A DNA stretch of 64,000 nucleotides from Polyangiales bacterium (GTDB lineage: Bacteria; Myxococcota_A; Polyangia; Polyangiales; JADJQN01), in contig CAXNJO010000010.1 of assembly GCA_964202905.1 (NCBI GenBank), forward strand, positions 1 through 64,000. Reading direction: 5' to 3'. The stretch's first letter is position 1, and every line of letters starts with the position of its first letter. A program made the translations under genes and the position numbers. Under the pieces are notes generated by a model. It was not told the origin of the DNA, made no database searches, and worked only from the letters and a program-made list of their open reading frames with translations. This document shows positions 1 through 64,000 of this stretch, piece after piece.

Positions 1-74
1 TGCTCGCCGAGGGCGACGCGGTGACGCCGCCCGGCGCCACCACCTCGCTGCGCGTCGCGGCGCTGCTGCCCTGA
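1..74 (+). CDS. 3' end of a gene entering the window; possibly a Uma2/DUF820-family endonuclease C-terminus
   Basis: Frame from base 3 reads LAEGDAVTPPGATTSLRVAALLP* (TGA 72-74), which resembles Uma2 C-termini. Only 23 aa are visible. Confidence 0.3.
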   Translation, partial: LAEGDAVTPPGATTSLRVAALLP

Positions 75-164
75 CGGGCCCCGCGACCGAAGGCCCGGCG
101 CCGCGTACGACGATGGGCGCATACGTGGCGAGCACCGCCCTGACCTCGGCGGTCTCGCTTTCAG

Positions 165-630
165 CGGCGTCCATGGCTCACCCGGGACGAGCATGACCAG
201 CCGCTCGAGCACGCGGTCGAGGGCGTGCTCTCGATCGAACCGCGTGCCGGGCACGCGCAGCGGCCGGACGTCGGCGCCGAACGCGGGGTCGTTGCGCTTG
301 CCGGCGAGGTTCTCCTCGATCTCGGCGCGCGAGACGCGCTGGCCGCCACGCTCGAGGTCGTGGAGAAAGCAGCGCACGAGATCGCAGGCGTCGTCGTCCC
401 CGAGACGATCGAGGGTGACCGCGAAGTCGAAGAGGTCTCGTCCCTTCTTCCGCTGGTAGAGCGTCCGCAGCTTCGTTCGAGGGAGTTCCGGGAGAACGAA
501 CGTCGGGATCTCGGTGCGCCCCGCGAACCACCGGCTCGTCACCGCAAACGGCACACGAACCCTCGGCAGCACGGCCTCGTGCTCGCGCGTGTTGATCTCC
601 ACCTTCAGCCGCAGCGGCACGACCGAGGCG
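165..630 (-). pseudogene. C-terminal half of a second AbiEii-family nucleotidyltransferase toxin (N-terminus missing, no stop codon in the window)
   Basis: Manual translation (not in ORF track): ...PLRLKVEINTREHEAV...TKLRTLYQRKKGRDLFDF...SRAEIEENLAGK...PGEPW. LKVEINTREH and KLRxLYQRxKGRDLFD are AbiEii-subfamily motifs. The frame begins at the stop of the 632-1564 gene and stays open to base 1. Confidence 0.75.
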
Positions 631-631
631 A

Positions 632-1564
632 TCAGCTGGGGCACGAGTGGGGGGTCCACGGGCCGCCCGGTACCCAACGCTGGTTGAAGCTCTCGCCGCC
701 CTCGCAGGCGCGCGCGATGGGAAGCAGGAACTCGACGAGGAACGGCACGACCTCGGCGAGCGTCTCCGGGCAGTCGGCGTTCGGGAGCTTCTTTCGGAAC
801 GCGGTCCACTGCGCGAGCGTCGACGCCTGCTCGGTGAAGTCCGGCGTGAACGCGATCGGCGCCACATCGATGGCAGTCTCGCGGTTGGCGAAGGTGGCGG
901 CGATGGCCTCGGCGAGCATCGAGCCGTCGAAAGCGAACTGCCTCGCGAGCAGCCACACGTCGTAGAAGTCCTTCATGCGGCTGTTCAGCGTGCGCAGGTA
1001 GACCATCGCTTGGAACTTCTCGGCGATCACGGTCTCGCGCGGGTAGCCCGAGAGCGCGGGCGCGGGGAAGTCGAGCAGCGCCGGATACGTGATATCCAAC
1101 GCGCCGGGCGTCACGACGTCGCCGAACCCGACATCGAGTTGCATCGTCACGCGCGCCTTGCCGAGCAGGCCGACGAAGCGGACGCGCACCCCCTCGTAGT
1201 CTGCGTCCTCCGTGATGCGCTCGGTCTTCACCGTGGCCGGGTCGAACACCATGCCGTCGGGCTCCACGTCGGCGGCGCAGACCTCGCGGACCACGCGCTC
1301 GAGGTTCTCGAGCGAGTTGTCGAGCCGGCCGAGGAAGTCGACGTCCTTCGTCGCGCGCGCGAGCGGGGCCTCCCACACGTGCAGCATCAGCGCGCCCTTG
1401 AGGACGAAGTGCGCGCGGTGTGAAGTCGTCGACAACCGGTAGAGGAAGCGCTCCATCGCGTAGTACTGGAACAACTCTTGGAACGGCCGCTTCGCCCCCC
1501 GCGCGTGATTCTGGAGACGAGCCTGCACCGAGGCCGCGAGGTTGGAGACGTTCTTGGCGGTCAC
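632..1564 (-). CDS. abiEii: AbiEii/AbiGii-family nucleotidyltransferase toxin (type IV TA)
   Basis: Motifs FVLKGALML..RATKDVDFL, ETVIAEKFQAM and NSRMKDFYD. Overlaps the upstream antitoxin by 4 nt. Confidence 0.9.
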   Translation of the reverse strand: MTAKNVSNLAASVQARLQNHARGAKRPFQELFQYYAMERFLYRLSTTSHRAHFVLKGALMLHVWEAPLARATKDVDFLGRLDNSLENLERVVREVCAADVEPDGMVFDPATVKTERITEDADYEGVRVRFVGLLGKARVTMQLDVGFGDVVTPGALDITYPALLDFPAPALSGYPRETVIAEKFQAMVYLRTLNSRMKDFYDVWLLARQFAFDGSMLAEAIAATFANRETAIDVAPIAFTPDFTEQASTLAQWTAFRKKLPNADCPETLAEVVPFLVEFLLPIARACEGGESFNQRWVPGGPWTPHSCPS

Positions 1565-2166
1565 AGCGAAGCCTCCAGGTAGGGGCGCATCGCGCGCTCG
1601 ACGTGGCGCATGCGGGCGTACTGGAGGAGGACATCGAGCTTCTTCTTGCGGCGCTCACGCCAGAGCCGCAGCGCCGAGAGGGCCACGTCCATGCCGATCT
1701 GGTTCCGGTACCGGAAGCAATCGACGAGGGTCTTCTCCGGGGCGTAGATGCGTACCTGTACGCCGTCGAGCTCGTGCGTCTCGATGCCCTCGTGGAAAGC
1801 CGGCCCCGAGAACCAGTAGAAGCGCGTTGGCGGGTAGTCGAGGCGCGGCTTGGTCTTGCCTCGCTCGAGCGCGACGTCGATCGTGTGCGGCACCTGCGTC
1901 GTCAGCTCGTGGAACGAGAGCGCGGAGATGAGGCAGAGGACACCCTGCGGTACGCGCTTCGCCACCGTGACGAGGTCCGGGTGCGCGAGCGGGTCGAGCG
2001 AAGCAAGACGGTACACCCCTCGGGAGACCGGCACCACGACCCCGGCGTCACGCATCGCGTAGAGCGTCTTCCGGTTGATGCCGAGGCGCAGCGCTTCGGC
2101 CATGCGGAGGCCGCCGCCATGCTGGCGGAAAAGCTCGACCTCTCGCTCGAAGACCCGGGTAGCCAC
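1561..2166 (-). CDS. abiEi: AbiEi-family antitoxin / transcriptional regulator
   Basis: N-terminal wHTH-like region (..VSRGVYRL), then CLISALSFHELTTQVP and YAPEKTLVDCFRYRNQIG. Translationally coupled to abiEii. Confidence 0.9.
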   Translation of the reverse strand: MATRVFEREVELFRQHGGGLRMAEALRLGINRKTLYAMRDAGVVVPVSRGVYRLASLDPLAHPDLVTVAKRVPQGVLCLISALSFHELTTQVPHTIDVALERGKTKPRLDYPPTRFYWFSGPAFHEGIETHELDGVQVRIYAPEKTLVDCFRYRNQIGMDVALSALRLWRERRKKKLDVLLQYARMRHVERAMRPYLEASL

Positions 2167-2216
2167 GGGGACATATTGCCTTCAAACATTGACAAAGTGA
2201 AGTGGTTTTGTCCCCG
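2166..2216. promoter_or_regulatory. Inverted-repeat operator of the abiE promoter (probable AbiEi autorepression site)
   Basis: Arms CGGGGACA-N6-CTTCA at 2166-2184 and its reverse complement at 2198-2216, with a 13-bp AT-rich spacer, directly upstream of the abiEi start. AbiEi proteins are known to autoregulate through promoter inverted repeats. Confidence 0.7.
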
Positions 2217-2426
2217 AGTTTGGCGCCGAGGGTGGCGGCAGCAGCATGGGCCTGCGGCGCGGGACGGAGCGAATCGGTGGGAGTGTCCCGGGTCGCATCG
2301 CCCAACCACCTGGATTCGCCAGCATTCGCATTTCCGGGACGATGCGAGCGGGGCGAACCCGTCCCGCCGAGAGCGCCGCGAACGGGTTTGCGAGCGGCGC
2401 CGAATGCGGAGCCATGTCAAGCCGTT

Positions 2427-2496
2427 CGCGGCAGGCTCGCCGGAGGGCGGAGTCGGCGGCGGCGCGGCGGCGTTGTTCCGAGCTGGCGCGCGCCGA
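2427..2496 (+). repeat. Degenerate 70-bp direct repeat of the 5' part of the MNT gene (second copy at 3001-3070)
   Basis: Ungapped manual alignment of 2427-2496 with 3001-3070 gives 63/70 identical bases. Confidence 0.85.
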
Positions 2497-2504
2497 TGGC
2501 CGCG

Positions 2505-2809
2505 GAGAACCCGGAGTTATCGAAGTTGATTCTAAAAGCCTCCGGGAGAACTCCGAGTTCTCGACATCGATCTCGGAGGGCGTCCGGTGTGACTCCGAGT
2601 TCTCAAAATCGATTTTCAAATCGATCCGGAGAACTCCGAGTTCACAAAATCGATTTCGGAAGGCTTCCGGTGTAACTCCGAGTTCACAAAATCGATTTTG
2701 AAATCGATTCGCGTAACTCCGAGTTCACGAAATAGGTTTTGAAAATCGATCCGGAGAACTCCGAGTTCTCGAGATCGGTTTTGAAATCGATCCGGAGAAC
2801 TCCGAGTTC
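2505..2809. repeat. Non-coding tandem array of ~8 palindromic units with 41/42-bp period
   Basis: Core ACTCCGAGTT starts at 2550, 2592, 2633, 2675, 2716, 2758 and 2799, with a degenerate copy at 2509. Dyads are GAGAACTC-C-GAGTTCTC and AAAATCGATTTT. GC is 25/60 in line 2641-2700, far below the flanks. Confidence 0.9.
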
Positions 2810-2948
2810 CCCCGCGTCGGTTGGTTCGCAACCGGCCGAGTTCGGAGCCGAGGAGGAGCGCGTCACGGGCGCCGCGCGGACGGCCGCGCCCTCACGGGGG
2901 CCACGGAGCTCGCGGGCGACGTCGTCACGCGCGGGCTGCGCGCAGGCT

Positions 2949-3335
2949 ATGCTGCCCACGATGTCGGGATGGTCGACGGCCGAGATCGCGGAGTTCGCGG
3001 CGCGGCAGGCTCGCCTGAAGGCGGAGTCGGCGGCGGCGCAGCGGCGTTTTTCGGAGCAGGCGCGCGCGGAGGCGGAGGCGTTCGCGGCGCGGCTCGTGCG
3101 CGAGTTCGGCGCGACGCGTGTCGTGTTGTTCGGCAGCGTCGCGCGGGGCGAGGCGCGGCCGGGGAGCGACATCGACCTCGCCGTCGCAGGCATCGCGCCC
3201 GCGCGCTTCTTCGACGCAGCCGCCGCCGCGTTCGCCGACGTGCACTGCGCGACCGTCGACCTCGCGCCGCTCGACGCGCTTCACCCGCACATCCGCGCGC
3301 GCGTCGACGCCGAAGGCGTGGTGCTCGTTGGCTGA
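2949..3335 (+). CDS. Minimal nucleotidyltransferase (MNT/MntA-type antitoxin)
   Basis: Pol-beta motif VVLFGSVARGEARPGSDIDLAV plus VDL..L..I...V..EGV. Start is ATG 2949 or 2961. Confidence 0.85.
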   Translation: MLPTMSGWSTAEIAEFAARQARLKAESAAAQRRFSEQARAEAEAFAARLVREFGATRVVLFGSVARGEARPGSDIDLAVAGIAPARFFDAAAAAFADVHCATVDLAPLDALHPHIRARVDAEGVVLVG

Positions 3336-3831
3336 GCTGTCACGCGCCGCGCTCGCGACGGTGGCGGCCGAGCTGCGCGCGGAGCTTCCGCGCATCGATC
3401 GCGCCGTCGACGAGCTGCAACTCGTACGGCCGCTGGCGGCGACCACCGTGCACGCCGATGCGCAGGAGCGAGTCCGGCTCTACGCCGCGTCGGCCCTGCT
3501 CGACACCTTCTACACGGCCGTCGAGCGCGTCCTCCAGCGGCTCGCACGGGCGTTCGACGTCATGCCGACGGGGCCAACCTGGCACACCGATCTGCTCCAG
3601 CACGCGGGCCTCGAGCTGCGCGCCGCGGGGCCCGGCCGGCGTGGCGCGAGGCCCAGAGCACGACACAACCCCGGCCTTGGGAGGCGCGGGGCTGCATCGA
3701 TCACGAGCGCTCGACCGCCGTGTTCTGCGTGAGCGACCACGGGCCTCCTGCACGCGCTGCTCGGCCTCGTCGCCGATGGCATTCGCGCCGTCCCCCTCGC
3801 GCGCATCGCGAGCGAGATTGCACCGCTCTGA
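3328..3831 (+). pseudogene. HEPN (HepT/DUF86-like) RNase toxin remnant
   Basis: TTG start overlaps the MNT stop. ALLDTFYTAVERVLQRLARAFD..PTGPTWHTDLL is typical of HepT-like proteins. It is followed by an apparent ~85-bp insertion, an in-frame TGA at 3730-3732, and no R-X4-6-H motif in the residual tail. Confidence 0.7.
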
Positions 3832-3885
3832 AGGCGGCGCAGACCGCAGCGCCATGGTCGGGCGCATCGTCCGACCGCCCCAACA

Positions 3886-3922
3886 CCTTGAAGATTCGGA
3901 GTCGGACTCCGAGACTTCAAGG
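3886..3922. repeat. 37-bp imperfect palindrome between convergent genes (hairpin, terminator or REP-like)
   Basis: CCTTGAAG-AT-TCGGAGTC-G-GACTCCGA-GA-CTTCAAGG. Confidence 0.65.
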
Positions 3923-4003
3923 AATCCCTATCGACTCTCAGGCGCGTCACGGCGCGCACGTCGCGACGCTGCGCATCGCAACGGGTCGCGCGACGCGCGG
4001 AGG

Positions 4004-5167
4004 CTACTTACCGAAGATCTTCTTGAAGAAGCCCTTCTTCTCCTGACCTTCGAGCGCGGCGGTGTCGGAGGCGGGGGGCGCGACGCTCGGGGAGGTGGCG
4101 CTCGCGGGGAGCGGCGCTGGGCCGGGAGCGACGTCGTCCTCGACCTCGGAGACGGCGTAGAGCTCGTCTTCGTCGACGAACATCTCGAACTCACCGTCCT
4201 CGACGCGCGTGGCCTCGTCGACCATGGGTTCGGCCACGGCCGGTGCCGCCGAACTCGCTCGGGTCGAGCTCGCCCTCGAGCAACGCGGCGAGATCGTCGG
4301 GCACCGAGACGCGCTCGCCGAGGCGCGCGCGTCGTCGTCGTCGCCCGCGAGCGCGCTGAGGGGCACGTCGGACGTCGCATCGTCGAAGGAGGGCGGCGCT
4401 GCGGCCGCCGCGGGCGGGGCCGCGCCGACGAACTCGAGCGGGCCGCTCAGGAGCAGCGAGGTCGAGGCCTCGTCGCCGAACAGCGACTCCGCGGAGAGCG
4501 CCGCGGGCGCGGAGGAGGCGGGTGCAACGGGCTCCCGGGGCGCGGCCTCGGACACGGGCCCCGAGAGGGCCGCGAGCGTCGCGAACGAGACGAGGGAGGT
4601 GCTCTCCTCCTCGTCGAACACCGTCGGATCGACCTCGCCGAAGACCACCTCCGACGATGGCAGCGCGGCTCGCTCCTGCGTCGGCGGTTCGGAGGCGGCT
4701 TGCGCCTCGGTGTCGTCCGCGCGCGCCGCGTCGGCGGCTTCGGCGTCGACCGAGGCCGCCGAGGCGGAGGACGACGCATCCCCCGACGCGACCGGCTCCG
4801 GCTCGAGCACCGCGAGAGGCGAGCCCTCGGAGCGCGCGGTGTCGAAGCGGGAGTCCGCAGGCTCGGCGACGAGGGAGGCCGCGGGCGCCGCCTCGGGCAC
4901 GGGCGACGACGCGCGCGACGCGTGGGCGCGCAGTGGACGCGAGCGCGGCGGCGCGGGGCGCGACGCCTTGCGCGGAGCCGGATCGGGCTCCAGCCCGGCG
5001 GCGACACCGGCGGCAACACCGGCGGCGAGCACGGCGAGCGCGGCGTCGACCTCTGTGAGGCGGGGCGCCGGGCCGCGCGCCCCGCCGGAAACGGGGAACG
5101 CGAGGCCGGTGGCGAGCGCGTCGAGGTCACGGTCGAGCGCGCGGAGATCGATCGTCATCGCCGCCAT
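4004..5167 (-). CDS. Acidic low-complexity hypothetical protein with C-terminal amphipathic helix
   Basis: Ala/Pro/Asp/Glu-rich ORF immediately downstream of alaS, ending KKGFFKKIFGK. Possible compensating indels near 4230-4320, where an alternative frame reads DDLAALLEGELDPSEF. Confidence 0.65.
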   Translation of the reverse strand: MAAMTIDLRALDRDLDALATGLAFPVSGGARGPAPRLTEVDAALAVLAAGVAAGVAAGLEPDPAPRKASRPAPPRSRPLRAHASRASSPVPEAAPAASLVAEPADSRFDTARSEGSPLAVLEPEPVASGDASSSASAASVDAEAADAARADDTEAQAASEPPTQERAALPSSEVVFGEVDPTVFDEEESTSLVSFATLAALSGPVSEAAPREPVAPASSAPAALSAESLFGDEASTSLLLSGPLEFVGAAPPAAAAAPPSFDDATSDVPLSALAGDDDDARASASASRCPTISPRCSRASSTRASSAAPAVAEPMVDEATRVEDGEFEMFVDEDELYAVSEVEDDVAPGPAPLPASATSPSVAPPASDTAALEGQEKKGFFKKIFGK

Positions 5168-5203
5168 CGTCGCGCCTCGCGCGCGGCGCCGCAAGAGACG
5201 GCT

Positions 5204-7885
<2,682 letters not shown>

Positions 7886-7951
7886 GGGGGCGCTGATCTA
7901 CCGCATGCCCCCGGGCGCGGCTAGAGCGGCGTGCAGCGCACGGCCCCGCGC

Positions 7952-9497
7952 TCAGCGGAACTCGTAGCCCACCGACGCGCCGAGGCGCAGGTACGCGTCG
8001 CCGACGGGCTCGGGCACGCGGATCGGCTGCCAGGGCGCGCCCGCCGTCGTCGGAGCTCCAGGCCCCGACGCAAGGATTGCGGATGCAGGCGGTCTCCCCC
8101 TCGTACGTCGTCGAGAACGCGAAGTACTGGAACAGCAGGGAGACGTAGAGCCCGCGGAGGAGATAGGGCATCCCCGACTTGACCTCGAGCCCGAGCAGGA
8201 AGCCCGGCGCGCTCGAGGTCTGCGTGCCCCACACCTGCTTCTGCTCGACCGAAAGTCCAAGCCCGAAGCGATAGGCCGCGCGCGCGGTCAGCACGAGGTA
8301 GGTCGGCACCACCGGCACCGCGAGCCCGGCGCCGAGGTGCAGCGACGAGTAGCCCACGGGCGGGATGATCGCCGTCGGGTCGAGGCGCTCGAGCGCGGCG
8401 AGGTCGAGCGAGAAGCCGAAGAAGTGGTACGCGAGATCGAAGCTCAGCTCCGCGGCGCGCGCGGGGCGACCGAACGCGTAGCGCCCGCGTACGCCGAGGA
8501 AGAGATCGCGCTGCGAGGAGGTCACGGTGACGTCCTCGGGGCAGTCGAGGCCGGACGCGTCGCGCGCGGCGCAGCCCGTCGAGCGCAGGCCCACGGACGC
8601 GCGGTAGCCGAACACGACGCCGAGATACGGGAAGGGCTGCGCGCCGAAGGCGCCCGGATAGAACTCGCCGTCGACCGCGAGCTCGCCGTGGCCGAGCCCG
8701 GCGCTCTGGTAGCTGCGCGGCTCCGCGGCGCCCTCGGTCGCGCTCACAGCGTCACCGTAGAGCGGCACGACCTCGGTCGCCATCGAGCGACGCAGCGTGC
8801 CGGCGCCGAGGCCCACGCGGAACGCGGGGTAGCGCTCGTCGCCCTCGGGGGCCGCGTCGTCGTCGTCCTCGTCCGCGTCGGACGCGCGCTCGTCCTGCTC
8901 GACCGCGGCGCGCTGGTACCACGGCGTCTCGACGGGCTCGGGCTCCGGCGGGGGCGGCGGCGTGGGTGAGCTCGCCGCGTCGAGGTGCTCGACGAGGCGC
9001 GCGTGGCCGTTGCGGCGGACCGTGCCGAGCGCGTTCATCGTCGCGCCGCTCCACGTCGCGCTGCCGAGGATCGTGCCGTCCGCGCCGTTGCGCACGCGCA
9101 CCGTGAGCGTCCACGCGCGCCCGCGGCGCAGCACGCGTCCATCGACGAAGGCCGCGACGTCGAGGTGCTGCGCGACCGCCGCGTAGTCCGCGTCCGTGCG
9201 CACGCGGCGCAGCCCCACGGCCTGCGCGCCCGTGCGGAGCTCGGCGTCGGAGACGAGCGTGAGCGTGTCCGGATGATCGGCGAAGTCCGCGAGCAGCCCC
9301 GCGCGCACGCGCGACGCCTGCGGCCCCGCGAAGGGCTCGACGATCACGCGCTTCGGCGCGGCCGCGCGCGGCGCGACCCGGGGCGGCGTGGCCATGCGGA
9401 CCGGCCCGCGACGCGCTTGACCGAAGGCCGCCGCGGGCACGAGCACGAGGAGGAAAAAGACCAGCGCGCCGAGCCGGAGCGAGACGTGAGAGCGCAT
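7952..9497 (-). CDS. Secreted probable outer-membrane beta-barrel protein (one frameshift near 8050-8070, likely a sequencing error)
   Basis: Signal peptide, Pro/acidic linker, alternating beta-strand pattern. The C-terminus in a second frame ends YLRLGASVGYEFR (beta-signal-like). Confidence 0.6.
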
Positions 9498-9548
9498 GAC
9501 GGTGGCCACCCTACCAAAAGCGCGCGCCGGATCCGCGCGGGAACGAAT

Positions 9549-9565
9549 CTATTCACTTGTTCAGT
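9549..9565 (+). promoter_or_regulatory. Myxococcus-type LexA (SOS) box upstream of recN
   Basis: CTATTCACTTGTTCAGT matches 15/17 positions of the M. xanthus LexA consensus CTRHAMRYBYGTTCAGS, ~100 bp upstream of recN. Confidence 0.75.
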
Positions 9566-9662
9566 ATCCGTCAGTCGTGCTACCCGTCGCTCGTCCCACC
9601 GATAACGCGCCGCGCTCGGGGCCGGGTCGTGGGGATCACGCCGCGCGCGGGAGGCCATTGCC

Positions 9663-11396
9663 ATGCTCACGTGTCTCAGGGTTCGCGACTTCGCCATCAT
9701 CGATCGCCTCGAGGTCGAGCTCGGACCGGGCCTGAACGTCGTCACCGGCGAGACGGGCGCCGGCAAATCGATCCTCATCGACGCGCTCTCGCTCGTGCTC
9801 GGCGCGCGCGCGCGGCCCGAGGTCGTCCGCAGCGGCGCAGAGAGCGCGGAAGTCGAGGCGCTCTTCGATCTCGAGGGCGCCCCCGAGGTCATCGCGCGTC
9901 TCGAGGCCGCGGGCATCGAGGTCGCAGGCGGTGACGCAGGCGGCGAGCTCGGCGAGCTCGTCGTGCGCCGCGTCGTGCAGGCCAACGGCCGCACGCGCGC
10001 CTACGTGAACGGCCGCCTCGCGACGGCCTCGCAGCTCGCGGAGCTCGCGGCGGGGCTCGCGGATCTCTCGTCGCAGCACGAGCACCACTCGCTGACCGAT
10101 CCCGCGACGCACCTCGCCTACCTCGACGCGTTCGCGCAGCTCGAGGGCGAGCGCACCCGCATCGCGCGCGCCTACGAGGCCTACCGCGACGCGCAGCACG
10201 CGCTCCAGCGGGCAGCGGGCGCCGAGCGCGGGCGCGAGGAGCGCGAGGATCTGCTCGCGTTCCAGCTGCGCGAGATCAGCGACCTCGCCCCCGAGCCCGG
10301 CGAGAAGGACGCGCTCCGCGCCGAGCGCGAGGTGCTGCGCCACGCCGAGCGACTCGCGCGCACGACGGGCACCGCCGAGGACGCGCTCTACGGCGCAGAC
10401 GGCGCGGTGTGCGAGCTGCTCGCGCGCGTCGCGGGCGACCTCAGCGACCTCGGCCAGCTCGACGCGAAGCTCGCGCCGCTCGCCGAGGCCCTCGGCGACG
10501 CCTGCGCCCGCATCGAGGACGTCGCCCGGGAGCTCGGCCGCTACGCGCGCGGCGTGACGGGCGATCCGGACCGCCTCGCCGAGGTCGAGGAGCGCCTCGA
10601 CCGCCTGGCCCGCCTCGAGCGCAAGTACGGCGGCAGCCTCGAGGCCGTGCTCGCGCACGCCGCGCAGGCCCGCGCCGAGCTCGACGCGCTGCAGAACCAC
10701 GAGGCCCACCTCGCCGGCCTCGAGGCCGCGCGCGACGCCGCGCAGGGCGAGGCGCGCACCGTCGCGCAGCGGCTCTCGGAGCGCCGCCGCGAGGCCGCCG
10801 TCGCGCTCGGCCGCGCCATCACCGACGAGCTCGCGTCGGTCGGCATGGGCGGGAGCGAGGTGCGCATCTCCGTCGCGCCGCTCGAGGTGCGTCCGTCGGC
10901 CGAGGGCCGCGTGGAGCTCGAGCTCGACGGCGCGCGGCTCGGGCCGACGGGCATCGACCGCGCGGAGCTGCTCATCGCGCCGAACCGCGGCGAGGAGCCT
11001 CGTCCGCTGCGGCGCATCGCATCCGGCGGCGAGCTCTCCCGCGCGCTGCTCGCGATCAAGCGCGTGCTCGCGGGGCTGCGGCCTGCGGGGCTCTACGTCT
11101 TCGACGAGGTCGACACCGGCGTCGGCGGCGCGGTCGCCGAGGTGATCGGCCGCAAGCTGAAGGACGTCGCGCGGCACCACCAGGTGCTGTGCATCACCCA
11201 CCTGCCGCAGATCGCCGTCTACGCCGACACGCATTTCCGCGTCAGCAAGGAGGTCGTCGACGACCGCACCCGCAGCGCGATCACGCCCCTCGATTCGGGT
11301 GAGCGCCGCGAGGAAGTGGCGCGGATGCTCGGCGGCCTGAAGATCACCGCGAAGACCCGCGCGGCCGCCGCGGAGATGCTTCGCGAGGCGCGCTGA
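9663..11396 (+). CDS. recN: DNA repair protein RecN
   Basis: Walker A TGETGAGKS, ASGGELSR signature, FDEVDTGVGG, QVLCITHLPQIA. Confidence 0.97.
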   Translation: MLTCLRVRDFAIIDRLEVELGPGLNVVTGETGAGKSILIDALSLVLGARARPEVVRSGAESAEVEALFDLEGAPEVIARLEAAGIEVAGGDAGGELGELVVRRVVQANGRTRAYVNGRLATASQLAELAAGLADLSSQHEHHSLTDPATHLAYLDAFAQLEGERTRIARAYEAYRDAQHALQRAAGAERGREEREDLLAFQLREISDLAPEPGEKDALRAEREVLRHAERLARTTGTAEDALYGADGAVCELLARVAGDLSDLGQLDAKLAPLAEALGDACARIEDVARELGRYARGVTGDPDRLAEVEERLDRLARLERKYGGSLEAVLAHAAQARAELDALQNHEAHLAGLEAARDAAQGEARTVAQRLSERRREAAVALGRAITDELASVGMGGSEVRISVAPLEVRPSAEGRVELELDGARLGPTGIDRAELLIAPNRGEEPRPLRRIASGGELSRALLAIKRVLAGLRPAGLYVFDEVDTGVGGAVAEVIGRKLKDVARHHQVLCITHLPQIAVYADTHFRVSKEVVDDRTRSAITPLDSGERREEVARMLGGLKITAKTRAAAAEMLREAR

Positions 11397-11453
11397 AGGC
11401 TGCGGACGCGCACCGGCCTGCGCAGGTCTTGCACCCCGAGCGCAAGGCCTGCG

Positions 11454-11879
11454 TCAGCCGCCCGCCGCCGCGAACGCCGTGGCGGCGATCGGCGCCGCCC
11501 GCGCGACGCGCACCCGCTCGAGTTCGAGCGTCAACTCCGTGTAGACGAGCGGCTTCGTGAACACCGCGCGGATGCGCCCCGTGTGGCCCGCGATGCGCGC
11601 GATGATCTCGGGATAACCCGTCACGACGACGACCTCCACGCCGGGATCGCGCGAGCGCGCGTAGCTCGCGACCGCCAGCCCATCGGCGTGCGGGAGGTTG
11701 TAGTCGACGAGCACGACGTCCGGGGCGGGCGTGCGCGCAAGCCGCCCGATGGCCGACGCGCCGTCGATGACGACCTCGACGTCGTAGCCGTCCTCGCGCA
11801 GCAGATGCGCGAGGATCCGGGCGTCGGAGACGTCGTCCTCGACGACGAGCACACGCAGCGGGTCGGAGCGAACGTCCAT
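11454..11879 (-). CDS. Stand-alone response regulator receiver protein
   Basis: VLVVEDD...DVVLVDYNLPHADG...VVVTGY...FTKP; ATG at 11879. Confidence 0.85.
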   Translation of the reverse strand: MDVRSDPLRVLVVEDDVSDARILAHLLREDGYDVEVVIDGASAIGRLARTPAPDVVLVDYNLPHADGLAVASYARSRDPGVEVVVVTGYPEIIARIAGHTGRIRAVFTKPLVYTELTLELERVRVARAAPIAATAFAAAGG

Positions 11880-11894
11880 CTGCGTGCAGAGGTG

Positions 11895-11910
11895 TGCACG
11901 GCTCGGGCCG
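11895..11910 (-). promoter_or_regulatory. Possible sigma54 -24/-12 promoter for the receiver gene
   Basis: Minus strand CGGCCCGAGCCGTGCA (GG-N10-GC). Weak match, and it would leave only a very short leader. Confidence 0.3.
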
Positions 11911-12019
11911 TTGCACGCCTCCGGCGTATCTCCTTGCGCGGAGGCCCTCGTCTGCGCGTCCGGCGCGCCATCGCGCGGCCCGATGCGGCCGCCCGATGCG
12001 CACCGGAACACACCTGCGG

Positions 12020-13063
12020 TCAGACCTTCGGGCGCAGGCTCCGCACCTGATCGCCCGCGCGCCAGACCTCCGCGGCCTCGATCTCCGCGAGCTCCGCGCC
12101 GAGCTTCGCGCGGTAGTTCGGGTCCGTGCCCGCAGCGATGACGACGCGCGCCTCCTCGCCGGTACGCACGCGCTCGTAGAGCTGCTCGAAGACGGGCAGG
12201 CTCGCCTCGCGGAACTTGTGCCGCCAGTCGAGCGCGCCGCGCTGCGCGGTGACCGAGGTGTTGGCGAACATCCACGCCATGCCCTTCTCGCCGATGAGCG
12301 GCACGAGGCTCTCGGTGAGCTCCTCGACCGTCTCGTTGAACGCCTCCGACGGCGAGTGCCCGTTGCGCCGGAGCACGGCGTACTGCGCCTCGATGAGGCC
12401 CGCGAGCGCGCCCATGAGCACGCCGCGCTCGCCCGTCAGGTCCGAGAAGACCTCGCGCTGGAAGTCCGTCTCGAAGAGGTAGCCCGAGCCGATCCCGATG
12501 CCGAGCGCGAGCGCGCGCTCCGCCGCGCGACCCGTCGCGTCTTGGAACACCGCGTAGCTCGAGTTGAGGCCCTTGCCCGCGAGGAAGAGGCGACGCAGCG
12601 AGGTGCCGCTGCCCTTCGGCGCGACGAGCACGACGTCGATGCCCTCGGGCGGAACGATGCCCGTCTGCTCGCAGAAGGTGATGCCGAAGCCGTGCGAGAA
12701 GTACAGGCACTTCCCCGGCGTGAGGTGCTCGCGCACCGTCGGCCAGGCCGCGATCTGCCCCGCGTCCGAGAGCAGATACTCGATGGTCGTCGCGCGCGCG
12801 CAGGCCTCGGCGATGCCGAAGAGCGTCTCGCCGGGCACCCAGCCATCGGCGACGGCGCGATCCCAGCTCGGCGTGCCCACGCGCTGCCCGACGATCACGC
12901 GGAAGCCGTTGTCGCGCAGGTTCAGCGACTGCCCCGGCCCCTGCACGCCGTAGCCGACGATCGCGATCGTCTCCTCGGCGAGCACGGCCTTCGCCTTCTC
13001 GAGCGGGAACTCCTCCCGCGTCACGACGTTCTCCCACACATCGCCGAACTGCATCCTCGCCAT
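12020..13063 (-). CDS. ilvC: Ketol-acid reductoisomerase (Bacteroidetes/fungal Ilv5-like type)
   Basis: GYGVQGPGQSLNLRDNG, VAPKGSG, EVFSDLTGERGVLMG, EAFNETVEE; GAGG RBS before ATG 13063. Confidence 0.95.
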   Translation of the reverse strand: MARMQFGDVWENVVTREEFPLEKAKAVLAEETIAIVGYGVQGPGQSLNLRDNGFRVIVGQRVGTPSWDRAVADGWVPGETLFGIAEACARATTIEYLLSDAGQIAAWPTVREHLTPGKCLYFSHGFGITFCEQTGIVPPEGIDVVLVAPKGSGTSLRRLFLAGKGLNSSYAVFQDATGRAAERALALGIGIGSGYLFETDFQREVFSDLTGERGVLMGALAGLIEAQYAVLRRNGHSPSEAFNETVEELTESLVPLIGEKGMAWMFANTSVTAQRGALDWRHKFREASLPVFEQLYERVRTGEEARVVIAAGTDPNYRAKLGAELAEIEAAEVWRAGDQVRSLRPKV

Positions 13064-13150
13064 CGTTCCTCCTCGTGGGTCACGCACCGCGCGACCTCGA
13101 CAATCCCAGCGCGCCGCGACGCCGCGGCCCGCGATGCGCAACACCGTCGC

Positions 13151-13717
13151 TCAGTCGCCGTGACCCGAAGCCGCCTCGAGCTCCGCGAGGAACGACTCGA
13201 GCGGGCGCATCGGCCGCGTGAGCGCGACGCGCCCGGAGCGCACGAACTCGGCGATGCCGAAGGGCGCGAGCGCGTGAAAGAGCGCCGTCGTCTGCGTCTC
13301 GGTGCCGGTCTGCTCGAGCACGATCATCGCCTCGCTCTGCTCGAGCACGCGCGCGCCGTGCGCAGCGACCACCGCGTCGAGCGCCGCGCCCGCGTGTCGC
13401 CCGTCGAGCTTGTAGAGCGCGAGGTCGCGCACGAGCACATCGCCTTCGCCGTGCACGAAGGCCTTGAGCACGTCGACCTGCCGCTCGAGCTGCGCGGCCA
13501 CCTTGCGGGCCTGCGCCGCGCTCACACGCACGACGATCGTGAAGCGGTGCACGCCGGGCACCTCGGAGTCCGATACCGTGAGGCTCTCGATGTTCAGGCA
13601 GCGCCGCGTGAAGGTCGCCGTGACGCGGCCGAGCAGACCGACGCGGTTCTCGGTGAAGACGGAGAGCGTGTGCTCGCTCGCGACTTCGTGCCCCGGATCG
13701 TAGAAGACCATCGTCAT
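13151..13717 (-). CDS. ilvN: Acetolactate synthase small (regulatory) subunit
   Basis: ACT domain TLSVFTENRVGLLGRV..FTRRCLNIESLTVS; C-terminal EFVRSGRVAL; ATGA overlap with ilvB. Confidence 0.9.
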   Translation of the reverse strand: MTMVFYDPGHEVASEHTLSVFTENRVGLLGRVTATFTRRCLNIESLTVSDSEVPGVHRFTIVVRVSAAQARKVAAQLERQVDVLKAFVHGEGDVLVRDLALYKLDGRHAGAALDAVVAAHGARVLEQSEAMIVLEQTGTETQTTALFHALAPFGIAEFVRSGRVALTRPMRPLESFLAELEAASGHGD

Positions 13718-15450
13718 GCCTCGAGGCGAACGTCCGACACGGACGACGCGGAAGGGACCATCGGGAACACGTTGCCCTCGCGCTCGACGACGACCTCGAG
13801 CAGGTACGGGCCGGGATGCGCGAGCATCGCGTCGAGCCCCGTGCCGAGCGCCTCGCGCGTGTCGACGCGCTGGGCCTCGATGCCGTACGCGCCCGCGATG
13901 CGGACGAAGTCGGGGTTCTGCATCTCGGTCTCGGAGTAGCGGCTCTCGTAGTAGAGCTCCTGCCACTGCCGCACCATGCCGAGGAAGCTGTTGTTGAGGA
14001 TGACGATCTTCACGGCGGCGCCCGACTGCATCGCCGTGCCGAGCTCCTGCATCGTCATCTGAAAGCCACCATCTCCGATGATGGCGACGACCGTGCGCTC
14101 GGGACACGCGAGCTTCGCGCCGATCGCCGCGGGCAGCGCGAAACCCATGGTGCCGAGCCCGCCCGAGGTCACGCTGCTGCGCGGCGCCTCGAAGGCGCTG
14201 TAGCGCGCCGCGGCCATCTGGTGCTGGCCGACGTCGCTCACGACGACGGCCTGTCCGCCCGTCTTGCGCGAGATCGCGTGGACCACCTCGCCCATGCGGA
14301 GCTCGGGGCCCTCCGGCTCGAGCTCGCGCGCGACGACCTTCTCGTGCTCGATGGCGTCGCAGGCGTGGAACTCCGCGATCCAGGCGGGGTAGCGGCGCTC
14401 GGCGAGCCGCGGGAGCAGCGCGGTGAGCACGTCGCGCGCGTCGCCGTGGAGCGCGACCTCGGGCTTCACGTTCTTGCCGATCTCGGCGGCGTCGATCTCG
14501 ACGTGGATGACGCGCGCCTGCCGCGCGTAGCGCGAGAGATCGCTCGTCACGCGGTCGTCGAAGCGCATGCCGATGGCGACGAGGACGTCGCACTCGTTGG
14601 TCTTGATGTTCGCGCCGTAGCGACCGTGCATGCCGACCATGCCGACGTACTGCGGATGGCTCGTCGGGAAGGCCGAGAGCCCGAGCAGCGTCGAGGCGAC
14701 CGGCGCGCCGGTGCGCTCGGCGACCGCGAGCAGCGCGCGCTCCGCGCCCGAGAGCACGACGCCCTGCCCCACCACGAAGAAGGGCTTCGACGCGCCCGCG
14801 AGCAGCTGCGCGGCGGCGTCGAGCGCGGGCTCGCTCACGCGGGGGCGCGGTACGTACGCCCGGATGCGCGTGCACGGCGTGTGGCGGAAGGCGACGAGCG
14901 CGCCCTGCGCGTCCTTCGTCAGATCGATGAGCACGGGCCCGGGGCGCCCCGACCGCGCGATGAAGAAGGCGCGCGCGACGGCGGGCGCGATGTCCTCGGC
15001 GCGCGTGACCTGCACGTTCCACTTGGTGAGCGGCGCGGTCACGTTGACGACGTCCGTCTCCTGGAAGGCGTCGGTGCCGAGCAGCGACGAGGGCACCTGC
15101 CCCGTGATGCAGACGATCGGCGTCGAATCGATCTGCGCGTCCGCGATGCCGGTGACGAGGTTCGTCGCGCCCGGGCCTGACGTCGCGATGCACACGCCGA
15201 CGCGACCGCTCGCGCGCGCGTAACCCTGCGCGGCGTGCACCGCGCCCTGCTCGTGGCGCACGAGCACGTGGCGCAAGCGGTTGCGGTGGCCGTGGAGCGC
15301 GTCGTAGACGGGCATGATCGCGCCGCCCGGATAGCCGAAGAGCAGGTCGACGCCCTCTTCGATGAGCGCGAGCACGAGCGCCTCGGCGCCGCGCACGAGC
15401 GGCCCTTCCGCGACGGAGTCTTCGGGAGAGTGCGAGTGGGAGTCGGTCAT
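13714..15450 (-). CDS. ilvB: Acetolactate synthase large subunit
   Basis: FGYPGGAIMP, RHEQGA, TSGPGATN, ThDP motif GDGGFQM...NNSFLGMVRQWQ. Confidence 0.96.
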   Translation of the reverse strand: MTDSHSHSPEDSVAEGPLVRGAEALVLALIEEGVDLLFGYPGGAIMPVYDALHGHRNRLRHVLVRHEQGAVHAAQGYARASGRVGVCIATSGPGATNLVTGIADAQIDSTPIVCITGQVPSSLLGTDAFQETDVVNVTAPLTKWNVQVTRAEDIAPAVARAFFIARSGRPGPVLIDLTKDAQGALVAFRHTPCTRIRAYVPRPRVSEPALDAAAQLLAGASKPFFVVGQGVVLSGAERALLAVAERTGAPVASTLLGLSAFPTSHPQYVGMVGMHGRYGANIKTNECDVLVAIGMRFDDRVTSDLSRYARQARVIHVEIDAAEIGKNVKPEVALHGDARDVLTALLPRLAERRYPAWIAEFHACDAIEHEKVVARELEPEGPELRMGEVVHAISRKTGGQAVVVSDVGQHQMAAARYSAFEAPRSSVTSGGLGTMGFALPAAIGAKLACPERTVVAIIGDGGFQMTMQELGTAMQSGAAVKIVILNNSFLGMVRQWQELYYESRYSETEMQNPDFVRIAGAYGIEAQRVDTREALGTGLDAMLAHPGPYLLEVVVEREGNVFPMVPSASSVSDVRLEA

Positions 15451-15460
15451 CGTCGTCTCC

Positions 15461-17134
15461 TCAGAAGCGATCGGTGAGGCAGCCCTCGGACGCCGAGGAC
15501 ACGGTGCGCGCGTAGCGGCGCAGCACGCCGTGCACGCCCGGTAGCGGGCGGGGCGCGAGCGCAGCCCGGCGCAACGCGAGCTCCGGCTCCGGGACTTCCA
15601 GCACGATCGTCAGCGCCTCGGCGTCGATGGTGATCCGATCCCCATCGTGCACGAGGGCAATCGGCCCACCGTCCTGCGCCTCGGGCGTGACGTGTCCGAC
15701 GACGAAGCCGCGCGTGCCGCCGGAGAAGCGACCATCGGTGATGAGCGCGACGTCCTGCGCGAGCCCGGCGCCCACGATCGCGGCCGTGGGCTTGAGCATC
15801 TCGGGCATGCCCGGCCCGCCGCGCGGCCCCTCGTAGCGGATCACGACGACGTCGCCCTTCTGGATCTTCCCCGCCGCGATCGCGTCGTTCGCCGCGTATT
15901 CGCCGTCGAAGCAGCGCGCGGTGCCCGAGAAGCGCACGCCCTCCTTGCCCGTGATCTTCGCGACGGCGCCCTCGGGCGCGAGGTTTCCGCGGAGGATCTT
16001 GAGGTGCCCCGTCGGCGAGATCGGGCGCTCGAGCGGGCGCACGACCTCCTGACCCGCCGGGAGCGCCGGCAACGCGGCGAGGTTCTCGGCGAGCGTGCGC
16101 CCCGTGATCGTGAGGCAGTCGCCGTGCAGCAGGCCTGCGTCGAGCAGGAGCTTCATCACCGCGGGCGTGCCGCCGATCGCGTGCACGTCCTCCATGAGGT
16201 ACGGGCCGCTCGGCGCGAGGTCGCCGAGGAGCGGCGTGCGCGCGCCGATCCGCGCGAAGTCGTCGAGCTCGAGCGGCACGCCGAGCGTCCGCGCGATGGC
16301 CAGCAGGTGCAGCACGACGTTGGTCGAGCCGCCAAGCGCGGTCACGAGCGTGATGGCGTTCTCGAAGGCCTCGCGCGTCATGATCCGACGCGGCGTCAGC
16401 GCTTCGACGAGCAGCCCGTGCATGCGCGCGCCCGCGGCCTCGCACTCCGCGCGCTTCTCGGGCGCGAGCGCCGGCGTCGACGAGGAGTACGGCAGGCTCA
16501 TGCCGAGCGCCTCGATCGCGCAGGCCATCGTGTTGGCCGTGTACATCCCGCCACACGAGCCGGCGCCCGGGCACGCGTGCTCGATGATCGCGCGGAACTC
16601 CGCCTCGTCGATGCTGCCCGCGAGCCGCGCGCCGTGCGCCTCGAACGCGGAGACGACATTGAGCTTGCGCCCCTTGTAGCGGCCCGACGCGCTCGCGCCG
16701 CCGTAGACGAGGATCGCGGGGCGATCGAGGCGCGCCATCGCCATCATCGCGCCGGGCATGTTCTTGTCGCAACCGACGACGGCGACGAGCCCGTCGTAGC
16801 TCTGCGCGGAGACGACGGTCTCGATCGAGTCCGCGATCACCTCGCGCGAGGGCAGCGAGTAGCGCATCCCGGGCGTGCCCATCGAGATGCCGTCGCTCAC
16901 GCCGATCGTGTGGAAGACGAGCCCGATGAGGTCGGCGCGCAGCGTGCCCTGCTTCACGACGCGGGCGAGGTCGTCGAGGTGCAGGTTGCACGGGTTGCCC
17001 TCGTAGCCCGTGCTGACGATGCCAATCTGGGGCTTGTCGAGGTCGGCGCGCGTGAGGCCGACGGCGTGCAGCATCGCCTGCGCGGCGGGCTGCGAAGGAT
17101 CCTGCGTGACGGTGCGGCTGTAGCGGTTCAGCAC
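15461..17134 (-). CDS. ilvD: Dihydroxy-acid dehydratase
   Basis: [53 protein letters not shown] start with GAGGAG RBS. Confidence 0.96.
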
Positions 17135-17280
17135 GGGTCGACTCCTCGTGCGCGGGTTGAACGAGCGTTCATCGCCGGACGCCCACCAGAGCCGCGCGGG
17201 CGTCCTGATGGCACGTCCGCAGGGCCCGCGCACGACGCAGTGCGTGAACCTGCGCGGCAATCCGCGGCTGTCCGCCGCGG

Positions 17281-18692
<1,412 letters not shown>

Positions 18693-18696
<4 letters not shown>

Positions 18697-20309
18697 GCGC
18701 GCCTCCCGTCGTCCGTCCCCGTCACGCGGCGCAGCGTGACACGAAAGACCGTGCAGCCGGGGCGGCTCTCGACGTCGATCGTCCCCTCGTGATCGGTGAC
18801 CACGCGGTGCACGATCGCGAGGCCGAGCCCGGTGCCGTGAGGCTTCGTCGAGTAGAACGCGTCGAAGATCGGCGCGTCGGGCGCGGGCAGCCCAGGGCCC
18901 TCGTCCTCGATCTCGATCAACACCGCGCGCGGCGTCCGACGCGTGCGGAGCACGACGCGCCCGCCCCCGATCGAGGCCACCGCGTCGACCGCGTTGCGCA
19001 TGAGGTTGAGCAGCGCCTGCTCGATCTTCTCGGGGTCGACGTCCGCGATCGGATCTTCGACGGCGAGGTCACGCTCGACCCGCACCGCGCCCCCCTCGGC
19101 GTCGGCGCCGACCATCGCGAGCACGCGCTCGCACACCGCGTGGATCGACGCGGGGCGGCGCTGCGGCGGGTTGGGCCGCGCGAACACGAGGAAATCCTTC
19201 ACCAACGTCGAGAGCCGCCGGATCTCGTCGCCGACGAGCGTCACCGCCTCTTGCAGATCGTTCTCCGCGCCCGTGCGACGCAGCGCGCGCTCGAGGAAGG
19301 TGACGTGCAGCAGCGCGCCATTGAGCGGGTTGCGGATCTCGTGCGCGAGCCCCGCTGCGAGCGTCCCGAGCGACGCGAGTTTCTCGCTGCGCAGCGTGCG
19401 CTCCGCCAGCGCGCGATCGTCGGTGACGTCGCGCCCGATCGCGAAGAGCACGACCCCCGCGTCGTCGCGGCTCGGCGCGTACGTCAGGCGCCAACGCACG
19501 AGACGCTGCCGCCGTGAGCGCGTCTCGACGTCGACCTCCCAGGACTCGGGCGCCGGCTCCCGCCCCGCGGCGATCGCCGCGAGCCGCGCCCCCTCGCGCT
19601 CACGCAGGTCCTCGGGGAGCAGCACGTCGGCGAACGCCCGCCCGAGCACCTCCTCGCGCGTCAGCCCGGTGAGCTGCTCGGCGGCGCGGTTGAAGAGCGT
19701 GATCTGCACGCCCACGTCGAGCCCCACGACGAGGACGTTCGCGAACTCGACGGCGTTCGCGTAGCGGTGCTCGCTCTGCGCGAGCTGCGACGCGAGGCGC
19801 TCGCGCTCTTCGCGGCCGGGCCGCTGCATGCGCTCGACGAGATCGTCCCGATACGTCTCGAGCATGATCGCGAGCTCGAGGTCGAGGATCCGCGCCAGCG
19901 CGAGCCGCGTCGCCGCGCGCTCCGGCTCGGGCACCGCGTCTGCGAGCGCGTCGAGCGACGCGCGGATGAGCGACATCGCCGTGAACATGTACCGCTGCGG
20001 CGCACCGATGCGGACGTGCACGCGCCCGATCTTCGCGCGCTCCAAGAAGTACGCCTCGTCGTGTGGCCCGGCGAAGAGCCGCTCCATCCACGCGACGAGC
20101 GAGCGGCGGAGCCTCGAGATCTGGGCCTCGTCGCGGAAGACCGCGTGCGCGTCCTCGTGCTCGCGCACCCGCTCGTAGAACTCGGCGGTGATCCGCTCGA
20201 AGTGCGGCGCGGCGAGCGGCGCGAAGTGCGCGAGGAGCGCGCTGTCCGCCGGGCCGAAGCGGGCGTAGCGCTTGATCTCCTCAAAGAGGGTTTCGTCGTT
20301 GGTGTCCAC
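18693..20309 (-). CDS. Globin-coupled (protoglobin)-PAS sensor histidine kinase
   Basis: N-terminal sensor globin pattern (ITAEFYERV...[15 protein letters not shown]), PAS ([16 protein letters not shown]), H-box AHEIRNPL, HATPase NLMRNA/DEGPG/GTGLGL. Start estimated at GTG 20309. Confidence 0.9.
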
Positions 20310-20395
20310 GCGCGCGGCGACTATAGCCGTGCCCGGCGAGACGCGGCGCGCGCCGACGACGACGAGCCCCAGGGCACACGTCGAGGGAGCCGCCG

Positions 20396-20824
20396 TCAAC
20401 TCGCTTCGGCGAGCGAGAGCGCGAGCGCGCGGAGCGCGTCGACCGTGGTGAACACGCTGACGACGCGCCCATCTTCCTGCACCACCGCAGAGCCGAGCGC
20501 GCGCTCGGCCATGTGCGAGGCGACCTCGGAGAGCGGCGAGTCGGGCCCGACGACGTAGACCTCCCCGGTCATCGCGTCGTCCACCGTCAGCGTGCCCGGC
20601 ACCACGTCGCGCAACCCGTCCACGAGCGCGAGGTCGCGATCCGAGAGGACGCCGACGAGCCGCCCGCCCTCGAGGACGGGCAGGTGCCGGATGCGGTGAT
20701 CGTGGAGCATCGCCTCCGCGACCGAGAGCGGCTGATCGCGCCCGACGGTGTAGGGCGCGAGCGTCATCGCCTCCGCGACCGTGCGTGGGAGGTAGCGGAC
20801 GCGCAGCGTGTCGTGGCCGCTCAC
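20396..20824 (-). CDS. CBS-pair domain protein
   Basis: IRHLPVL..GRLVGVLSDRDL plus a second CBS repeat; GTGA overlap with the sigma factor stop. Confidence 0.88.
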   Translation of the reverse strand: MSGHDTLRVRYLPRTVAEAMTLAPYTVGRDQPLSVAEAMLHDHRIRHLPVLEGGRLVGVLSDRDLALVDGLRDVVPGTLTVDDAMTGEVYVVGPDSPLSEVASHMAERALGSAVVQEDGRVVSVFTTVDALRALALSLAEAS

Positions 20825-21645
20825 GCGGCACACTCGTCGAGCGCGCTGCGCAGCTTCTCACATGCCTTCGACTCGATCTGCCGAACGCGCTCGCGGGAAA
20901 GGCCGAGCGCCTGGCCCACGACGCTGAGCGTGTCCGAGTCCTCGCTCGTGATGCGACGCCGCACGATCTCGCGTTCACGCTCGGTGAGCGCCTCGAGCGC
21001 ACGCCCGATGGCCTCCGACGAGCGCGCGCGCTGCTCGGCGTCCGCGACGAGCTGCTCCGGCGACCAGCCCGCGTCGACGAGCTCCATGCCGCCCTGATCG
21101 ACGTCGCCGACGACGACGTCGCGCTCGCGGAGCGCGGAGTCGACCATGCCGACGTCCTCGGGGAGCACCCCGAGCGCAGCCGCGACCTCCTCGCGCGTCG
21201 CGCGGCGCCCGAGCTGTTGCGCCAGCGAGCGCTCCGTGTCGCGCAGTCGGGCGAGCAGCTTGCGCGCCGCCCGCGTCGACGGCGTCGCGACGATGCGCCG
21301 GTTGGCGAGCGTCGAGCGCCGCACGTGCGCGCGGATCCACCACGCCGCGTACGCCGAGAAGCGCACACCGCGATCGGGATCGAAGCGCTGGGCGGCCTCC
21401 GCGAGTCCGACCATCCCCTCGCCGACGAGATCCTCGAACGGGACCCCGTGCTTCACGTACCCACGCGCGATGCGCAGCACGAGGCGCAAATGCGCGACGA
21501 GCAGCTTGTCGTGCGCCTTCCGAGACCCTCCGCGCGCCGCCGCCGCCAGCCGCTGCTCCTCCTCGAGGTCGAGGATGGGGGCGCTCTGGGCGCGTGCACG
21601 GAGCGTCCCAAGCGAGCCGAGCATGTTGTCTTGTCGAGCCGTCAT
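20821..21645 (-). CDS. Sigma70-family alternative sigma factor, RpoH/sigma32-like
   Basis: Region 2 DLVGEGMVGL..A..RFDPDRGVRFSAYAAWWIRA; degenerate RpoH box IVATPSTRAARKLLARLR; region 4 LSRERVRQIE. Confidence 0.88.
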   Translation of the reverse strand: MTARQDNMLGSLGTLRARAQSAPILDLEEEQRLAAAARGGSRKAHDKLLVAHLRLVLRIARGYVKHGVPFEDLVGEGMVGLAEAAQRFDPDRGVRFSAYAAWWIRAHVRRSTLANRRIVATPSTRAARKLLARLRDTERSLAQQLGRRATREEVAAALGVLPEDVGMVDSALRERDVVVGDVDQGGMELVDAGWSPEQLVADAEQRARSSEAIGRALEALTEREREIVRRRITSEDSDTLSVVGQALGLSRERVRQIESKACEKLRSALDECAA

Positions 21646-21677
21646 GTTCACGATCACCTCCCGCGGCGACTGCGCTT

Positions 21678-21694
21678 TGCAGCGGGGGTGCCAA
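21678..21694 (-). promoter_or_regulatory. Sigma54 -24/-12 promoter of the sigma-CBS-kinase-NtrC operon
   Basis: Minus strand TTGGCACCCCCGCTGCA (TGGCAC-N5-CTGCA) ~30 bp before the sigma factor start. An AT-rich IHF-like tract (~21703-21726) and GCGCA/TGCGC dyads (21747-21791) lie upstream. Confidence 0.75.
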
Positions 21695-21869
21695 CACCAG
21701 AAGCACTTGAAATCAATAGACATTTTGCCGAAACGGCGCCCCTCGACCGCAAGGCTTGCGCAGGTTGCACCGAGACACGCGCGCTTTGCGCCCGGGCCGC
21801 ACGGGCCCCTCGACCGGCCCCACGCGCGCGACGACGCGACGTCGACGAACCGGCGGCGCCGCGGACCGC

Positions 21870-23054
21870 TCAGCCGACCACGCGCGCGACGACGACCTTC
21901 AAGTAGTCGCCCTCGGGGAACGCCGCGAGGCGCGGGTGGTCGGCCGCGCCGCCGCCGCGCGTCAACACCTGCAGCGCCGCACCGGGGCGCAGCGCGACGT
22001 CCCGGAGCGTCGCGTCGAAGTCGTCGCGGTCGACGTGGCTCGAGCACGACGCAGCCACGTACAAGCCCGCGGGCGCGAGCACCTTGAGACACGCGCGGTG
22101 CAGGCTGCGGTAGCCCTCGAGCGCGGCCGGCAGCGCGCGCTCGCTCGGCGCGAAGCTCGGCGGATCGCACACGATGAGGTCCCAGCGCTCGCCCTGCGCC
22201 GCCGCCTCCGCGAGGAACTGCGGCACGTCGCTGACGACCCCGCGGTGCGTGGCGGGGAGCCCGTTCCGCGCCCACGTCGCCTGGGCGAGCTCGATCGCGC
22301 GCGGTGCGAGATCGACGGTGGTCACGGCAGACGCCCCCCCGAGCCCGGCCGCGACGGAGAAACCGCCCGTGTAGCCGTACAAGTTGAGGACACGGAGCCC
22401 GCGGGCGATCCCGCGCACCTCGGCACGCGACTCACGGTGGTCGAGGAACAGCCCCGTCTTCTGGCCGCCGTGTAGGTCGACGAGCAGCGTCATCCCCCGC
22501 TCGCGGACCGCGACGAGGGGGGGCGGCGCCGGGCCCCGCACGACCTGCACCGTGCGCGCCCCGCGCTTGCCGGTGCGCAGCAACACCGTGCCCACCCCGC
22601 GCTCGGCGAGCGCGGGCGCGAGCGCGTCGAGGAACACCGGCCGCCAGGCGTCCGCCCCCGCGCCATCGAGCTGCACGGTCGCGTACGCGCCGTACACGTC
22701 GCAGACGAGCCCGGGGACGCGGTCGCCCTCCCCGTGCACGAGCCGGTACGCGTCCGTGTCGGCGGGCACGACCCGCGCGCGCAGCGCCGCGGCCTCACGC
22801 ACCCGCGCCGCGATCAGCCGCGCGTCGACCGGCTCGTCCCGCGTCACGAACACGCGCACGCCGATCGGCCCCGCATCGGCGATTCCGCGCACCACGAAGC
22901 GCCCGCGCGCGTCGTGCACGGTGACCACGTCACCCGGCGCCGCGTCGAGCCCTTCGAGCGCCTCGCGGAACACCCACGGATGACCCGCCACGAGCGCACG
23001 CTCGAGCGGTTTGCGGAGCGTCGCCTGACGCGAAGGGAGAGGGCGGGCCGTCAC
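21870..23054 (-). CDS. RlmI/RlmK-like class I SAM-dependent rRNA methyltransferase
   Basis: GHPWVF, RLVHGEGDRVPGLVCD, GQKTGLFLDHRESR, VLNLYGYTGGFS, DPPSFA, ASCS. Confidence 0.9.
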   Translation of the reverse strand: MTARPLPSRQATLRKPLERALVAGHPWVFREALEGLDAAPGDVVTVHDARGRFVVRGIADAGPIGVRVFVTRDEPVDARLIAARVREAAALRARVVPADTDAYRLVHGEGDRVPGLVCDVYGAYATVQLDGAGADAWRPVFLDALAPALAERGVGTVLLRTGKRGARTVQVVRGPAPPPLVAVRERGMTLLVDLHGGQKTGLFLDHRESRAEVRGIARGLRVLNLYGYTGGFSVAAGLGGASAVTTVDLAPRAIELAQATWARNGLPATHRGVVSDVPQFLAEAAAQGERWDLIVCDPPSFAPSERALPAALEGYRSLHRACLKVLAPAGLYVAASCSSHVDRDDFDATLRDVALRPGAALQVLTRGGGAADHPRLAAFPEGDYLKVVVARVVG

Positions 23055-23166
23055 GGGCGGGCACGTTAGCAGCACGAAGCGGCGCTGAGGGACGCCACCG
23101 CAGCGCGCAACGCCGCTCCGCCGCACGACGCGCGCTTGCGCGTCGGGGGATGCTAGCCTCCGAAGC

Positions 23167-23625
23167 GTGTCGCGCCGTGTCTTCGCCCTGAGCGTCCTTG
23201 CCGCCCTCACGACCGCGCTCGGCGCAAGCGCGCAGCCGACGCCGACGTCCGAGGCCCGCATCACCGTGGAGATCCGGACGCGCGGCGACCGCGGCCTCGT
23301 CTTCTGCGCGCTTTTCGCGAACGGCGCGGGTTTCCCAACGGAATCCGCGACGCGCGCGGCCGCCCACCACCGGCTGCGCTCCGAGGGGCGCCGCGTGACG
23401 TGCTCCTTCACGGGGCATCCCCCGGGGACCTACGCGATCTCCGCCTTTCACGACGAGAACGGCAACGGGGAGCTCGACACCGGGCTGTTCGGGATCCCGA
23501 GCGAGGGATGGGGCACCTCCCGCAACGCCCGCGGCTCGATGGGGCCGCCCAGCTGGGCCGACGCGCGTTTCCGCTACATCGGCGGCAGCGTCCGGCTCCG
23601 CGAAGCCATCACACTCCGCTACTGA
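23167..23625 (+). CDS. DUF2141-like secreted protein
   Basis: Signal peptide; PPGTYAISAFHDENGNGELDTGLFGIPSEGWGTSRN..GPPSW. Confidence 0.85.
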   Translation: MSRRVFALSVLAALTTALGASAQPTPTSEARITVEIRTRGDRGLVFCALFANGAGFPTESATRAAAHHRLRSEGRRVTCSFTGHPPGTYAISAFHDENGNGELDTGLFGIPSEGWGTSRNARGSMGPPSWADARFRYIGGSVRLREAITLRY

Positions 23626-23658
23626 CCGCGCCCCCCCGGGGGTCGGCAACCCGCGTGA

Positions 23659-24390
23659 TCACCCCGACGACCGCGCGACGCCGAGCCCGCCGTCAATCCC
23701 GAGCGTCTGGCCCGTCACCCAGCCCGCGTCCTCGCTAAGCAGCCAGGCGGCGAGCGACGCGACCTCGTCCGGGGTTCCGATGCGCCCCCGCACGTGCAGC
23801 GCGCGAGACGCCTCGAGCGAGCGCGGATTCCCCGTAATGCGCTGCGCGAGGCCGGTGTCGACCAGCCCAGGGGCGATCGCGTTGATGCACAAGCCCTTCC
23901 CGCCGTACGTCGCAGCCGCCGACCGCACGAGCCCCTCGATGCCGGCCTTCGCGGCCGCAATCGCCTCGTGGTTGGGCAGACCAAGTCGGGCCGCCGCCGT
24001 CGAAAACAGGACGACCGAGCCGCCAGCCCCCGCGAGGTGCCGCCCCGCCGCGCGCACGGTCGAGAAGGCCGTCGTGAGGTTGGTCCCCACGGTCGCGTCG
24101 AATTCCGCCGCGCTCGTGAGGTGCGCAGGCTTCAGCAGGATCGACCCCGCGCAGCACACCACACCGCGGAGCCCACCGTCCTCGGCGACGAGCGCCCCGA
24201 CGAGCCGCTCCATCGCCTCGAAGTCGCGCGCATCGACGACGCGCCACGCAGCGCCAAGCGCCGCCGCACGCGCGACGAGCGTCTCTTCGGTTCGACCGGC
24301 GAGGACGACAGCATCCCCCCGGGACCGCAGACGCGCCGCGAGCGCACCGCCGATGCCACCAGCCCCACCGACGATCAGGTAACGCGCCAT
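23659..24390 (-). CDS. SDR-family oxidoreductase
   Basis: GGAGGIG Rossmann motif, NAIAPGLVDT, GQTLGIDGG. The catalytic YxxxK appears as IAAAK. Confidence 0.88.
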   Translation of the reverse strand: MARYLIVGGAGGIGGALAARLRSRGDAVVLAGRTEETLVARAAALGAAWRVVDARDFEAMERLVGALVAEDGGLRGVVCCAGSILLKPAHLTSAAEFDATVGTNLTTAFSTVRAAGRHLAGAGGSVVLFSTAAARLGLPNHEAIAAAKAGIEGLVRSAAATYGGKGLCINAIAPGLVDTGLAQRITGNPRSLEASRALHVRGRIGTPDEVASLAAWLLSEDAGWVTGQTLGIDGGLGVARSSG

Positions 24391-24627
24391 AGGCCGGGAG
24401 ATGGGGTCGCGGTCGCGGAACGGCAACGCGCCCCCGCTTCCCGCGCTATCGCGAGGCGCGCGCGCGCCCCCCGCAGAGCCCGCTGTGCGACCACGACGCG
24501 CCGCTCATACGCAACGCGGCGACCCGCGCCGACGCGCGCCCACAACCCTTGGGGCCGTCGGCAGCGCGCGACATCGAGTCGCCGCGAAGACATGTCGCTC
24601 GACGGACTCCCGTCGTGCTGGTCGGAC

Positions 24628-32973
<8,346 letters not shown>

Positions 32974-33293
32974 GGTAGCGGGACTCCTGACGGGTGGGCG
33001 GACACCCGTATGTGCCTAGGCAAGTACGCCTGGCTGGGACTACCGGACAGGGGCAGGACTTCCTGCAACCCCGAGCGAACCGAAAGAGCGAGACCAGAAC
33101 GGCCGGGAGCAACCCGGGCCAGAGTGACCTTGAGCGAACGCGAACCCTGCGAAGCGAAGCGGAGCGCGAGGCGGACAAGCAGAGCGACGGGCGTCGGGCA
33201 GGCTAGAAACGCCTGTGGGTCGCGGCGCGGGAGACACGTCTCCCTCACCGCAACCCTCAGGGCGCGCAGACTACGTCGACGCTTTGCCGAAGT

Positions 33294-33674
33294 TCACTTG
33301 ACGGTGACCTTCGCGCCCGCTTCTTCGAGCTTCTTCTTGAGGTCCTCGGCCTCGGCCTTGGTCACGCCCTCCTTGATGAGCTTGGGCGCGCCCTCCACGA
33401 GAGCCTTCGCCTCGGCAAGGCCGAGGCTGGTGATCTCACGGACGACCTTGATGACGTTGATCTTCTTGTCGCCGCCGCTGGTGAGCTCGACGGTGAACTC
33501 CGTCTGCTCGACGACCGCCGCAGCCGGGGCCGCGGCCACGGCCGGACCCGCCACCATCGCGGGCGCAGCCTTCACGCCCCACTTTTCCTCGAGCGCCTTC
33601 ACGAGGCCCGAGACTTCGAGAACGGTCCAGCTGCTGAGCTCGTTGACGAGCTGCTCCTGCGTCATGTTCGCCAT
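33294..33674 (-). CDS. rplL: 50S ribosomal protein L7/L12
   Basis: [25 protein letters not shown]. Confidence 0.97.
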
Positions 33675-33773
33675 GGTATTTCTCCGAGTCTTCTACCGGG
33701 CCTGTCGCCCGGATTACGCTGTGGTCAGGGGAACGTTGGAGGGATTGGGATCTTGCGTGGGGGAGGCTCGAGG

Positions 33774-34328
33774 CTATTCGCCGAGCTTCTCCTCCTGGGC
33801 CGCGAGCGCGTAGACAAGGTTCTGCGCGGGCGCCTGAAGCAACTGAAGCAGGTCGACGAGGGGCGCGTTGAGGGTCGCGAGCAGCATCGCCCGCATCTCG
33901 TCCTTGCCCGGCATGGTGGCGAGCTGCTCTTCGACGGCCTTGCCCTCGAAGACCATGCTCTCCAGCACGCCGCACTTGACGCCCAGCTTCTCCTGCTTGT
34001 CGCCGCCCTTCCGGAACGCCTTGACGACCTTGGCGGCCGCGGTCGGGTCCTCGAACGAGAAGGCGATGCCCGTGGGTCCCCGAAGGAACGCCTCGAACTG
34101 CTTGTGGCCCTCGAGCGGCGTGCCCTTGAGGGCCTGCTTGACGAGGGTGTTCTTCGCGACGCGGTACGTGACGCCGGCCTTGCGGAAGGCGACGCGCAGC
34201 GCGGTGACCGTCTCGACGTCGATGCCCTTGAAATCGAGCACGACCATCGAAGAGGAGCGCGTGAAGTTGTCGCGGAGCAGGCCGATCTCGACCTCTTTTT
34301 CCCGACGATTCGCGTTCATGACGGCCAC
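33774..34328 (-). CDS. rplJ: 50S ribosomal protein L10
   Basis: YRVAKNTL, GPTGIAF; conserved position in the operon (alternative start ATG 34319). Confidence 0.95.
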   Translation of the reverse strand: MAVMNANRREKEVEIGLLRDNFTRSSSMVVLDFKGIDVETVTALRVAFRKAGVTYRVAKNTLVKQALKGTPLEGHKQFEAFLRGPTGIAFSFEDPTAAAKVVKAFRKGGDKQEKLGVKCGVLESMVFEGKAVEEQLATMPGKDEMRAMLLATLNAPLVDLLQLLQAPAQNLVYALAAQEEKLGE

Positions 34329-34329
34329 G

Positions 34330-35034
34330 TCAGACCTCCTTCACCGTCTCGATCGACAGCGGGTCGATCTTGATTCCAGGCCCCATCGTCGAGCTCAGCG
34401 TGATGCTGCGCAGATAGGCACCCTTGGCGGTCGAGGGCTTGGCCTTGATGAGCGCCGCGATGAGCGTGACGACGTTGTCCGCAAGCTGCTCGGGGGCGAA
34501 GGACTTCTTCCCGACCGGCGCGTGGACGATGCCTGCCTTCTCGACGCGGAACTCAATCTTGCCGGCCTTCGCCTCGCGAACCGCCTTGCCCACGTCGAAC
34601 GTGACCGTGCCCACCTTGGGATTGGGCATGAGACCACGCGGACCGAGCACGCGACCGAGCCGACCGACCTGACCCATCATGTCCGGCGTCGCGATCACGA
34701 CGTCGAACTCCAGCCACCCCTCCGTCACCTTCGCGACCATGTCGTCGGTGCCGACATGGTCGGCGCCGGCGGCGGCCGCCTCGGCGGCCTTCTCACCCTT
34801 CGCGAACACGAGCACCCGGTTTATCTTGCCGGTGCCGTGCGGCAACACGATCGCGCCACGGACCATCTGGTCCGCGTGCTTCGGGTTGACGCCGAGGCGC
34901 ACCGCGACGTCGACGCTCTCGTCGAACTTCGCGAATGCGACCCCCTTCACGAGGGCGCAGGCTTCTTGGACCGTGTGGCGCTTCTCCCGATCGACACCCT
35001 CGATCGAGCCCTTGCGCTTTCGACCTGCTTCCAT
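34330..35034 (-). CDS. rplA: 50S ribosomal protein L1
   Basis: [36 protein letters not shown]. Confidence 0.97.
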
Positions 35035-35227
35035 CGTTCCTCCCTATGGACGGGTCTCGCCCCCTCGTGCCAGCACGCTGGCCCTTGGAGCCGATCGCCG
35101 CCTCCCACCTGTGCTCTCGTCGGTGGTGTGGACGGGTTCGCCCGAAGAGACCGCCTCTTCGGGCTGAGAGCCTCCAACGGGCCCACCGGAGTAGGCCCGC
35201 AGAAAACATCGCGCGAGCGCGAATGAT

Positions 35228-35668
35228 TCAGTCGACGACGTCGACGCCCATCGAGCGGGCCGTGCCAGCGATGCTGTGCATGGCGGTCTCGACGCTGGCG
35301 GCGTTCATGTCCTGAATCTTCATCTCGGCGAGCTTGCGGATCTGCGCCTGGGAGATCTTGCCGACCTTGTCCTTGTTGGGGCGCTTGCTGCCGGAACCCG
35401 GCTTCTTCCCGAGAGCGAGGCCGATCTCCTTCTTGATCAACACGGCGACCGGCGGGGTCTTCGTGATGAACGTGAAGGAGCGGTCGGAGAAGACCGTGAT
35501 CACCACCGGGATGATCATGCCTTCCTGACCCGTCGTGCGCGCGTTGAACTCCTTGCAGAAGCCCATGATGTTGACGCCGTGCTGACCGAGCGCAGGGCCG
35601 ACGGGCGGCGACGGGTTCGCCTTGCCGGCGGGGAGCTGGAGCTTGATCTGACCAGTGACCTTCTTCAT
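35228..35668 (-). CDS. rplK: 50S ribosomal protein L11
   Basis: [29 protein letters not shown]. Confidence 0.97.
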
Positions 35669-35746
35669 GGCGGGCTTCCTCGAGCTGACTGCGTTCTCTG
35701 GCGGACTGGGACTGTTCGGACGACGGGGGCGGAACCCCGCTCAAGA

Positions 35747-36280
35747 CTAAGCGGTCTTCTCGACCTGCCCGTAGTCGAGCTCGACAGGCGTGGAGCGCCC
35801 GAAGATGCTGACGAGCACGCGGACCTTCTGCTTGTCGGGCTTGACCTCTTCGATCGACCCCTGGAAATTCGCGAACGCCCCGTCGATGACCCGGACGTGG
35901 TCGCCCGCCTCGAACACGACGCGGGGCTTCGGCTTGGCGGCGCCCTCGGCAACCTGCTGGGCGATAGCGTGAATCTCAGGCTCCGGAACGGGCGTGGGAT
36001 GGCGGCCTCCCACGAAGCCGCTGACCTTGGACGTGTCCTTGATCAGATGCCAGGTGCGCTCGTTGAGGTCCATCTCCACGAAGATGTAGCCCGGGTAGAA
36101 ATTGCGGGTGGTCACGCGCTTCCCGCCACCGGCCTTGGTCTCCTGGACGTTCTCCTTGGGGATCAGGATCTGCCCGAAGAACTCCTCCATGCCGTTCTGC
36201 TTGATGCGCTCCTCGAGCGAGAGCTTTACCTTGTTTTCATAGCCCGAGTAGGCCTGGATCACGTACCACTTCTTGGACAT
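35747..36280 (-). CDS. nusG: Transcription termination/antitermination factor NusG
   Basis: WYVIQAYSGYENKV, FYPGYIFVEM, KOW domain, SIFGRSTPVEL. Confidence 0.97.
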   Translation of the reverse strand: MSKKWYVIQAYSGYENKVKLSLEERIKQNGMEEFFGQILIPKENVQETKAGGGKRVTTRNFYPGYIFVEMDLNERTWHLIKDTSKVSGFVGGRHPTPVPEPEIHAIAQQVAEGAAKPKPRVVFEAGDHVRVIDGAFANFQGSIEEVKPDKQKVRVLVSIFGRSTPVELDYGQVEKTA

Positions 36281-36315
36281 GGAGTCGGTCCTTCCCTCTG
36301 CAGGGGACTAGCGCG

Positions 36316-36843
36316 TCACGCCGTGTAGAGGAGGTCGGTGAGAGCAGACCAGAGGGCGTCGAACACACCGAAATAAAACGCCGCCACGACTGAGGTGACG
36401 ATGACCACGATGGTGGAGACCTGCGTCTCCTCGCGCGATGGCCAAGTGACCTTCGACAACTCGACCGCGATCTCACGGGTGAGTTGGTTGAAGCGCTCGT
36501 GACGGTAGAGGACGATCGTCGCGACGACCGCGCCGACCGCGCCGACCGCTGTGGCGATGAAAACGTTCGGCTCGGCGAAGAGATTCCACGCCAGCACCAC
36601 CGACTGCTGGAGGACCCAGAAGAGGACGAGCGCGAGCGCCGCATACGCGCCTTGAATGTAGCGCTCGAGGCCGAGCGAGCGGGTTCCAAGGGCCGCAGCC
36701 GCAGGCTCGTCGTCGTCAGACGACTCGGCGCGGCTCTCAGTCCCCTCGTCAGCGGCAGCGCCGACCGGCGTCGACGTACCGCCGCCCGCCGTGCTCTCGT
36801 CCGCCGACTCGCCGTGCTCGTCCTCGCGCTCGTCCGTCGTCAT
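36316..36843 (-). CDS. secE: Preprotein translocase subunit SecE (long form with acidic N-terminal extension)
   Basis: ELSKVTWPSREET motif, located between tRNA-Trp and nusG. Start is 36843 or 36870. Confidence 0.9.
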   Translation of the reverse strand: MTTDEREDEHGESADESTAGGGTSTPVGAAADEGTESRAESSDDDEPAAAALGTRSLGLERYIQGAYAALALVLFWVLQQSVVLAWNLFAEPNVFIATAVGAVGAVVATIVLYRHERFNQLTREIAVELSKVTWPSREETQVSTIVVIVTSVVAAFYFGVFDALWSALTDLLYTA

Positions 36844-36887
36844 CGATTGCTCTCCGAGATGCGTCGTCATGTCGGCCAGTCCGGGGG

Positions 36888-36960
36888 CAGGCCAGGAGGG
36901 ATTCGAACCCACAACCCGCGGATTTGGAATCCGCTGCTCTACCATTGGAGCTACTGGCCT
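36888..36960 (-). tRNA. trnW: tRNA-Trp (CCA)
   Basis: AGGCCAG acceptor stem, anticodon arm GCGGA-TTCCAAA-TCCGC, GTTCGAATCC T-loop. Confidence 0.96.
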
Positions 36961-37079
36961 TCAGGGCTTGGAAGCCCGGTGTTCCGGCCGTCCGGCTGGA
37001 ACACCTCGAACCTTGTCGCGTTCTTCGGTCGCCGCTTCCCGCCCCGTGGTCTCACGTGGCCGACAGCGATCGGCGCGCC

Positions 37080-37241
37080 CTACTTCGTCTCGCGGTGCTC
37101 GGTGTGCTTGGCGCAGGCTGCGCAGTGCTTCTTGAGCGTGAGCCGCTCGGCCTGCTCCCCAGGTCGCCGGGCCTTGGTCTTCCGATAGTTTCTGGCACCG
37201 CACTCACTGCAGGCGAGTGCGATGCCGATCCGGTCGCTCAC
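37080..37241 (-). CDS. rpmG: 50S ribosomal protein L33 (Zn-ribbon form)
   Basis: Manual translation (below the ORF-track cut-off): MSDRIGIALACSECGARNYRKTK...LTLKKHCAACAKHTEHRETK*. Confidence 0.92.
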   Translation of the reverse strand: MSDRIGIALACSECGARNYRKTKARRPGEQAERLTLKKHCAACAKHTEHRETK

Positions 37242-37272
37242 GAGTCAAATCCCGGCGAGGCGTGACGCGGTG

Positions 37273-38463
<1,191 letters not shown>

Positions 38464-38477
38464 CGCGGCTCTCCTGT

Positions 38478-38513
38478 TGTCTGACGACCTGCAGATGTCT
38501 GACGACCTACAGA
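38478..38513. repeat. 2 x 18-bp tandem repeat in the tuf leader
   Basis: TGTCTGACGACCTGCAGA / TGTCTGACGACCTACAGA. Confidence 0.8.
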
Positions 38514-38572
38514 CCCGATGTAACGCCTGATCCTGCCTGCCTGAACGTGCCTGATGAACGGGTTGGATGACG

Positions 38573-38647
38573 TGGAGCCCAGGAAGAGGATTGAACTCTC
38601 GACCTCCCCCTTACCAAGGGGGTGCTCTGCCACTGAGCTACCTGGGC
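38573..38647 (-). tRNA. trnT: tRNA-Thr (GGT), CCA encoded
   Basis: GCCCAGG acceptor stem, anticodon loop TTGGTAA, ends TCCA. Confidence 0.96.
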
Positions 38648-38722
38648 GGGCGCGCTGCGGCTGCAGGTGGCCTGCAGCGGGGTTTTGTCGTGGGTGCTGG
38701 ATTCGGTGCCGGGTTGCAGGGG

Positions 38723-38795
38723 AGCGGGAGACCGGATTCGAACCGGCGACGTTCAGCTTGGAAGGCTGACGCTCTACCAACTGAGCTACTCCCGC
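38723..38795 (-). tRNA. trnG: tRNA-Gly (TCC)
   Basis: GCGGGAG acceptor stem, anticodon arm TCAGC-CTTCCAA-GCTGA. Confidence 0.96.
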
Positions 38796-38838
38796 AGGGA
38801 ACTGGTGTCGGACGTCCGTGCGGCGCTGGTGGACTGGG

Positions 38839-38920
38839 TGGAGGGTGATGGATTCGAACCATCGAAGGCATAGCCGGCAGATTTACAGTCTGCTCCCTTT
38901 GTCCACTCGGGTAACCCTCC
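38839..38920 (-). tRNA. trnY: tRNA-Tyr (GTA)
   Basis: GGAGGGT acceptor stem, anticodon arm GCAGA-CTGTAAA-TCTGC, long variable arm. Confidence 0.96.
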
Positions 38921-38954
38921 GGAGAAACCTCGAACCGAGACTTGCGACTTCACG

Positions 38955-39026
38955 AGCTAGCGACGGGAATCGAACCCACAACCCCCTGCTTACAAGGCAG
39001 GTGCTCTACCGTTGAGCTACGCCAGC
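38955..39026 (-). tRNA. trnT: tRNA-Thr (TGT)
   Basis: GCTGGCG acceptor stem, anticodon arm CCTGC-CTTGTAA-GCAGG. Confidence 0.95.
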
Positions 39027-39088
39027 CAGACCTCACGGACCACCGCGAGACGGACGGACGTCCGCTTTCGGGGGGCATGAGGGCGCCT

Positions 39089-39117
39089 TTCTTACGCTCG
39101 CCCTCCCGCACTGTCAA
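39089..39117 (-). promoter_or_regulatory. Sigma70 promoter of the tRNA-tuf operon
   Basis: Minus strand TTGACA-N17-TAAGAA followed by a GC-rich discriminator (AGGCGCCC). Confidence 0.7.
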
Positions 39118-39183
39118 GCATGGTTCTGGCATGGGCGTGCATTTGGCGCCTGCGAGGGGATCACGGTCGATGCCGCAGCCGGG

Positions 39184-40452
39184 TCAGCGCGTGCCGGTGG
39201 TCGGGGCCGTGAGGGCCGCGCCGCCGCCCTCCCCGGGGGCTCCGCTCGCCGGGGGCTGGGTGGTGGCCGCCCCTGCGCCAGGGGCTCCGCTCGGGGGAGC
39301 CGGTGGCGCGCCGGGCAGATCGGCGACGAGGGCGCCCTGGACGCGGGCGAGGTCCGCGCGGGTGCGCTCGGTCCATTCTGTTCGGACGCCACTGCGGTCG
39401 ACCATCATGAGGGTCATCTCCCAGTAGCGGATCGCGTGCTGCAAGAGTGGTTTGACCATCTCGCGGAGGTTCTTGCGGTATTCGTCGGCGAAGACCGCGC
39501 GGAGATCCGGGGTGAGATCGGGGCGGGGCGGGACCGGCGCCTCGGTGATTTCCGTCCAGAACGCGTCGTACATCTGGCCGATGCGGTAGCCGCTCGCGGC
39601 CGCCCAGTGCGCGTTGCCCCGGCGGATCGTCGCGAAGTACTCGCGCTGCGCGTCGAGGAGAATCCGCGCGCGCGACTCGAGGGCGACCCTCTGCACCTCG
39701 GTCGTGCCCTCGGGGAGGCGGATCGCGCCCGCCCGCTCGCGCAGCGTCTCGGCCATGACGAAGTTCGCGGCGCCGACGGAGAAGTCGTCGCGGATCGCCT
39801 GAGCTTCCTCTTGCGAGCGGACGTACGCGAGCGCGGCGCGGGCGGCGCGCTCGGCCCCGTCGAGACGACGTGCCCCGAAGTCGGCCTGCGCCTTCCGCGC
39901 GAGGAGAGAGATGCGGTCGTCCGGGTCGAGGTCGGTGCTCACGAGGGCGGCGTCGCAGAGGGCGATCGCCTCGTCCCACAGGGACAGGCGGACGGCGATG
40001 TTCGACAGCATGAATTGCGCGTGCAGCACGTCGCGCGGGTCGCGCCCCGGGAGCGCGAGCAGCGCGCGGAACTTGTCGGCGGCGCGGGGGAGCTCGCTGC
40101 GGTCTTCGAGACAAAGGCCGCTGTTGTAGAGCGCGGGGGAGCGCAGGCGGGTCTCGGGGAACTCGCGCTCGAGTCGCTCGTACGCCGCGACGGCGTCGTC
40201 GCAGCGGCGGGCCTGAAGGAGGCCCGTCGCGTGGTCGAAGAGCATCTCCGCGTCGTAATCGGTGCCGAGGCCGGCGACGCCATCGCCGGGTGCGCCGATC
40301 CGCATCGCCTCCATCGCGACGACACGGCGGCCCGGCTGCGGCGTGGTCGGTGCCGAGCCGCGCGCCCCGGCACCGCAAGCGGCGCAGAACACGACGAGCG
40401 CGACGAGGGGGGCGTTCGAACCGAGCGAGGTCAGGGGACGCGGGGTGGGCAT
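39184..40452 (-). CDS. Tetratricopeptide-repeat lipoprotein
   Basis: Lipobox-like FCAAC; helical TPR patterns (AVAAYERLEREFPE, ALYNSGLCLE, YRIGQMY). Confidence 0.8.
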   Translation of the reverse strand: MPTPRPLTSLGSNAPLVALVVFCAACGAGARGSAPTTPQPGRRVVAMEAMRIGAPGDGVAGLGTDYDAEMLFDHATGLLQARRCDDAVAAYERLEREFPETRLRSPALYNSGLCLEDRSELPRAADKFRALLALPGRDPRDVLHAQFMLSNIAVRLSLWDEAIALCDAALVSTDLDPDDRISLLARKAQADFGARRLDGAERAARAALAYVRSQEEAQAIRDDFSVGAANFVMAETLRERAGAIRLPEGTTEVQRVALESRARILLDAQREYFATIRRGNAHWAAASGYRIGQMYDAFWTEITEAPVPPRPDLTPDLRAVFADEYRKNLREMVKPLLQHAIRYWEMTLMMVDRSGVRTEWTERTRADLARVQGALVADLPGAPPAPPSGAPGAGAATTQPPASGAPGEGGGAALTAPTTGTR

Positions 40453-40622
40453 GGGAGGGCTGACAACGGTGCGCGCGGGACGTTCCGGGGCGGCGGTGAG
40501 ATGGGATGCTGCGAGACCTGCGGCGGGACGGCCCGCCACATGGCTTGCAGGGAGGGACTGGAGCGGCGCGCGCATGGCGCGGCAGCCTACCAGCGATCGC
40601 GAAGCACGCCGCGGCTGGGCAA

Positions 40623-41057
40623 TCAGGTCGCGCCGGGGGAGGCGGGGAGCGGGACGCGCGCACCTCGCGAGAGGCGCACGTACGGGCGGTAGAGCGCGCG
40701 GCGTTGTTCGTACAGGAAGGCCTCGAGGGCCTTCCGCTCGGCCCGCGCCATGGCGACGAAGCGGACGGCCTGACCGTGGAACAAGCTGTCGACGCGGTCG
40801 TGGACGACCTCCCCGCGGGTCCAGATCGGCTCGGCGAGCCCGGGAAGCGGGAGGCTGATCTGCACTTCGCGCGCGCGGTGCGCGAACGCGACGAACGGGC
40901 GCTCCACATAGACCCCCGTTGGGCTGAGATCGGTGCCGAAGCAGCGGTGGCTCTCGTCGCCGACGAGCAGGTCCACGTACACGCCGATCGGCACCCGCAC
41001 GGCTCCTCTGCGCTCGCTCATCGTGGCCGCCCTGCGTTCCGTGTTGAGTGCGCTCAT
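40623..41057 (-). CDS. PilZ-domain protein
   Basis: RxxxR (RRGAVR) and DxSxxG (DLSPTG) c-di-GMP motifs, then GEVV...AVRF. Confidence 0.85.
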   Translation of the reverse strand: MSALNTERRAATMSERRGAVRVPIGVYVDLLVGDESHRCFGTDLSPTGVYVERPFVAFAHRAREVQISLPLPGLAEPIWTRGEVVHDRVDSLFHGQAVRFVAMARAERKALEAFLYEQRRALYRPYVRLSRGARVPLPASPGAT

Positions 41058-41157
41058 GTAGTGAATGGTAGACGTCGGACACCCTGACTCCAAGAAAGAA
41101 GTCGCGTCGCCGACCCGCGGCGCGGGGCCCGGTGCCCCGGGCTATGCTCCGCCCGCC

Positions 41158-41754
41158 GTGTGGACCGGAGCCGCCGCCACGATCGCCGCGTACATGCTCG
41201 GTTCAGTGTCGTTCGCGATACTCGTCGCGCGGCGGGCCGGGGTCGACCTCCGGGCTGCGGGGAGCGGCAACCCGGGCGCCACGAACGTCGGGCGGGTGCT
41301 CGGCCGGCGCGCGGGGCGACTGGTCCTCGCGCTCGACGCATTGAAGGGAGCGGCGCCGGCGCTCGCGGGGGTGCTTGCGTTTGGCGCGACCGATGCGCGG
41401 ACGGCGGCGATTGGGGTCGCAGCGGTCGTGGGCCATGTCTGGCCGCTCTGGCATGGGGGGCGAGGCGGGCGGGGCGCCGCGACGGGGTTGGGCGTGCTGC
41501 TCGCGACGGCGCCGCCCGCGGGCGCGCTCGCCGGGCTGGGGTACGCGGTGGCGCGGCGGGCCTCCGGGCGGGCGAGCGTGGGGTCGCTCGCGGGGGCACT
41601 GCTGGGGAGCGCGGCGCTGATCGCGTGGGAGCAGCACGCGCCGGGGCACGCGACGCCGCGGAGTTGGATGGCGCTCGGGCTGCTCGCGGTGGTCGTCGTC
41701 GCGCACACGCCGAACCTCGCGCGGCTCGCGCGGGGGCAGGAGCCGCGGACATGA
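41158..41754 (+). CDS. plsY: Glycerol-3-phosphate acyltransferase PlsY
   Basis: YMLGS, DLRAAGSGNPGATNVGR, DALKG, GHVWP..GGRGAAT, H..NL.RL..G.E. Start uncertain (41065-41194). Confidence 0.9.
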   Translation: MWTGAAATIAAYMLGSVSFAILVARRAGVDLRAAGSGNPGATNVGRVLGRRAGRLVLALDALKGAAPALAGVLAFGATDARTAAIGVAAVVGHVWPLWHGGRGGRGAATGLGVLLATAPPAGALAGLGYAVARRASGRASVGSLAGALLGSAALIAWEQHAPGHATPRSWMALGLLAVVVVAHTPNLARLARGQEPRT

Positions 41755-44234
41755 GGCGGGCGACGCGCGGACTCACCGCGCTCCTGGCGGCGGTCGCGCT
41801 CGTCGTGGCCTGCGGGTGCGGCGGCCCTCCGCAGGCGGTGCGGGTCGTGACGCCCGCGGCAGCGCGCAGGGTTGCGCCGACAGCTGCCCCCCCGCCGACG
41901 CTCGTGCGCGTCGCGGGCGCCGGGACGCTCGCCCTGCCCCGCGCGACGCCGGACGCCGTGCACCTCGCGCTCTTCGTCGATGCCGGCTGGCGGGACGCGA
42001 CGCCACCCCAACTCGCGACGGCCACGGCGTGGCTCGCCGCGGCCCGCAGCCCGGGCGTCACGGCGCGCGTCGAGCCGGATCTCGTCGCCTGGTCCGTCGA
42101 TTGCCCGCGATCGCGGCTCTCGGCATGCACCGATCAGCTCGCCGGGATGCTCGCGCTGCGCGAGGCCGACGAGGACGAGCTCGTGGCCGTGCGACGCGCG
42201 CTCGTCGAGGCACGAAGGCGGGCGCGGACGGACGAGGCGCGCACCGCCGATGGGCTCGCGGTCGCGGCGCTCCTCGATGTGCCGCAGGCAGGCGCGTTCG
42301 GGGAGGCCGACGACGACGCCCGCGTCGATGCGGACGCGGTCGCGCGGTTCGCGGGGCAACACCTCGGTCCCGCCCGCGCGCTCTTCGTCGCGGCCGGCGA
42401 CGTGGACGCGGCGACGCTCGCGGCGGCGGTCGAGACGGCCCTCGCGGGGGTGCCCGACGCAGCCGCGACGCGGCGCGGGTCGATGCCTCCGGCCGCGCGG
42501 CGCAGCGGGGCGCCGCCCGTGCGCGTCGTCGTCGGCGAGTCGGAGGTCGTCAGCGTCGCGCTGCGGGTCGACGACGCCGGGCGCGCTCGCGCGATCGCCG
42601 CGCAGATCGCCGCGGAGGGGACAGCGCCCGACGCGACGGTGCGTGCGTTCGCGTTGCGGGGCGGCGGGGTCGTGCTGCTGCGGCAGGCGGGTCGTCGACG
42701 CGGCGCCGACGGGGCCGCGCGCTGGGCCGCGCACACCGCCGCGGGGCTCGAGATGGTGCGCAGGGAGGTCGTCGACGCCGCGCCCGCGCCGGTCCCCGAC
42801 GCCCTCGACGCGCTCGTGCGCGCGCACGGCCGCGCGTTCGCGACGGGCGACACCTGGCCCGGGATGGCGCAGGGGCGGCACGCGAGCGAGATGCCGGAGG
42901 ACACGCACGCGATCGCCGCCGGGGTCGTCGTGCGCGGAGAACGGACGCGGCGACTGCGCGGGCCGGACCCGGACGACGCGCTGGCCCACGACGTGGAATC
43001 GTCGATGGTCGCCGCCATCGACGCGCGCCTCGGGGCGCTCGACGACGCGGACGACGCGACGGGCGACGGGACGCCGCTGCGCAATGGCGCGCGGCTCGTC
43101 GTGCAGGCGCTGCCGGGTGCGGGTGAGCGCGCGCTCGCCGTGCGCTTCGCGGCGGAGCTCTCCGCGGAGCACGCCGGCGTCCTCGGCCGCGCGGGACTCA
43201 CGGCGGAGGCGCTCGCGGTCGCATGCCGAGTGCAACTGGGGCGCGGCGGCGCCGCATTGCAGGCGGTGGTGGGCGCGGGCTCGTGGGGCGTGCTCGCGAC
43301 GGCGCGGAACGACGACGCGCTCGTCCACGCGCTGCGCTGCGTGCTCGACGCGTTGCCCGACGACGCAGCCATCGACGAGGCGCGGCGACGACGGGTGGCA
43401 TCGCTCGCGCCGGCCAACGCGCCCGCCCTCCACGCGCGCGCGCTCGCGGCCCGCGCGCTCGTCCCGGCGACGCCAGGCCTCCTCGCGCCAGAGGGCACCG
43501 CGGAATCGGCCGCGTCCGTCCCAGCGTCGGAGGTGCGGTCGCTGCTCGCGCGGTCGCGCGTCGGTGCACGCGCGCACGTCGTGTGGGCGGGTGACGGCGG
43601 CGCAGGCGGTCAGGCTGCGCAGGTCGCGCGCCGCCTCGCCGGGCTCGACGGGGGAGCCCCGTGCGCGCCGCCGACGCACGGGGACGCAGCGATGGAGGAC
43701 GTGCTCGCCGCCGAGGGGCCGGGCCCCGGCGTTCGTGCCGTGATCGCGCTCCGCGCAGCGGCGCCCCGTGCACCGCATGCCCAGGGCGACACGCCGCCCG
43801 ACGACGGCCTCGACGCGCAGGCCTTCGCGCTCTCCGTCGCCACGCTCCTTGGGGAAGCCCCGGGCGTCCGCGTCCTCGCGGCCGATGGCGCGAGGGTCGG
43901 CCCGACCGACGTCGCCGCGTGGATCGCGCTCTCGCTCGACGAGTCCGCGCTCGCGGCGCTCGCCGTCACGACGCGGCAGGCGCTCGCCGTGCTCGACGCC
44001 GACCCACTCGGCACCGACGCCGTCCGGCGCACGCGCGACCAGCTCGCCGCCCTCGACGCCGCCTCCCGCGCGCAGCCGGCGATCGTCGCGGATCGGCTCG
44101 CGCGTGCCTCCGCGGAGGGTGTCGACGCGACGCACGCCGCGGGGGACGACGCCTCGCTCGTCCGCGTCGTCGACGCGCTCGCCGCGGCGCGCTTGCACGT
44201 CGTCGTCGCGCGCCCCGCGAGGCCCGATCGTTGA
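41751..44234 (+). CDS. Degenerate M16 (insulinase-like) peptidase-fold lipoprotein
   Basis: Signal ending VACGC; M16-like segments (VARFAGQHLGPARALFVAAGDVD, LRNGARLVV, GTAESAASV...VVWAGD); no HxxEH. Confidence 0.55.
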   Translation: MRRATRGLTALLAAVALVVACGCGGPPQAVRVVTPAAARRVAPTAAPPPTLVRVAGAGTLALPRATPDAVHLALFVDAGWRDATPPQLATATAWLAAARSPGVTARVEPDLVAWSVDCPRSRLSACTDQLAGMLALREADEDELVAVRRALVEARRRARTDEARTADGLAVAALLDVPQAGAFGEADDDARVDADAVARFAGQHLGPARALFVAAGDVDAATLAAAVETALAGVPDAAATRRGSMPPAARRSGAPPVRVVVGESEVVSVALRVDDAGRARAIAAQIAAEGTAPDATVRAFALRGGGVVLLRQAGRRRGADGAARWAAHTAAGLEMVRREVVDAAPAPVPDALDALVRAHGRAFATGDTWPGMAQGRHASEMPEDTHAIAAGVVVRGERTRRLRGPDPDDALAHDVESSMVAAIDARLGALDDADDATGDGTPLRNGARLVVQALPGAGERALAVRFAAELSAEHAGVLGRAGLTAEALAVACRVQLGRGGAALQAVVGAGSWGVLATARNDDALVHALRCVLDALPDDAAIDEARRRRVASLAPANAPALHARALAARALVPATPGLLAPEGTAESAASVPASEVRSLLARSRVGARAHVVWAGDGGAGGQAAQVARRLAGLDGGAPCAPPTHGDAAMEDVLAAEGPGPGVRAVIALRAAAPRAPHAQGDTPPDDGLDAQAFALSVATLLGEAPGVRVLAADGARVGPTDVAAWIALSLDESALAALAVTTRQALAVLDADPLGTDAVRRTRDQLAALDAASRAQPAIVADRLARASAEGVDATHAAGDDASLVRVVDALAAARLHVVVARPARPDR

Positions 44235-44270
44235 GGCGTCGCGGGGCGCTCCACGGTGCGGCGGAGCGCG

Positions 44271-44330
44271 TTGACGGGTCAAACCGTGCGTGTTAATCCC
44301 GGCGCGTGCCGAGCGGTGAATCGCCATTCA
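44271..44330 (+). promoter_or_regulatory. Sigma70-like promoter and TetR operator for tetR-etfBA
   Basis: TTGACG at 44271, TG-n-TAATCC at 44291-44299, palindrome TGAAT-N4-ATTCA at 44317-44330. Confidence 0.6.
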
Positions 44331-44356
44331 GTTCGCGGGTCCGCAAGCCGCGCGCT

Positions 44357-45100
44357 GTGTCGTCGACCCCCGAGATCCCCGCGCCCTCCGCCCTTCCGCG
44401 CGCCGACACCAAGGCACGCGCGAAGGCAGCCCCCGAGTCGTCCGAAGCCCCCACCGAGAAGGGCCGCGGCGCAGGCACGCCGGACAAGCGCGAGCGCATC
44501 CTCCGCGCCGCGATCAAGGTCTTCGCGCGGAAGGGCTTCCACGCGACGCGCGTCAACGAGATCGCGAAGGCCGCCGGCGTCGCGGACGGCACCATCTACC
44601 TCTACTTCAAGAACAAGGACGACGTGCTCGTCTGCATCTTCGAGGACCGCATCACGCGTCTCCTCGAGGTGCTGCGCCGCGAGCTCGAGCGCTCGCCGTC
44701 GTTCGAGGAGCGCATGCGCCGGATCGTCGGCCTGCAGCTCGGGCTGCTCGAAGGGCAGCGCGACCTCGCCGAGGTGATCACCGTCAACCTCCGCCAGTCG
44801 TCGAAGCTGCTCAAGCAGTACGCGACCCCCCTCTTCGTCGAGTACCTCGAGGTGCTCGCGAGCGTCATCGCCGACGGGCAGCGCGAGGGCGTCGTCCGCA
44901 CGGACGCGCACCCGCGCATCCTCGCGCGCGCGTTGTTCGGCGCGCTCGACGGAGTCGCGCTCACCTGGGCGCTCGGCGGAGCCGAGCCCGGGACTCTCAC
45001 GAAAGCTGCCGTCCAGATCACGTCCGTGTTCCTCGACGGCATCCGCGTCCGCTCTCCGCAGTCACACGCTCTCTCATCACACTCCCCGGAGGAACCGTGA
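44357..45100 (+). CDS. TetR/AcrR-family regulator (FadR/YsiA-like)
   Basis: ILRAAIKVFARKGFHATRVNEIAKAAGVADGTIYLYFKNKDD; overlaps the etfB start. Confidence 0.9.
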   Translation: MSSTPEIPAPSALPRADTKARAKAAPESSEAPTEKGRGAGTPDKRERILRAAIKVFARKGFHATRVNEIAKAAGVADGTIYLYFKNKDDVLVCIFEDRITRLLEVLRRELERSPSFEERMRRIVGLQLGLLEGQRDLAEVITVNLRQSSKLLKQYATPLFVEYLEVLASVIADGQREGVVRTDAHPRILARALFGALDGVALTWALGGAEPGTLTKAAVQITSVFLDGIRVRSPQSHALSSHSPEEP

Positions 45101-45930
45101 AGATCCTCGTTCCAGTGAAGCGGGTCGCCGACCCGGACAACGCCAACAAGGTGAAGGTTGCCGCCGACGCCTCGCGCGTCACCACGGACGGCCTCGAGTG
45201 GAAGATCAACCCCTTCGACGAGTACGCCGTCGAAGCGGCGCTGCGCCTCAACGAGAACGCGAAGACGCAGGAGAAGCTCGGCGAGACCATCGTCGTCTCG
45301 ATCGGGCCGAAGGACGCGGCGCAGACGCTGCGCCAGGCGCTCGCGATGGGTGCGGACCGCGCGGTCCACGTGCTCGCCGAGGACGAGCAGCTCGACTCGT
45401 TCGTCGTCGCCCGCGCGCTCAAGGCCATCGTCGACAAGGAGCAGCCCGACGTCGTCGTACTCGGCAAGCAGGCCGTCGACGGCGACTCCAACACCGCGGG
45501 GCAGATCCTCGGTGAGTTGCTCGGCTGGCCGGTCGCGTCGTTCGCGGCGACGATCGAGACGGGCGACGCGGGCAAGAGCTTCGTCGTCGGCCGCGAGGTC
45601 GACACGGGCGTGCTCAAGGTGAAGGTCACCGCGCCCGCCGTCATCACCGTCGACCTGCGCATCGTCGCGCCCGCGTCCGTGCGCAACGGCGCGACGCCCG
45701 CCGATCACGCGTACGGCGAGGGCGCGCGCTACGCCTCGCTCAAGGGCATCATGGCCGCGAAGAAGAAGCCGATCGACGAGCAGACGCTCGCCGCGCTCGG
45801 CGTCGACGCGACGACGACGTCCCGCTACACGAAGTTCGAGCTGCCGCCCGCGCGCAAGGGCGGCGCGAAGTTCGTCGCCGACGTCAACGAGCTCGTCTCG
45901 CTCCTCCAGAGCGAGGCGAAGGTCCTCTGA
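45097..45930 (+). CDS. etfB: Electron transfer flavoprotein beta subunit
   Basis: [44 protein letters not shown]. Confidence 0.96.
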
Positions 45931-45971
45931 GCGTTCGTCCTGCCACCCGAGACAACCGAGGAACACGAACC

Positions 45972-46946
45972 ATGACGGACGTTCTGGTCATCGCAGAGCT
46001 GCTCGACGGCAAGGTGCGCAAGACGACGCACAGCGCCATCACCCTCGCCAAGACGATCGCCGCCGGGACGGGCGGCGCCTTCGACGTCCTCGCCATCGGC
46101 GACGGCGCGAAGTCCGCCGCGGCCGAGCTGACGGGCTTCGGCGCGCGCAAGATCTTCGCCACGCAGATCGACGGGGGCTACCTCGCCGAGAAGTACGCGC
46201 CCACGGTCGCCTCGATCGGCGGCGGTTACGGCGTGCTCACCGTGACCGCGAGCACCTTCGGCAAGGACCTCGCGCCCCGCGTCGCGGCGCGCCTCGGCGC
46301 GGGCGTCGCGAGCGACATCAGCGGCGTCACCGTCGACGGCGGGACGCTCAGCTACAAGCGGCCGATGTACGCGGGCAACGTGTACGGTCACGTGCAGATC
46401 ACGACGGCGACCCAGGTCGTGACGCCGCGTCAGTCGGAGGTCGCGCCTGCGCAGCCCACGGGCGGCGCGAGCCCGATCGAGGACCTCGCCCTGGTGGCGG
46501 GCGGTGCGGCGAGCGGGCGCATCGAGTTCGTCGCGCTCGAGCAGAGCACGAAGTCCGCGCGCCCCGAGCTGAGCGAGGCTGCGACCGTCGTGTCGGGCGG
46601 TCGCGCGCTGAAGAGCGCCGAGGGCTTCCAGACGGTACTCGAGCCGCTCGTCGACGCCTTCGGCGCGGCGATGGGCGCGAGCCGCGCGGCGTGCGACGCG
46701 GGCTACGTGCCCAACGACCTGCAGGTCGGCCAGACGGGCAAGGTCGTCGCCCCGAAGCTCTACGTCGCGGTCGGCATCTCGGGCGCGATCCAGCATCTCG
46801 CGGGCATGAAGGGTTCGAAGGTCATCGTCGCGGTCAACAAGGACAAGGAGGCGCCGATCGCACAGGTCGCCGACTACTTCCTCGTCGCGGACCTGTTCAA
46901 GGTCATCCCCGAACTGACGGACGCGGTCAAGAAGGCGCGCGCCTAG
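45972..46946 (+). CDS. etfA: Electron transfer flavoprotein alpha subunit
   Basis: [35 protein letters not shown]. Confidence 0.96.
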
Positions 46947-46977
46947 CGCTGCGCCGCCGCGCGTCGGCATGCACGGA

Positions 46978-47009
46978 GGGCCCGGCGACCACCTCGCCGG
47001 GCCCTTTTT
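46978..47009 (+). terminator. Rho-independent terminator after etfA
   Basis: GGGCCCGGCGA-CCACC-TCGCCGGGCCC-TTTTT. Confidence 0.9.
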
Positions 47010-47247
47010 CGTTGATCGCGCAGCGCTTCGCTCGGGCGTTGGGCAGCGGAGTGCGACGACGCGCAGGCAGGCGTGCAGTGCCCTCCGAGGACGTGCCCCG
47101 GCTGGCGCCTCGCCAGCGCGCGCACCGCGACGCGCTCGAGCGCACGGCGCCGGCGGCCGGTGCGGCGGCGCACAGGACGACCGCCGCACGCCCGAGCCAC
47201 GCGCAACAATCGACTTGTCAACGGGCGACCTCTAAGCTGGCGCCGCC

Positions 47248-48786
47248 ATGCGCCCCCACGCGCGTCCGCTCCCCGACTCCGCCGTGCCGCGCGCCGCCGC
47301 GCTCGCGCTCTGCGTCCTCGCATGGGTTGCGCCGGCCCGCGCCGACGGCCCGTACGACGGCGCGTGGCGCGCGAGCGGAACACGCGTCGAGGTGACGATC
47401 CGCAGCTGGGGCGCAGACTGCGGGCCGCGACCGCAGTCGTTCTCGTCGGGCGGCGGCGGCACCGTGCAGATCGCGCAGGAAGGCGATCACCTCGTCTTCC
47501 GCGGCCAACGCACGACACGGACCGACGGTTGCTGGAGCGAGAACCGCGCGGTCCGGCGCGTGTCGACGTCGGTGCAAGGGAGCACGTGGCGCACGGTCTG
47601 CCGCACGCCGCCCGGCGACTCGCGCGGCGAAACCGGTACGTACACGCTGCGCGCGTCGGGCGACGACGCGCTCGCGTTCACGGATTCGAGCGAATACGAC
47701 TGGGCGCTCAACGAGTCGCGCTGCACGGCGACCATCACCACGACGCAGTCCTTCTCCCGCACGCGGGCCGCGACACCGACGCCGCCTCCCCCTCCGCCGC
47801 CCGACGAGCCCGCCGAGCGCGCTTGCACACCGGGCGCCCCCGCGCGGATCGCGATGCGTCCGGAGCGGGCACGCGTGCAGCCGGGCGAGCGTGTCTGCGT
47901 CCGCGCGCGCGTCGTCGATGCGAGCGGCTGCGCGGTCCCGGGCCAGACGATCGCGTGGGACCTCGAACGCCCGGCGGGTCGCGCCGGCACCCTCGACGAC
48001 GGCTGCTTCCAGGCCGGGACGAATGCGGCCGACGCGGAGGGCGAGTTCCGCCTGCAGGCGACGAGCGGCGGGCTGCGCGGCGATGCGGTGCTCACCGTGC
48101 GCGCGCAGGATCTCTCGGACCTGATCGCCCGTCGCGGCGAACAGGGCGCAGTCGGCGTGCTCGCGGGCACCGACGCGACGGCGCGCACCGAGGGCGCGGC
48201 GCGGGTCGAGGCGCGCGCGGTCGATGACGAGGGGGGCTCGCTGCTCCTGCCGCTGGTCGGGGCGGGCGTCGCGCTTCTGCTCCTGCTCGGCGGCGTGGCG
48301 CTGCTGCTCGGCGGCAAGAAGAAGCGGAAGCCGGAGCCCGCGCCGTCGGGCGTCTCCACGCCGTCGGCCGCCCCGCTGCCATCGTCCGCGATCGCGCGAC
48401 CGCCCGCGGCCGCATCGGTCCGCGCGCCAGCCGCTGCAGGCGGGGCGCAGAAGCTGTGCCCGCTGTGCCACCTCGAGGTGGAGGGCGAGACGGCCTTCTG
48501 CCCGCGGGACGGCACGGCGCTCGTGGGCGCGCCGCAAGGGGGCCCGGCGACGCCGTCGCAGGCGCTGATCTGCCCGACCTGCCGCCGCGGCTTCCCGCCC
48601 TCGGCGCGGTTCTGCCCGCACGACTCCGACGAGCTCGTGCCCTACGCGATGTTTGCCGCGCGCTCGAAGGCCCCCACGGGCACCGAGGGCGCCAAGCCGC
48701 AAATCTGCCCCCAATGCGGAGAGCGCTACGACGCGACCACCGCGTTCTGCGGCAAGGACGGCTCGCCACTCGTCACCGTGAACTGA
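47248..48786 (+). CDS. Membrane protein with a Cys-containing extracytoplasmic region and three cytoplasmic zinc-ribbon repeats
   Basis: Signal peptide, Ig-like segment, TM helix followed by KKKRK, then CPLC..FCPRDG, CPTC..FCPHDS and CPQC..FCGKDG. Confidence 0.75.
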
Positions 48787-49094
48787 CGGCGCCCGTCGCG
48801 AAGGACCGGGAGCCGCTCGCTGGCATCCGCGAAAGCCGGGGCCCAGCGAGCGCGATCGTGCGCGCGCTACCCAAAGGCACGCCCAGCGGGGGTTCCATGT
48901 CGGCGTGGAGGCATGGGCGTTCGCGGGTGGACGCCCACGCGACGGCTCTTGATCGGCTCGGCGCGGGGCAGCTATGATGCCGCCCCAACGACGGAATCCG
49001 GCGATGCCGCGCCGCTCGCCGCATGCCTCCGGAACGCGTCCGGGAGCCACTCCCATCCCTGCCCGCTGAACTGCACGTCGAGAGGACAAGCGAG

Positions 49095-50887
49095 ATGAAG
49101 ATCGTCTGCGAGAACTGCGGCGCGAAGTACTCGATCGCCGACGAGAAGGTCGCCGGGAAGGTGTTCAAGATCCGCTGCAAGAAGTGCAGCGAGGTCATCG
49201 TGGTACGCGGCGATCAGGGCGACGACGAGTCGACGCGCGTCCTCGACGGCTCGCAGGCCGCGCCCCCGGTCGGCGGCGAGGCCGTGTGGCACATCGTCGT
49301 GAGCGGCGACCAGCAGGGGCCGTTCACGCCCGCGCAGATCAGCGACATGCTCAGCGCCGGGACCGTCGACTGGGAGGCGTACGTCTGGCGCGAGGGCTTC
49401 GACAATTGGCTGCCCGCGCGCGACGTGGAGCCGCTCGTGCAGGCGATCACCGGGGGCGGCGACGCGGGAGGCGGCGCGGCCGCCGGCGCGGCGGGCGACT
49501 TCGGCGCGGACCCGTTCGGCGGAGCGGCCGGTGGCGCCGATCCCTTCGGCGGCGGCGCGTTCGGGGCGGAATCAATCCCGGCGCCCGCGCCCGAGAAGGC
49601 CCCCGCGGCCCGTGCGCCGCGCGCAGGCGGTAGCGATCTCTTCGGCCAGTCGGAGGCGAGCCCGTTCGGCGGTGGCGGCGACGACGACGACGGCGTGGTG
49701 GCCTCGGCCCCGAGCCCGCGTGTCTCGAGTCAGCAGGCGGCGCTCACCGGACAGCGCAACGAGAACTCCGTGCTCTTCTCGCTCGCCAACCTCCAGGCGC
49801 TCGCCACCGGCACGCCGAGCAGCAGCGGGTCGACGGCGGCGCCGTCGAGCAGCGCGCAGCCGAGGGCCGGCATGGCGTCCGGGGAGGGCTCGGGCCTCAT
49901 CGACATCCGCGCTCTCGCGGGGGGCCTCGGGGGCGGGGCATCGGCATCCATGGGCGCAACGCCCGCCAAGAAGGACGCCGTCGACGACCTGCTCTCGATC
50001 GGCTCGGGCGGCTCGCCGTTCGCGCCCACGCTCGGCGCGCCGATGTTGGCGCCCGTCAAGCAGGAGTCCAGCAACAAGGGCCTGATCATCGGCGTGAGCG
50101 TCGGCGTCGCGGCGGTCGTCGCAGCGGCAGCGGTCGTGCTGGTCGTCATGCTCGGGAACAAGAAGGACGACGCGGCGGAGGCGGGGGGCACCCTCGCGCC
50201 GAGCCGCCGGCGGCGCCGGCCACCGTCGCGGCGCCCGCGGCCGCGGCTCCGATCGCACCCGCAGCGCCGCCGGCGGCCGAGCCCGCCGCAGTCGCTGCAC
50301 CGGTCGCGGCCGACACGGTGGCCGCAGCGCCCGCTCCCGCGGACGACGAGCGCAACGGCGCGCGTCGCAGCGGGTCGCGACGCACGGGCGGCGGCGGAGA
50401 GACCGCCGCGGCGCCGAGCGCGCCGACCGCACCGAGCGCACCTTCGGGCGGCGGAGGCGGTGGCGGCGGGGGCGGCAGCGCACCGGCCCCGCGGCGAGCC
50501 GGCGGCGGCGGCGGCGGCGGCAGCATCGACGACCTCCTCGGGCAGGCGCTCGGCGGCGGTGGCCCGGCAGCGCGTCCGGCGGCAAACAGCGGCGGCGGGG
50601 GCGGAGGCAGCGACGCCTCGCTCCCGGAGCAGCCGGGCCGCGATCAGGTGCGTGCAGCGCTCACGGCGGTTCAGGCGGCGGTCACGGCATGTGGCGGCGG
50701 CGAGCACGGCCTCGCGATGACGGCGATCACCGTCGCGGGCTCGAGCGGGCGCGTGACGAACGCGGTCGTCTCCGGCCAGTTCGCCGGCACGCCCGTCGGC
50801 TCCTGCGTGGCCCGCGCCGCGCGCAGCGCACGCTTCCCGCGGTTCCGCAACGACACCTTCTCGGTCAGCTTCCCCTTCCGGCTCTGA
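49095..50887 (+). CDS. Zinc-ribbon/GYF_2/TM/TonB-C-like protein (GltJ/AgmX-type architecture); frameshift near 50200, probably an error
   Basis: MKIVCENCGAKYSIADEKV..KIRCKKC, GYF_2 (W...QQGPF...YVWREGFDNW), TM helix; C-terminal VGSCVARAARSARFP..VSFPFRL in the next frame. Confidence 0.8.
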
Positions 50888-50976
50888 CCACGGCGGGGCG
50901 CACGCGACCGGCGTCGCGCCCCGACCTCCGCGCACGGCCGTCCACCGACGGCCCCGACTCCCCCGGACGCCGCCCC

Positions 50977-51705
50977 TCAAGGGCGGCGTCGGCGTTTCGT
51001 GCGCAGCCCGATGGCACCCAGCACGAGCAGCGCGACGCCAGCGAGTGCGCCCGCGATCACGCGCCCATCGAGCGGCGCCTCCGGCGTGCGGAGCGCCGCG
51101 CTGAACACGCGCCCGGCGGGGGGCGCGAAGTCCCGCCCGAAACTCAGCGCCGGCTCGAGATCGCGCGGCGACTCGCCCATCCCGGCGCGCAGCAGCTCGG
51201 CGCCGTCCCGCGCCTGAAACACGACGTCCGTGCGCTCGAAGCGCCCGACGTCCATGGCGTCACGGATCTGCAGGACGTGCTCGCCGCCCGGCAACGGAAT
51301 GTGCGCGACCCGCTCGACCGTGACCGGCTGCGCCGCGATCGGCCCGATCGGCTCGAGCACACCGTCCCGCCAGACGATCCCCTCCGCGGCCGCGCCGTCG
51401 ATCTCCACCCGGAGTTCGCGCGCGAGCTCGGCGCCCCACCCTGCGAGGTAGGCGTCGGCCTCGGCGCGGGAGAGCGCGCCGTCGCCGTCCGTGTCCGCCG
51501 GCTCGAGGGCGAGGCGCGTCTCGGACGGACCGAGCATCAACGAGACCACTATGCGCACCTCGCCCGGCGCGGCGTCCACCTTGAGGTAGCGCTCCGCGCG
51601 GAGGACGAGGTGGCCGAGGTGTGCCTGCGCGCGCGTGGGCGCGCCGAGCGTGAGCGGGATCGCGAGAGCGGCGAGCGCGCCCCCCCGCAGCCCCGCGCGG
51701 GTCAT
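50977..51705 (-). CDS. Secreted/anchored hypothetical protein with an EF-hand-like loop
   Basis: Signal AQA|HLGH, DTDGDGALSRAE, C-terminal TM helix with basic tail; ATGA overlap with pepA. Confidence 0.7.
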   Translation of the reverse strand: MTRAGLRGGALAALAIPLTLGAPTRAQAHLGHLVLRAERYLKVDAAPGEVRIVVSLMLGPSETRLALEPADTDGDGALSRAEADAYLAGWGAELARELRVEIDGAAAEGIVWRDGVLEPIGPIAAQPVTVERVAHIPLPGGEHVLQIRDAMDVGRFERTDVVFQARDGAELLRAGMGESPRDLEPALSFGRDFAPPAGRVFSAALRTPEAPLDGRVIAGALAGVALLVLGAIGLRTKRRRRP

Positions 51706-53177
51706 GCGAGCTGCTCGAGGAAGCGCAGCGCGGTGAGCACGCCGAAGCCGGTGCCGCCCTTCGGGTAGATGCTGCGCGCGCGGTCGGCGAAGGTCGGGCC
51801 CGCGATGTCGAGGTGCGCCCACTTCGTCTTGCCCACGAACTCACGGAGGAAGAGCGCGCCGGTGATCGAGCCGCCGTACGCGTCGCCCGTGTGCTTGAGG
51901 TCGGCGATGTCGCTCTTGAGCGTCTCGCGGAGCTCGTCGGTGAGCGGCAAGCGCCAGTAGCTCTCGCCCGTGTCCTCCGCCGCGGCCGCGTACTTCTTCG
52001 CGAGCCCGTCGTCGTTCGAGAAGAGGCCCGCGGTGATGGCGCCGAGCGCGACCATGCACGCGCCGGTGAGCGTGGCGTGGTCGACGAGGTAGTCGGGCTC
52101 GAGCTCCCGGGCGTAGGCGAGCGCGTCCGCGAGGACGAGACGGCCCTCGGCGTCGGTGTTGATGATCTCCACCGTCTTGCCATCGAGCGACGGGAAGACG
52201 TCGCCCGGGCGGTAGGCGTCACCGTCCGGCATGTTCTCGACGCAGCCGAGGATGCCGTGCACCTCGAGCGGAAGACCGAGGTGCGCCGCCGCGAGCACGG
52301 TGGCGAGCGTGACGGCGGCGCCCCCCATGTCGCACTTCATCTCGATCATCGACTTCGCGGGCTTGATGCAGAGTCCGCCGGAGTCGAACGTCAGGCCCTT
52401 GCCGACGAAGACGACCTTCTTCGTGCCCTTCTTGGCCTTCTTGGGCGTGTATTTGAGGTGGACCAGGCGGGGCTTGTTCGCGCTGCCGCGGGCGACCGCG
52501 AGCAGCAGGTGCATGCCGCGCTTCTCCATCGCCTTCTCGTCGAGGATCGTGCACTCGATGCCCAGCTTGTGGGCCTCGGACTTCGCCGTCGCTGCGAACG
52601 CGATCGGGTGGAGATCGTTCGGCGGCGCGTTCACGAGATCGCGCGCGAGGTTCACACAGCCGGCGATCGCGAGGCCCTCGTCGACGGCGGCGTGGGCGTC
52701 CTTGCCGGCCTTCTCGCCGAGCAGGACGGCGATCTCGCCGAGCGCGCGCTTGGGCTTGCGCTCCCCGGTGAGGTAACGCGTGTAGCGGTAGCTCCCCGTC
52801 CCGAGGCCCTCGGCGAGCGCGCGGAGCGACCCTTCGGCCGCGCTCGGCGCGACGACCGCGAGCGTCCCGAGCCGCGCCGCGAGCTGCGAGGCCTTCACGC
52901 CGAAGGCGCGCGCGTCACGCGTGCTGACGCTCCCCGCCCCGAGCCCGATGATCGCGAGCCGCGTCGCCTTCAGGCCGTGGGGCAGCGCGACGCTCAGCGT
53001 CTCGCCGAGCCCCGCCTTGAAGCCATCCTCGGCGATGAGGCGTTGGAGCGCGCCGCCGAGCGCGTGGTCGATCGCCTTGAGCGTCGCGTCCTTGGTGAGT
53101 CGATCGGACTTGACGCCGACGGCGAGGAGATCGGCCTCGGCGACGAGCGGTGCATGCGTGGACAGAACGATCTTCAT
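51702..53177 (-). CDS. pepA: Leucyl aminopeptidase (M17)
   Basis: GKGLTFDSGG, MKCDMGG, NTDAEGRL, ATLTGAC, WAHLDIAG. Confidence 0.95.
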   Translation of the reverse strand: MKIVLSTHAPLVAEADLLAVGVKSDRLTKDATLKAIDHALGGALQRLIAEDGFKAGLGETLSVALPHGLKATRLAIIGLGAGSVSTRDARAFGVKASQLAARLGTLAVVAPSAAEGSLRALAEGLGTGSYRYTRYLTGERKPKRALGEIAVLLGEKAGKDAHAAVDEGLAIAGCVNLARDLVNAPPNDLHPIAFAATAKSEAHKLGIECTILDEKAMEKRGMHLLLAVARGSANKPRLVHLKYTPKKAKKGTKKVVFVGKGLTFDSGGLCIKPAKSMIEMKCDMGGAAVTLATVLAAAHLGLPLEVHGILGCVENMPDGDAYRPGDVFPSLDGKTVEIINTDAEGRLVLADALAYARELEPDYLVDHATLTGACMVALGAITAGLFSNDDGLAKKYAAAAEDTGESYWRLPLTDELRETLKSDIADLKHTGDAYGGSITGALFLREFVGKTKWAHLDIAGPTFADRARSIYPKGGTGFGVLTALRFLEQLA

Positions 53178-53371
53178 GTTCCTCCGGGGAGCGCGCGCTG
53201 CGGATGCCTTCGCTCGCCTCGGCGCGGCTGCCGGGCGTCGGGCCGGGCGCATCCTGCCACGCGCGCGCGGCGCGGGACAAGCCTCGTCAACGCCGCCGGC
53301 GGGCCGACGGCGGCCGCCAGCGGCGCCGCCATGTCCGGCGCGCAAGTCCGCGAACCCACGTGGTCGCGCGG

Positions 53372-53387
53372 CGGCACGCGCCCTGCT
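53372..53387 (+). promoter_or_regulatory. Probable sigma54 -24/-12 promoter
   Basis: CGGCACGCGCCCTGCT (GG-N10-GC), 54 bp before the ATG at 53442. Confidence 0.5.
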
Positions 53388-53441
53388 CGAGGCCTCTGCA
53401 CGAGCGACCGCGATGACCGCGGCGCGACACGGGAGGACTCG

Positions 53442-53726
53442 ATGGACTCGAACCACGGCTGGGGAGCGGGAGGCGGGCTCGGCACGCGCCCGGGGATGAT
53501 GATCGCGTACACCATCGTCGAGCGCGGTGAGAAGAAGTACTGGGTGCGCTGCGGCGCGGCCTTCCACAACCGCGACGGCTCGCTGAACGTGCGTCTCGAC
53601 GCGCTGCCGGTGAACGGCCAGATCCAGCTCCGCGTGTGGACGGCCGAGGACGACGCGCGGCCCCGCCGCTCGAACGGCCACGGGCACCACGACGACGCGG
53701 TCCCCGCGGATCTGCTCGCCGGCTGA
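53442..53726 (+). CDS. Small conserved beta-rich protein (94 aa), DUF736-like / putative ssDNA-binding
   Basis: GGGAGG RBS; YTIVERGEKKYWVRCGAAFHNRDGSLNVRLDALPVNGQIQLR. Hidden at the end of shadow ORF 51813-53726. Confidence 0.75.
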   Translation: MDSNHGWGAGGGLGTRPGMMIAYTIVERGEKKYWVRCGAAFHNRDGSLNVRLDALPVNGQIQLRVWTAEDDARPRRSNGHGHHDDAVPADLLAG

Positions 53727-53859
53727 GGTCACTGCGCGCGGCACGGCGCCGCGAACACTCGTGCGCGGGCAGGCCCCGCGCGATGCGTGGTGCGCGCGAT
53801 GGTCGCGGGCACCCTCGTCACGCTCGAACTAGAAAACACAGACAGCCAGGAGAATCAGG

Positions 53860-54318
53860 ATGATGAACCAGCGGAACCTGCAGAAGCCCCTCCCCTTCCT
53901 CGCCGCGGCGCTCGCGGCGCTGCTCGGCGTCGGTCTCGCCACCAGCGTCTCCGCGCAGGCGCGCCCGGCGCGGCCCGCGCCCGCGCAGGCGACGGCGCCC
54001 GCGACCGTGGGCGAAGAGGGCGTCGTGAACGTCAACGCCGCGACCGCCGACGAGCTGATGCGCCTGCCGGGCATCGGCCCCTCGAAGGCCGCGGCAATCC
54101 TCGCGCTGCGCGCGCGGCTCAACGGCCAGCGCTTCGGGCGGGTCGAGGACCTGCTTCGGGTGCGCGGAATCGGCCGCGCGACCCTGCGCAAGCTGCGCCC
54201 GCTGATGGCGCTGAGCGGACCGACCACGTACGTCGAGCGGACCCGAGGGGCGGCGCGGCGCCCGGCCGGCAACGAGGGCGGCGACGGCGGCGAGGCGCTC
54301 GACGAAGCCGGCGAGTGA
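53860..54318 (+). CDS. comEA: ComEA-family helix-hairpin-helix DNA-binding protein
   Basis: Signal peptide; VNVNAATADELMRLPGIGPSKAAAI...VEDLLRVRGIG. Confidence 0.9.
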   Translation: MMNQRNLQKPLPFLAAALAALLGVGLATSVSAQARPARPAPAQATAPATVGEEGVVNVNAATADELMRLPGIGPSKAAAILALRARLNGQRFGRVEDLLRVRGIGRATLRKLRPLMALSGPTTYVERTRGAARRPAGNEGGDGGEALDEAGE

Positions 54319-54502
54319 CGCACCTCCACCGCGCGTGACAGGTGGCCGGAGCGCGTTCCCCTCCGCGGGGTGCGCGCTTCGGCGCCGGTCAGCAACCCAC
54401 GTCCCTTTCGCGACGCGGCGCCGGGCGCGACGCGGCGGGCCCTCCGAGGGGACGGTCACGCACGCCCCGGCGCCGCGGCCGCGCGTGCTAGCTTCGCGCG
54501 CG

Positions 54503-54991
54503 ATGACGGACACGGTGATCCGGCGCGCGCATCGGGGCGATCTCGCGCAGGTCCTTCGCTTCCATCACGCGCTCTACATCGCGCACCGCGACGCGATCAT
54601 GCCGGCCGCCCTCGCCGACTTCTACGCGTACCGCCGCTTCCCCGAGGCGCTCCGCGACGACGTGGACGCGCTGCTGCGATCGCCGCGGTCGGTCGTCCTC
54701 CTCGCCGAGCGCGCGGGAGAGGCGGTCGGCTACGTCACGGGGCACCACGAAGACGACGACGAGCGGCGCGTGCTGCGTCGCAAGGGCATCGTCGAGGACT
54801 GGTACGTCGCCCCGGAAGCGCGTGGCGCAGGGCTCGGCGCGCTGCTGCTCGAGGCGCTCGCGGAGGCCTTCCGCGCGGCGGGGTGCGAGGTGCTCGAGTC
54901 GGCAACCTGGCCCTTCAACGCCGGGGCGCGGCGCGCGCACGAGGCGCTCGGATTCCAGGAGATCGAGGTCAAGTACCGTCGCCGGCTCTGA
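54503..54991 (+). CDS. GNAT-family N-acetyltransferase
   Basis: YVAPEARGAGLGALL acetyl-CoA motif, N..ARRAHEALGF. Confidence 0.88.
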   Translation: MTDTVIRRAHRGDLAQVLRFHHALYIAHRDAIMPAALADFYAYRRFPEALRDDVDALLRSPRSVVLLAERAGEAVGYVTGHHEDDDERRVLRRKGIVEDWYVAPEARGAGLGALLLEALAEAFRAAGCEVLESATWPFNAGARRAHEALGFQEIEVKYRRRL

Positions 54992-55101
54992 AGGCGGGCG
55001 GGCGGGGCAAGGCGGGGGCGCGGCCGCGCGCGGTCCGGCCGCGTCGCGAATCGAGGTTGGTCAGGTGTGCGCGCCGCCCGCCGCGCATGGGCGGCTCGTC
55101 G

Positions 55102-55768
55102 TCAGGCAGTCGGTGCGCGCTCGAGGGACGCGAGCGCCTCGAGCACGGGCGCGAGCGCGGCGCGCTTCAGCTTGAAGGCGGCGCGGTTCGCGACCACCAC
55201 GCTCGAGACGTCGCAGACGTGCTCGGTCACGACGAGCCCGTTTTGCCGGAGCGTCTCGCCGCTCTCGACGAGATCGACGATGACGTCGGCGAGCCCGGTG
55301 ACCGGCGCGAGCTCGACCGAGCCCTGCACGTAGATGATCTCGACGTTTCGGCCGCTCGCGAGGAAGTGCCGGGCGGCGATGTTCGCGAACTTCGTCGCGA
55401 CGCGGAGCGGCTCGCGCGGCGGCGCCGGTCTCGGCAGGCCCGCGACGACCATCTTGCAGATGCCGATGCCGAGGTCGATGGGCGCGTAGAGGTCGTACTC
55501 GCGCTCGAGCAGCACGTCGCGCCCGACCACACCGAGATCGGCGACGCCGAACTCCACGTAGGTCGGGACGTCGTCGGGCTTCAGCAGCAGGAAGCGCAGC
55601 CCGGTGCGCGGGTCTTCGCGCACGAGGCGGCGATCGTCGGCGAGGAGCGTCTGCGGATCGACGCCCATCGTCGCGAGGCGCGGCGCGAGCTGCTTGAGCA
55701 CGCGGCCTTTCGGGACGGCGACCGTGACGGTGGCGCCCCCCCCGGCCGCCGCGACGGACCGCACGGAC

Positions 55769-55776
<8 letters not shown>
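55102..55776 (-). CDS. hisG: ATP phosphoribosyltransferase (short form)
   Basis: [54 protein letters not shown]. Confidence 0.95.
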
Positions 55777-57034
<1,258 letters not shown>

Positions 57035-57083
57035 GCGCGCTGCGTAACCCAGACGCGCAAGCGCATCAAGGACGCGCGCGCCC

Positions 57084-57740
57084 TCAGGCGAGCGCGAGCC
57101 CCGCGACGAACGCCGCGAAGCCGATGGCCATGATCGCCCCGAAACGTCGCGCCTCGGGCACGCGGAGCCGCGCCTCGTCGTCCACGCCGCGCCGGAGGAG
57201 GCCGAGCGCGCCGCCGATCCATGCCGCGAAGCCAGCGAGGAGCAGGAGCACCGGGAGGCGCGCCGGATCCGCGGCGCGCGCGCGCTCGAGGGCGCGGAGG
57301 TAGGCCTGCTCGCGCGCCGCACGTCCGACGGCTGCGTCGACAGGGGGTGGGTCGTCCGCGGCGAGCGCGGCGAGGTGCGCGTCGGCCTCGGTGAGCGCGG
57401 CGTCGTGCGGCACGTACAGCGACCGCGACGCGAGCACGGCCGCGTGCACGGCGCGCCACGCCGCGAGGGCCCGTGCCGTCTCGCCCGCGGACTCGGACTC
57501 CCGCGCGATCGCGGCGAGGGCGCGGAGCGACGCGGCGACGTGCGGACTCCCGGGCACGTAGAGCCGCGCAGCCCGCCGGTAGTGGACGATCGCGCCGTCG
57601 AGGTCCCCCGACGCACGCAGCTGCTCGGCGCGCGCATGCTCGTCGTGCGAGGCCGCGAGCACCCGCACCGCGAGCAGCACGAGCAGCGCGGCGACGACCA
57701 CGGACGCGCGCCCGACGAGGCGCGCCGCGGGCCCGCTCAC
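57084..57740 (-). CDS. Hypothetical membrane protein with TPR-like helices
   Basis: N-terminal [14 protein letters not shown], two C-terminal TM helices; overlaps the upstream permease stop. Confidence 0.65.
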
Positions 57741-58648
57741 GTGAGATCCCGGCGGCGGAACACGAACACGCCGAGCGCGAGGAGCGCCGTGGCGTAGAGC
57801 AGCGCATAGCTGAGCGACGTCGCGAGGTAGCCGAGCACCGGCCCCTCGACGACGCGCCGCGAGGGGACGAAGAGGTTCAGGTTGGGGACCACGTTCGCGA
57901 GGGCGTGCATCAGCTCGCGCACCTCGACCGGCACCGTCCGCGATTTGATCGTGGCGAGCTCGTCCGCCGAGCGGCCGACGAGCCAGACGCCGAACGTGAG
58001 CGCGCCGGTGAGGAACGGCGTCGAGAACGACGAGAAGAGCATCGCGACCGCGGCGACGACGAGCACCTCGCCGAGGCTGAGCGCGAAGCGGGCGAGCGGC
58101 GGCGCGAGGGGCACGCCCACCGACGCCGCGAGCGCGGCCGCGGCCGCGAGCAGGCCGAGCGCGACCGGCAGCAGCGCCGCCGTGCGATCCTTCGCGCGCC
58201 AGACGAGCACGCCGGCGAGCCCCGCCGCGAGCACGGGCCCGAGGCCCAGCACGAGCGTCATCGACCCGCGCTGCACGGCCATCACCCAGAGCTGCACGGC
58301 CCCCATCAGCGCGACGAAGACCGACGCGGTGAGCGCGATGCCGAGGTATTTCCCGACGAGGAACTCCGCGCGCGCGATGGGCTTCGGGAGGATGACGTAG
58401 AGCGTCTTGCGCTCGATCTCTTTGTAGAGGAGCGACGAGCCGAGGAAGATGGCGATCACCACCGAAAAGAGCGAGATGCTCGCGTAGCCGAGGTCCGCGA
58501 CCACGCGCCGCTGTTCGCCGAGCGAGAGTTCGCCGAGCGCGAGCGAGAAGAGCAGGTTGAAGACGGAGAAGCCGAGCACCCCGTAGAGCACCCGATCACG
58601 GATGGCTTCACGGAAGGTGTTGAGCGCGATCGCGTACGTGCGGAGCAT
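57737..58648 (-). CDS. ABC-2 type transporter permease
   Basis: IALNTFREAIRDRVLY, KEIERKTLYVILPKPIARAEFLVGKYLG, ends FRRRDL. Confidence 0.88.
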   Translation of the reverse strand: MLRTYAIALNTFREAIRDRVLYGVLGFSVFNLLFSLALGELSLGEQRRVVADLGYASISLFSVVIAIFLGSSLLYKEIERKTLYVILPKPIARAEFLVGKYLGIALTASVFVALMGAVQLWVMAVQRGSMTLVLGLGPVLAAGLAGVLVWRAKDRTAALLPVALGLLAAAAALAASVGVPLAPPLARFALSLGEVLVVAAVAMLFSSFSTPFLTGALTFGVWLVGRSADELATIKSRTVPVEVRELMHALANVVPNLNLFVPSRRVVEGPVLGYLATSLSYALLYATALLALGVFVFRRRDLT

Positions 58649-58650
58649 GG

Positions 58651-59364
58651 TCAGTCCCCGGTGCCGGTGTCGCCGACGAGCTGCGAGCGCGTGCGCTCGC
58701 CGAAGAGCGCGCGACCCACGGCGAAGTGGCTCGTGACGTCGAGCAGCGCGAGCCAGACCGCGAAGGCGACGAGCCCGCTCAGCGCCCGCGCGAACAGCAA
58801 CTGCCCGTCGCGCCGCACGAGCCCGAGGGTGACGAGCGCCGCGGGCACGCCCTGCCCCGCGTGGAGGCAGACGGCCGCGAGCCCGACGGAGGCGAGCGCG
58901 ATGGAGGCAGGCGTGCCCGCCCGGAGCGAGAGCGTCTCGTAGACCTGCGCGGACGCACCGCCCCGCCAGAGGGGCACCGTCAGCGCCGCGAGGTGCGTGG
59001 CGAGGTAGCCCGCGGTGAGCACGCCCGTCACGCCCTGCAGCGTGCGCAGCCCCGCGCTCCCATAGGGCGCGGGGCCCGATGGAGAGGCGGCCGGCTCGCC
59101 CGCGCGCCCCGCCCAGCGCGCGAGGCCGAGCGCCGCGTGCACGACAAGCGGGGCCAGCACGAGCGCCGCCTTCACGGCGAGCCACGGGCGCGTGGTCGTC
59201 GCCTCGAGGCGCGCCCCGAACGCCGCGCGCCCCGCGAGGGCGGGCCAGGTCTCGGCCACGTGGAGCAGCAGGTAGCCCGCGAGCGGGAAGGCGCCGAGCG
59301 CGGCCTGCACGCGCGCGAGCCGTCGCGCGGCGAGCGGGGCTGCGGGTTCGGTGCGCGGCGCCAT
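58651..59364 (-). CDS. Succinate dehydrogenase cytochrome b558 (SdhC)-like membrane protein
   Basis: GAFPLAGYLLLH, PLVVHAALG, LQGVTGV...LATH, VCLHAGQG...LG: a five-TM pattern with four TM His residues. Confidence 0.65.
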   Translation of the reverse strand: MAPRTEPAAPLAARRLARVQAALGAFPLAGYLLLHVAETWPALAGRAAFGARLEATTTRPWLAVKAALVLAPLVVHAALGLARWAGRAGEPAASPSGPAPYGSAGLRTLQGVTGVLTAGYLATHLAALTVPLWRGGASAQVYETLSLRAGTPASIALASVGLAAVCLHAGQGVPAALVTLGLVRRDGQLLFARALSGLVAFAVWLALLDVTSHFAVGRALFGERTRSQLVGDTGTGD

Positions 59365-59624
59365 CGGGGGACGGATGGTCCGTGGCCGCGGCGACGCGGT
59401 CAAGTCTCGCTCCGGACGTCGGTCGCGAACTCCCGACGCGTCCGGCGGATGCGCCGTGGGCGGTGTCCGCCCGCCCGGGTGACCGACGCGCGAGGCCCTG
59501 CGTCCCGCGCGCCGCGCCGCGGGCCGATGCGCGCTTGTCCGCTGCGGGCCGAGGCGTTAGCTTCGCCCGCGATGCGCCCGCTCCGAGGCCAGCACCGCGC
59601 GCGGCGCCTGCGTCAGGTCCACGC

Positions 59625-60566
59625 GTGACCGCGCCGGGCTTCCTGCTGCTCGCGAACCCGGCCGCGGGCGCAGGGCGCGCACGGGCGCGGCTCGCCGGCC
59701 TCGAGCGCCTGCTGCGTGCACGCGGCGCGCGGTTCGAGGTCGCGACCACCGATCGCCGCGGTCACGCGACGGACCTGACGCGGCGAGCGCTCGCGCGGGG
59801 CGTCGCAGGCGTCGCGGTGCTCGGCGGCGACGGCACGTTCAACGAGGCGGTCAACGGCTTCTTCGGGCCGGACGGCGCACGCCTCGGCGAGGGCGCGTGG
59901 CTCGCGCCGCTGCCCGCGGGGACGGGCGGCGATTTCCGGCGCGCGGCCGCGCTGCGCGACGATCTGCCCGGCATGGTCGACGTGCTGCTCGGCACGGCGG
60001 CCCGCCCGATCGATTGCGGCTGGCTGTCCTTCGTCGACGACGATGGCGCGCCGCGGCAGCGCGCCTTTCTCAACATCGCGAGTTTCGGCATGGGCGGCGT
60101 CGTCGATCGCGCCGTGAACCGCGCGCCGAAGTGGCTCGGCGGGCGCGCGACCTTCTTCCTCGGCACGCTGCACGGGCTGCGTACGTACACGAACCGGCCC
60201 GTGCGCGTCGTGCTCGACGACGGCCCGCCGCGCGAGACCGAGGTCGTGAACTTCGCGGTCGCGAACGGCCGCTTTTTCGGCGGCGGGATGCAGATCGCGC
60301 CCGACGCCGCGCTCGACGACGGCCTCTTCGACGTCGTCGGCCTCGAGCGCATGACGAAGCGCGAGACGATGGCGCTCTCCCGCACGATCTACCGGGGCGC
60401 GCACCTCGGCACACGCGGCGTCACCGTCGCGCGGGCGCGGCGGGTCCACGCCGAGCCGCTCGACCCGCGCGGCGAACCCGTGCTCCTCGACGTCGACGGC
60501 GAGGCGCCCGGCCGCCTGCCCGCGACGTTCGAGATGCGCGCCGGCGCGCTCCTGCTCCGCGCGTGA
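59625..60566 (+). CDS. Diacylglycerol/lipid kinase family protein (YegS/DgkB-like)
   Basis: NPAAG, GGDGTFNEAVNG, PAGTGGDF, NGRFFGGGM, DVDGE. Confidence 0.9.
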   Translation: MTAPGFLLLANPAAGAGRARARLAGLERLLRARGARFEVATTDRRGHATDLTRRALARGVAGVAVLGGDGTFNEAVNGFFGPDGARLGEGAWLAPLPAGTGGDFRRAAALRDDLPGMVDVLLGTAARPIDCGWLSFVDDDGAPRQRAFLNIASFGMGGVVDRAVNRAPKWLGGRATFFLGTLHGLRTYTNRPVRVVLDDGPPRETEVVNFAVANGRFFGGGMQIAPDAALDDGLFDVVGLERMTKRETMALSRTIYRGAHLGTRGVTVARARRVHAEPLDPRGEPVLLDVDGEAPGRLPATFEMRAGALLLRA

Positions 60567-60588
60567 GACACGCGTACCGGATGCGCCC

Positions 60589-62140
60589 GTGAACCGACTC
60601 GTCCACCGCCTCCGCGCCGCACGTCCGTGGGTGTTCGCCGCGCTCGCCGGCGTGCTCTACGCGCTCTCCGGCCCGCCGACGGAGCTCGGCGTCTTCGCGT
60701 TCTGCGCGGGGCCCTTCCTGCTCGCGGCCGTCGAGGAGGCGCGCACGCCGACGCGCGCGGCGTACGTCGCGGCGCTCGCCGGCTTCAGCTGCAACGTCAT
60801 CGTGCTCGGCTGGGTCGTGGGGCTGCTCGAGACCTTCGCGTACATGCCGCTCGTCGCCGCGCTGCCCATCGCCCTGCTGCTCTGGGCCGCGCAGTCGCTG
60901 CCCTTCTTCGCGGCGGGCGCCGTGACCTCCGCGCTCTCCGCGCGCGGCGTCGGGGCGCGGGGCGCCGCGCCGGCGTGGCTCGTGCTGCCGTTCGCGCTCT
61001 CGGCCGCGACGGTGCTCGTGCCCGCGATCTTCCCGTGGAACGTCGGCGCCGCGACGCTGCCGCTCCTCGCCTACGCGCAGCACGCCGAGCTCGGGGGCAT
61101 CGCGCTCGTCGACCTGACGCTCATGCTCGCCGGTGGCGGCCTGCTCGCCGCCGCGCGCGCGCTCCCTGCGCGCCGCCCGCGCCCCGCTCGTCGTGGGCCT
61201 GCTCGCGCTCGTCGTCCCCTTCGCGTACGGCGGCGTGCGGATCGCGCAGCTCGAGGCCGCGCGCGAAGCGGCGCCGCCGGTGCGCGTCGGCGTCGTGCAG
61301 CCGAACATCGGCATCTTCGAGAAGCACGACCCCTCGCTGCGCCGCGGACACCTCGCGCTGCTGCGCCGCATGACGGGGAGGCTCGAGCGCGACGGCGCGG
61401 AGCTCGTCGTCTGGCCGGAGACGGCCTATCCGTACTTCGTGTCGCGCGAGCCCACCGCGCAGGGCGACGGCTTCGTCGCGGCGCGGGGCACGGAGATCAA
61501 GGGGCCGCTGCTCGTCGGCGCGATCACGACGGACGGCGAGGCCCGCTTCAACTCCGCGATCGGCGTCGACGCCGACGGCCGCATCGCGGGCATCGCGGAC
61601 AAGGTCGAGCTGCTCGCGTTCGGCGAATACGTGCCGCTCTGGGACTGGCTGCCACCGCTCCGCACGTACTTCCCGTCGCGCGGGATCACGCCGGGCACAG
61701 CGCCGCGCGTGCTCACCGTCGCGGGACGCCGCGTCGCCGTCCTCAACTGCTACGAGGACGTGCTGCCGGGCTACGCGCGGCAGCTCGCGGCGTTCGCGCC
61801 GGCGCCCGACTTCTTCGTCAACGTCACCAACGACGCGTGGTTCGGCGACACGGCCGAGCCGCACCTCCACAACCACGTCGCCCGCCTCCGCGCGATCGAG
61901 ACGCGGCGCGACCTCGTGCGCGCCGTGAACACGGGCGTCAGCGCCCACATCTCGGCGACGGGCGAGGCGCTCGTGCGCACGCAGACCTTCATCCAGACGT
62001 CGTTCGTCGCGGACGTGCGCGTGCTCGACGGCGCGACGCCGTACACGCGCTTCGGCGATCTGCTCACGCCGTGCGGCTGCGCGCTGCTGCTCGCGCTCGC
62101 CGTCCGCGCCGCGCTCGAACGGCGCGCGCGTCTCCGCTGA
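60589..62140 (+). CDS. lnt: Apolipoprotein N-acyltransferase (frameshift near 61170, probably an error)
   Basis: Multi-TM N-terminal half with FPW; second frame carries VQPNI, VWPETA, K..L.AFGEYVP, NCYE and NVTNDAWFG. Confidence 0.92.
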
Positions 62141-62203
62141 GCAAGCGCATCGGGGAACGCTCCGGCGCGCCGCACGCCCCGAGAGGAGCGTGCGCGCCGT
62201 GCC

Positions 62204-63166
62204 TCAACGGCGCGGCGGATGCACCGCGTACAGGCGCCCGATCTCGCGCGCGTCCGCGAAGGTCTCGGCGCCGAGGCGGGCGAAGAACACCGAGGCGGCC
62301 TGGAGCGCGGCGAGCACGAGGCCCTCCGGCCCGCTGCGCCGCACGGCCCAGACCGCGCGGTCCTGCGCCGCGTCGAGCGTGCGCTCGGTGAGGTCGGTGG
62401 GCGCCGGGACGCGGGCGATCTCGAGCGCCTTCGCGAGCGCCTGGTGCGCGAGCGCGAGCACCGCGATGCGCTCGTCGAAGTCGCCACCTTCCATCTCGCG
62501 CCAGCGCGCCTTGCGCGGGCTCATCTGGCCGAGCACCGCGCGGAAGGCGTTCACCGCGTAGACCGCGGCGAGGCGACGGCGCTCCTCGTGGAGATCACGC
62601 AGGATGGCAAACGGATCGGCGCGACCCGCGTCGTCGGAGTGCTTCGCGATGATGCCGTTCACGAGGCTGAGGTGCGCCTCCGCGGAGAGGACCTCGTCCC
62701 ACGCGAAGACGGCGCGCAGGTCGCGCGGCGCGCTGCTGTAGCGCTCGAAGGACACGGCGAAGTCCTGGTCGGCTGCGATCCGCTCGACGACGATCGCGCC
62801 CCACGCGCCAGTGAGACGATCGACGAGCGTGTCGGCCGGTGCGACCACCGACTGCGCCTTCACGGGCTTCGCCGCGGCGGCCTTCGCGGCGGCGCCCTCG
62901 TTCGCGGTGTGCACGCGGATGGCACCCTTCCCGGCTGCGCGCGTCTCGGCCGCACGCCCCGCGGCTGCGCGCTTCTCGGCCGCCCGACCCACGGCGGCGC
63001 GCGTCTCCGCGGCAGGCGACGCCGCAGCACGGCCCGCTGCAGCCGGGGCCGCGCGGCGCGCCGCGTCACCGCGCGCCTTCGGACGCGCCGCTCCGTCGCG
63101 CGACTGGCCGCGCCGTGCGTCGTCACTTCCCTTGCCGCGCTTCGCCCCCGGGTCGGTCGCTCGCAT
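62204..63166 (-). CDS. Hypothetical protein with basic Ala/Arg/Lys-rich repeat N-terminus
   Basis: Directly downstream of the NAD kinase gene; low-complexity N-terminus and helical C-terminal domain. Start uncertain. Confidence 0.6.
   Translation of the reverse strand: MRATDPGAKRGKGSDDARRGQSRDGAARPKARGDAARRAAPAAAGRAAASPAAETRAAVGRAAEKRAAAGRAAETRAAGKGAIRVHTANEGAAAKAAAAKPVKAQSVVAPADTLVDRLTGAWGAIVVERIAADQDFAVSFERYSSAPRDLRAVFAWDEVLSAEAHLSLVNGIIAKHSDDAGRADPFAILRDLHEERRRLAAVYAVNAFRAVLGQMSPRKARWREMEGGDFDERIAVLALAHQALAKALEIARVPAPTDLTERTLDAAQDRAVWAVRRSGPEGLVLAALQAASVFFARLGAETFADAREIGRLYAVHPPRR
62931..63020. repeat. 3 x 30-bp coding tandem repeat (AAE[T/K]RAA.GR)
   Basis: Units start at 62931, 62961 and 62991. 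Confidence 0.7.
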
Positions 63167-63231
63167 CGCAGACGAGAATGCCGGATCGTGCGCGGCCGTG
63201 CCAGCGGAAGGGGCGCGCCGCGCGCACGCCG

Positions 63232-64000
63232 TCAGCGGCGGCGAAGACCGAGCAGCGTGAGCGGCTCGTCGGAGCGCGCGAAGGAGAGCGTCGCGCCCAT
63301 CTCGACGTTGACCGCGGCGTGCGGCCCGTCGAGGAAGAGCCGCGCCGCGCGCATCTTGCTCACGACGCGCAACGTGTCGTCGGGCGCGACCAGGCCGCGC
63401 ATGTGGCGGTAGCGGCGGCCATCCGCGAGGTAGGGCTCGCGCACGACGAACTGCAGACGCTGCGAGCCCACGGGGAGCACGCGCCCGCCCGCCGAGCGCT
63501 GCGCGGCCGTCGAGCCCGCCGCGGGGCCGACCCACAGGCCGCTCGAGCGCTGCTCCTCCTCGACGCCCGCGAAGCGAAGCAGGTAGCGCGAGGTCGCGGC
63601 CGGACACTCGTGGCAGAAGAGCGCGTCGTTGAGCACGCGGTTCGAGACCTCGGCGCCGTCGAGCTCGACGCGCATCCGCGTGAGGCGCGTCGCGCGGACG
63701 CGACCCGCGAGCGCGTCCGCGAGCACGTCGCCGAGCACGTCGCGCGTGCCGGCGCAGAAGAAGCCGACGCTGTCGCGCGGGGCGGTGTTCACGGCGATCA
63801 CGGGCACGTCGGGGCCGACCGCGTGCGACGCCCAGAGCAGCGTGCCGTCACCGCCGAGCGTCACGACGAGATCGAAGCCCTCCGCCGCGCCCACCTCCGC
63901 GCGGTAGCGGAAGACGGCGCGGGCGCCGAGCGCGCGGAGCAGCGCGCGCGCCGCCACGACCGTGCCGACGTGATCCTCGTGCGCGGCGCGGAGCCGCGCG
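63232..64000 (-). CDS. NAD(+)/NADH kinase (5' end outside the window)
   Basis: LGGDGTLL, VLND, SSGLWVGPAAGSTAAQRSAGG. Confidence 0.88.
   Translation of the reverse strand, partial: ARLRAAHEDHVGTVVAARALLRALGARAVFRYRAEVGAAEGFDLVVTLGGDGTLLWASHAVGPDVPVIAVNTAPRDSVGFFCAGTRDVLGDVLADALAGRVRATRLTRMRVELDGAEVSNRVLNDALFCHECPAATSRYLLRFAGVEEEQRSSGLWVGPAAGSTAAQRSAGGRVLPVGSQRLQFVVREPYLADGRRYRHMRGLVAPDDTLRVVSKMRAARLFLDGPHAAVNVEMGATLSFARSDEPLTLLGLRRR

Follow-up and report, generated by a model that had tools for sequence, protein, structure and literature searches.

A predicted Nmp-type oxygen-response module and a probably inserted ilvDBNC cassette in a Polyangiales bacterium

The genes ilvDBNC are arranged in this locus in one orientation with genes for a globin-coupled kinase, a sigma54 activator and an RpoH-like sigma factor, raising the question whether all these genes form a single system under the control of oxygen. 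The locus is two things, a conserved oxygen-response module and an ilvDBNC cassette. As the whole explanation we regard it as fairly probable that the module is conserved and that the cassette was acquired horizontally, most likely for ordinary synthesis of valine and isoleucine.

Organization of the locus and position of the cassette

The window is the whole stretch of 64,000 nucleotides analysed, and the genome containing it (G000; 73% GC) is 94% complete. The nine minus-strand genes described in the sequence-only reading were all recognized with the claimed identities by Pfam and NCBIfam profile matches, and its flanks also proved correct, the rRNA methyltransferase gene lying on the same strand and recN being convergent.

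20821..21645, minus strand: RpoH-like sigma70-family factor, 274 aa (profile matches; below RpoH cut-offs)
20396..20824, minus strand: CBS-pair protein, 142 aa; start overlaps the sigma stop; at this place absent from the same-genus genome G001
18693..20309, minus strand: protoglobin-PAS-HisKA-HATPase kinase, 538 aa; phospho-His323; NmpS-type catalytic core
17281..18696, minus strand: NmpR-like sigma54 activator, 471 aa, REC-AAA+-HTH (profiles, tree)
15461..17134, minus strand: ilvD, dihydroxy-acid dehydratase, the only copy in G000
13714..15450, minus strand: ilvB, acetolactate synthase large subunit, biosynthetic type, the only copy
13151..13717, minus strand: ilvN, regulatory subunit with ACT domain (profiles)
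12020..13063, minus strand: ilvC, ketol-acid reductoisomerase of Bacteroidota/fungal type, cofactor loop QRVGTPS
11454..11879, minus strand: single-domain receiver, 141 aa, belonging to the conserved module
11921..17280, minus strand: likely inserted segment of 5.36 kb with ilvDBNC inside, absent from G001 (blastn)

The proposed translational coupling agrees with start/stop overlaps at sigma/CBS, kinase/activator and ilvB/ilvN. On the sequence, ilvD and ilvB are separated by 10 bp, and the remaining non-overlapping gaps are 86, 146, 87 and 140 bp, the 146-bp gap being that between the activator and ilvD.

Upon blastn comparison of the window with G001, the alignment ended at 11920 and restarted at 17342, with the activator stop codon common to both and DNA identity of about 80% in each flank. 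The gene order in G001 is rlmI-sigma-kinase-activator-receiver-recN without ilv, the activator adjoining the receiver. A conserved linkage of sensor and ilv genes, as had been supposed, was thus contradicted by the synteny check across relatives: ilv genes were found at none of 80 related kinase loci and in none of six additionally fetched stretches. Among the 80 outside kinase loci, the activator directly follows the kinase in 46, and kinase, activator and receiver are consecutive in 11. Neither ilvC nor ilvD was found in G001-G003 (80-94% complete). The independent contig L172 (87% DNA identity) carries ilvDBNC-receiver-recN and shares the right junction with the window; the left junction, activator-ilvD, was seen in G000 only. 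A run search returned 20 runs, about half of the sampled words falling in two of them; claims on habitat or junctions draw on none of these. Judging from the alignments, the cassette was very probably inserted between activator and receiver, and the insertion is likely to be recent and confined to one sub-lineage. The link between ilv and oxygen is probably lineage-specific and incidental, and therefore no new conserved system is proposed.

IlvC is 73-75% identical to Bacteroidota-named proteins and belongs to a GC-rich clade that has Polyangiaceae/Myxococcales-named members; this clade is embedded among sequences some of which are Bacteroidota-named. The closest copies of the cassette occur in other myxobacteria (IlvC 84% in G035 and G804). 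The ilv operons of relatives have the order ilvE-D-B-N-C(-A), and that of L173 carries a Val-rich leader. The cassette resembles the Bacteroidota-type ilvE-ilvD-ilvB-ilvN-ilvC-ilvA operon in its D-B-N-C order and IlvC type, but differs in the lack of ilvE, ilvA and leader and in codon use adapted to a GC-rich host. By these sequence features it is likely a Bacteroidota-type cassette acquired horizontally. The 146-bp gap before ilvD showed no match to ilvE ends or spacers of the related cassettes. One isolated box precedes the G035 ilvE and was attributed to chance.

Transcription of the cassette

Two hairpins are located at the borders of the cassette, of which the one following the activator stop could end transcription before ilvD.

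17262..17280, minus strand: 7-bp GC hairpin immediately 3' of the activator stop, without U-tract (folding; no terminator called)
11954..12017, minus strand: long hairpin 3' of ilvC, candidate transcript end (spacer fold z = -4.4)

Scans of 11300-22000 for sigma70 promoters and for terminators gave 0 and 0, a result uninformative at this GC content. No BCAA-rich leader peptide, the mark of an attenuated operon, was found in three frames of the ilvD gap. Since the cassette is without ilvE, ilvA and leader, read-through from upstream is plausible, and on the basis of the sequence we slightly favor read-through into ilv. With lesser confidence, the cassette would have arrived without a promoter and attenuator of its own and would be read through from the kinase-activator transcript at a basal level, perhaps raised in hypoxia, with valine feedback limiting the pathway.

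Alternatively, the cassette may be transcriptionally independent, the hairpin ending the upstream transcript, an ilvD promoter lying within the 146-bp gap and the neighborhood being purely one of position; we give this a smaller, still appreciable chance. It is favored by the 7-bp hairpin itself, by the structured nature of the gap (z = -2.3), by a short hairpin with U-run 3' of the activator in G001, and by the receiver having its own sigma54-type site in relatives, so that the ancestral transcript may have ended after the activator. However, the hairpin in the window lacks a U-tract, and no sigma70 or sigma54 consensus was detected in the gap by scans that are insensitive in 73% GC DNA.

The oxygen-response module

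The following elements were identified around the module genes.

21777..21791, minus strand: NmpR-type box S1, 2 mismatches to GCGCA-N5-TGCGC; position and 15-bp spacing the same in G001
21747..21761, minus strand: NmpR-type box S2, 1 mismatch, 15 bp from S1; seen in G001 and sigma loci
21678..21693, minus strand: sigma54 -24/-12 promoter at the module head, conserved in G001
20320..20325, minus strand: TATAGT, candidate -10 of a basal kinase-activator promoter; identical hexamer before the G001 kinase gene
11895..11910, minus strand: degenerate sigma54-like site ahead of the receiver gene, retained in both G001 and L172
11420..11454, no strand assigned: NmpR-type box pair, 5 bp apart, directly 3' of the receiver stop and facing convergent recN

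For downstream sigma54 enhancers, a precedent exists. The good sigma54 promoter noted at the head of the block was recovered at 21693-21678, with S1 and S2 located upstream of it. By score it is among the top two minus-strand sites in 11000-22500, and of these two only it is intergenic. Boxes matching the consensus, taken from PMC11841059, occur together with a sigma54 site at 14 of 33 sigma loci but at 0 of 3890 control genes; a sigma54 site, with or without boxes, was found at 25 of the 33. The proposed autoregulatory step from sigma54 to the RpoH-like sigma factor is thereby upheld as a sequence-based prediction, and four families within the order have it conserved. Genome-wide, box pairs with up to 2 mismatches were not in excess over a control pattern (15 vs 14 in G000; 3 vs 10 in G001), and single sites are therefore not counted as evidence; the window pair carries weight because it is positionally conserved. 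A scan for box pairs with sigma54 sites gave 45 intergenic pairs, most probably chance. The -10 pattern before the kinase, one that was tried, showed no enrichment across other relatives (9/84 vs 9/68).

The activator is 59-60% identical to the activators of U-T-S-R loci and at most 48% to paralogues. Its description as NmpR-like was supported by its place in the clade of U-T-S-R activators (SH-aLRT 89). NmpS and NmpR identity is used here in the sense of gene order and domains in other genomes, not of M. xanthus sequences. The module is very probably of the Nmp type.

The predicted heme binding of the kinase agrees with conservation of the ligands, His98/Tyr45 corresponding to His99/Tyr45 of AfGcHK in an alignment over residues 6-157 (E 2e-39). 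The globin shares about 45% identity and its heme ligands with NmpU-type globins, and is followed by a PAS domain at residues 182-295. An NmpU-type grouping of the catalytic core was rejected (p-AU 0.0004), and window-type and NmpS-type kinases formed a clade (support 93/89, not starred); FixL cores were among the matches. Of the NmpU-like kinase in the sequence-only reading, therefore, the globin half stands while the catalytic half is NmpS-like. This matters because NmpU and AfGcHK are ON in oxygen, signal inversion requiring NmpS. By sequence, the kinase resembles the NmpU-NmpS relay of Myxococcus condensed into a single protein. Separate NmpU, NmpT and NmpS were not found in G000 (94% complete), neither a hybrid REC-kinase nor a dual receiver adjoins the module, and NmpS-type queries against this genome gave the window kinase as best match (41-42% over PAS-kinase). 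Besides the window kinase, G000 contains one more protoglobin, a protein whose tail resembles an anti-sigma antagonist as judged by eye; in G002 the activator is present and a protoglobin was not found. Single-sequence structure prediction of the kinase gave a mean pLDDT of 42, and no reading rests on it. Sorangium, Polyangium, Nannocystis and relatives have the globin joined to a kinase of NmpS type, encoded next to the activator.

Across five genomes, just one close-spaced box pair is free of mismatches, and it heads the cbb3 oxidase cluster of G000 on contig C14; in G002 a box pair lies about 4 kb ahead of ccoO. The neighbors of the kinase in relatives include genes for cbb3 oxidase, Usp, CBS and hemerythrin proteins, the same gene classes as in the NmpR regulon (PMC11841059). 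We consider it probable that the module is active at low oxygen. Oxygen activates AfGcHK, whose globin is the closest with a solved structure, so that the opposite polarity predicted here comes solely from the content of the regulon. Heme-bound oxygen would keep the kinase off, or in phosphatase mode; upon a drop in oxygen the kinase would phosphorylate the activator directly, and the activator would induce, besides its own operon, both the sigma factor and the receiver as well as the cbb3 oxidase cluster, with the receiver as a likely feedback phosphate sink. A one-kinase Nmp relay of Polyangia, in which a globin-coupled kinase switched OFF by oxygen acts through sigma54 on an RpoH-like sigma factor, has about an even chance. 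If oxygen inhibits the kinase, one globin sensor would be used with opposite polarity in two architectures. The conserved sigma factor under NmpR-type boxes would make up a second regulatory tier.

It is unlikely that the kinase retains the AfGcHK polarity, ON in oxygen, so that the activator drives an aerobic program or another partner inverts the signal. The globin identity and shared ligands given above, together with the activation of AfGcHK by oxygen, speak for such retention; the predicted targets and neighbors, however, are low-oxygen genes, and a search of G000 for an NmpS-type hybrid gave the window kinase itself as best match and no such hybrid elsewhere.

Role of the cassette and relation to known systems

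The products of ilvD, ilvB, ilvN and ilvC pass the curated cut-offs TIGR00110, TIGR00118, TIGR00119 and TIGR00465, respectively, that for IlvB being of the biosynthetic type. PMC5940873 gives the rule that acidic residues at the phosphate-binding positions of the beta2-alphaB loop direct ketol-acid reductoisomerase (KARI) to NADH; the loop QRVGTPS has R/T/S as in NADPH-preferring enzymes and lacks the acidic residues of NADH-KARI. IlvN keeps the G-hydrophobic-hydrophobic stretch, a change in which removes feedback in C. glutamicum, the residues being putatively equivalent. The IlvC loop and IlvN feedback residues are unchanged from unlinked relatives. The suggestion of an NAD(P)H sink via IlvC is weakened by this NADPH-type loop and the retained feedback residues. 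Because these features and the single copy favor ordinary supply of valine and isoleucine over an electron sink, the sequence argues with good probability for a biosynthetic role. The ilv genes show high codon adaptation (ilvC at the 95th percentile), consistent with strong expression and hence with a flux role too. As leuC was not found, the cassette would not restore full prototrophy. With the insertion, an auxotrophic lineage of the predator type would have regained Val/Ile genes within a regulated operon, a natural event that can be dated.

A selected redox role after capture into the regulon, in this sub-lineage only, with ilvDBNC induced in hypoxia and diverting pyruvate and reductant to valine/isoleucine or to branched keto acids, is rather improbable. 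In its favor, the cassette follows the activator immediately and in the same orientation, neither a consensus promoter nor a leader nor a U-tract terminator was found, and two genomes with 87% identity have the right junction in common. Such a role would also fit the codon adaptation, the missing leuC and the presence in G000 of a transhydrogenase beta subunit gene (pntB), in pieces, that could feed NADPH. A role as electron sink has been proposed for isoleucine synthesis in R. rubrum (PMC8490811), and in S. suis the BCAA flux is raised under anaerobic conditions (PMC12707518). Against it stand the absence of ilv from all 80 kinase loci, the absence of the globin from 13 other contexts of this ilvC type and from 20 kb around the G035 cassette, the loop and feedback residues shared with unlinked relatives, and the need for the sole ilv copy to work in air too. 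The whole reading, which joins the one-kinase relay to one lineage's recent capture of a promoterless ilvDBNC as a selected oxygen-controlled electron and pyruvate sink, is improbable. An assembly chimera, for which frameshifts elsewhere in the assembly (rpoC, cbb3 and pntB regions) might speak, can be practically dismissed, since the ilvC-receiver-recN junction recurs in the diverged L172, both boundaries are intergenic, and GC3 and codon use match the host.

Ordinary biosynthesis beside a conserved module thus remains the preferred explanation, and the module can be compared with known systems. FixLJ contains a heme-sensor kinase that is inhibited by oxygen and induces cbb3 oxidase. The likeness is a functional analogy only, of an oxygen-inhibited heme kinase leading to cbb3 oxidase; the heme here would be in a globin instead of PAS, the polarity is only predicted, and the output is a sigma54 activator instead of FixJ. 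AfGcHK of Anaeromyxobacter sp. Fw109-5 (PDB 5OHE), activated by oxygen, shares the proximal His and distal Tyr with the window globin, but consists of globin and kinase, while in the window protein a PAS domain is added and the core lies outside the NmpU-type clade. With respect to the RpoH (sigma32) family of myxobacteria and proteobacteria, the best NCBIfam models for the sigma factor are those of sigma32, but the scores (191-200 bits) fail the cut-offs (241-323) and the RpoH box, judged against its motif, is degenerate.

The main text of PMC11841059 contains no occurrence of 'ilv' or 'RpoH'. Among the closest systems is NmpRSTU of M. xanthus (PMC6211767, PMC11841059), with which the module shares a protoglobin sensor with a sigma54 activator, GCGCA-N5-TGCGC boxes 14-15 bp apart ahead of the activator's own operon, a CBS gene inside that operon, and boxes preceding a P-type ATPase/cbb3 cluster. 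It differs in having one globin-PAS kinase with an NmpS-type core in place of NmpU, NmpT and NmpS, a single receiver, an RpoH-like sigma factor at the operon head, and the inserted ilvDBNC.

Organization of the block and the proposed sigma cascade

All nine minus-strand genes claimed by the sequence-only reading were found intact in the genome analysed (G000; 5.68 Mb, 19 contigs, 94% complete; the window lies on contig C10), and start and stop codons overlap at three of the junctions. The predicted sigma54 promoter heading the block was also located by motif scan:

21693-21678, minus strand, sigma54 site

Upstream of this site are two boxes of the GCGCA-N5-TGCGC type at a spacing of 15 bp, the same binding consensus and preferred spacing as reported for M. 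xanthus NmpR (PMC11841059). As a separate observation, rpoC (24628-28822) is broken across several frames; the same holds for aconitase and pntB at other places in this genome, and these split frames are likely uncorrected assembly errors.

Among a total of 33 loci of sigma-factor relatives, a box pair was detected in 16, a sigma54 site in 25, and both in 14, namely the window, G001 (the sole same-genus genome), and 12 loci belonging to three further families. In the control set of 3890 G000 genes, in which the window sigma gene was not counted owing to a start placed 78 nt upstream, 40 carried the box pair, 90 the sigma54 site, and none both. A sigma54 activator is located 3' of the sigma gene in 19 of 28 outside loci. 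These observations altogether indicate that the proposed cascade from sigma54 to the sigma factor, which is RpoH-like and scores below the RpoH cut-offs, is conserved. This part of the earlier interpretation thus stands, and the ilv linkage is not supported as a conserved system (see below).

The sole zero-mismatch close-spaced box pair in five genomes is located at C14:78104-78138 of G000, upstream of P-type ATPase and cbb3 (low-oxygen) oxidase genes:

G000 C14:71330-78879 (L331), cbb3 oxidase cluster, with a carbonic anhydrase gene immediately before it

In this cluster, ccoN and the P-type ATPase gene appear to have broken frames, probably through sequencing errors. In G002, a genome of the same family, a two-mismatch box pair lies about 4 kb upstream of ccoO. 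Around the kinase in relatives, a scan of 39 of the 96 called genes showed, among others, cbb3, Usp, CBS, and hemerythrin genes. Judging from such predicted targets and neighbours, the activator would act at low oxygen, and this would require a kinase inhibited by O2. Protoglobin was not found in G002 (94% complete), although its segment C3:326027-346877 contains the orthologue of the activator together with two box pairs and the cbb3 genes. G000 itself contains a second globin, with an anti-sigma-antagonist-like tail (C1:857527-857973; L332), and a stressosome-like cluster of globin-STAS, STAS, kinase, and SpoIIE genes is located beside Nmp-type genes at L041:4122-7161.

The receiver gene is probably a separate transcription unit. 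A sigma54-type site was identified 5' of 28 of 38 receiver genes as against 60 of 1075 other genes, three of the 28, including that of the window, matching only a degenerate pattern added after the window site had been seen; in addition, a strong hairpin is located 3' of ilvC. Because of this hairpin and the receiver's own site, a nine-gene transcript is unlikely to be needed. Of the 38 receiver genes, 21 (11 from Sorangium, four from Polyangium) have a box pair with 4-6 bp separation 3' of the stop, as against 17 of 1075 other genes:

11420-11454, box pair after the receiver stop; likewise in L011, L172, Sorangium, Polyangium, and Labilithrix loci

In Sorangium this pair is able to serve the next same-strand gene; in G000, G001, and L172 it is followed by the convergent recN, and the pair may thus be a downstream enhancer of the receiver promoter about 460 bp away, or else a retained relic.

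Likely insertion and origin of ilvDBNC

The linkage of ilv to the sensor genes was not found at the kinase loci of relatives. G001 (80% complete) carries rlmI-sigma-kinase-activator-receiver-recN at about 80% DNA identity to the window, with neither ilv nor CBS gene at the locus. The alignment ends at 11920 and restarts at 17342, and the activator stop codon is common to both, indicating that 11921-17280 is extra DNA relative to G001. Named relatives of the kinase are mostly from Myxococcota, chiefly Polyangia. Among the best 80 of 164 confirmed kinase-relative loci, which are not independent since many are from Sorangium or Nannocystis, an NmpR-like activator is present in 66, directly 3' of the kinase in 46 (32 of these extending at least 3 kb further), and in the order kinase-activator-receiver in 11; none of the 80 contains ilv genes, nor do five further kinase stretches. 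Furthermore, searches of three other family genomes (80-94% complete) recovered neither ilvC nor ilvD. Given the activator-receiver adjacency in G001 and outgroups, insertion is far more parsimonious than precise loss, and the ilv block is likely a recent, lineage-specific insertion. Its right junction is present in a second, diverged genome: L172, which belongs to the best 80 of 204 metagenome loci carrying IlvC relatives, matches the window at 87% identity across 4.6 kb and has the order ilvD-B-N-C-receiver-recN. The left junction, between activator and ilvD, was seen in G000 alone.

The four ilv genes are the sole copies in G000. IlvC is of the fungal/Bacteroidota type, its closest solved structure being mitochondrial; proteins of this type were detected in 14 of 401 order genomes and in 25 of the 401 in the class sample. 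A quick tree places the window IlvC in a GC-rich clade (SH-aLRT 98) together with proteins named Polyangiaceae and Myxococcales, nested in a clade (96) that includes Bacteroidota-named proteins; a donor of the cassette would be proposed from relationships of this kind. The codon use of the cassette resembles that of the host, ilvC ranking at the 95th percentile among 3175 genes. No globin was found in 13 fetched contexts of this IlvC type. Of two other myxobacteria, G035 carries ilvE-D-B-N-C-A on a contig other than that of its kinase, and in G804 the two are on separate contigs as assembled, the ilv contig being only 3.8 kb and beginning inside ilvB. A related operon, also GC-rich, has a Val-rich leader before its ilvE:

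L173:4750-4895, short ORF containing consecutive Val codons, likely an attenuator leader

A weaker, Leu/Val/Ile-rich leader is located in G035 (L116, about 7120-7250). No Val-rich leader was found in the activator-ilvD gap of the window.

Control of ilv by the module is supported by co-orientation with the activator, the short gap of 146 bp, and the failure of scans, which are weak in such GC-rich DNA, to detect a promoter, leader, or U-tract terminator within it; it is opposed by a 7-bp GC hairpin directly 3' of the activator stop. Shared by the window and G001, a TATAGT hexamer upstream of the kinase gene could supply a basal transcript running on from kinase-activator into ilv.

The role of the ilv block is probably ordinary. 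As far as can be read from the proteins, no shift towards overflow is visible in IlvC or IlvN. IlvC enzymes of the NADPH pattern are able to use some NADH. The cofactor loop of the window IlvC contains Arg, Thr, and Ser and lacks an acidic residue, the reported NADPH pattern (PMC5940873), and IlvN retains a stretch putatively equivalent by alignment to the C. glutamicum feedback site, mutation of which abolishes feedback (PMC8709942). Since branched-chain synthesis as a redox outlet has reported precedent (PMC8490811, PMC12707518), an electron-sink function is conceivable, although less likely. Predatory myxobacteria are described in one report as lacking ilvC and ilvD (PMC4902038), and gain of the cassette would therefore relieve Val/Ile auxotrophy. 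In G000 and G035 (99% complete) leuC was not found, the best hits scoring 100 and 108 bits where 560 is required; candidates for LeuA, which was scanned in part, and LeuB were also under the cut-offs, the margin being narrow for one LeuB-like gene, and panB was present in all five genomes tested. The presence of Val/Ile genes in both genomes, with no leuC found, suggests that myxobacteria have regained branched-chain synthesis in part, and more than once.

The globin-PAS kinase in comparison with NmpRSTU

The kinase globin aligns with that of AfGcHK, including the proximal His and distal Tyr, for which roles are reported in AfGcHK (PMC8697598). AfGcHK and NmpU are ON in oxygen, and NmpS inverts the signal as the sole phosphorylator of NmpR (PMC6211767). 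Of 12 globin-kinase loci retrieved, four (L322, L324, L325, and L330) have the published order of globin kinase, receiver(s), and hybrid REC kinase, with the activator next after the hybrid kinase in L322 and L324.

A careful tree built from 33 of 80 kinase cores groups the window core with hybrid NmpS-type kinases (93/89, unstarred) within a clade of 18 (100/98), and forced placement of the window core with NmpU-type cores was rejected (p-AU 0.0004, the groups having been named after a first quick tree was seen). The H-box sequences, AHE(I/V)RNPLN versus (G/A)HELRNPLG, concur. Within G000, the window kinase is the best match for both NmpS-type queries and, via its globin, for one of two NmpU-type queries. 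A globin on an NmpS-type core indicates that sensor and output kinase are united in one protein. Either fusion or fission may lie behind this difference, because three other globin kinases, informative as to which arrangement came first, branch basally in the NmpS-type clade:

L319, L323, L016, basal globin kinases; two without detected PAS, two adjoining an NmpR-like activator

The window activator clusters with those of U-T-S-R loci at 59-60% identity, as against at most 48% for paralogues; the labels NmpS-type and NmpR-like rest on gene order and domains. Its sigma54-contact loop (residues 225-230) reads GSFTGA, the usual motif being GAFTGA.

In a literature search sparse in subscription papers, no report joining a globin-coupled sensor with ilvB, BCAA, sigma54, or oxygen sensor was found, and no globin-PAS kinase of NmpS type was described by title or abstract start among the matches listed; a survey of Nmp homologues with divergent domain architectures (PMC6211767, S2 Fig) may already show the one-kinase form. 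The window locus works like NmpRSTU, but tests of membership showed no separate NmpU, NmpS, or NmpT in it, and whereas NmpRSTU has separate NmpU and NmpS kinases, the window has one kinase with a globin on an NmpS-type core. The weight of the finding is mainly in this one-kinase architecture together with the conserved sigma cascade.
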